A DNA stretch of 55,572 nt, counting the filler, from Asterionella formosa (taxonomy: Eukaryota), in assembly GCA_002256025.1 (NCBI GenBank). It is 5 parts of 5 records of this genome, joined end to end, with 100 filler letters (N's around TTAATTAATTAA, not from the genome) between each part and the next. Parts side by side here need not be neighbours in the genome. Positions count along the whole stretch, not along the records: positions 1 to 11,045 come from NKIB01008874.1; 4 more parts are not named here. One strand, written 5' to 3'. The notes beneath the pieces were generated by a model, which did not search any database, was not told the DNA's origin, and was given only the letters and a program-made list of their open reading frames with translations. Positions 1 to 55,572 of the stretch are shown one piece after another. Made by a program: the position numbers and the translations under genes. Positions within the stretch are counted from its first letter, which is position 1; each line of letters starts with the position of its first letter.

Positions 1-1465
1 GCTAAATAACGATGCAGGTCTACATTGGGTTGAGCTTTTTTTCTTCTTCTTTCGGTCTTCGATTGTATGGTGATGGAAAGTCAATGTTGCCTGTGTAAGT
101 ACTACAGTGATTCACAATGCATACATCTCCATTGGAACTCTTATTTTTTTATTTCATTTCTAACCCAAATTTTTTTCTCTATTTCTCATTTGATGGTACT
201 TATTACATCGAATTTCATACTTTGGTCGCTCCAAACATCATTTTCAATTTTCATTGATGTTGCATGTTACAATCATTCTCGTGTGTTTTACGCTTGTTGT
301 ACCATCTCTATGCATATTACCGTTGTTCTGGTTGTCATGCTAAAATCGGCAATTTTATTGCCGAAAAATTCGATGTGCACCATATTGCCCTTAAATGGAA
401 TTACTTAAGAAATTACCTAGAGCCTAAAAATTACTTAGAAGTACCCGAATGGCAAGACAATAGCTGGAGTGGGAATTGCTGTGCCACCAGTTGTTCTTGA
501 GATAATGGGATCATTACGGAATGCTCTGAATGTCACAACTTCAGGTGATTAAAAATCTTCTGGACAATCTTCTAGCTTTGCATCCTCGATTCCAGAAGCA
601 TCCCTGTTCTCTTTTCTTCATATGGTTTCTGGTTTCAGCAATTGACTTGTTCTTGATAAACACCCAAACATGTGGAAGGACCCTTTTTATTGAAGCTTCA
701 TCAGAATCTAGTGTTTCACCACTCATCAACTTATATTGTTGTTGCCACTGATTGAAAAACTGAGACTTCAGGTCCCTGAATACAGCCCAAATAGTTGGTA
801 ATTCTTGCGGCATCATCAAAGTGGGGAAGTTCGCATAAAGCAAAGATTGGCAAACCACTGCCTCCATGGACTCTCTGATATTCAATCCAGATTCTTCTTC
901 ATTTGATTCCTACTGTACATTAGCGTACCAGTCCAGCTAGGAAGTCCAAGTACATAGTCCATGATATAAAGTCAACTTAAATTTGATCTAATGTATGTAG
1001 AATTGCTTTACTTAGATTTCCTTTATTATTATTAAATGTATGTGTCTGTAGTAGTAGACTACCTGGACTCTAGCATCGATCACAGGATTACAGTACTGGT
1101 ACCGGTATCCCCGATGCATGCAGCTTGCTTTCCGTCGAAAAAAAAAAACTAATGCAAGAGGTAATCAATGCTCGAAGTAGCGATACTGAGGGTCGTCAGT
1201 TACAGGTTGCATTACATACTTAATTAATCGCCGACAGACACTCGACTCGATACAAGGAACGCTTATGGTGCCCATCCACCGCGACATTCATAATTTCCTT
1301 GTATTCGATTGTATACTCAACATTCGAACAGCGAAAACACAGCAACATAACACACGCATATTAGAGCCTCTAGAGTTTTCAACACTTCACGAAGCGAGTG
1401 AAACAATAGCTTTCGATACTCTCAACATACAGCAGTATAGAAGATATCGTTGAAGGGCAGATAAA

Positions 1466-3496
1466 ATGAGTCACTTTAGGACCAGTAGTGCAACATTGCC
1501 AATGACAACTGGCAGGGCACCGAAGAAACGGAAACTGCTGTCCTGCTTCAACATTGTGCTTGCTTTAGTTTTTCTTCAAGTCTTTACATTGCTCGCATTG
1601 GGATTCTTTTCAAATAATCTATCGTTTGAGGTCAATTGGCAATCGCCTCTGAACTATCTTGACTTTTTTCAGGTTAACGAACTCAACGACGACTTACGTG
1701 AAATGGAAGATCTGGAAGCTGAAAAAGCAGAGGCTGGATTGGTAGCAGGACAAGAAGGAGTTGTCGTAGATGGAGAACGAGGAGAAACACAGGAAGAGGA
1801 GGGAAAAGCGAGGGCAATTGATAACTATTATTCTCGCACGCATATAACTAGAGACAGCATTGGAATGAAGGTACCTCTGGTGGTCGGAGGATCTGATGGT
1901 AGTGGAACACGGGCATTTGTGGATATACTGGGTCATTTAGGTGTTCCAATGCTTGTGGATGATTCTGGAACCATGGACGTACATGGTAAAGCACTTTTTG
2001 GAGGCAGAGGCTGGCCTCCTTTGGCCACTGCCATACTCCAAGAAACTAGGTCCAGCAACTACAACTTTGAGGATTTGCCCAAAAATCTTCAAGATTTAAC
2101 TTTACGAGAAATCAAAAAGTTGCACCAGGGTTTCATTAATCGTGGGGAAACCCTTCTTGAGAGAGTTCGTGTACAAAATATTAGTGGAACTTCAAATTTG
2201 ATCACATATGGCTTCAAGGCTCCTGTGACAATGCTGTTAGTTCCCGTTCTACAACAAGTCATGGGTCCTTTGAAATTTTTACATATTGTTAGAGATGGTA
2301 GAGATGTGGCCATGTCCCAGAATCAGTCACCAGTCAAGAAATTTTTCAACGATTCTTATTCCGATGCGCAGTTGCGTATCAAGAAATACACTGGCGACTT
2401 CACGCCTGTGTTGGGGATGCAACTATGGAACGATTGGAATACCGGGTTGCTAGAGTACGAGCAAAAGCATGCTGATGGAAAATCATTCGACTTTTTGGTC
2501 ATGAGAACAGAAGATTTGTTGAACCCTGAAAAGAAGTTCAAGTCTTTGATCCAATTGGCTGACTTTGTTGGTTCCCAGAAAACCATGAAAGAATTATGTT
2601 GCATGTCTAGAAAAGCTGTTGTAGACATGGGTGTATCAGGAAGTGCAGGTAGTGGAAGCCGATTGAAAGATCTATTAATGTCCAGGGGAAAGATGGATAG
2701 CTTGTTCCGAAAACGCTTCGAGGACGAGACCTTGGCCCTTCGGGAGAAAATAGACGGGCTAAGGCAAGGGATGCATGCTTCAAGGAATGCTTCTCCACTA
2801 ATAGATATGGAAAGTGAAACCCAAAAGGAAAAACTAGAAGTGATTGAAGGGATCATGGAAAAGAAAAGGGAGGGAAAAATCAGAAATCAATCTGATGCTA
2901 ATGAGCGTCAAGAAAAAATCGTCAATATTGGTAATCGCATCGCTGAACGGCTATCAGCTCGCCGGAAGGCCACGTATACTAGTGTGGTGACAAACAACGA
3001 AAATGTTCTCAATACTTCGAAAAGCAACAGCATGCTTCATGGTGGAACACAGGTAAGTACAGAAACGAAGGAAACCTTTTGGCACAGAAGGCTTCAACTA
3101 GGTTTGCATTTGGAGAAACGTCCACAACATGAAGTCCGCGAAATGATCAGGGGTCGAATACTTGACTCAAAGAAACAGGAGCAGTTTACTCAACTGCTGA
3201 CTGAGATTCACAAAGCCAAAGAAGTTGGTGACTCGAAAAGGGTGGAATTACTGGCATCGCAATTGCACAAGATGCGGGCTCCTGAGCCAGAAATTAAGGA
3301 AATCGCAAAACTCGGTGTTACGAAAAGGTATGGAAAGTGGGTAGAATTGCTAAAGGAAAAACCTGCTCTATCGCTGAAATTACACAATGAAGGAGCAAAA
3401 GGGTTGTCAGCTTTTGGATATGAACCTGCAAAAAGGTTCCAAGATCCAGGAGAAGAGTCCGATTATCTCTGTGATGACACAATCCGGTGTTGGTGA
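1466..3496 (+). CDS. Type II membrane sulfotransferase-family protein with a long charged insertion
   Basis: 676-aa intronless ORF. N-terminal TM helix (FNIVLALVFLQVFTLLALGFF), 5'-PAPS-binding-like motif VVGGSDGSGTRAF, 3'-PAPS-binding-like motif HIVRDGRDVAMS, RTEDL and C-terminal KRYGKW. Confidence 0.75.
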   Translation: MSHFRTSSATLPMTTGRAPKKRKLLSCFNIVLALVFLQVFTLLALGFFSNNLSFEVNWQSPLNYLDFFQVNELNDDLREMEDLEAEKAEAGLVAGQEGVVVDGERGETQEEEGKARAIDNYYSRTHITRDSIGMKVPLVVGGSDGSGTRAFVDILGHLGVPMLVDDSGTMDVHGKALFGGRGWPPLATAILQETRSSNYNFEDLPKNLQDLTLREIKKLHQGFINRGETLLERVRVQNISGTSNLITYGFKAPVTMLLVPVLQQVMGPLKFLHIVRDGRDVAMSQNQSPVKKFFNDSYSDAQLRIKKYTGDFTPVLGMQLWNDWNTGLLEYEQKHADGKSFDFLVMRTEDLLNPEKKFKSLIQLADFVGSQKTMKELCCMSRKAVVDMGVSGSAGSGSRLKDLLMSRGKMDSLFRKRFEDETLALREKIDGLRQGMHASRNASPLIDMESETQKEKLEVIEGIMEKKREGKIRNQSDANERQEKIVNIGNRIAERLSARRKATYTSVVTNNENVLNTSKSNSMLHGGTQVSTETKETFWHRRLQLGLHLEKRPQHEVREMIRGRILDSKKQEQFTQLLTEIHKAKEVGDSKRVELLASQLHKMRAPEPEIKEIAKLGVTKRYGKWVELLKEKPALSLKLHNEGAKGLSAFGYEPAKRFQDPGEESDYLCDDTIRCW

Positions 3497-3822
3497 TGCA
3501 TAAGCATGTGCCTCAATGGGTCCTATAGTTCAGTAGTGGAAGGGAAATGAAGCAGTCAGAATAGCCTTTGTATATAAAAATGGTATGTCACCCACATTGT
3601 TGGAAATTTTAATACAGTAGGGCCTCTATCATGAAAGAGCGGCATGGTTAACTGCTGGTTTAAAGCCAAGGTTCATATGTGTAGATTCTACACAGCTCCA
3701 ATATGTTTGGCAATATTCAACCATTTCTTTTGTATATACCGTGTACACTTGTATCCAAAATTTATACATTTATCCAGAAGAAGTCAAGGTTAAGCCAATA
3801 ATAATATCCATAGGTTGACTTG

Positions 3823-4854
3823 TGTCAAGATTTAGTACTCAGCATCTGGAGAATCCAGGAGAGGCTCATTGGAAGGCGGTTGAACGTCTGTTGGTATTCT
3901 TATATGCAGACAAGAAACATTGGCAATTGAAGATGCAAACCCCTAAAGAAATGCGCCCAATGGATGTTGTTGACAGTGCATTTGCAATTAACCTGATACT
4001 CCCAAAAGTACAAGTGCATATCTCAGAACTATTGGAGGACGCTCCTTGGTGACTTGGTCATCCAAAGGACAGAACATTGTAACAACATCAAGCATGGAAG
4101 CTGAGTATGTCAGCCTAAGCGATGGTGTCAAGGATACTACATTTGTTACAAATCTATTGGATGAGGTCTACTATGTGGAACTGCCAGCAATAATCGCTGA
4201 GGATAATACTAGAGCGATTTTCCTAAGCAAAAACCAACAAGTTGGATCAAGGACAAAGCATATTGATGTCAGTTATCATTTTATACGTGAGAAGACTGAA
4301 GATGGATATGTTGTTGTGGTCTATGTAAAAACATGATGTGAAAACCCTAGTGACCTGCTGTCAAAGAATGTAACTCAGAAGGTGCATGAATCGCATGCAT
4401 ATGATATTTGCAATGGGACAATGGATTGTTGGAACTGGAACAGGGAGGATGTCAAGATTTAGTACTGTGTGCATATTAGTTCTGTCGAACTAATCAATCT
4501 TGAATAATATTCCAGCCAAAATCCCAAATTGAAATGCTGTGAGAATTTGAACAGCATTGATTGCCAAGAACTTTATCAGCAAGCCAAGGTAAATATTCGA
4601 ATGGAGAATGTTCTAAGTAATCAATATTTCAATGAAGGAAAGGTATATATGCAATGCAGATAGCATTGAATATTCACGATTGAATATCTATATACAAATT
4701 TGGGAAGAGAACCTTAATAATTGGTCATGTGAACGATTACGAGATAAATCAAATAAGCTTACAATAAGGTGGGATTAGAACAGAAGGTTTTTTAATACCC
4801 TGAGCTTGTCTAGAAAGAGCTAGCATTGCAGTCAGACTGCAGAAGAATTTAACA
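3823..4854 (+). mobile_element. Internally deleted Ty1/copia LTR retrotransposon: 17 bp of 5' LTR, RT end/RNase H, PPT, complete 3' LTR 4450-4854
   Basis: RNase H motifs TTSSMEAEY, EDN and RTKHIDVSYHFIRE. Purine tract GGAACAGGGAGGA directly before TGTCAAGATTTAGTACT at 4450; the same 17-mer starts at 3823. Ends TTAACA at 4854. Flanked by GACTTG at 3817-3822 and 4855-4860. Confidence 0.85.
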
Positions 4855-4904
4855 GACTTGGAGCATCCTTTTCTCTGCATCCACTATGCTCGCATTTTGG
4901 CAAT

Positions 4905-5040
4905 ACTATTTGCGCCAATTGCGCCTCAGTTTCCCAGCCCTGGTGGCTGGGATTGCCGAGATTGGCAGGAGGGTCTACTTAAGGAAAGCATTTTACATAC
5001 TCTATAGATTTGATTATAAGATATCTAGAATTCACCAAGC
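4905..5040. repeat. Fragment of a dispersed non-coding repeat family
   Basis: cgccaatt...cagccctgg...gggattgccga...gggtctacttaaggaaa...tagaattcacc matches the reverse complement of about 45080-45205. Confidence 0.7.
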
Positions 5041-5559
5041 TGTTGTAATCTACATCGATTTTCTTTCTTTCTTGTCAGTGTCAGCTTTGTTCAAGAACCT
5101 TTTAAAAGCAATGTATCCACTACAACTGTGAAAGAATACACTTACCATCATTGAGCAGATTCTTTGAACTCTTGTCGAAAATCCAATGTTGGGCTCACTT
5201 GCAATTATGGATCAGGATCCGAAGAATGGAAACCAGCCAATCCGTCGATTCTATCTACTATGTCATGGCTTACGACATAACTCCACCAAGGATAACTCCA
5301 CCAAGGACATCATTAACACTGCAACCAAATATTTAAAAAAAATCACTTGTTATCCTTGAAACTTCATCTGACGAAGCCATCGCATCTTCAATGTACCCAC
5401 CGGCCGAACAACGCCCAAACCAAGCTGAAAGATCTCTTCCGATACTTCTTCCATCAAGGCATACCGTACTTTCTGTCAAAGGATTTCAATGGCGAGGGTG
5501 AAATTCAAGCATTTTTAAAAATATGGTAATTGCTGCCAAGCACCATCCATAGAAGTACA

Positions 5560-5810
5560 CAAATGGCACAATGATACTAGCTAGAGCGGGAATTGCTGAA
5601 GGCAAGACACACCCAAAATGGTCTCTTGCCTGCGAGTACACATGTATACAAGAAGGCAAGTAGCCACCAAGAAGGGTATTGTTGAGGTAATTCACAAACT
5701 AGCTATTGTTGCGCCAGTTGCTTAGTACCTACTGCCCTCAAATAAAGCATAAATGACATTTTTAGTTTACTATAGCCCATCATATAAAATATATTTCATA
5801 TCTTCACATA
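5560..5810. repeat. Dispersed inverted-repeat (MITE-like) family, copy 1
   Basis: Core cgagtacacatgtatac.agaaggcaagtagcc.cc.agaagggtattgttgagg between TAGCTAG...AATTGC and G(C/T)AATT...CTAGCTA arms. Also found at 10890-11045 and reverse-complemented at 45310-45640. Confidence 0.75.
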
Positions 5811-6136
5811 AAATCTTGCCGAAGGTCCAATATTTCCCATCATTAGAATGAATCATTAACGCCAACAACATGACATTCAATGTACTACCATGTTCCAATG
5901 CCACACCACACCCAACACAATTGACAAGGCAGGTTGATTGTCATCGGCCATTGATTGTCATTGTTGGTTCATACCTTTTTATTTCCGTTTCATGCTTTGG
6001 TTGCTTAAAAACATCATCTCGAATTTTTCGATGCTTGTTACAATCATTCTTGTGTGACTATTTTTCATGCATATTTGGGGCCCCATCCATTTTTGATTTG
6101 GCTGCTTTCGCTCCTGATGTTGCTCGATGGTCCCTG

Positions 6137-6393
6137 TGTTGAAACTACAGTATTTGCATCCCCCAACTGTGCCGATAAGACAACAGGACGAGGGGAATGT
6201 TCACACAGAGTGGTTGAATTGATTGTAAACCAGATAATTAATTAAGGTGAGTATTCGATGTGGCAATCGAAGTGATGATCAGTTCTGTGTTGATGTGGCG
6301 CCCTAGCTAAGTGGCGTTTTTTCTTACTAAATTTGTGTTGGACCGTAGCCCATCTATTATCATGTACCATTGTTGTATGTTGGTTTCTTGACA
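6137..6393 (-). repeat. 3' LTR (257 bp)
   Basis: Direct repeat of 10376-10631, roughly 10% diverged by eye. Confidence 0.93.
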
Positions 6394-9300
6394 CAATCCT
6401 GTGATCCAATGAGCTGTCAGTCAAGAATGGATCAATGTTCAGGATTTGATCCCGAAACTTCTTGAATAATGACCCCTGGAGGGACTTTGTAAAAGAATCA
6501 GCCATCATATCGCCAGTTGGGCAACAATATGTGACTGACACCTCCTTGGAGGCAATATGTTCGGTAACAAAGAAGTACCGAATGTTAATATGGCGAGTCC
6601 GTTTACTGCTGGAGGAATGCCCATTATTTTCCAACAGCATGGCACTCTGGTTGTCCTGGTAGATAAGTGAGTCTGTAATATCATATCCCAGTGCTTGTTC
6701 GAGGAAATAGCGAGTCCAAAGACGACATGACATCATTGACACCCACCAAATCCCCTTCAGTGGAAATCCTTGTATTAATTTTCTGGCGAGTGGACATGGC
6801 ATATATCATTCCTTTCCAAGGGTCATTGCACCACCAGTGTGGCTTTTCATGTTGGAATGAACAGCAAATGATGCATCAATCCACCATTTGATAATCTGCA
6901 TGTTATCTGCTTCAAGGGTGAGGGGCATATGAATAGTGCTCCTGAGATATTTCATTACGCGGGCAAGCTTTTTATAGTCATCTGTATCTGGTCCCTTCAC
7001 TCGGGTACAGAGAAAAGCTACGGCGGTTTGTATTTCGGGACAAGCCCGTTTGTTTAGGAACAGAAGCTTGGCAACATTGTGATGAAACATGTCAGCCTGT
7101 TCCTTGTCAAGTAGAGTGGAACCAGTTCCATTAGTTTCAAAAAGTTGTCCTGCAGCTGGAGTGGCGGCCTCTCCATTCATCTCATCTGGAAGTTTTCCCA
7201 GCATCATTTTAGTTCCTTTGCATCTATGATGCTTGGCAACATTACTGATTCAATTGCCACTGTGGCTGGGTGAGCTGGATTCTTCCTTGGAGGTGTAATC
7301 TTGCTGTTTTCTTCCATCTGCACATCCTCTGCCCTTAATTGTGCCATTACGCTTTTTCGTTTCCATATTCATTGTTGTTTTCTTGTTCAGTCTGTTCTTC
7401 ATCAGGTTCATTTTCATATTCATTATTGTCATTGTCATATACTCCTGCAATGAGAGCGTTGGAGTCATTGACATTGGTATTATCGTCATATCCATGGTCA
7501 ATGTCATGATCATTGTTGGGGTTGTCATCATACTCATACTCATCATCATCATATCCATCATCAGAGTGATTTGGGTTATAGGATTCATCATTGCTGTCAT
7601 CATCGTCTGTGTGGACTAGCGGATTACCATCTCAATCAATAAATTCAAGAGGTGTGCCCATGCTATTGCCACCATTGCGGCAGGCAACGGCATGTACCCG
7701 ATCAATGACCTCATGTGGCATACTAGGTAGTTCCATCCAATGGTTTCTATTAAGAACACGACCAGTAGTGAGGTTGAGGAAATAGTATCCGCCTTGCTCG
7801 TTGCCTGGTGTGGGATGAAGGGCAATCGCTCCAGTGGTTGTTCGGGTGGCCATCGAGTTATCGTGTTCCTCATGGGTTTGCACGCACATATGCCCCAAAT
7901 TCAAGCTTGCAGTGCCTGGAATAGTTGATATGAGTTCCGACTATCATGGCTCGAGGACTAATGGTAGTGGATACTCCATCAATTGGTGGAAAGCTTTTAA
8001 GCCGAAAATTGCTGTAATATACCATTTCAATGGTATTTCGTGCTGGCATGCGTTTAAATGGGAGAGTGTTGTATACACATCGGGCATGGTCCTTAACCAT
8101 ACGGATGTGTCTTTCAATTTCTGGCACATGCTCTCCGTTTGACACAGTGTTGAATGTAATATTCATATCTGCGAGATCACCACGGAGCGATTCAAATTGG
8201 CCATCCAGTAAAGTACAAATATTGAGAATCCCCTTTTTATACAGCTGCTCTTTAGCTACATGCTTAATTGCAGCAAGGATTGCTTTATTTTGCTGCTTTT
8301 TCATCATCTCCGTAGTTCCGAATTTGATGTATTGGGATACTGTCATTAAAAATGCTATCTTGTTGACAAACATGATGTCTCCAGCAAGGACGATGCTATG
8401 GTATCGACTCATTATTTCTGCTGGGAAATTGACAGTGTAGGCCTCTACTCGGCCGTGTGGCTGCCCAGTGGACGGTTTTTCTTTTAAGGGATCCCACATC
8501 TGGCCCAAAAATGTTTTCTGCCGCAGCAATGTTGCTTCGATTGATTGGACAGTTGGTTAGTAGGTTGTTGTCAACAATTTTCATGAAGATGCGTGTCCTT
8601 GGTTGTCCTATCATTCTTTGGATTTTACGAGCTAGAATAGCACGGGAGTACTCATGGTTTGTGTAGCTAGACCGATTATCTCCTACTGTGTTGATTAGAG
8701 CAATGGCTTGTGCGCTGGCACTGGTTTCAATGAAGTACAGCCCTCGCTCAGATTCCTTAAATATTCTTGAACTCCCATCTGATTTGTGAACAATCAACTC
8801 ATTCCCGTTTGTGCTGTCATATGTGACTCTGTATCCCTTTTCCTTCACTCGGGATAAGGAGAGAATGTTTGCAATGCCATTGGGATGATACCACACTGTA
8901 CCATATCCAGGCAGATCGCCAACCATGTTGGTCCTAGTGACTCCAGCATTGCAATGTATATCCATGTGGGTGTCACCCTCACGTATGTTCCTTAGCAACC
9001 CAGCATTGTGAAACACATCCACAGTTGACTGGTTATCAAGAAGTGTTGGGAATACGCCCACCATCTGTGTCAATTTTTATTGCAATTCCGGTATGATGAT
9101 GCTGAAGGAATTGGAAATGTTGTTTGCCATCAAACTCTCCACCCTCCATACCGCCCATGAGCATTGTTGCTCCTGACTGGCGTTCCTCAGTGCACTCATT
9201 TGCATAATGCCCTTGTTTGCCGCACTTGTGACATGTTATGCTGACCCTGTCATGTGGCCCATTGCTTTTCTTTGTTTGCCCGTTGTTTGCAAGAGTGACT

Positions 9301-10375
9301 TCAGGATCAGTTGTATTATCATCAACATTTGTAAATGATACACCATCACTGGCAGGCCCCATTTGGCGCACAAGATTCCGTGACTCCTGCTTCCAATTGG
9401 TGAGAAGATGATATGCAGCAGTAACTGTAGTAGGATAATTATTCTGACCTTGCAAAAAGTCATTCTCCAGGTTCTCGATCGCACGACCGGTCAGCACCGA
9501 GGAGTAGGAAAGCAATGGCAACAAGGCACCGCCCCTGGACTTCCCTTTTTAATTCCTCTCTCATAGATGAGGTCATCGTTGACAGATTCTTTCCCCGCTC
9601 TGTGGCAAGGATTTTTCGATTCCTGGATCATTTCCAATAGACCTGCCACTGTGTTGAATCACGTCGACTAAGTTTTGGAACTGTTCTAAGTATGCTTGTG
9701 TTGTTGCAACCCGTCCTTGTGCGCATAGGTAGAATCGCCGCTTTGATTCATGCAGTGAGTGGGGGAGATATTTAATGGCTCTCGAAATTGTTGTATGCCA
9801 TGTCCTTAATGGCCTTCAATAGTGATAGTCCATCAACTGCACTCGACATAGTATCAAATGTATCCAGTGCCTCAATCTTCTGCCGCATGATGTTGGTACC
9901 CTGTCCCCACACCAGTGAATATAGAGTCTTGACATTCTCAGTAAGGTAGCTGCTTCTCTTGACAAACTCATCGACTTGCTTTTCCCAGATCCTTTCTTGA
10001 GTCCTGGTTGTGTTTTCAGGTGGGTCACTTGGTTAAGCCATAACTGGTAACTCCAGATTCTCAACAACCAACCGGATGTCCCCACCATACTTGTATGTCC
10101 TTCCAACGAATTCTCCAATCTCCTTTGTTGTCTTCATGAAGATATCTTACTGTCTGACATCAGAGCAGTCATAGACGTGGACTTTTAGGTTATCACACTT
10201 GCCCTCAAAGTTGGGCTGTCTTGGTATCATGGTCTTGTGGTACCCATACTTATGTTTTTTTGGTCTCCACTGATTCCTTCTTTTCCTTTGGTGGAGTGCT
10301 TGTATTGTCATCCCTGGGGCCATCGTTGTCACTGGTCCCCATTTTGCTGCTGTTACTTCAACCTTTAATTAATTA

Positions 10376-10631
10376 TGTTGAAACTACAGTATTTGCATCC
10401 CCCAACTGTGCCGATAAGACAACAGGATGAGGGGAATGTTCACACAGAGTGGTCGAATTGATTGTAAACCAGATAATTAATTAAAGTGAGCATTCAATGT
10501 GGCAACCGAAGTGCTGATCAGTTCTGTGTTGACGTGGTGGCACCCTACGTAGCGCTTTTTCTTATTTAATTTGTGTTGGACTATAGTCCATCCATCATCA
10601 TCTACCATTGTCGTATGTAGGTTTCCTAGCA
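10376..10631 (-). repeat. 5' LTR (256 bp)
   Basis: Direct repeat of 6137-6393; lies upstream of gag on the minus strand. Confidence 0.93.
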
Positions 10632-10649
10632 CCCTGCTACTCAAACCAA

Positions 10650-11045
10650 AAATTGACTGCCGAAAAATCCAATGTACTTCGCAACAATTATATCAAAGTC
10701 TGTTTGGCCTTTAGTTGAGACCAAAATCTAATGCATTCAAGATTTAAATGCCTTTCTTTTTCCTTCCTCCGAAGATGTTTACAAACAGAAATAACATCAA
10801 ATATGTATATTGCCCCTATATAAGAATTACTAAGAGACACCAAAAATTACTTTGACACCCACAGTTCTCATCGAAAAGCAAGACGATATGTAGCTAGGGT
10901 GGGGATTGCTGAAGGCAATACGAGTGCCATCCCAGTCGAGTACACATGTATACGAGAAGGCAAGTAGCCGCCGAGAAGGGTATTGTTGAGGCAATTCCCG
11001 CTCTAGCTATCGTCGCGTCATTCGCTTACCTACTGCCCACAAATT
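10650..11045. repeat. Dispersed inverted-repeat family, copy 2, truncated by the contig end
   Basis: Same core as 5560-5810. Upstream motifs aaaattgactgccgaaaaat and aaaaattact are also seen near 345-445 and 45890-45995. Confidence 0.7.
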
Positions 11046-11145
11046 NNNNNNNNNNNNNNNNNNNNNNNNNNNNNNNNNNNNNNNNNNNNTTAATTAATTA
11101 ANNNNNNNNNNNNNNNNNNNNNNNNNNNNNNNNNNNNNNNNNNNN
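11046..11145. other. Artificial contig linker (N, TTAATTAATTAA, N)
   Basis: 100-nt spacer with stop codons in all six frames. Confidence 0.98.
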
Positions 11146-11147
11146 CT

Positions 11148-12280
11148 CGCCAGATCCTACATCCTGACGATATATAGCGTTGACCTATACCCCTACTTTG
11201 ATAAATGACTGTATTTAAGCATGTGGAAAGGGTGTGTATTGGTGAAAGCTCCGTTTAGCGATATACATTTACATTTTACTCGTAAGAAGTCTATGTTTGA
11301 CTACTCTGACTTAATATTATTTTTTTAACCCTACCTCGAGCTAGGGGTTCAAATGCAGGAACCTTAACATACACATATATATATTTAGGTTCTACATCGC
11401 TTCATGTGCATACACCACTACTACAATGTATTCTCCTATCGACGAATATGGGTCATGTATACGACCCGGCGGCTCGGCAAACATTTGAAAGTGCACCCAA
11501 GGAGCGGTACGCGTACCTGTATGTCCAATGATGATCATCTACTGGTACCCGTCGTGAATATAGCACCGGACTGTCAGTACACCCAAGAAAATGTTACATG
11601 TTAACCCAATGTGGCCAGCGTGGGTTTGCACGACCTCGCAAACCAGGCCAATCAAACAGAGGAATGTACTTCATTCTCACCAATCATATTATATATGTGG
11701 AAGCGGGTACTTACAATGGAATTTTTCGGACAGGAGATTTTAGGACTAAAAATTCCGGCACACGACTGCCATTCCAATGATGACGTTTCGGCACTTAATA
11801 ATTCTGATTCCGATATTTTGGCGACCGTAGAAAAGGCCGATTTTGTCGAGTTTTTGGACGACGATAGCTAAACGTTGGCTGGGTCTGAAGACGATTTAGA
11901 TACATAGGTAACTTTCAAATAGCATCAGTATATAACTTCTGGCGAGAAACTGCAGAAAGGAACTTCAGTTTTTTTACTATGCCAAATAAACAGATTTCCC
12001 CCGAAATTTCGAGTCTTTTTAGCCTAGTTAAAAAACCGAAGTTCCTTTCTGCAGTTTCTGACCAGATCCTATATACTGACGATATATAGAGTGAACCTAC
12101 ACCCCTACTTTGTCCGAAGACTGTATTTAAGCATATGGAAAGGGTGTGTATTGGTGAAAGCTCCGTTGAGCGTTATACATATTTAAATTGTATGTGAAAA
12201 GTATGTGTTTGATTAGTCTGACTGAATATTATTTTCTTAACCCTACCTCGAGCTAGGGTTTCAAATGCAGCAACCTTAAG
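11148..12280. mobile_element. Two ~220-bp direct copies of a putative DNA-transposon end, each finishing ...AACC-TTAA, plus an internal ~53-bp inverted repeat
   Basis: 11149-11368 is similar to 12062-12279. Inverted repeat tcagtatata...gaaactgcagaaaggaacttc.gtttttt at about 11926-11978 and 12026-12079. Confidence 0.6.
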
Positions 12281-12687
12281 TTCAGCAATATTACAGCAAC
12301 TTGCTGGTACTCTCTGGGACTAGTACCTGGTACCTGGTGCCTGGTACCTGGTTGCTAAGCTTCTCTTTACCACCTGGGTTTAATTTTACCAATTACTACC
12401 GGTACGGTAGAAGATGTCCTTTAGTACCAGTACTAAAAATGATAAAATATGTAGCTGTCCGGTAACACTATGTCCGTTTTCGGAAAAAATGACCGCAGCT
12501 TGCAGGCACAGCAATCTGATGCGGTCATTTTGCTTCAATAAACAATTTAATATCCGATAAAGAAAGACAGCTAGCTAAATCCTAAGTTCAGCAAAATTAC
12601 CGCAACTTGCTGGTGCTCTCTGGGACTAGCACCTGGTACCTGGTGCCTGGTGCCTGGTACCTGTTACCTAGTAGCTAAGCTTCTCTT
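12277..12687. repeat. Direct repeat of about 90 bp flanking a hairpin-containing dispersed repeat
   Basis: taagttcagcaa.attac.gcaacttgctggt.ctctctgggactag.acctggtacctggtgcctgg at 12277 and 12583, with a partial copy near 20048. 12459-12545 recurs at 19246-19330. Confidence 0.75.
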
Positions 12688-12870
12688 CACCACCACGCCG
12701 ACCATTACTTCGCCCTGTAAAAGTATTTTCACCACACAATTTTCCCCCTCCCACGCAAGGTGTTTCCTCCTTTCTTCCTTCCTGTCTAGAACGAAACATC
12801 ATCACACGTTCGATTCAACAACCAAATCAAAGAGAACAAAGTAAACAGAACAGAACAAAGTCTCGACACC

Positions 12871-14057
12871 ATGATATCAACACTCGTAACTGACGATTGG
12901 AAAACCGAAGCTTTTACGAAAGAATTTAAAGGTACTGATACTACAGCCTTCTTTGCCTCCAAGCTAAAGTGGCTTTTGATAATCCAATTTCTGGTTGATC
13001 AAGATGTGAAAAGGTTGATGCCAACGTTCAAAGGATACTCAGTAAAAAAAAAAAGAAGGGAAATAGAAAAATCTGCTAATGGTATATTCAATTACATTAA
13101 AGGGATGGGTGGAGCTTTCTACAAATATTCTGTAGAGCAGGAGAAAGATGTACTGAAAGGTAACGAAAATGGCGATGTCACGTTGGAAGAAGTGACAGAT
13201 GATATTGATGGTGTCATCAAAAAACTCTATATTGGAATTGATCATGAAAATGGGAAAGCACTTGATGAAGCGAAAGCAAAAGAGGAAGCTGAAAATCGTC
13301 AAGCGGAAGACCAAAATGAAGCTAAATGGAAAGATTACATTGCAAATCATCGGGATATTGGCCTGTTTACCTTATTTGTTCATCATACTACTTTCATTCC
13401 CAGTGATGAACCTCTCTTTTCGCTCAAATTATCAAAATGCTTTTTTTTTTTGCCAAATTTGTGCTGCTTGTTATATTCTTCATTCAGTTGATTCTTTTTG
13501 TTGTGTTGGTTAATAATTCTTGGACTTGTTATACCACTTCGATTGGAATAAGCAATGATCAGAAACTACTTGCTTGTGCTGTTGCTATAATTTACCTCAT
13601 TATCCTCCCTTTGCTGGGAATGCAAAAACACAGGGAAATAAATGAGAGTCCCCTGATTGGAAATGCTGAAGGTGGACAACTTCAGCATACAGTGATCGTT
13701 GACCGATTCATGTCCTTTGTTCTCGAGCCTTTGTTGGGCCTGATCAATGTATCCTTTCTTTTCATCCAGAAAGAGACTATTAACATTATTGTGAATGCAA
13801 TGGCATTTCATTTCATAATTGAACTCAAGGATGCAGTAAAAACATTGTTCATCAAATCATTCCCACCTGACATTGGTCATTACCAGACTTTGAGTAAAAA
13901 CCCTAACTGGACTTTGTTTGTTGAGGATTTTGATCATTGGGAAGGAGATGCCAGGAAGATGTTTATCCTTTCAAGTTATATTATGAACATTGTACTGACC
14001 ATTGTTTGTATCACTGCTGTGTTGCTCTGTATCATTTTTTCCTTGATATATTTGTGA
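12871..14057 (+). CDS. Hypothetical multi-pass membrane protein, frameshifted at a poly-T run (pseudogene or homopolymer error)
   Basis: ORFs 12871-13491 and 13437-14057 overlap at the T run 13441-13451. The second has about 4-5 hydrophobic helices (including IIVNAMAFHFIIELKD). The first has an EF-hand-like NENGDVTLEEV. Confidence 0.6.
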
Positions 14058-15200
14058 GTACAGGTTCATTTTCATCAAATCATTCCCAGCTCACATCAAA
14101 AATTACCGGACTTTGAGTAATCAGGTTGTTGATCGTCGGGAAGGAGAGACCAGGAACAACTGACTTCTAATGTGCTTGTACATTAGTAAGTCAAATGAAA
14201 AATCTACTAATTAGTCTGCCATTGGTCAGTTGCAAGGTGCTGGATGACCTTTTTTCCATAAAAAGTAAATATTTGTGTTCTTGAGTAGGTCAGTTTTAAT
14301 GTTAGATAAGGTTGCAGACCCGCAGTTACACATTGCTTTACCGTATACTTTAACTGCAATATTGCGCCTTTATAAATTGTGGTTCACGCATTTTCCAGGT
14401 TGTGGCATTCATTCAAAATAGGAAATTCTTATGATTCATCTGTTAGGGATAACCGTACCTGTTCCTGTAGCTAGCACCTTCACATTGGGTACCTCCAAGA
14501 GCATGAAGACAATGACTTGCTTCATTTTTTGCGTACCGATATTCATAGAATACATTGTTTTCTAACACAAAACCATTGATATTTCTGAATAGCTATCTTG
14601 CTTGCTTGTTCTATTTTTCAGTAATTGAACAGAATTTTGCTCTCCAATGCTTTACAAGACATGCTGGATTTTCTGTAGGATTCCTACATAGCAGTATACT
14701 GGCAAGCTAGACCAGTGGGTATACTGGCCAAAATTTGGAACAGTATGGTATTTGGAATGTAAAATGACAGTATACTGGTATACTGATACTGAGTCTGGAG
14801 CGGTATCAGTATCCAATACTGCAGTATACTTTCATCAACATGGAAGAATTACAAACATGACCACAAAGAAAAAGGCGTTTCATTGATAAAACATCCAAAT
14901 GCATCAACAAGAACAAAGCAAACCTGGCGACAACTATCAGTGGTTCATTTGCCCATACCCACCATGATGCTCCAATTGTGAATGTGCATGCCGTACAAGT
15001 TGAGCTCTTTAGGAATGGAATCTGTCCTTATCACGCAGACATTCAGCTTTGCTAATGTGATCATGAACAAATGAAAACCGATGAACCACAATGCTAATGT
15101 ATCAATCAGGAAAAAAATCAATAAAGAAGAACATAAACGTAAATTCCAAGTCGAGGTAAAACAATAAATCAGTTTCGTAATTACAATCATAAATACTAAT

Positions 15201-18200
15201 CTAAATATATGATGACCACCATTTCCCACGTTGAGTCATTATGCTAAGTGCTTCATTACCATTTTCTAGAACGCCAGCATTGGATGAGTGCTTTTGCATA
15301 GCAGATTCAATGGCAACTTTTCCACCAACATTGGAAATCCTCAACTGATTGTGGTCATTATTATTTGCCAAGTTACAAAGTGCTCGACAACCATGCTTTT
15401 GCACATTAGCATTGTCTAAATGAAACTTCATCGCAGACAGAATAATAGTGATACCTCCTTTTGCAGCAATCGTCACCTTAATATTGTCATTATTCAAAGC
15501 CAAGTTCATAAGTGCTGCACAACCACACTCTTGCACATTAGCATTGTCTAAATGAAACTTCATCGCAGACAGAATCTTAGTTATACCTCCTTCATGAGCA
15601 ATCGTCTCCTTGTTTCTGTCATTATTATTAACCAAGTCCATAAGTGCTCCACAACCATAGTTTTGCACATTAGCATTTGATAAATGAGTCGCCATTGCAG
15701 ACAGAATCGTAGTTATACCTCCTGCTTCAGAAATCGCCACCTTGTTATTGTCATTATTATTATCCAAGTTCATAAGTGCTCCACAACCATACTCTTGCAC
15801 ATTAGCATTGTATAAATGAAACTTCATCGCAGACAGAATCGTAATTATACCTCCTGCTTCGGCAATTGCCACCTTGATATTGTCATTATTCAAAGCCAAG
15901 TTCATAAGTACTGCACAACCATAGTGTTGCACATCCGCTATCAAGGAATGAGCCTTCATCGCAGACAGAATAAAAGTGATACCTCCTTCTGCAGCAATCG
16001 TCACCTTGATATTGTCATTATTCAAAGCCAAGTACATAAGTGCTCGACTACCATGCTTTTGCACATTAGCATTGTCTAAATGTGCATTCATCGCAGACAG
16101 AATCGTAATTATACCTCCTGCTTCAGCAATTGTCACCTTGTTTCTATCATTATTCTCAGCCAATCTCAAAAGTGCTCTACAACCATACTCTTGCACATAA
16201 GCATTATATGAATAAATCCTCATTGCCGACTGAATCGTAGTTATACCTCCTGCTTCAACAATCGTCATCTTGTTCTTATCATTCAAAGCCAAGTTCATCA
16301 GTGCTCCTAAACCATATTCTTGTACCTTAGCAGTTGATAAATGAGTCGCCATTGCAGACAGAATCGTAGTTATACCTCCTGCTTCAGAAATCTTCATCTT
16401 GTTCTTGTCATTCAAAGCCAAGTTCATAAGTGCTCCACAACCATACTCTTGCACATTAGCACTGCCTAAATGATAATTCATCGCAGACAGAATCCAAGTG
16501 ATACCTCTTGCTGCAGCAATTGTCACCCTGTTGTTGTCATTCATAGCCAAGTTCAAAAGTGCTCCACAACCAAAGTGTTGCACATCCGCTATCAAGGAAT
16601 GAGCCTTCATTGCAGATAGAATCGTAGTGACACCTCGTTCTGCTACAACAATCTTACCCCTGTTGTCGTCATTATAAGCCAAGTTCCCAATTATTCCACA
16701 ACCATATTGTTGCACAATAGCATTGTCTAAATGAAACTTCATCGCAGATAGAATTGTAGTGATACCTCCTGCTTCAGCAATTGTCACCCTGTTATTGTCA
16801 TTCATAGCCAACTTCCAAAGGGTTCTACAGTTATATTCTTGCTCATCCGCATTGGATTCATAAGTCTTCATCCCATATAGAATCAAAGTGATATCTTCTG
16901 CGACAGCACCAAACATGTTTTTCAAGTTGACAGAGATAAATATGACTTGATTTTCATAATTTGCCAAATCACAAAGCACACGCTTTTTGAGCGCAAAACG
17001 CCAAGTTCTGGATTTCAGTACGTCCTTATCAAACTCTTCCAAGCAATGGCGCATCATACCTTTTCTTTCCAGATCTTCAACAAATTCTTTAAAATCCTTC
17101 AGCTTGTTGAGGTCGAGCCCAGACTTCTTGTATTCCTTCAGACCCTCAGCAGGTGATGGTTTATTCACTTCATCAAGAAAATTCTTGACATTGAGCACAA
17201 CATCACCTGGAAGCGTGGGAATAGGAAACCCACATGCTTTTGCCAATCCCCCAGCCGCATTCCATAGCATTGCAACAGTCACTCCAACAGCACAAACCTT
17301 GGCCCCTATCTCTGCAAACTTGTTGATTTGATTCTGATATTTTTTCGTTTCGATTTTGTATGAGACAACTGGTTGGAGCGTCAGCCCACACAGCAACTGC
17401 AGATATTCTACTTCAGTTGTCCTACCACTGAAAAGTCGCAGGCAACATTCAAATAACTCCCGAGCTCGCTCAGAAATTTCTACCATTTCCTTCACTGCAC
17501 CGCGAGCTCGTTTTCTCAATGATTGCTCGGGCATCAATGTGCTCTTGAATGTTTTAAACTCATCAGCAGTGAGAAGTTTAAACATGTATGGGAATTCCAC
17601 CTCTTCAAGTTGGTCCATCAAATCAGGGATTTGGCCGTTGCTCAACTGTATGTATTGGAGCGTCACAGACTGGGCATGCAGCAAACTATTATTTTCAAGT
17701 GCGAGAACCTTGGTTTCATCCATGACATCCTTGGTTTCATCAGAGATTTGGGGCACGACATCCTTGATTTCATCCAGCACGGATTTATTGACACGCAGTT
17801 CACCTGCGTCAGCACCAAAACTGTAGTTGATAGAGATAAATGTGACTTGCTTTTCATAATTTGCCAAATCAGTAAGCTCATGCCTTTTAAGCGCAGACTG
17901 CCAAGTTCTGGATTTCAGCGCTTCCTTGTCAAACTCTTCCAAGCAATGGCGCATCATACCTTTTCTTTCCAGATCTTCAACAAATTCTTTAAAATCCTTC
18001 AGCTTGTTGAGGTCGAGCCCAGACTTCTTGTATTCCTTCAGACCCTCAGCAGGTGATGGTTTATTCACTTCATCAAGAAAATTCTTGACATTGAGCACAA
18101 CATCACCTGGAAGCGTGGGAATAGGAAACCCACATGCTTTTGCCAATCCCCCAGCCGCATTCCATAGCATTGCAACAGTCACTCCAACAGCACAAACCTT

Positions 18201-18905
18201 GGCCCCTATCTCTGCAAACTTGTTGATTTGATTCTGATATTTTTTCGTTTCGATTTTGTATGAGACAACTGGTCGGAGCGTCAGCCCACACAACAACTGA
18301 AGATATACCACTTCAGTTTTCCTACCACTGAAAAGTCGCCAGCCTTTTCTGAAAGCAGTGGCTGTCTCCTTGTTCTTCAAAGAGTCAAGAAAGTCGCGGC
18401 AACATTCAAATAACTCACGAGCTCGACCAATAACCTCTTCTGTTTCCTTCACTGCACCGCGAGCTCGTTTTCTCAATGATTGCTCGGGCATCAATGTGCT
18501 CTTGAATGTTTTAAACTCATCAGCAGTGAGAAGGTTAAACATGTATGGGAATTCCACCTCTTCAAGTTGGTCCATCAAATCAGGGATTTGGCCGTTGCTC
18601 AACTGTATGTATTGGAGCGTCACAGACTGGGCATGCAGCAAACTATTATTTTCAAGTGCGAGAACCTTGGTTTCAACCATGACATCCTTGGTTTCATCAG
18701 GGATTTGGGGCACGACATCCTTGATTTCATCCAGCATGGATTCATTGTCATCAAATTTATTAATAATATACTTCCAACCATGATAAGTAGCTTGTATGCC
18801 ATACTCATTCGTAGTTGAAGCATCATGGGTAGGGGCGTATGAAACTGCAGACAATGACATGTTTGAATTGATCTCGTTGCTTGCTTTGGTTATTTGTGAT
18901 TGCAC
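15201..18905 (-). CDS. Armadillo-repeat protein with a tandemly duplicated ~300-aa N-terminal domain
   Basis: 1234-aa ORF (first ATG at 18860). It has 12 clear ARM repeats of 42-43 aa plus one degenerate one (IAEAGGITTILSAM..H..NANVQ..GCGALMNLA) at about 15260-16900. DNA duplication of about 16925-17780 versus 17825-18737. Confidence 0.88.
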   Translation of the reverse strand: MQSQITKASNEINSNMSLSAVSYAPTHDASTTNEYGIQATYHGWKYIINKFDDNESMLDEIKDVVPQIPDETKDVMVETKVLALENNSLLHAQSVTLQYIQLSNGQIPDLMDQLEEVEFPYMFNLLTADEFKTFKSTLMPEQSLRKRARGAVKETEEVIGRARELFECCRDFLDSLKNKETATAFRKGWRLFSGRKTEVVYLQLLCGLTLRPVVSYKIETKKYQNQINKFAEIGAKVCAVGVTVAMLWNAAGGLAKACGFPIPTLPGDVVLNVKNFLDEVNKPSPAEGLKEYKKSGLDLNKLKDFKEFVEDLERKGMMRHCLEEFDKEALKSRTWQSALKRHELTDLANYEKQVTFISINYSFGADAGELRVNKSVLDEIKDVVPQISDETKDVMDETKVLALENNSLLHAQSVTLQYIQLSNGQIPDLMDQLEEVEFPYMFKLLTADEFKTFKSTLMPEQSLRKRARGAVKEMVEISERARELFECCLRLFSGRTTEVEYLQLLCGLTLQPVVSYKIETKKYQNQINKFAEIGAKVCAVGVTVAMLWNAAGGLAKACGFPIPTLPGDVVLNVKNFLDEVNKPSPAEGLKEYKKSGLDLNKLKDFKEFVEDLERKGMMRHCLEEFDKDVLKSRTWRFALKKRVLCDLANYENQVIFISVNLKNMFGAVAEDITLILYGMKTYESNADEQEYNCRTLWKLAMNDNNRVTIAEAGGITTILSAMKFHLDNAIVQQYGCGIIGNLAYNDDNRGKIVVAERGVTTILSAMKAHSLIADVQHFGCGALLNLAMNDNNRVTIAAARGITWILSAMNYHLGSANVQEYGCGALMNLALNDKNKMKISEAGGITTILSAMATHLSTAKVQEYGLGALMNLALNDKNKMTIVEAGGITTIQSAMRIYSYNAYVQEYGCRALLRLAENNDRNKVTIAEAGGIITILSAMNAHLDNANVQKHGSRALMYLALNNDNIKVTIAAEGGITFILSAMKAHSLIADVQHYGCAVLMNLALNNDNIKVAIAEAGGIITILSAMKFHLYNANVQEYGCGALMNLDNNNDNNKVAISEAGGITTILSAMATHLSNANVQNYGCGALMDLVNNNDRNKETIAHEGGITKILSAMKFHLDNANVQECGCAALMNLALNNDNIKVTIAAKGGITIILSAMKFHLDNANVQKHGCRALCNLANNNDHNQLRISNVGGKVAIESAMQKHSSNAGVLENGNEALSIMTQRGKWWSSYI

Positions 18906-19047
18906 GTGTGATGAAACGTTTTCTTTGTGGGCGTGTTTGTTATTCTTGAGACTCTACCATCTGTCGTTGAATTCTACATGCAAGGTACAAATTCATTCAG
19001 TGATCAAAAGCATGCCGGAACTTTGGTATATAACATACCGAAAACCT

Positions 19048-19380
19048 CCTACCGGTAATATCTCCACGTACTTTTCTGGTTTTGTGCAGCACGCTTACCG
19101 GTAGTGGTGTAATAAAACCGGTGCGTCGTGGAGATATTGTGAAACCCTAACTCTAATCGGCCAAGATTTGGGGATATGGATAGGTTAGTGTTAGGGTTAG
19201 GTTTCGTGACGTCATCGGACACCAAAATAAACAGAGTCTCGATATCCGGTAACACGTTGTCGTTTTTAGGGAAATGACCGCAGCTTGCAGGGACTGCAAC
19301 CTGATGCGGTCATTTTGCTTCAATAAACAAGAATTTAATATAGGGTTAGGGTTAGGGTTAGGTGAAGGTGAAGGTGAGGG
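19048..19380. repeat. Short non-autonomous element with hairpins and interstitial (TTAGGG)n
   Basis: Inverted repeat aatatctccacg/cgtggagatatt (about 19057-19139). Hairpin aaatgaccgca...tgcggtcattt (about 19272-19315). TAGGGTTAGGGTTAGGGTTAGG at 19341-19362 and gttagggttagg near 19190. Confidence 0.6.
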
Positions 19381-22178
19381 CTACAATTACTATTATCCAT
19401 CGACAATGAGGTGACTACTTAAGTTGCCAAAAAGTAATGAGACTAATGTTACTTTTCGCCTGAAGGGGCTTCATCAGTTGGCATGGATCTGTAGTAATGT
19501 TTTCTTGTGGTCCTGGTGTGTGCAGGGGGGTGTACAGACATTTTGGGCTGTGAAAATACACCACCAGGAGCAGAAGCTGTGTTGATAGTGGAAGAAGGAG
19601 GGTGCATGGACCTGGTTGGTGGTGATGCTGACCGTTTGCTATCAATTTGCATTGTAAGTAGGTGAGTAATGACTGAAGTGATTTTCGATCTCAGTTTCCG
19701 TGGTGATGTGTAATTACCAATATTTTTTGGTCGATTATAAGCGATTATCAGCCGATGGATTGTACAGTGATGTCCAGAGAAATTCCGTAGTGAGGTAAGA
19801 AGTGGTTCTTTCTTCTGTATACCAATACCTGATACCTAGTACCAGGTACCAGGTAGTTCACATACAGCATACACACGTACATGGCAAGTTGCGATTAGTC
19901 TACCAGGTACCAGGCGCCAGACCTTCATTGGGATGTAGGAGTACATGGTCCCAGGTACCAGGGTACCCTGGTACCAGGTATGACCTGCAAGTTGCAGTCA
20001 TTTTGCTTAAACTAACATTTTAATCAGGGATAAAGATAGCTAAAACTTAAGTTTCAGCAAAATTACTGCAACTTGCTTGCTGGTGCCGTACCCCTGAGTT
20101 GTTCACAACCGTAACAAATGTGAAGTATCACACACGTATCATATCCATTACACATACCTGGTATAACTTGTAACTCCGGAGTACCAGGTACTGTAATGCA
20201 GTCTACTACATATAGGAGAACGTGTAGACTACATAGCCATGACAAGCAAGCTTTTACGACCAGTGCTTATGTCTACATTTTAATATTAGTTAACTGGTAC
20301 CAGGGCGTAACAGGTCCCCTAGTACCGTATATAATGTCAATATTGTAGGCCGGACAAAAAATAATACCGGTAGACTTGTTCAAAGCAAGAAACAAAAATA
20401 ATAAGCAAACTCCCCCCATACAGGTACAGGTACCAGGTAGTAGTAGAGGGCGAGGATGAGATGACCCCCTATAGACTTTCGGAGCAGCAGAAACAGAGCT
20501 TGCTTTCACTTGAGGTACCATTCCGTCTCCAGGTGCATAGTAGGGATGCAGGGAGACAGTCGGCAGCCAAGTAATGACTTATGAATGATATATTTGTAAC
20601 GCTTGTAGACATATATATATTGAACATACATCCATAGATCGTTCTACTGTTTACATATACCGTATGTCCGTATACTGTATGTATTTATTCCTACATAAAG
20701 AACCAGGTACCTGGTACCGTGGTATGCACTGGTATTTGTGTACAGCCATATACCGGTACTGGTACCATCCTTTGCCTTGTAATTCTTGCTTTATGACAAG
20801 TGTATTTTAGCGCCGATGCAAGAAAAACAGTGCCGTCATGGTCGGCGATCTGTTCAAATGCATCTGCTTCACAAATCATTATGCATGATCAGTAGTCTAC
20901 ATATATAATAATGAGAATATTATTACCGGTACGAAAAAACTTTCCTCGTTCACAAAAATAAATAAAAAACCTATAAAATGTAAATTACAAGCCATCCACA
21001 TGCGCCAATAAAATAAATGCACCGCGAAATCTTGATGCTTTTTAAAATATCGCATCTGACGCTTGTCTTACTGCTTGTTCGTACAATCCCTCATGATGAT
21101 CCCGATCCCCACCACAACTAAGAAAGAAAGGCTGGCTCCCTGCCCAACCTCCACACGACGGTCTCCCGCTAGGAATAGCTACTTCGTTGTTACGGGTGCC
21201 TCTTTCTTCATCGACTCAGTAGGAACCGGCAAGATTCGGGAGGAACCCTTGACTTTTGGAGGACGAATACGGCGGCGAGTGGGCTGGCTGCTGAGCTGGT
21301 ATTCTCCAGTGTGAGCCAGCATGACGAGAAAAGAAAGCGAGCGATGCACAGAGCAATGGGTGACCGAGCAGGGTATTCTACAGAAACACCTAGGAGTGGA
21401 ATATGCTTCGTCTGTAAATAAAAAATATCATGAAAATATGATCAAGGGTATCGTACGCTAAGTGGCACAGGATTTTCGTATATATGATAATTTTTGGATC
21501 AAAAATATGATCAAGGTATCTTGTATCTATGATGATTTATTAATATGTTACCGACCTTGAAGTGTAATGATAATACGAACATTATCATCACACAATGTAT
21601 ATAAACTGATCAACAACATTTCCCATAAATATCATAAACCTTCTCATATTATTTTCACTTCTCGTGATCGCCCAATGTAAATTATAACTACAACGTATCC
21701 TAAAACCAGCTCAACTCTATGCTATCATGCGAATTGTTTCATCGTAAATCTATCGTATACATGATCATAATTCTAATCACAAGCATTGTTCAAAATAGAT
21801 TGAAATGGATCGTAATTTAACTATCAAGTTAAGCAATGGTATCTATTAATCTACATGCCAGCGTCCCAATGTTTCTCTCTCTACTCGGCTCAATGTATAT
21901 TCCTTTCTTGCTCTTTCTTCCTCTGATCTGAATCGTGTGCGAGGCAGTGCCTTACTGATGCTACGTCTCGTTCCCTGATGTAAGTGTCATTCTGAACTTG
22001 CCGACTATTCCGTTGTTTGATTGTTTTTATTGTCCTATGCATGCAGTTACAGTTACAATGAGAAGGAATGGTTTGTTAGCTAGTCATGTTACATTGACAC
22101 AAGAACACGCAATTCCATCGTATCCTCTTGCTTCACTTACCACAAATCAATGCAACTGATGCATAAGTCTGTAATAGT

Positions 22179-22278
22179 NNNNNNNNNNNNNNNNNNNNNN
22201 NNNNNNNNNNNNNNNNNNNNNNTTAATTAATTAANNNNNNNNNNNNNNNNNNNNNNNNNNNNNNNNNNNNNNNNNNNN
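22179..22278. other. Artificial contig linker
   Basis: N, TTAATTAATTAA, N; 100 nt. Confidence 0.98.
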
Positions 22279-22279
22279 C

Positions 22280-22390
22280 CAAATGATTGTATTGCTCTAC
22301 AACTTTCGTGCTAGCAAAGTTGGTCAGAACCAAATTGCTTCAGTGTATATGCCCTATTTGCATAGGAATGCAAATAGATATGCCATGTAA
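22280..22390 (+). mobile_element. C-terminal end of a PIF/Harbinger-type DDE transposase, cut by the contig start
   Basis: Manual translation QMIVLLYNFRASKVGQNQIASVYMPYLHRNANRYAM* resembles the LxNFR..xG.NQI..xY ending of such transposases. Confidence 0.6.
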
Positions 22391-22527
22391 TGGTGCTAAA
22401 TTATTTCTTCATGATTATTTAGCACCACTTCTTTCACATTATATTAGAATGAAAAATATTTAAGGTTATTCATCATCTCTTTTACTGCTCTGTTGTTTTT
22501 TGGTGTTTGACATTGAGTTGAGGCAGA

Positions 22528-23660
22528 CTAAGTTTGTTGTGCATTGGCACCTGCTGTTGAGGTTGGATTTTGCTGCATTGAAATCATGTTCGAAGCAATA
22601 ATTGAATTCATCATTGCCTGAATGGGATCAGCACTGTCAGTGGAAGTGGTTGTTTGAGATACCCCAGCACGATTTAACAATGTTGCCATGATTGACATCA
22701 TCATTATGTTCTGTTGCTGCAGCCAGTTGTTGTTGCTGCTGCAGGTTATCAGTATCAGTTCAAGTAGCCTTGTGAAGCAACTGCGTCGAAAGAAGGGAAA
22801 GCACTTTCTCAACAGGCCCAGTATTGCTCGACAAAAAACTGCCTTATCTCTAAACCAAGGGGACACCATAGGTCGAAGAAATCTTGAACCAGGGAAATTA
22901 GCATAAGTGGCAGATGTTGCTCTACCATTGTCTTCACTCTCCCCAGAAATCGCTACAAAATCATCATCAACATTGGCTCATCAATATTGGGCTCATCGTG
23001 CTCCCTCTCTATTCCAAGATCAGTGGATTCAATCTCAGCACTTGCATCTGCTTGTTGCTCGATTCTTCGAAAAATTTGTTTGGCATATCTCACCTCAGCA
23101 GGGCATGTTGGGTCCTCAGTTGGTTTCTTAACTTTGTGCAGTTGTGAAAACTTTCGGCGAGGTCCTGTCCATTCTTTGTCTGGAAAATTCTCGTTGTTGC
23201 GCTGTGAAGCAACAACTTCCCATTCATGGGACCCAATTGGCAGGTGAGTAGAAATAGCGTCCAGCAATGAGAGAATCTCATTGATCCTGAACTGTTGACC
23301 CCAACTCTGCATGCTTTGGGGAGCCCTTGGAAATGTTGGTGGTCGCCTGGCAGTTGCCGTTCTTGCAACTGAACTAGTAGTAGCACGTGAAAAATCGTTG
23401 TTGTTCCTTGATGGGGACTAAGTAACCCCAGAAACACCAATCTGAGAAACACCTGGGACACCCATCCTACTGTCCTCATCGTCGCTGGCAAACTCATCTG
23501 CACCAGTGTAATCTTCATTCTCGTCGTTGTCCTCCTCCTCTTCTTCTGGTTGAGTCTGGCTGTTGTTGTTCTTGTTGGTGATGGCGACGTTCAAGCAGCC
23601 TTGGAGAGGAAGGGAAGCCCTCCCTGGCTGCTCTCCTTTGACCAGAAGAAGATGAAGACA
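22528..23660 (-). pseudogene. Frameshifted Myb/SANT-like (DUF6818-like) ORF, probably ORF2 of the Harbinger element
   Basis: EILSLLDAISTHLPIGSHEWEVVA...RRKFSQLHKVKKPTEDPTCPAEVRYAK, with an acidic N-terminal part and a Q/M-rich tail (QQQNIMMMSIMA). Converges on the transposase tail. Confidence 0.6.
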
Positions 23661-24499
23661 TGGTCGAAATCTAAAAGCGATGATGATCGATGTATTGAGG
23701 AGGTTGATTGATATGTAACGATATGTATATGTATATGCATACCTATTTTGGCAAGAGCAAGCCATTTTGAGTATGAGCAAGCAAGTTTTGAAATATTCCG
23801 GGAAATTCTATATAGTCATTCATGCCTAAACATATTTTTATATAATGCACTATTATTTATAACTGTAAAAAATGTGTGCTATCATGGGTACAATGATTTG
23901 TGTTATAATACACATGATATAATAATTTTTTATTATCAGAGCGCGCCCACTGCTACCAGCAGTAAGCAGACCCAACAAGGAATGCAATAAAATTATAGAG
24001 CACACATTAGTAGAAGTTAACACTTGGTAACTGTATTTCTCTGTGTCGGGCGGCATATGCTTTCGTCATGATATGTTCAGCACCTGTTTATATTTTGCTT
24101 ACTAGATTACAATGGATTCTTACTAGAATAGGGTGCTACTGGCAGAGAAGTAGTGGAACTATTGGTAAACAATAAACTTATTTATACTGTGCATTCATTA
24201 TTTTAGTCAAATCTACCAGTAGATAAGTATACTACCAGGTAATAGGTACACCATGGTCTGCATGTGGTTGTCGTCTGGTTGTCTAGGAGTAAACCGGTAT
24301 GTACCGGTTCACAATTGTAGATTCTACTAGCTGCACTCATGTATCATAGGTGTTCTTAGACTACATGAATACCATTGTCCATGCATGCACTGTATGTAGC
24401 CCTTCGACCTGCTCAAGCTAGAGTGATTGGCACTATATAGTATAATCATGATGAGAATAGACGCCCGAAACCATGACAAAAATTGGAAATAAATAGTGT

Positions 24500-25384
24500 T
24501 CAGAAGAGATAATCCGCTATGAGATTCCGCTCTGTTCCGTCATCACCGCGGACAATAAGTTGCCCATCATCTTGAACACCAACTGGCATAACTTGCTCGC
24601 CTGTCTCTCGTATTTGGAATGCTGCCTTCCAATTCGCCCACGCCTTCCAATTATCTAGCGTTTTTTTTGACGTAGTTTTCGGGTTAGTCAACCAGTCCTC
24701 AAATGAATTCGCCAAATCTTGAGCAAAAACGACGTGCGAGTTCTCTGGTAGTACAATTCCACCCATGTGTTCTTGAACACTTGTTGCCAGGCGGCCTCGG
24801 TCCTTTCCTTCTTGAGGCACCGCAGGTGCTCTTCGTAAATTAACTCCTATCCCGACCAAAAACCATATAGTCCCATCGACAAGTTGTGATTCAATAAGGA
24901 CTCCTGCCACTTTCTTATCCTCCAACAAGACATCATTTGGCCACTTGACATGAACTTGCTTGGATGGCGGTAGCAACTTACTAACGCGTTCAGCCACCAT
25001 ACTACCAATTTGGAGAGGAAGTAACGTGACGGTTACTGGAACACGGTCCATAGCAACACCAATCGTCAAAAATAGGTTGCCCTCGAGACCCATCCAAACT
25101 CGCCCCGAGGTCCCTCTGCCCTTGGTCTGTTCGTCCGTGATGATGGCCAGCAAAGCTTTGGACAACTGGGGTATCCTTCTTTTGGCTTCGTCTTGAGTGG
25201 AATCTGCCGACAGTAAATGATGAAAATCGATATTGGACGACATCATCCGTTGCATTGATGCGCTGGACGATGCTGCGACAGTTCTGTTGGAGGGAGTAAA
25301 GGCAGCCGCTGCGAGTATTATTCGTGGTGTGCTTGTGGAAGCCGACCAAAGAGCTATTGTCGCAGCTCGTCGAAACATGCGCAT
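24500..25384 (-). CDS. birA: Biotin--[acetyl-CoA carboxylase] ligase (BirA/BPL family), organelle-targeted
   Basis: Motifs DSTQ, QTKGRGTSGRVW, KWPND, KKVAGVL, GIGVNL and a C-terminal GVQDDGQL domain. The N-terminal extension contains AAAF-TPS (ASAFAP-like). Confidence 0.93.
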   Translation of the reverse strand: MRMFRRAATIALWSASTSTPRIILAAAAFTPSNRTVAASSSASMQRMMSSNIDFHHLLSADSTQDEAKRRIPQLSKALLAIITDEQTKGRGTSGRVWMGLEGNLFLTIGVAMDRVPVTVTLLPLQIGSMVAERVSKLLPPSKQVHVKWPNDVLLEDKKVAGVLIESQLVDGTIWFLVGIGVNLRRAPAVPQEGKDRGRLATSVQEHMGGIVLPENSHVVFAQDLANSFEDWLTNPKTTSKKTLDNWKAWANWKAAFQIRETGEQVMPVGVQDDGQLIVRGDDGTERNLIADYLF

Positions 25385-26713
25385 AGCTAATTATTGTTTC
25401 AGTCGGAAGAACGCTTTGAGCATTGTTGTGCTGTAAGCATAAGATTGCAATGTCGCTACCTGGTACCAGGTACCTGGTAGCACTGCCAGAATACTACCGG
25501 TATGAATTTTACCAACAGTTGATGGCCAGAACATTACAAATCATCGTTTTTGTCCTTCGGCCTTACAAATACCGGTATCATATGATTTGATGTCGCAACC
25601 TGATGATTTGAAAACATCGTCGCCCTTCAAGCAGTGGAGTCATACTATGTACTCTCCTGCTAGCAGCTACTACGTATACCCTCATAACGGTGTGTCTGAA
25701 GAAATCACAACGTATGTACGGTAAACCAGATAATTTCAGGTAGACTACCGGTACCTGGTACCTGGTACTCCATGTAATGATACTCCGAGTGTACCATGTA
25801 CGGGTACTCCAGTCCAAGAATGTGCAGTAAATGAGGAACTTCTTGTGTAGCAACTCCCACAGGTGCCTGGTACAGGTACCACGTATACCAGGGTACTGGT
25901 ACCTGGTACCACGAAACATACCTTGGCTGTGGTACTGTAAAAGTATGCAAAATTCTACGCATTTCCCTCGGGGGACCTTTTCTTCGAAAGCTGCTTTGTA
26001 CAAACCAGTATACCGGTACCTGATACCTAGTACGGTACCTGGTAGTGTGAAATAACACGGAGTACGGGTCAATAAGAACCGGTTGTACTGGTGGGAGGAT
26101 CAAAGAATACATGGACATTTTGACACCGGCAGTCAAATCATGGTGTTTTTACGCCCCCCAGCAAGTACGTGCGTATGAATTCAGTACTGTACATGGTACA
26201 AGGTAACTGGCAGACCAGGAGTACGGTACCCTGGTACCAGGTACGGTCCTGGCCATCCTGCTTTTGAATCGAAGTGTTCATGACAATCACGGCAGCACTC
26301 CTCGTCTCGTCAGTCGTTGATTCGATGTGGAGTAATTAATAAGGGCACTAACAGGTACCAGTACAAAAATTACGTAGATGTGATGCGAACCCAGGTGTTC
26401 CTAGAAGATTCTCAAGTGTTGACACCACATTCTTCCTTGCAGTGCGCTGTAGTACAGCCATATCAATTAGCAGTAGTCTACTGTACCAAGTACCAGTATG
26501 TGTAGAACGAGAGACATGAACATTGCCTTCAGCAAATGCATATAACCAGGTACCCCGGTACCGTATACTACTCGAGTACCAGGTACCGGTATTTGTTCAA
26601 GACAAAATATCTGTGCATCACTCGACACCTGCGTAATTCTCACAACTTTCCGTATCCCGTATTGTAACAAACACATCACATTGAAAGCCCCATCAATTGT
26701 CAATTGTATAACC

Positions 26714-27134
26714 ATGCTGGCTAAAACTCTTGCCTCACGCCTCGTCGTCCGTCGCTCCCCTCTTGTCGCCATAAGTGGACGCTACTTGAGTTCAATTGGA
26801 GATCAATTGTCGAGCAAGGTAAGTGTTTTTGCTAGGAGCAGGATGTGATTTGCACTTTGTTCGTGTGGAGACCAGAATCATACTCACTCCCGTAAACCAA
26901 CAGGAAAAGGTCGAAGAAGACAAATTCGTTCGCGCCCAGACTCAACAACAGATTGAGAAGCTGCGTGCAGAGAAAGAAAAATCAGCAGCAGATGCCCAGG
27001 CTGCCCTCGATACCAAGCTCTTTGCCGAACAAGTTCTCCCTTCGATCAAAGAAGTCAAGGCGCTGTTGAAGTCTTCCGAACAGCTGTCGGAGGAAACGGT
27101 GGAGAAAATTGTCCGGTGGAAATTTGGCATGTAA
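26714..27134 (+). CDS. Mitochondrial ATPase inhibitor (IF1)-like protein, 111 aa, 2 exons (26714-26818, 26904-27134)
   Basis: GTAAGT...CAACAG intron of 85 nt keeps the frame. Arg-rich presequence MLAKTLASRLVVRR. KEKVEEDKFVRAQTQQQIEKLR resembles the IF1 core. Confidence 0.7.
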
Positions 27135-27324
27135 AAAGTAGATGTGATCTGCTCATGGAATCGTGGTTATTGAAGGAGTTTGCAGCACACATGACTTGAT
27201 GTCACCTTTCAAAATCAGTCCCCAACCATCACTGCAACATGACCACGAATTTTAAGTGAAACGTCCTTATAAATTTTATTTAGATTGAAAAACTCAGAAT
27301 CGCAATCTCAGCGTAAACTCGCCT

Positions 27325-28672
27325 TTACTTCAAATCATACACCCCGATAAACTTGTTGCGAAGGGAGCCCAGATACAATTTGCTACCATTGACGGTTACG
27401 CCAGTCAATAAACTTATATCCTTTCCTTCGGGGTCTTGAAGTAGTCTCGTAATCCCGCCCGGTTTGGTCTCGTCACCAGGAAAGTACTCGTACACAGCGC
27501 CGTAAGCCACAATTTGCGGCGAGAGTGATCTAGGAAGAAGTAGCAAGAGTACCCGAAAGAAACGATCAAAAGGACTAGGAATTGCATAGATCAATTTCAT
27601 CACTGGTAAAGCTGCGGACGGAACGGGAACATAGCAAAGGCCTGTCTCGTGGCTGCAATCGTGGCCGTCTGGGTAACCAGTTAGTTTGTCAACAGCTACA
27701 AATGTAGAACCATTTGTCAAAGAGTACTTGAGCACACGACTTTGGAAGGTTTCAGAAACAACAATGTACGTCTCATCCTTGTCGACACCGATTCCATTAG
27801 CAAACCAGAGGTCATCCATGAGCACTTTAACCTCATCAGTGGCTGGATCATACTCCAAAACTCGCCCAGTTCGCCGCCCTCGAATAAGATCGACCTTGGA
27901 CGTGTAAAGAGAATCCCAGGTCCTTGTCCCAATCCGATCTGGAGCCAATTCTGTTGCGTCACTAAAGTAAACCTTCCCTGTCTTCGGTCCTACTTTCAGG
28001 TCATTGCAGTAGTGAATTTGGGACCATTGTCCATCCACTTTCACTCTCGAGGCTACCAATTCCACCTTGGCTCGTGGATCTTGTGGATTCTTGACTCGAA
28101 TCAGACCCAAAAGGGTGTCTGCAATGTACAAGGTTCCGTCCGGAGTAAACGCTCCACCCAACGGACGGCCCATCCCTAGATTTATGATTTCGGTTACCGT
28201 AGCCATGACGGTCACTCCGTCTGCCTGTGTTTCTAGGTTGGTTAGTTGGACGAGCTTGGCTTCTTCAGTCAACACAAAAATCTCTCCTTGATTGCCCACG
28301 ACAACAGTTTCGGGACCAATCATGAGTGGCTTCCTGCCTTCTTCGCGCCGTTCAAATATCTTTTGGAGTTTCCCGTCTGTAGAATCACAAATATAAAATG
28401 ATGCCTGTGAGAGACAGGAATACCAGAATCGAAGGAGGGGAACAGCAGTAATAGACACGAATATACTCACGCTTCAAGCGAAGAGAGTCGTTGTCAAAAT
28501 CTATGGAGGAATAGACAGGACGCTCATTCATTGGAACATCCACAGGCGGCCCATGGGGCAACACCCATTTGCGGATCAATCTCGACAAATTAAATCCAAG
28601 CACTGATGCGAGAATGATATATTTGAATGTCGACCGCGGCCAATTTTTTGTGGCAGTGTATGAAGAGGACAT
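27325..28672 (-). CDS. Strictosidine synthase-like/APMAP (SMP-30/gluconolactonase beta-propeller) protein, paralogue 1; intron 28377-28470
   Basis: Motifs GPE, GRPLG, YFSDA, GRVLEYDP, LWFANG, LTGYPDG and LYLGSL. GTGAGT...ACAG intron joins an N-terminal TM exon in frame. Confidence 0.9.
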
Positions 28673-30284
28673 GATATTCCTTGTACCAGATAGGACAGTA
28701 GGCTGATGTGAATGTAAAGGGTAACAGAACAATTGAGTAGTGACAACGATAACAGCATTAAGCGTTTGAGTATTCCTCTGCCATTGGGGAATCAGCCATG
28801 CATTTTATTAATGAGAGTGCGTATATTCCAACATTGACAGGAATGTATAGCCTGGTTCATAACAAGATTGCTGGGTTTGTTGTGATTGAAGGAATGTACC
28901 GGTACCTCAGAGTTGAACAACATACCGGTATGTCGACATGGTTCCACGTCGCTCCATCTATGAGTGGAATGAGTATAAAATCACGCTCGTGTCATTTGTG
29001 AAGGAAATGACCTGACAACATTACCGGTACCTGGTAGTTTGAGTTACCAGGACCTGGTACCGTAGTTCGCGCAGGCTGCTTTATTTAAAATTAGATTATC
29101 ATATAATTTACCAATGGGAGGGCTATATTATTTATGCTACACAAGAAAGGTGTGCAAATAATCATACCAAACCCCAGTTATTTCGGTCCCAAAGCAAAAC
29201 TGCGTCAAAAATAGGGGGAGATAATCTTTTGCTTTTGTCAAAATTTGGAATTTTGCTATATTGTTCATGAGACAGAATAGACTCGCAAATGTAAAATTAA
29301 GATGGTGGAAGCTAGTAATTACAGTTTTCTATCTGTGAAGATCTGCAATGATTGCTCATCACCCCAGGCCTGGTATACAGATCTTCAACTGCAATAAGTA
29401 CTCCATACTATCCCATCTTGATGCAAGCAAAGGTAATGACTGGCATTGATGAAAGAATCAATGGAATGTAATAAATGACTACTCTCCAGTTGCAATAGGA
29501 TGCAGCAGCTATTGATGACATCATCAAAGACCTTTTGGAGTTTGCAAGGCAGGAGATTCCTATGGTACTGACAAAGTTGAAGAAGAAGATGTTGGCTTTC
29601 GAAGGAAGGCTGTTGATCAAGCAACAACCCCTGCACTTCCTCAAATCTTCTTGGTCATGTCAAGAAATTTATCAACAAGAATGTTTCGAACAATCCAGTC
29701 TCTAACTCCGACTTCTTGGTGCTTGTAATAGCAGATCTGATACTCTCCTGTTCTTATGGTGCCACTCCCCAATGTATTATTTCGACAAGGAAAAGAGTGT
29801 AACTTCCTTCTGCTGGTCAAGGAATGGAATACTCAATGTATAATCAGATTTTAAATACAATTTCCAACAAGTCAAACAACCAACATAGTCAAATTTTTTC
29901 TTGATGTGTTGTGATGCCTGTGGGGAGATGCTGACTAGTGTAGGATCATCATCATGGCTCCAGCCAAGACAAAGATATTTCTGTGCAGTACATACTGATG
30001 CTGTGTGTTTTCTCATGTACTGAGTGCAGTATATAATATTTACAGTATGTAGTCATCAGTTGGAGGAGTTGGATTACGGATTTACACCTTCACACAGCCA
30101 ACTTATCAATGGAGTACATTAAAATGAGAATATCATTTAGTTGGCTGTGCATCAAAGAGCTATGTAACCAAATACTGCTTGTGTCATTTGAAGGCAATTG
30201 AAAATTAAAATACTGGTGTATCAATCATTTTCATAGTGCATTATGCCTAGTCTAGTTCCAGATTCAACGTCATTGTACTCTGTT

Positions 30285-30342
30285 TCTACTTGATATACCT
30301 AGACCCAAATAAACTTGTTGTGTAGGTAGCCCAGATACAATT
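30285..30342 (-). pseudogene. Short remnant of a third SSL 3' end
   Basis: aataaacttgttgtgtaggtagcccagatacaatt resembles the last codons (LYLG...NKFI) of both paralogues. Confidence 0.5.
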
Positions 30343-30381
30343 CTAGTTTGGTTCCCAATTCAATATCATTGTGCTCCATTT

Positions 30382-31712
30382 CTACTTCAAGTCATACACC
30401 CCAATAAACTTGTTGCGAAGGGAGCCAAGGTACAATTTGTTGTCATGAACAGTCACTCCAGTCAAAGTGTGTATATCAATTCCCTTTGGATCCTGGAGTA
30501 TTCTTGTAGTCTCTGCAGGTTTAGTCTCATCACCAGGGAAGTACTCATACACACCACCATATGGTACAATGTCTGGGGCAATAGATCTAGGAATGAGCAT
30601 CAATAGCACCCGCAGAAATTGGTCCAAAGGAGTTGGAAGTGCAAATATATAATTCATCAATCGCAATGCTGCCGAGGGAACAGGTACATAGCAAAGGCCT
30701 GTATTGTGGTTGCAATCATTGCCATCTGGATAACCAGTGAGCCTGCCAAGAACAACGGATTTTGAACTATCTGAGAAAGTATACTTGAGTACCTGACCTC
30801 GAAAGGACTCGGAAACTACTATAAAGCTTTCGTCCTTATCAACCCCGATTCCGTTAGCAAACCAGAGGTCATCCATAAGCACTTTGACCTCGTCCGTGGC
30901 TGGATCATACTCCAAAACACGCCCAGTTCGCCGCCCCCGCACAAAATCAACCTTTGACGTGTAAAATGTATCCCAGGTCCTTGTCCCAATCCGATCTGGA
31001 GCCAATTCTGTTGCGTCACTAAAGTAAACCTTCCCTGTCTTTGGTCCCACTGTCACATCGTCACAGTAGAGAAGTTGGGACCAATTTCCATCTACTTTCA
31101 CTCTCGAGGCTACCAATTCCACCTTGGCTCGTGGATCTAGTGGATTCTTGACTCGAATCAGACCCAAAAGGGTGTCTGCAATGTACAAGGTTCCGTCCGG
31201 AGTAAACGCTCCACCCAACGGACGGCCCATCCCTAGGTTCATAACTTCGACAGCCGTAGCCATGACGGTCACTCCGTCTGCCTGTGTTTCTAGGTTGGTT
31301 AGTTGGACGAGCTTGGCTTCTTCAGTCAACACAAAAATCTCTCCTTGATTGCCCACAACAACAGTTTCGGGACCAATCATGAGTGGCTTCCTGCCTTCTT
31401 CGCGCCGTTCAAATATCTTTTGGAGTTTCCCGTCTGTGAAATCATAAATAGGAGTTTGTGAGCGACACGCGCAGAATTGAGGGGAATGGCAGTAGTAGAC
31501 TCGAAAAACGCACGTTTCAAACAAAGAGAGTCGTTATCAAAATCGATGGAGGAATGGATAGGACGCTCATTCATTGGAACATTCACAGGGGGCCCATTGG
31601 GTAAGAGGACAGAGATAATGGTTTGAGACAACCCCCACAGATGATACCCAACCAATAGAAGGGTGATGTGTCTGAAAGGGGACAGCGTTCTCCCCGAGTT
31701 GGAGGTGGACAT
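30382..31712 (-). CDS. Strictosidine synthase-like/APMAP protein, paralogue 2; intron 31434-31513
   Basis: Same motifs and same intron position (GTGCGT...ACAG) as paralogue 1. Confidence 0.9.
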
Positions 31713-32306
31713 GGCTGTATGATGATGTTCTACTTGAGCGATTGAGGTGCGGGAACAAGGAGTGTTTATTATCCTTAAATTACGCAAATAGCTTCAGTGC
31801 TGAGTGTTCGAAACTAAATCGTGTTGCCGTTTCTTGGAAGCAAAAAAGGAATGCAACAAAAAGCAATGCGTATTATATCGGTAATATATATTATGTGTAA
31901 CATAACTACATCCGGCATATCTCTAAGATAGAAAGATACGAATTATTGCTACATAGAACGGAGTACATAAACAGAATTAAATAATCCCATCATCATGATG
32001 TCATGATAAGATAAAAAGTTTAACAATTACCGGCACTTCTCTGTTGTTTCATTGCTTTATTGAAGTGTACAGTGGTGATGCTACAATTAGTAAGAGATGC
32101 TGCTCCAGCTACGGTACCAAGTAGTGGGTTCACATGAAAGCCGTGCGATACAGCATACAGTACTTTACAAACATCTTGTTTTCCTATCACCCTCTTAGAA
32201 CACTTTGGATATGGCGAATCCGTGTCGGCTGAATTAATCAAAATCACCACTTTGCTGTTCGACTTTGTCGCTGAGCCCACAATGAGGAAACATCCTACCT
32301 ATCTCC

Positions 32307-33311
32307 TCATACGCACGCGCAGCAAGGACAAATTACTTCGTGACAGTCAATCAGAAGCACCTCCAGAACTCCATTCGTGAGTGCGCAAATCTCAGGTGCC
32401 ATTTCGCCAGTCAGTTGATTCGTTTCAAAAAACAGCCCAGCTGTGTTGGTACAATATATTTTGGTTAGCAAAGAAATGGATTCGACGAAGCAAACTTTTC
32501 CAAATTTTGCACTTACACGCGAACTCCAAGTGGGACAATGACCTAGGAAACGTTCCAGAAATTGCATTGTTCGAGACACTAAGTTGTATCACGTTTGCCA
32601 ACAAACCGAGTTCAGAAGGCAAGCTGCCCACAAATCTGTTGCTGCCAAAGAGCAAGTTTGTAAGGGAAGTAAGGGCTCCAATCTGAGTTGGAATGGTACC
32701 GCTGAAGTTATTGTAATCCGCCTGGAAATCTTGAAGCTTGCTCAAATTTGCTATCGAGGATGGAATCTTTCCGGTTAACTTGAGCGAACCCAGGTAGAGA
32801 ACGACTAAGTCTGACAAGCTCCAGAGCCAATCAGGAACTTCTTGATGAGCCAACTTGTTCTCCCCAAGCGTCAAATCCGACAATTTAGAGAGTCTAGCTA
32901 GTTCACTAGGAATCCAACCAGTAAACTTATTGCCACTGATAATCATTGCGGTCAAAGTATTTTCCAACATGCCAAATGTGACAGGGATTGTCCCAGTCAT
33001 GAAGTTCTTATTCACGTTTAATTTTTCCAATTTTGATTTTCCAATATCGGCTGAGATACTTCCAGTCAACTTGTTGAATTCCAAGCTCAACACGGTCAGT
33101 TTTGGATGGTTCCAAAGATCGCTAGGTATCGTACCATTCAGCTTGCAATTCTGTAAATGTAATTCAGTCAGAAAAGGTAGATTCGACAGTTCGGATGGTA
33201 TGCTTCCACCAAAGTCATCATCATCTTTGCACTCCAGACTTATCACTTGAAGTGTGTGCAACAAAGCAAGCTCGGAGGGAATAGTTCCCTTAAGCCCATT
33301 TCTTGACTGCT
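32307..33311 (-). CDS. Leucine-rich-repeat (plant-type LRR) protein, 5'-partial; intron 32441-32516
   Basis: About 11 repeats of LxxLxLxxNxLxGxIPxxL. GTAAGT...CACAG intron leads to a typical diatom LRR end, PEICAL...IDCHEVICPCCAC. Confidence 0.88.
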
Positions 33312-33411
33312 NNNNNNNNNNNNNNNNNNNNNNNNNNNNNNNNNNNNNNNNNNNNTTAATTAATTAANNNNNNNNNNNNNNNNNNNNNNNNNNNNNNNNN
33401 NNNNNNNNNNN
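33312..33411. other. Artificial contig linker
   Basis: N, TTAATTAATTAA, N; 100 nt. Confidence 0.98.
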
Positions 33412-34061
33412 AACGCCATCGTGAAAGGAACTATTAATAAGCAGAGCATCGTCATCTTTATTATTTTGTCTCTGATATGGTCAGAATCAAGCAAAGAACA
33501 AAACAACAATTATGTTTCATGCGTTTTTTATTTTATGTATTTGTCTTTTTATTAAAATTATTGGGTGCTGAACACTGAGATACCACTATTTGTTTGTATG
33601 TCGTACGAATAGGAGTACCTCCCCATTGCTCTTGTTTTACACATCAATTTACCGGTATTACCGGTATTTATTTTGATGATGTACCGGTATACGGTATATG
33701 TAGACCCAACTCGCATCAAACCACCACGAAAGCAACAGGATTTTCATGTCAGCTTGTCATGTAGGATATTCTGAGTACCGGTAAGAGTGAACACGGAGTG
33801 CCTAGACTTGGCGAACGCTAAGGAGCTTTTCGAAGGACAACCTTGTGGTTGCTTGGTGGTTGTCCCAACATCACAAAGAGGAAGGTCCGGTAAAACACGT
33901 TTTTACTTCGGAAAAGACTAAGCTAAATAGCTCGATACCGGACCTTCCTTAGGTCCCCTACTGGTAGTCCCCAAATGTAGATCACCGTAGGTACCTGGCA
34001 CCTGGTACCGTAACTACCGTACCTGGTACCAGGGTATACATAGCAGGACCTGGTCTAGGTT

Positions 34062-34446
34062 TGTTGAAAGGTCTCGTACTCCTTCCCGTCTGACGGGTTC
34101 CTCTTACGTAGAACTTACCTGCTATACCACTACCGGTAGAATTGTTATCTTCTTTCTGCTGCTAGCCTTCGTGCTAGTTTTCGCTATTGACCTTACTCTG
34201 TCAATTCTCACTGTTTCTTAATTATAAGATTAAACTAAAACTAAGTTTCAATCCCATTCATCACACTTCGAGAACCTGTTCTTCGTGTTCCCTTTTCGTT
34301 GATGTAAACCTTCTTCTGATTGATCTAAGACATCAATCTCGTTAGCAAGCTTCTTGACATGGGAACGCACCATTTGACTCATTGGACTATAGTCGAGTCC
34401 ACAGTCCTTGTGACTCATTATAGCCAGTGATGCTATATTCTTGACA
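34062..34446 (-). mobile_element. Putative solo LTR (385 bp) with a 6-bp TSD
   Basis: TGTTGA...TTGACA termini, flanked by TAGGTT at 34056-34061 and 34447-34452. The minus strand begins TGTCAAGA, like the LTR at 4450. Confidence 0.7.
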
Positions 34447-34764
34447 TAGGTTGTGACTGTCAGTCACCATGTACCCTGGACCAGGTACCGGTACCTGGTA
34501 CCAGGTTCTCTACCTGGTACCTGGTATCCAGGTTAGCTACCTGGTACCTGGTTCTGTTGACAATTGGCTTCCGCTCACTGCCAGCTTGTTCGATCGTGCT
34601 CCCATATCATGGCAAATCACCTACCGGTAACGGTACATACCGGTACCTGGTACGCAACTTCGGACTTGTGCAAACAAGAAACACAAACGCAATTGAACCT
34701 AAGTTACCCCATCGGCAAAAAGGGATCAGTCTCCTTGAACTATCAAAAGTTTCAATCTTGGTCA

Positions 34765-35971
34765 ATGAGTGGCAAAAATGGTTGGGAAGGACTTGGAGGC
34801 CCGGTCCGCTTAGATGAGGTGCAACAACATGGAATTGATCCTGGCTTGGAGGATTGTTGTCGACGAGAGGTACGTAGCTCCCTTCGAGAGAGCCATGACT
34901 GTGTAGGGCCTTGTCGTGGATGATGCTTACAAGCTCTATTCGTTTTGAAACTTGTGAATAATTCAAACAATCAAGATTGAATCCAATCGCATCAGATCCG
35001 CCTTGGAATCGACGCTACGGCGTCACGATGTAACCATCTTGGCCGAGCGTCGACGACGACATCTGATCCCTAATCTGTTTTGGGGGGACGGTTGCCGCTG
35101 TTGTTATGACCCAAACAGTGATGGCGGAGAATATCGCACCCTCATTGAGCTTCGCGAGGATGAGCAACCGACCAACGACGACGAAGTCGAACCGGCCGGG
35201 AAGGACGGTACAGGAAGAGATGACGACGAATCGGATGACGAATTTGATTATTTGTTGGACGAAGACTTGCCGGAAGATGATGGACTCAAGGAAGCAGAAG
35301 AACACAGGCGAGCAGAACTTGAATTTCAGCTGTTAGTCCAAGAGTCTGCGTTTCAGCATGGATACGGAACTCATCGTCAACTGCACCCCACCAGAGTCTT
35401 GAAGGCGGCCGGCCTGGCATCTTCGAAGCTACCACCCCATGCTGTAGTGCTGCATTTATTCGACCCAGACTCCTATGCTTCAGCTCGACTGGACCTGACG
35501 TTAGAAGGTTTGGCCAATAGGTACCGAGGTACTAAATTTATCCGCAGCGGTGGTCGATCGACACTTCTCTTGGACGCGGATTTGGCAAAACAAGCGTTTC
35601 CTAGGCTGCGACCAGATACTGAAATGCCCGCTCTGGTGGCCATTCGAGACGGTGTCGTCATATCAATATCTCCTCATCTTCAAGGTCTTGCCAAAGGCGA
35701 CGACGTTGACGCTGGTGCAGTGCGAGATTGGCTAGACAAGGCAAATGTGTTGGTTGAAAGGACTCCAAATTTTGATGACGTATGTGGCATTCGACCCGAA
35801 GAGGAAGCCTTGATTGATAATATGATTGCAGCCAAATTGCGAGAAGGGGAACGCTTCAATTGTGGAGTTCCAACTTGTCAAAAGACTTTTCCTCATGAGC
35901 ACGTGGGCGTTCAGAACCAAGAACAGAGTGGTCGCATCCTTTCCGACGAGGAAATTCTTGGTGGAAATTAA
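34765..35971 (+). CDS. Phosducin/thioredoxin-fold-like protein, 2 exons (34765-34869, 34976-35971)
   Basis: GTACGT...TCAAG intron keeps the frame. Acidic DDEFDYLLD segment, then VVLHLFDPDSYASARLDLTLEGLANRYRGTKF and MPALVAIRDG. Cys/His motifs at both ends. Confidence 0.7.
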
Positions 35972-36188
35972 GATACGGCCGAGCTTGACTATCTTGCAAT
36001 GCTCCTAGGATTTGAAAGCGGACGAAAGACACATATTGGTTGCTACCTTATTTGACAAAACAATTTGACCATAAAGACAATTCCTATCCTCATCGCTGTA
36101 TTAGCCTCTCTGATTATCTGAAAACAACTTGAGCGACAATATATTGACTATACATCATTAATGTAGCGAAATCCTGGAGGAAGCAATT

Positions 36189-37589
36189 TTATCGTCGTGA
36201 TTTACCAATGTTCTTCGGTACAGCTCCATCATTATGTTTCGGTTTAGCTTTGCAGTCCTTGTTCTTCGGTCGACGTTCCCGAACGATTGTTTCGACCGAT
36301 TGTTCTTCTGGAATACCCCACAACTGGGCCAGTGAGTTCGCCATTGCTTTCGCCTGGCTTCGTTGACCCTCAAAGACACCAATACTCACACATGGAAGTT
36401 TCCAGATCGGCATAGATGCCAACTTTTCGGAATCAATGTTGATTTCAAATTCTGCTTGGCAATCCTCATCTTCAGAGGGGTCGTCATCGGTGATTTCAAT
36501 GGTGTTGTCCTCGATGTAATCTCCTCGAAGCTCCATTCCTGCTTTATGCGCTTCATCCAAAATCTCAGCCTTCCACTGGATCATGAGATCGTCGAACACA
36601 CCTGCATCTTCGAAAATTCCATGAATACGCAGCGGCGACAGATCCACAATCACATTGTCCAAAGGGCGTCCCCCCGTCGCCTTGCACACGACAATCTGGG
36701 GCTTCTCTCGAGTATCGCACCATTCTCGGTGCGCGTTGGCCAATGGCGATGCTCGTCGACCTCGACGAAATCCAGTGCTGGCTAAGGTTACGTAGCCCTT
36801 CTTGACAGCTCGTTCCATCTCACGAGAATCGACTTCGCTCAACTTTGACGATTTCTGCATATCTTGTCCGGCCTTCTTCGTCTTTTTTTTCTTTGGGGCC
36901 TTCCTTGTAGTGTCCACTTCATTTCCCCTGGCACGGCGCAGGGTGTTGACCTTTCCGTCTCGTGTTTTCTTCGCTTCTCCGCAAAGGTAGTTGACTAATC
37001 GTTCAGGAACTCGCACACGTTTGAAGTTGGGTCGATCGCGGATGCATTCCAGTCGCAGAGGTCTTCCCATGAGCTCATATCCATGGAAACGAATGAGAGC
37101 ATTCTTTGTATTGCATTGAGAGTCAAACGTAACCGTCAGAACAAAAAATTTGGATATCCAATGCCATTAATTTCGTTTCCAAGAACAAACAGCACATACC
37201 TCTTTTTCTTCCACTGATGGAAAGGTCACAAAACCGTATTCAAGGGATTCATAAGACACTTTGCGGGCGACGCAGGCAGGAAGGTAGCTAAGCTTACTCA
37301 CAGTCTGAAAGAGGTTGCTAAGATCGTCATCCTTGACGAATTCGCAAAGATTCCCAACAAAGAGGGTAGTGTCTACTATGCTGTCCGGTAGGGGCACCAT
37401 TTCATACCGTTCTCCTCCTACCAGGACTTCCTTGTAGTCTGCATCTCGAATGTTTGATACAAAGAGCTTTGACGCTGTATTCCGCGGACGCATTGACCGA
37501 AGCGAGAAGGCGTTTCCTTCGTATGGGAGCTCACAAATTGTGGCTAGCACCACGAACAACGATGTCGCTTGAAATGCGGTCCACTTCAT
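36189..37589 (-). CDS. RRM-domain RNA-binding protein, probably plastid-targeted; intron 37104-37199
   Basis: Signal peptide followed by GNAF-SLR. RNP2 LFVGNL and RNP1 EYGFVTF. GTATGT...AAAG intron completes the RRM in frame (NALIRFHGYELMGRPLRLE). Confidence 0.85.
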
Positions 37590-39152
37590 ATTGATAGAAG
37601 GCAGTCTGAGAATCCGTAATATCGCTTCTCTTAGGGTTAAAGTAGACTATGAAAAATATTGCAGCAGACAAATTAGATCCTGATCCCTGAAATGGTATGG
37701 TCAGAGCAACAACAACCTAACATGGAGTTCAGTGTGAGCGGAAGTGAGAAACTGAAAATAAGAGAAAGAATGCATGACCATAAGCAAAGTGGTACATAAA
37801 ATATATTCATATATGAATGGTAAACCACTTCAGTACCAAAAGGGCTAGGTCAGAGGGCGAACAGTACCTATGCAATAGGCAATGATCCATTGCAGCTACA
37901 TACATAAAGAGCAGCACAAGTGCAAATACAGTTGTGTAGAGTTTACTCACTCTCACTAGTTATGCCTTCTGTAATATACGGCGCGACCAGGCATCCAGAT
38001 GCGTCGACGTGTAAAAATACCGGTAAACGAACGACATGGCTGCATAATGCATCCATGCTACCGTTAATACCCGGTACCTGGTACCTGGTACCAGCACGAG
38101 GTACCTGGTACCAGGTAATCATCAGTCAAACTCATGTCGTAGGGTTAAGGGAACAAGGAAAGATTCTGTAACACAAGCCGTTTCACATCCGAATCTTTCC
38201 TTCTTTGGTAGTTTACGTGTTCTACCGGCAGCCGCTGTTTTCATACGCATGTGTAAAGCTTTGCATATACCGGTAGCTACAGGTCGCTCCAAGTTGCCGT
38301 AAATGAGCAATTTAGCTGTTTTTTCCTTTTCGTAAACACCGACTTCACCACAACTCACTAGTACTCCTACCTCCAAGTTGCAATCATTTTGCTGAAACTG
38401 AAATGCAGGAATGGCGGGAACTCAAAATAGTCTCCTACAGTAAGACTACTTTGACATTTACAAATTCCTAATGGTTTCGCTGGCCCATTAATTTCAATTT
38501 TATCAAAATCAAATTTCAAAGAATGATTTTGTGAAAAATCCAGTTTCCCAAACCTTTCTACCATTGGGGGAATGAGTTTCACCCTAAAATAGTTACTGCC
38601 AAAGCGAATTCCAGCATGATAATATTCAAAACAATTAGACCACAAATAAAAGAAGGTAACCATCATTGTCCACGCTGGCCAGCATATTTATTCAAGTCTT
38701 GGATCAGCAGACATGAATATCTACAATGTCCAAATCATCATTTCGGCAAATTCACTGCAACTTGCAGGTACCAGGAACATCATAACCCTGGTAGACTTTA
38801 CATATGGTACAAAGTACTGCAATGATAGACGTCCTTACAATTATAGATATTGGATATTTACCTACTACCTGAACATTTGCTACTGATACACTACTACCAT
38901 GGTAAATCCGAAGAGAGGAACACACAATTGTGCATACAGACCGTATTATAGTATAAAGTAGTAATAACATATAGTATGATATGATATTTATGAATTCCTG
39001 ACATGCCTGCTGATCCAATACTTTAATAAATATGCTGGCCAGTTTGGGCATCATGGTTGTCGTCTTTCATTTGTGGCATGATCATTTTGAATACAGGAAT
39101 GAAAGTCTGGTCAAACACAGAACAAGACAAATACAGACCTCCTTTCCAGCAA

Positions 39153-39215
39153 CATTGTGCTTCCCCCTGTTCTCTCTCTCTCTCGCTCTCCAGCGATATT
39201 GTGCTTCCCCCCTGT

Positions 39216-39251
<36 letters not shown>

Positions 39252-39259
39252 TATATTAT

Positions 39260-39292
<33 letters not shown>

Positions 39293-39345
39293 CGTCTCTC
39301 TCTTGTCTCTCTCTCGTCTCTCTCTCTCTCTATCTATCTCTCTCC
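39153..39345. repeat. Compound (CT)n/(AT)n microsatellite
   Basis: Directly visible, with a duplicated attgtgcttcccc.ctgttctctct lead-in. Confidence 0.95.
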
Positions 39346-39979
39346 TTTTGCTTACCAGTCATTCAATACGCTGCCTTGAACCAGCTTCTACCATTCCTTC
39401 AGCTATCAATTCATTTGACTGTAGCATTTCATTCATCTGAATATCGATGCCTTCTTAATAACCTTGTTCTTAGTATCCCAGATATTCTTCCATCTATTAA
39501 TCCATCTTTCAATTCTCCTGACCCCACAAGCATCAAATATCTATTCAAGTCTTTCTCCAACCCTGTTCCTTCACACTGTCTTATCAACATTCTTGACCAT
39601 AATCTAAGTGCAGCATGGGCTTCTTGCCTGACATACACCCATTACAGTTACAAAAATATCCTCCATACTCTAAGAGCCACATGGGCTCCTTGCCCGGCTC
39701 AACTGTCCTACATTTACAGTCCTGGCCATCTGGGACACAGTGCAACGCAAAGAACTCCACCATAGACAAGGCTCTATAAAGCATACTTAGAAATTTACTT
39801 TGCAACTATACATACATAAATATAATTTATTCAGCATCAGTATGTGTTGAGGTGTTATGTGGGCTGGGAGAAGGACGAGAATGAGGCGCTCTCACCATCC
39901 TGGGTATAGTCATTGAAGGTGAAGTGGTATGCCATTTGCAGAAACTCGGGCTTTGAAAGCCCATTGTCCACAAATGTCT

Positions 39980-40409
39980 CAATTCCACAGCCATTGGCAC
40001 ACTGTACTTGGCTTTTGTTTCTCAAGCCAGAACATATCCGCGTTTGGATGCTAGTTTGAGCAAAAAGATGCCTCATTCAAAATCCTGATGGCAAAACGTT
40101 TGATCATACCCAACATGCTGTAGACAGCCTCAAGATTACCGCCCGTGCGAAAGGCATCAATACAGCAGCTGCAGTGGCAGCAGTATCGTGCTCTTGAATA
40201 ATGCCATGATTCCTTCCTGTTTCCGAATCTCTCCCCAGCGTTACACCCACCAGCATCGCGTCACAGTTAGATTTTGGATGAAATTGTTGACAGGTGGTTT
40301 GAAGGGTGAAATGATGTTCTGTTGATCCCATAAACAGGATCCAGTGCCCAACCACGTCGTCTGGAATCAATCCCAGCAGACTTATTTGGAGCTTACTCTC
40401 ATGTCTCAC
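39980..40409 (-). pseudogene. Degenerate fragment of an F-box-like/Sel1-like protein gene
   Basis: LIPDDVVGHWILFMGSTEHHFTLQTTCQQF is F-box-like. It is followed by GIIQEHDTAATA...PFARA and frameshifts. Confidence 0.4.
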
Positions 40410-40799
40410 TACGATTTTTCAAGGTCCTTACATTCCTCTTACCTACTAGCCTTCTAAGCTATATTTCCTAGACCTACTCACCCTGAATTGCTCAAAATAC
40501 GGCACTCGAGCGAGGGTGCCAGAGTTGATGTTAGCAAGACTGCCCGCATTAGTACAGTGACTTCATCCATACATCACTCAAACCAGCGAAGCCCAACATT
40601 TGACAGACTGTGACTTTCGCTAATGGGTGGCCGGTTTGCAATTGGAACTCTACCAGTGCCACCTTGACAATATTTTTCAATCAACTCATGATGTTTTCTA
40701 TGAAAATAGCAACAAACGAAGAACACTCTTTGCTTGGAGATGGCCCAAGAACATAATTAGTGAATGTGCTTATATTCCTTACAAATCTAACCTAGACAC

Positions 40800-41630
<831 letters not shown>

Positions 41631-42959
41631 GATTGAAGAAGTATTTCTTGTTCCGTGTTTCTTAATTTACTTTTTGTTGTTACAAAATTTATGACTAAAA
41701 GTCTGGGATTTTGTTGTGTGAAAAAAGCCGCCTGTTGTGTTCTGTTCTTCGGGTCATGCATACTTCGAAATCCATGGAAGAATGTTTGAACGTTGAGTTC
41801 TACGTATTCCAGTATATCATAGCCGAAATAGAGTACTGGTATCAGAATCGCTCTCGTGTTGCTTCTTGTTTGGCAGCATTGCCAAAATCTTAAAAATAAC
41901 GAATATAAGGTCTGAACACGACCAGAACAACTCCACTGTCACGATTTGCCAACGACTTTTGGCGCCTTGATCGTGTATGTACATATTCATGATTTGACCT
42001 TGGTTCGCCATGCGTTGAGCTTACGTTGAAACTTGAAAACTATCACTAACCCTACACACACATGTTAATCTTAGGAACCCAAAAATATTTTACACATCGG
42101 TGGTAGGTTATTGCACACACCGGTATTGGTATCATTTGTACATAGGTACTTCGAAAACATGTCGAGCAGCATACGATATACATCGATGTGAATAATGGCT
42201 CCTGGGTGTGCATAATCGGAGAACATATACCGGTGTATTACTTGTAAAAATCAACCAAAGTTGTATTTTTCTGTAGGCCTCAAGTATCGTTCTACTGCGG
42301 ATGGTAAATACCTTAACGGTATTTTTCCATGCTTGATGATCACGAGAAAATACAGTATTGTACAACAAAGAAAAAATCAACCCGGTTGCATTGATGACTA
42401 ATTCTCCTATCAAACAGGCGATGGGGAGAATACTGAACCTAAGCTGCAATTAGCGCTATCAAAGGGTACCACATAAAAAAGAAGAAGTGATCACAGAGCA
42501 ATATCCAACACAACTTGTTGGATGGGAAAAACTCAACATATTCCAGACAAGGATTACCCACTCAAGAATGACCAAAATGCATGCTGGTCCTACAGGCTGC
42601 TAGTACCAGGCACCTGCATGTCAGAAGACAGACCTCGCAGGAATACACTTAATGGTTTTCCCCATTGAGCATACACCCAAGACACCCTGAGGTATACCCA
42701 GAATTTACCAGTCCCCCCACAGTGGTAACCATGCCAGATGCCACTATGAAACGCTCCTCCATTGCAACAATAACGACCGGTTCTGCCAGTGATCTTCATC
42801 ACTCAGTCCATTTTGGGCTGTACCATATTCCAATTTGCAACCCACTGTCCCCCTATTTCATTTTGGAAAAGAACAGTAGTTATTGAACCTTGTTCTGCAT
42901 CAAACATCACTTAATATTGCTCTCAAGCAATGTTCCAATAGATAACAGAAACAACTTAA

Positions 42960-44446
42960 TATAAAACACTCCTGGCAAAATGATAAAATGGCACTCCAGT
43001 GAGTATTTTTGTTAGACCATCAGAGCAGTTAGCCTTACCAGGTTCATGTGCAACACACGCTGACCCGCATGCACAAGCCTCGCGACCGACACTTGTGATA
43101 AGCAATTGCATTATGCCTTTTATTCAATGTTATCAGGCCTAGTCACATTCTTTACCACACTCGCGTTTTCTCCAAACACATTTGCGGCACCATCAATGGG
43201 CACTCCCATCATACGTAACTTGTATCTGAAGGCGTCATTCATTTCAATAGCAATTTTCATCGCCACGAACTCACTCCCAAAAGTTGACGTTTCGACAGTA
43301 TTTTGCCTTTTGGAATACCACCTCACAGCAGCACCATTCAAGAATATCAATACCCCTGTTGTCGATCTACGGGTAGCGAGGCAAGTCGCATGCGCAGCAT
43401 CACAAAAGATGTTGATTTGTACCTCATTCCCAAGAGCCTCTGGTGCACCTGGTGGAATCAACTCTACAGAATCAGGGTAGAATTCTTTCCAATCAGCAAC
43501 ATCATACTAATCGACTGTAATCCAATCCCTATATGCTGGATCAAGTACAAGCCGTGACCTCAGATGCCCTTTCACATAACCAAATATGCGGAGCACTGCC
43601 TCCATGTGTCCCTCACGCGGAGCATTCCTAAATCTCGACATGAGTGCCACCGAATGCATCAAATCAATTCGCGCTAACTCAGTCGCCCATTGTAGGATCC
43701 CAATATAGCTAGTGTACAAGGATACATCATCCTCACTCAATAGGGGGCTGACATCAATCTCAGGATGGTATCCAGCTGGTAAGGCGGGTGAGGACGCCTT
43801 TCGGCATAACTTTTCATCCTCTTCTTCTTCAATAATCGGAATAGCCTTGGTGAGATAATCCTCTGCTGACATTGACCACGCCAATGACCCATCACCAAAT
43901 TGATACTGGCCAACCATTGCGCCTAGATAGCGGCAAGGTGTGGTCCCTGGATCTTCAACAACCTTAAGTGTAAAATAACAAGCTAATTCTTTGACTAACT
44001 CATCAGCTGCTGCTGAAATGAGCATAAAATCATCGACATAGACCAATGCATATTCATAGTATGCTGAGCCATCAAGTTTTGTTGCTTTCCTCAACCACAG
44101 ATCTGGATCAGCCTCACAAGCATAGAAATGCAAGTGGTCACATAACACAGAAGCCAGATGTGCCCGAAAAGCGGCACCAGCAGACTTCAGACCATAAAGA
44201 GCACGAACGATCTTCAGCACACGACCTTTCAGCGGGCCAAATTCGTCCCCTGCCACAACATAATAACGCTCTGTCACAGGCGCTGTCAAATAAGCATTCC
44301 CAATGTCTGTCAGCCGTAGATTTAATCCATTTAGACCGGCAACCAACAAGGCAATGCGAATTGTCTCCCTAGAAACGACACTTGAATATGTGATTGCCTT
44401 TGGGGGGTCAGTCCTACTATGACCTCCTGCCACATACCTAGCCTTG
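42960..44446 (-). mobile_element. Ty1/copia RT-RNase H fragment, degenerate and cut by the contig end
   Basis: DIGNAYL, RALYGLKSAG, YVDD; RNase H FCDAAHA, STFGSEF, GENASV. One in-frame stop at 43507. Confidence 0.93.
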
Positions 44447-44546
44447 NNNNNNNNNNNNNNNNNNNNNNNNNNNNNNNNNNNNNNNNNNNNTTAATTAATT
44501 AANNNNNNNNNNNNNNNNNNNNNNNNNNNNNNNNNNNNNNNNNNNN
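44447..44546. other. Artificial contig linker
   Basis: N, TTAATTAATTAA, N; 100 nt. Confidence 0.98.
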
Positions 44547-45079
44547 AGAGCAAAGGCAGGCAAGATAGCAGAGTGAGAACTATATTTGTGAGGACGAAAT
44601 CGGGCATACAGTATGTAAAATCAATCAATATGTGAATGATAAATTCAACATTTCAGGTCTCGTAAAAATAATACCGAGTCTACAGAGATAAAATTTTAAC
44701 GTTTTCAAAGTAAGCTTTAAAGAATAGGTTAAACCATGCATGGTTGTTTGTAGTACCACGTACATATGTAGACTAGATGTCTGCCGGTACCGGTAGAATA
44801 TCCGTTTTTAAGCATCATCACATGCATGACCGGAGCAAAAAACTTGCCACCAACAGCAGATGTATCGATATCATCATTTGTCCGACGACATATGGACGAT
44901 GCGAGTACACGAATGCCTCAAGAAGGCAAGCAATCCAACAACCAACCGCATCCGTTAGACAAAGAATCGCTACTGGCGTCATCGCGGAACTGATTTCGCT
45001 TCAAACCGGTCATGATGGACGACGATTGGCATGGTGAAAGGTGAATTGCCGGAGTCCCCTTTTCAGGAGACCAACAAAA

Positions 45080-46000
45080 ACGAGGTGAATTCTAGTAGAT
45101 ATAAATTATTCAAATCTGTATAGTATATAAAATGGTTTCCTTAAGTAGACCCCTTGCCAATTTCGGCAATCCCAGGGCTGGAAAACCGAGGGGAAATTGG
45201 CGTCTGTTGTCTTGCCAAAATGCGAAAATGTGAAATATACAAAATATTTTTTAATGATGGGGGGCAATATCAGACCTTTGCCAATTTTCGAGGTGAAGAT
45301 AGGAAATATACGAAATATATTTTATATGATGGGCGATAGTAGGCTAAAATTGACATTTATGCTAAATTTGTGGGCAGTAGTAGGTAAGTGAATGACGCGA
45401 TGATAGCTAGAGCGGGAATTGCCTCAACAATACCCTTCTTGGCGGCTACTTGCCTTCTCTTATACATGTGTACTCGGCTGGGATGGCACTCGTAGGGTGA
45501 CCTTCTCACAACGGGTGCGACTCGTACGGCCAACCTACTTGTGCCACCCAGCCTCAAACACATGTATACTCGCAGGCCAGAGACCACCTTGGGCGTGTCT
45601 TGCCTTCAGCAATTCACAACCTAGCTATCGGCGCGCTTTCGCCACAACATTGCCCTTTCAGTTAACATTGAAAACCTTTTTTAGATAGTTTGTATGTTGG
45701 ATGCGAACTAGCCAATTGCCCTTCATATTAAAACATATATTGTATATTGTATATTTCATATTTTCAGTTTTTGAATTACTCAATCCTGCAATTGGCTGCC
45801 CATCATATAAAACATATTTTGAATTTATCATATGCTCGGCTTTTTGACGGCCAAACTAGTACCTTCAATATTTTCAATAGCCCCTAGATTTTATTGCCAA
45901 AATTGACTGCCATTTATTTAAGGGAATTTGAGTACTGATATCTATAGCCCCTCAACTGACTGCCATTTCCTTAAGGAAAATCGACTGCCAAAATTGGACG
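45080..46000. repeat. Longest copy of the dispersed inverted-repeat (MITE-like) family
   Basis: Contains reverse complements of 4905-5040, 5560-5810 and 10890-11045. Subterminal motifs tttatatgatgggc (about 45321) and gcccatcatataaa (about 45798) face each other. Confidence 0.7.
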
Positions 46001-46024
46001 AGAGTAGGAGGAGCTACATGAAGA

Positions 46025-46315
46025 CACAAAATGATGGTTTTCTGTAAAGTGTCGATGGCAATTCCACTATTTTCATCCCTGCTATCTTCCAGCATGCTCC
46101 GATTTATACATAATCTGGTCATTGATGTCTTAAGTATTGACTCTTCATCCTACACTATCTCAAATCAGATCTTGGCAGCGAGTTTTTGATGGTTTACTGT
46201 AAAGTGTCAATGGCAATTTGACTATTTACATCCCTGCTATCTTCCCGCATGCTCCGACGAATAACAACTCTGTTCATTGATGTCTCAAACATCGACTTTA
46301 TCAAATGGATCTGGC
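46025..46315. repeat. Diverged tandem duplication of about 110-160 bp
   Basis: tgatggttt..ctgtaaagtgtc.atggcaatt...catccctgctatcttcc.gcatgctccga at about 46032 and 46187. tacactatctcaaatcagatcttggcagc recurs at about 46150 and 46641. Confidence 0.7.
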
Positions 46316-47114
46316 TGGTTGTTGGATAATTCGACTTCTTATGGGATTCATGTGGTCGCATCGTGCTTGCTTCGTCACAGTGGCCCCAACATTTCGGTTC
46401 CCCTTTCTGTTGATTTCTGATAGCCTTTCCGGTCAACTCATTCGTTAGATTTGATATGTAGTGATAAATAAATTAATGATTGTTCAAAAGCGACATCAAT
46501 CAGTCGCTGAGTAACAAAACTGAAAACGTTATGGTAGGTCAAAGTTAGGCTTCCATCTCGCCATTGAACCGGTATTTTCGTCAGATATGATCAGCCATTA
46601 AATTTTAACTATATTTTTGTAGTATGTTTTCTACGTGTTCTACACTATCTCAAATCAGATCTTGGCAGCAAGTTTTAGTGCTCATGTGTTGGCTTTTTTT
46701 CCGCTGCCCTACAATAGCATTGTTTCATTGCTTTCTAATCACAATATTACTTTTGTTACTTCTGCATAATCTTCTACAATGACAAACGAAAAGTCGTCAA
46801 TCTCAATGACCTACTATCGCAAACTCCGCAAAGCAGCCAGAACAAGATGGAACCGTTGTTCTGCATTAACTCGTATTCAACAAGGAAGAGAGGACAGGTA
46901 TGTGCTTGTTGATTGTTGCTGTCATATTTGAGTTCCCGCCATAGTCTAGTATCATACTAAATATGAAACATATTTCTTTTTCTTCAAAACATTGATGAAG
47001 CACCTGTCATGCTACTCCTCTTCCACTTCCTGACAATGCAACAAATCAGTCTCCACTGGGCAAACCAGCTTGTCCAATGAGGTGAAGTATGTTGCCAATT
47101 GATTGTTGTTTTCA

Positions 47115-49400
47115 CAAGGTATGCCGACCTGTGGCTCACATCAGAGACTCAGATAGGCCCAGAGCTTGCTCACAGCCTCTATGCAAAAGGTTGCCCAATA
47201 TTGGGAACGTCTCTTGTTTGCTAGTGGGGGGGGGGGCACTTACTCTCCAAAAATGCTTTTATTATCTACTGGATTGGACATGGGACCAACATGGCTGCTC
47301 CACCCTTCTTCCCAATGCCTCTGCCTCTGCCCCAGCCCTCACCATCACTATGACATCTGGCCGATCACTTCACTGCTCCACCATCCCCCGCATAGAATGT
47401 ACTCAAGGCAAGCGCTCTCTTGCTGTCCGCGCTGCCCCAGATGGAACCTTCCTTCAGGAATTCGACTTCCGTCTCACCCAGGCCCGCCATTGGGCTGCCA
47501 ATATTTCGAAATCTCCCCTTACGCGCACTGAAGTCTTCACTGATTTCCACTCTATGTGGCGTCCGGCCATAGAGTACCCCCTCGCAGTCACTTCTTTCTC
47601 CCGCGACCAATGTCTCCAACTTCAAAAGGCTTACACAGGCACATTTCTCTCTCATATGGGAATCGTGAGCACCACCTCACGTGCTCTCATTTTCGGTTTC
47701 TCCACCCTCAGCGGATTCAATCTTCCGGAGCTGTGGGTCAGCCAAGGTACTTCCCATATCACTTATCTGCTTGGCTACCTCAATGCCGAGGATAATGTGG
47801 ACACTCTCCTTCGAATCATGCTTGACACCCTCCAACTTCACCGTGGGTTTCCTTTGTCCCCCCTCACTTATCCCTACAACTCCATTTCTCGGTATTTTGA
47901 TCCTTCATGGCTCTCCTCCACCTGGGATTTCATGACTGAAGCGTCAGCCCTCCTCACTCTCTCAGACCAATGGACCCTACCTCTTGACCGCCAGAATGAC
48001 TGCCACCTCATGCCCCAACAAGTCTCTCTTGCCGCCACTTTTTTCCTCGCTCTCTACCCCTGACCTGGACAAATTCAATCGCTGTCGACTATATCTTCAG
48101 GTTCTCCCCCTTTATGATATAGCTGACAGCTCTGGGAACACGATCGATACAGACTTCTGGAAGGGCTATAGAAATACAAGAATTTCCTCCCTCTCTTGGC
48201 CAAAACAGGCCCGTCCAGGTCTCACTAGCTGGACCATCTGGTGTCGCCTCCTTTGCCGCCTGTTTACTATAAAGAGTTGCTCCCCCATCTCAGACCTCAG
48301 AGCCGGCTCTATCCCTGGCTCCCATCCAGTCCCTTTCATCAACGGTGGCCTACCTACTTCCATCCTTGTCTCTCCAACGTTTTTTATTGCCGCCTCCCCT
48401 CTGAACCCACACTTTACTCCCCATACCGATGCAACTCCCGGCCGGTTTCGCTTCACTGTCATCACAAATAGAGTCTCCTCAGTCCTCCCCTCCTCTGCCA
48501 TACTACCCATCTCTGTCTTAATCTGGCTCCCCTCCCGTTAACCCCACTCTGTCTTCGCTGCTCCACCCTTTCCAAATACAATGACCATGCGCTGTGCTGC
48601 TCCACTGCCAGCCCCTTTCGCTCCGCCAAATGGCACACTGTTGCCTCTCATCTCAAACCAAACTAAAAACACCTTCTCACATTTTAATTGCTCTAAGCCA
48701 CGGACTTACTTCCTGGGAACACTGTTGCCTCTCATCTCAAACCAAACTAAAGACACCTTCTCACATTTTAATTGCTCTAAGCCACGGACTTACTTGCTGG
48801 GAGAACGGTGACCCTACCCCCACATGACCATTCCCCTCACCTCTCCCTACAGACGCTCTCCAATGGACAACTCACCAAGCCTACGCACAACAAACTGCAC
48901 TGGGCTGGAATCACCTCACATGAGGCCATTTATCTCTCTCCTGGGGCATTGGTATGGCCACCTACCACGCCATCAAATTTCCCGGCAAGTCTTATAACTC
49001 CTCCTATTGGCTAGGCCAACTCATAAATTCCCTCCGAGCCTATGCAATGGAACAGTGGAATCACCGCAACGATGCTGTTCATGGCGCCACTTTATCTGCC
49101 CAAAAACAACTACAAGTTCATCTCATTCATACCCAGCTTACTACAGCTTACCAAAATCAATCTCTTGTCCCATCCGACGAACACGGCCATCTATTTGGCC
49201 TGCCTCTTTCACTCAGATTGACTCACTCCCTCTCTGCCATAACAGCACCATGGTTAGCCATTTATCGAGCCGGTCAACTCCGCCTCGCATCTAAAATCCG
49301 ACAAGACAAATGCCGTCAAGGGACAATCCGTCAATTCTTGATCCGTCAAGTTCTCCTATGTAGGCCAGATTCTCCTGTCTAATCCATTATTTTCGACTAC
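47115..49400 (+). mobile_element. Degenerate 5'-truncated non-LTR (LINE-like) retrotransposon ORF2, region downstream of the RT core
   Basis: C-rich fragments MQKVAQYWERLLFASGGAL...K, WRPAIEYPL, FNRCRLYLQV and QWNHRNDAVHG, typical of diatom LINE ORF2 C-terminal halves. Several frameshifts and an 84-bp tandem duplication at 48635-48802. Confidence 0.75.
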
Positions 49401-49487
49401 TAGGGCGCCCCATGCCCCAGTGCGACCCAAAAATCTCCACCTTAGTCGAGCCTCTATAACGCGTACTTACAAATTTACTTATATCCT

Positions 49488-50175
49488 ATCTTCCATCCCA
49501 GTGGTTTTCAAACCACCACCAGGTCGGGATTTATGTGACTGTGACTGTTGTCTTCGTCATGCACTTCTTTGCTTTCGTCTGAGATATCTTCCATTCCAGT
49601 GGTTTTCAAACCACCAGGTCAGGATGTAAACAAGTTTCTTCTCAAGATGGAGTTCGCCGCAACGCCGCTCAAACTAGCCGAAAATTTGAGCACATGCCGT
49701 TTTTACGCAGTACTACCCGTATTCGATTCGAATAACGACACTGGTCTATGACGTTCGTTTTTGTACAAAGCGACTCCATCAGCCGCCATGGCTGTAGTTA
49801 TGTTCGAACAGCATAAAGGATGTCCTGTTATGGGTTTCGATACCGGTACCCATGCTGAGATTTGTCATTGTGGGTAAATTCCGTGGAAATGCTACAAATC
49901 ATTTTCCACACATGCAGCGACATAAAACAGTAGCAAAAAAATAGTGTGGCATGCTACGACCATAATCAATTTATTTACTAGCAATGTACTGGTACCCACA
50001 TTGATACACTGCCAAGCAAGGAATGTTTGTGTTGATGTAGAGGAGAAAAAAATATATATATTAACTTCAATTAACCATGCTCCTCCATGTTGAGACAAAA
50101 CTTGTTAACATCCCGACCCAGTGCTTTGAAAACCACTGGGATGGAAGATATATCAGACAAAAGCGAAGAAGTGCC
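49488..50175. repeat. Inverted repeat of about 90 bp (49561-49650 / 50086-50174) with an extra partial direct copy at 49488
   Basis: atcttccat.ccagtggttttcaaa occurs twice on the plus strand and once reverse-complemented (tttgaaaaccactgggatggaagat). Confidence 0.75.
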
Positions 50176-50179
50176 TGCA

Positions 50180-50700
50180 TTTGGCATGCTGTACTTGCAT
50201 TCACTGTTGAAATTGTCCGCATCTTTGTTACCACCAAGAGAGCAACAGCAAGTGGCTCTCTTCATTGTTGTTGCTCATGGAAAATCCGAACGGTATCCAT
50301 ATCATCAACAATAGAGGGACGATTGTCCTTCATTATTATCATTGTGGTTTGCCATAGGAAACATTTGATATCTGTATCATCATTTGCTTGTTGGAACTGT
50401 CCATTGCATCAAACCTGCTTAGCGTGTGCGTACACACTGTAGATTTATTTTCATTGGTATGTTGCACTTGTATTCACTGTTGAACTTGTCTGCGTCTTTG
50501 TTACCATCAATAGAGCGACAAGTGGCCTGACCAAATGCCGGGCAGTGTCTGTGTCATCATCAATATAGGGACAAGTGTCCTTCATCATTGTGGTTTGCCG
50601 GTGGAAAAATTGGTATCCGTGGTATCGTCATTTGCTCGTTGGAACCACTGTCAGTTGCCTCAAACCTGCTTAGCGTGTTTGTATGTACACTGTCGACTTG
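50180..50700. repeat. Diverged tandem duplication of about 265 bp
   Basis: ttggcatgctgtacttgcattcactgttgaa...caaacctgcttagcgtgt occurs twice. Confidence 0.75.
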
Positions 50701-52561
50701 TGTGCATTACAGGAGTGACTTAGCTGCTACAGTGCGTGTTATAATATCATACTCCGTAGTACCATGCAGAATACAGTTCCCAATCAACATTGAATGATTG
50801 ATAAGATGATAATGTGATATCACGATAAGGATACATCGATGCATACATCACCAAAATATGATACGTAATATTGAATAAAGTATATCACATAGCTATGATA
50901 CATTGATCATAGAACTATGATGATTTAATAAAATGTTTCTGATATATTTTTAATCAAAATATGATTATGCTAAAATAATACAATGACAATAAAATACGAT
51001 TAAATATGTATGCAAGTGTTATCAATAAATACTAGAAGAAAGACCAATCAATCATGAAGTATATTAGTTAATATATATATTCAACTTTTAATGTGCACAG
51101 TAAAAAAATAGTTATTATGACAGTATTATATAGTGAAGAGGATCTAAGTATACGGATGCGTTGACATGTACATCACCATTATATGATTTGTGATATGGAT
51201 TGATGCATATCACAAACTGGTATGCTCCACAACCAGCCATCACATTCATTGTCATGTCGTTTTTCCTTGTTATTATATTTGTATTGTGTAAACACTATGC
51301 TGGCGGAACATGCATATTACACTGTGCTCTGTTCAACAATTACTACACTCGGTTACCATCACACCAGTTGCACCACCACAAACGGCGCAAAAAGCTCCAT
51401 GTTTCCCTTCCACTGTTTGACATCATAGTCTTCTGGCCCTTTGACAACTTTCCAAATGGCATTTCATGGATTTCATGCAAAGGATCAGTCAAACTAGAAA
51501 TGTGACTTGCTTCTGTCATTCACACTACACGACTTTTGGAAAAGAATAAGAAGAAACCTATGAAATCAATCGAAGATTCCTTTGAATACACTCAAAGATC
51601 AGATGAATTTGAACAGATTCATAATACTCCTGAAAAAATAATGAAGTCTGCCAAGCGATTCAATAGTGGCAGAGAATGAAAAGAAGGAAAGATTGCTGAA
51701 GAGGAAACCCAAACAGTTGTTCTTCATAGATGAAGACTCTATTCCTACAGAGTCACAGTTCCATCCAGTGTCGTATTTTGCTCGTTCTCCTGACATGTCT
51801 GATAATGACGAAGAACTCAGTGATTCTCATTCATTTGATGAATGAGTTCATGCAATGAATGAAATTACCGGCAGAAATGTGGGAGACATCACTTCTGAAG
51901 TAGAAATGGTTGAAAAGTTGCAAAACCAAGAAATATATCTCACTATTCATCCAGAACATTCTGCAAAAGATCCACAAGATTTGCCCCATTCATAACATAC
52001 TTTGTAGCAGAACATCATTTTTTAAATTACATATCTTCATAAATGAGAAAGCAAAATAAAACATGATCGAACAAGTTGAGCAGGGCGAGCATTATAGGAG
52101 CGGAAGGTCATAATCCAAAATTTGTCAGGAGGCCTAATTGTTAAAGTTGCTTCTAGACTACCTGGTTGTCTATAAATCTAGTGAATAGAGCAACATGTCT
52201 TCACATGCATCATGCACATACATCATGGACTAGACTATTGGTTGGACAGAAGGAATACAGGCAATACCTTCTGTCTCCCGGCATTTGGATGCGGGCTATC
52301 CTCCGTTTCATCAGACATGTACGGTTGCTTACAGAGTTATACAATACAATAGTCTCAATGATAATTACCCACAATAATGAATAAAAATGATTGATAGAGG
52401 GACATTTTTTAGATTTGCTTGTCCTAACACAGCAAAACCATAATGCAACTCCTCTCTCTAAACTGTTGGAGATAAACAAGTACACTCTCTTCCTTGTCGC
52501 CCTAGTAGCCACAGTCGGTAGAAAGTTGAAGATTAAATTTGGTGTTACATTTCAATTTATA

Positions 52562-53098
52562 TTACCACAACCAACCCTTCTTCTTTCGTTCTATTTTTTC
52601 TAGATACTTCGTGGCATACCAGCCCACCAACGAACTCTTCGCCCCTGTCCCTCGAACCATATTGTACAAACTTCCCGGCCCAGTCTCCTCTTTTAAGACT
52701 TCTACCACATCGCCAATCGCTCCTTGGAACAACTTATACCCGTCCAACTTGGATTCCATTCGAATGACACATTCAAACAAAGGCTTGGCTTTTAGTAATT
52801 GTCGTTTTTCCTCGTTCCATAGCCCAACCATGTCCGTGTTCATTCGCTGAAACTCTTCCGCTAAACCTCTTTCTTCTCGATTCGAACGTGACGAAAGAAA
52901 GTATTCAAATCCAAAGGGTAGCAATAGAATCCAGCTGGAGTATATCAAAATGCTGCCACTGTTCCAATGCTCACACAGACGTTCCTTGAGTGTAGGTTGC
53001 GCCTTACTGTGAGACGCTGCAGTCGGTCGTGAAGATGATTCCCAACGTCGACGAGGAATAGCTGTAAGGCGTACCACATGTGCTTGTCGAGCGAACAT
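52562..53098 (-). CDS. Small putative mitochondrial membrane protein with one TM and a C-terminal SH3-like domain (178 aa)
   Basis: The ATG at 53098 gives an Arg-rich presequence MFARQAHVVRLTAIPRRRWES. TM ILIYSSWILLLPFGF. GDVVEVL...VGWYATKYLEK. Confidence 0.6.
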   Translation of the reverse strand: MFARQAHVVRLTAIPRRRWESSSRPTAASHSKAQPTLKERLCEHWNSGSILIYSSWILLLPFGFEYFLSSRSNREERGLAEEFQRMNTDMVGLWNEEKRQLLKAKPLFECVIRMESKLDGYKLFQGAIGDVVEVLKEETGPGSLYNMVRGTGAKSSLVGWYATKYLEKIERKKKGWLW

Positions 53099-53899
53099 AC
53101 TGACGACGATTGTAGAAACAAATGGTTGACAGTAATTGATGCGAGGATTCGGAGGAAAAATAAGAAAGTTGATGTGAGGTGGATCGAGCGAAGCTGCACC
53201 GGTATAGAAAAAGATTGCAATAGCTACTCCGGGGTACCTGGTACCAGGGACATACGGAAAACGTGCATGTACCCATGAAAGAGTGAGTTTTTGATACACG
53301 TTTCAAAATTCGTAGCAGCAACTAAAGGCGTTATACGTTAACGTCCTTTTGGATGGGCCGGCGGGGTAAAATGCATGCACGCCGGTCTTCCCACCAAGGA
53401 AACTGTAACTTAAGCAGGAAACTGACATCTATATTCAACTTCAGCATCGAACATCAATCTTGCTTAGACTTGACCAGCAAACGTCAATCTTGCTTAAATG
53501 CTTATTCACTTTTAACTGAAGCAGCAAGGGAAACGAGCATAAGCCAAGCCTCCACGGAAGCGTGCCAGCCCATGCACGACGCGCTCTCAAAATATATATT
53601 TAGTTCTGTATAATTAGGTAAAAGTATTTAACCCTCCAAAATTATTACCGCTAAACGGTTATAAGCACGTTTTCCAGATGTCCCACAGGTTCCCTCCTGG
53701 TAGATACCAGCTACCTGGTATTGGGAACACGACTCTATCGCATTTTTTGGGTACCGGTATTTCCATTCTATACTTTCAACATGCCAGAAATGAAGCGAAC
53801 ACAAGCAATTAGCTATTGTAAAAAATCATGCATGCTAGTAAATGTAATTATTTAAATTTGAAGCTGCTGTAGATGACTAGCACCAGTACAACGATCTCA

Positions 53900-55120
53900 C
53901 ATCATTTGATTGACAATGTGTGTTACTGTTTTATCTTGACCAGCATAGCCTCATATATTTTGTCAATTGCAGAATGAGCAGTGAATCCAGCTCAAACTAA
54001 GGCAGCCACGGTATCCCACACAACCCAGTGCTGACAATGCTGCACCTTGACTCTTCCCCTCTCAAACCTTGTAAATATTCTAGCTGCCTTTCATCCCCCA
54101 ATTCCAACTTCGAATTCCTGCCAAAGAACAAACAGTTTGTGTCTTTGGTGCCTTGGAAAGGCTATTGGCATAATTGCTACCAACTCCATCATGTCTAGAT
54201 CTGCTGTAGCATCAACTTGTTCATTATTGCTTGCATTGCATACCACATTTGCAGTGCTTGCAGCTGCCAAAGTTTGGTTACCTGCTGCTAATCTTTGTGA
54301 TGGCATCCTTGACATTCTTCTTGAAAGGGTAGCTAGTTTGCTTTTTTTAATCTCTTTCATAATTGTAACCTGGTTGTATCCCACTTGTGTCTGTAACTGT
54401 ATCATCCCATGCTGTGTCTCCCTCTGCTAGGAGTACAGCCCAAGGATCTCGTTTCGACTATGCCCGGCAGCTCAAGCTTGTTGTCCACCTCCTCCTTCAC
54501 CTGTGGTCGTTGTTTTTGTTGTTCCACCAGCAGCCACACTAGCGTCACTGTAGCCTCCACATTAGCTCTGACCTCATCAAGCAATGTGCACCTGCGCCTC
54601 TGAACCATTAACAAGAAGCAGTTGCCGCTCAACTGTATTATTGCTATCGATGTTCTGCTCAGGAGGGCATATGATTTCATATGCAGCTTTAATCCTACGC
54701 ATTAGTGATTGAGGCAGGTATCCCTGCAGTGTAGGCTCAAACACTGCCCACAAAAGTGGAGGTGCCACCACCAGTGCAATGTCATGTGCATACTCAGTGC
54801 AAATATTTGGGACCACATACTTTAAAAGCCAGCTGTCTGACACTCCGTTTGATTCCTTTATGACATATTTGCATGCTCCACCAATGCAAAGTGCTGCGAA
54901 TACCTTGGCATCAGGGTAGGGGAGCTCTATATCTATGTATATATCCAGTTGCCTTGTATGTCTTTTCCAGCGCCCAGCATGGAAGTCAATATCATCCCTG
55001 GAGCATCAATTTCTTTGTGCATGCGTCGACGGATATTTGCGGAGGCTGTGAGTTCCAATGAGACCTGTCACAACTTTCTCGAACTCACTCTTTGCCCAAA
55101 CATCGTCTCGCAGTATCCGA
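53900..55120 (-). mobile_element. Degenerate Crypton-like element: tyrosine recombinase C-terminal half plus GCR1_C-like DNA-binding domain
   Basis: Manual translation from 55119: RILRDDVWAKSEFEKVVTGLIGTHSLRKYPSTHAQRN*CSRDDIDFHAGRWKRHTRQLDIYIDIELPYPDAKV, containing HxxR, GRW and a Tyr. Downstream: LFVLWQEFEVGIGG then KAARIFTRFERGRVK. Confidence 0.75.
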
Positions 55121-55572
55121 CATCCTCTCGTCTGCAAACAAAAAGTATTGTACATAAAAGATCAGGAGTATCATGATATAACTGGCGCAGAATTTTTCTG
55201 TGCATGATACGCATTTTGTTATTTGATGTTACAGATACATAGTACTTTATATATGAATTTTTGATAAGCATATTTATACTTACAATGTTTGATCATATTG
55301 TTCTAATATTAATCCATATTGACTCATAACGGTAACCACAAAGTAATCATACAAATACAGTAATCGAGTAACAACAACTCAAGTCGAAATCACTACTTCT
55401 CTTTGAACTTCAATTGCTCCTCTCATAACCATGAATTACTGATTGTATTTACAAGACCATCATCGATTTACCTTAGCTACATCCTATATTGTGTATTTGT
55501 TCATCTTATAGCCATATTATTACCATCGTATCTCTATGAAGTATTTGTCCAAAATATGTGGAAACGGATTGT

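Follow-up and report, generated by a model that had tools for sequence, protein, structure and literature searches.

Evidence for probable self-primed reverse transcription in a Ty1/copia lineage of diatoms

In the diatoms studied so far, the main class of mobile DNA is formed by copia elements. A Ty1/copia lineage with a decayed member in Asterionella formosa very probably primes reverse transcription with the first 13–15 nt of its own RNA, by a Tf1-like fold-back and cleavage, and not with a host tRNA, as judged from comparison of the element with its relatives. The features that lead to this reading are observed directly: the primer-binding site (PBS) pairs with a segment of the LTR, it lies flush with the LTR CA, the two sides of the duplex carry matched changes, the paired run ends sharply after TCA, CCA or TTA, and a hairpin in U5 covaries.

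The element and its remains

The window, i.e. the whole stretch of 55,572 nucleotides that was analysed, consists of five unrelated contigs joined by N44-TTAATTAATTAA-N44 spacers. The element spans 10631–6137 on the minus strand (Table 1), and its two LTRs, which have TG...CA ends, are 88% identical overall in alignment. The gag-pol region, as read from decayed frames, has the copia order with integrase before RT, and a PF00098 match at 9036–9548 corresponds to its zinc knuckle. Frameshifts and stops interrupt the region and the RT core is missing; full-length homologs of the element carry RVT_2 (PF07727). The assignment to Ty1/copia is thus given by the LTR pair with TG...CA ends, the 5-bp duplication and the domain order gag-PR-INT-RT-RH, with the RVT_2-type RT known from homologs. 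Because the RT core is missing, the window copy is a dead, decayed element that is unable to prime now, and the mechanism described below belongs to the lineage.

Table 1. Coordinates of the element and of the contig spacers in the window
Feature	Position	Strand	Remarks
Target-site duplication CAGGG, 5' copy	10632–10636	minus
5' LTR, TG...CA	10376–10631	minus	256 bp; aligned to 3' LTR
TCA of initiator-like site	10487–10489	minus	predicted +1 is 10486
Predicted self-primer, 13 nt (10486–10474), plus T10473	10473–10486	minus	T10473 can pair with last LTR base
U5 hairpin	10406–10425	minus	3 bp, bulged U, 4 bp, 5-nt loop; ~30 nt before LTR end
Predicted primer-binding site	10363–10375	minus	adjoins LTR CA; not TGG-type; complement of predicted RNA 5' end
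Decayed gag-pol	6242–10342	minus	zinc knuckle, protease, integrase, RT remnant, RNase H; from translations
PPT-position motif before 3' LTR	6394–6407	minus	common to relatives; not purely purine
3' LTR	6137–6393	minus	257 bp
3' LTR copy of primer motif	6247–6234	minus	one change from 5' LTR motif
Target-site duplication CAGGG, 3' copy	6132–6136	minus	5 bp
Contig spacers N44-TTAATTAATTAA-N44	11046–11145, 22179–22278, 33312–33411, 44447–44546

Divergence between the LTRs is uneven. Their U3 parts (10631–10487 and 6393–6248) are ~82% identical and their R-U5 parts (10486–10376 and 6247–6137) 97% (Fisher p 5e-5), possibly as a result of recombination or conversion between related copies. The pol frame continues into the 3' LTR (6393–6300, minus strand), and in several families and in P0005 a W-x-x-V peptide, with basic residues after it, is encoded by U3. 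Outside the LTRs, the element is flanked by a 92-nt direct repeat (86%) at 5633–5724 and 10937–11028, which is probably an older repeat.

Complementarity between the primer-binding site and the LTR

No TGG tRNA-type site follows the 5' LTR. On the minus strand, ATAATTAATTAAAG at 10376–10363 is the exact 14-nt complement of CTTTAATTAATTAT at 10486–10473, which stands directly after TCA; each of the two occurs once in the window, and the 3' LTR retains the motif with a single change. These observations agree with an earlier sequence-only reading of this DNA, which had equated the PBS with the whole of 10376–10363. The pairing stands and its extent has to be corrected. Since the LTR pair and the CAGGG duplication fix the boundary, the LTR ends at 10376, and the first A of the 14-mer is therefore the last LTR base. 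The PBS proper is 13 nt long (10375–10363) with its partner at 10486–10474, and the fourteenth pair of the duplex uses the last A of the LTR.

When the LTR was shuffled 5000 times and compared with the PBS, no run of 12 or more pairs was obtained (the maximum, 11, occurred in 2 of 5000). The predicted 5' RNA of the window element folds with the primer–PBS helix (z −2.9), which closes a loop of about 96 nt; at −11.7 kcal/mol the duplex is weak for its length.

Conservation and covariation in related elements

A total of 107 loci were examined, namely 35 of the close family, 20 of a distant family (gag about 30% identical) and those 52 of 79 metagenome loci that have at least 600 bases upstream. 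A locus was kept if it displayed at least 13 of 15 Watson–Crick pairs starting at a CA. This level was reached by 22 of the 35 close-family, 17 of the 20 distant-family and 37 of the 52 metagenome loci, and by one of 156 shuffled controls, none of which reached 14. A stricter test of run length gave 18 of 33 loci versus 1 of 165 shuffles. Two loci with 13 of 15 pairs each (L201 and L232) were removed as chance, leaving 74. By eye, no TGG site was seen in any of the 31 loci that failed the cut. Most of these run off a contig end, carry deletions or have decayed, and about eight from metagenomes cannot be assessed because no LTR end is recognisable in them. The family of the window element is itself decayed, and its duplex is perfect in only one of seven copies.

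The 74 kept loci contain 25 PBS types that differ at three or more positions. A PBS type forms on average 13.8 of 14 pairs with its own LTR, a figure that partly reflects the selection for at least 13 of 15, versus 6.3 with the other LTRs (at most 11 in 600 pairs). Read as direct repeats, the two sequences agree at a mean of only 5.6 of 14 positions across the types, so palindromy is not the cause of the pairing. The worry that an AT-rich, partly palindromic motif weakens the match is gone in the relatives, most of which are non-palindromic yet paired.

Compensatory changes between the LTR motif and the PBS had been proposed as a check on the pairing, and they are found on both sides of a conserved duplex. 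In alignment A2, which comprises 22 of 28 main-class sequences (L166, L189, L213 and L227 were excluded for their divergence, L049 and L193 because they nearly duplicate others), 14 of the 15 duplex pairs have changed on both sides, and none of 500 shuffles reaches the observed values. Pairing in this alignment is 95%, compared to 38–46% in slid controls. Matched changes also occur inside families (L126, L129, L005/L009). In eight elements (the window element, L114, L125, L131, L132, L165, L169 and L189) the LTR pair gives the LTR end independently of the duplex, which begins at that point; L114, the LTRs of which are 99.4% identical, has a perfect non-palindromic duplex. A PBS flush with the LTR end, its complement in the LTR and covariation of the two, by which a self-primed element is recognised, are thus all present.

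In the predicted folds, the mean pair probability of the primer–PBS helix exceeds 0.8 in all 25 types. The loop measures 94–112 nt in the main class and from 41 to 131 nt between families. One metagenome subgroup (L206, L208, L214, L216, L217, L218, L221 and L203) has kept the duplex with a loop of 41–52 nt and a primer of 14–15 nt.

Boundaries of the duplex and the predicted start site

The duplex has sharp ends. PBS positions 1–14 are paired in 23–25 of the 25 types and position 15 in seven, and the paired run is preceded by TCA (19 types), CCA (four) or TTA (two) in every type. The predicted primer is 14 nt long in 20 types, 15 nt in four and 13 nt in the family of the window element. Because the pair with the last A of the LTR is missing in five of the 25 types, the comparison points to a primer that stops one base short of it, flush with the CA.

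The sequence-only reading had placed the start of transcription with the help of a TCAHW-type initiator reported in diatoms. Such a proposal is indeed published: according to the accessible part of Kadono 2015 (PMC4686930), TCAH(+1)W was put forward from visual inspection as a diatom initiator-like motif in which +1 is the base after TCA, and this base coincides with the first paired base, 10486. Since 68% of 80-nt promoter windows contain the motif, what carries weight is that the two boundaries coincide.

The RNA contigs compared come from relatives that are 80–99% alike. Three of them that span the PBS stop at 10466–10469; since contigs break at variants, these stops are given no weight. 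Loose ends at 10376 occur in four of four RNA runs and agree with the LTR boundary, as seen in assembled contigs only. Two further RNA contigs that start near 10482–10486 were considered as marking the start of the element and rejected, since they read on into sequence that flanks a truncated LTR fragment of the L013/L014 kind.

A bulged-U hairpin in U5

A hairpin with a bulged U lies 29–37 nt from the LTR end. All seven of its pairs form in 19 of 25 main-class sequences and six of seven in three; in the other three the hairpin is placed elsewhere, and ties in the search favoured the 29–37 nt position. In alignment A2, all seven pairs have changed on both sides, with the qualification that the structure was derived from the same sequences, which favours it over slid controls. 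The hairpin may hold the duplex for cleavage. A duplex of the Tf1 type downstream of the PBS was not found (7.1 versus 7.1 in shuffles). Nor was the three-duplex Tf1 'pretzel' recovered; the flanking upstream 3-bp helix fits only 10 of 19 sequences.

Host tRNAs and other copia lineages of the genome

A search of host tRNAs, another of the proposed checks, gave no fit to the 3' ends or to internal parts of 64 distinct tRNAs, a partial set (63 of 3876 candidates scored) that may miss the cytosolic initiator tRNA. Five PBS types compared with these tRNAs match a single base of the 3' end and 6–8 bases internally (8–9 with G-U).

Among 20 control RVT_2 loci of other copia lineages, only five of which have an LTR pair, none contains a 13-bp self duplex. 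Three other copia elements, L241 (C14326), L252 (C15389) and L239 (C902), carry tRNA-type sites. A TGGTTATGAG-type site in a control locus with an LTR pair matches the anticodon arm of tRNA-Met over 9 bp, and presumably represents the half-tRNA type. One control locus, with an unconfirmed LTR boundary, matches tRNA-Ile(AAT) over 10 bp at its 3' end.

In a separate copia clade (12 rows, 100/100), the LTR end is followed immediately by a 12-nt palindrome whose two halves carry matched changes; it lies about 2.9–3.0 kb upstream of RT (loci L234 in C1239, L248 in C241, L250 in C4696, L240 in C971, L251 in C3694 and L237 in C13733). In two loci with a full LTR pair, the palindrome has no partner in the LTR. 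It resembles the site of fungal GalEa elements and may represent a second tRNA-free priming mode.

Lineage and hosts

RTs of 27 loci from the group of the window element form one long-branch group (100/100) apart from 21 other copia rows. Of these loci, 24 have the duplex in the same locus and three are from the family of the window element; all were gathered by likeness to the query, so that the grouping is partly built in. Among the matches listed, the protein relatives with a eukaryote name all come from diatoms (Fragilaria, Epithemia and Fistulifera), one row bears the label of a bacterial metagenome bin, and the atlas clusters are Bacillariophyta. The names Phaeodactylum and Thalassiosira do not appear among the best 120 of 872 RT matches. 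The lineage is likely diatom-specific.

Proposed mechanism and alternatives

By analogy with Tf1, transcription would start at the first paired base, 10486, and the RNA 5' end would fold back across the loop onto the PBS. The RNase H of the element would then cleave the RNA immediately on the 3' side of this duplex, near 10474/10473, as in Tf1, creating a 3' end that RT would extend into U5. During plus-strand synthesis the PBS would be copied anew from the primer, and primer and PBS sequences would therefore be coupled.

A variant of this scheme, which we consider unlikely, is that the primer is element RNA acting in trans, either the 5' end or the 3' R copy of a second packaged genome, so that priming would be independent of tRNA and involve no fold-back. 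Covariation cannot separate cis from trans, and both the variation of the loop from 41 to 131 nt between families and the failure to find a Tf1-type duplex downstream of the PBS are compatible with it. However, the cis fold is the predicted minimum-energy structure, the loop is tight within the main class, and Tf1, the only worked-out precedent, is described as intramolecular in the accessible part of PMC10085805.

Slightly less probable still is that the duplex is a structural helix of the 5' UTR, with a role in packaging, in the control of translation or in shielding the site, and that the primer is some other host RNA or a tRNA fragment. The cleavage is a prediction, the tRNA set is partial, and other diatom copia use internal tRNA matches (L241), all of which leaves room for such a primer. 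Seven or more unrelated A/T-rich PBS sequences (families A–G) would nevertheless each need a primer in one host, the metagenomes add 18 types, and a structural helix need neither end flush at the LTR CA and the initiator nor hold a fixed length of 14 nt. A chance match of A/T-rich palindromes or contamination with the TTAATTAATTAA linker, suggested by the 10-nt palindrome in the window PBS and its resemblance to the linker, is negligible in view of the shuffles and the non-palindromic relatives, and a linker artefact is ruled out by the position of the site ~670 bases inside contig C8874 and its presence in six further copies.

Relation to known systems

Self-priming as described here would be a further case of a known mechanism, in a Ty1/copia with what is probably an RNA design of its own; the reading is supported, not proven. 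The Tf1 precedent invoked by the sequence-only reading is experimentally established: in the parts of PMC10085805 and PMC4600332 that are accessible, it is Tf1 for which self-priming has been demonstrated, and the Tf1/sushi group and Tj1 are taken to share it. Like the element here, Tf1 and Tf2 of S. pombe, Tj1 and Tf1/sushi elements have a PBS that adjoins the LTR CA and complements the predicted RNA 5' end; theirs matches no tRNA (PMC10085805, PMC4600332), and here none of the 64 tRNAs compared fits. The differences concern both lineage and structure. Tf1/sushi elements are Ty3/gypsy chromoviruses with integrase after RT-RH, and the element here has the copia order; the lineage thus works like Tf1 and is not a Tf1/sushi member. 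The Tf1 primer is 11 nt long, and the predicted primer here is 13–15 nt and accompanied by the bulged-U U5 hairpin in place of a recovered pretzel.

For Ty1/copia, too, self-priming has a precedent at the level of prediction. According to the accessible part of Neumann 2019 (PMC6317226), self-priming was predicted from sequence for the plant TAR copia lineage, and an earlier proposal for Houba and Osr-1 is cited there. Plant TAR elements (Houba, Osr-1) are likewise copia with a PBS complementary to the LTR, recognised by the same kind of test (PMC6317226); they have other hosts, are also a matter of prediction and are likened to the present element by description. The diatom CoDi-like elements belong to the other main copia branch than TAR, as far as the available parts of PMC2774666 and PMC5445492 describe it.

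Fungal GalEa elements with a Conserved Hairpin Site (Donnart 2017, PMC5445492, accessible part) similarly lack a tRNA PBS and have an A/T-rich, partly palindromic site in which pairing includes the last A of the LTR. In GalEa, however, the site pairs with a partner 12–41 nt downstream, and the search of the authors for a complement in the LTR gave none, whereas the present element has its partner in the LTR and its relatives are mostly non-palindromic.

As described in the main text of Maumus 2009 (PMC2806351, accessible part), the diatom CoDi elements (CoDiI, CoDiII; Blackbeard, Surcouf) share with the present element the copia order, short TG...CA LTRs and an intact size of 5–6 kb. The sequence-only reading had mentioned a similar proposal for a diatom copia, but the accessible main text of this paper contains none of the terms priming, tRNA, Tf1 or self. 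Statements on priming of CoDi elements are likewise absent from the accessible parts of PMC2806351 (main text), PMC7017206, PMC2774666 and PMC3587641. No report of self-priming in a diatom copia was found in the accessible literature, subscription journals, theses, Repbase and GyDB being outside the search.

We lean towards the view that self-priming arose in this large diatom copia lineage separately from Tf1/sushi and from plant TAR, with a 14-nt primer set from the host initiator to the integrase CA end, a bulged-U U5 hairpin replacing the pretzel, and a copia RNase H cutting an RNA-RNA duplex. If self-priming is true, the mechanism, which is proven only in Tf1, would have arisen once more and probably independently, and a copia would for the first time be open to a precise test, with a predicted start base, primer length and cut site. 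The elements would presumably be freed from the supply of host tRNA and from silencing by tRNA fragments at the PBS, and it would be clear why PBS-based annotation misses them. One diatom genome would also run self-primed, palindrome-site and tRNA-primed copia together. In diatom assemblies, the complementarity of LTR and PBS can serve as a marker of LTR ends and of predicted start sites.

Other sequences in the window

A second, very divergent copia RT fragment (PF07727), which has a long branch in the RT tree, lies at 43507–44490 on the minus strand. Host-like frames lie at 15201–18953, 27325–28473, 30382–31533 and 32425–33363; they include those of a long ARM-repeat protein, which has 132-nt repeats, and of an LRR protein, as well as a strictosidine-synthase-like frame that is duplicated.
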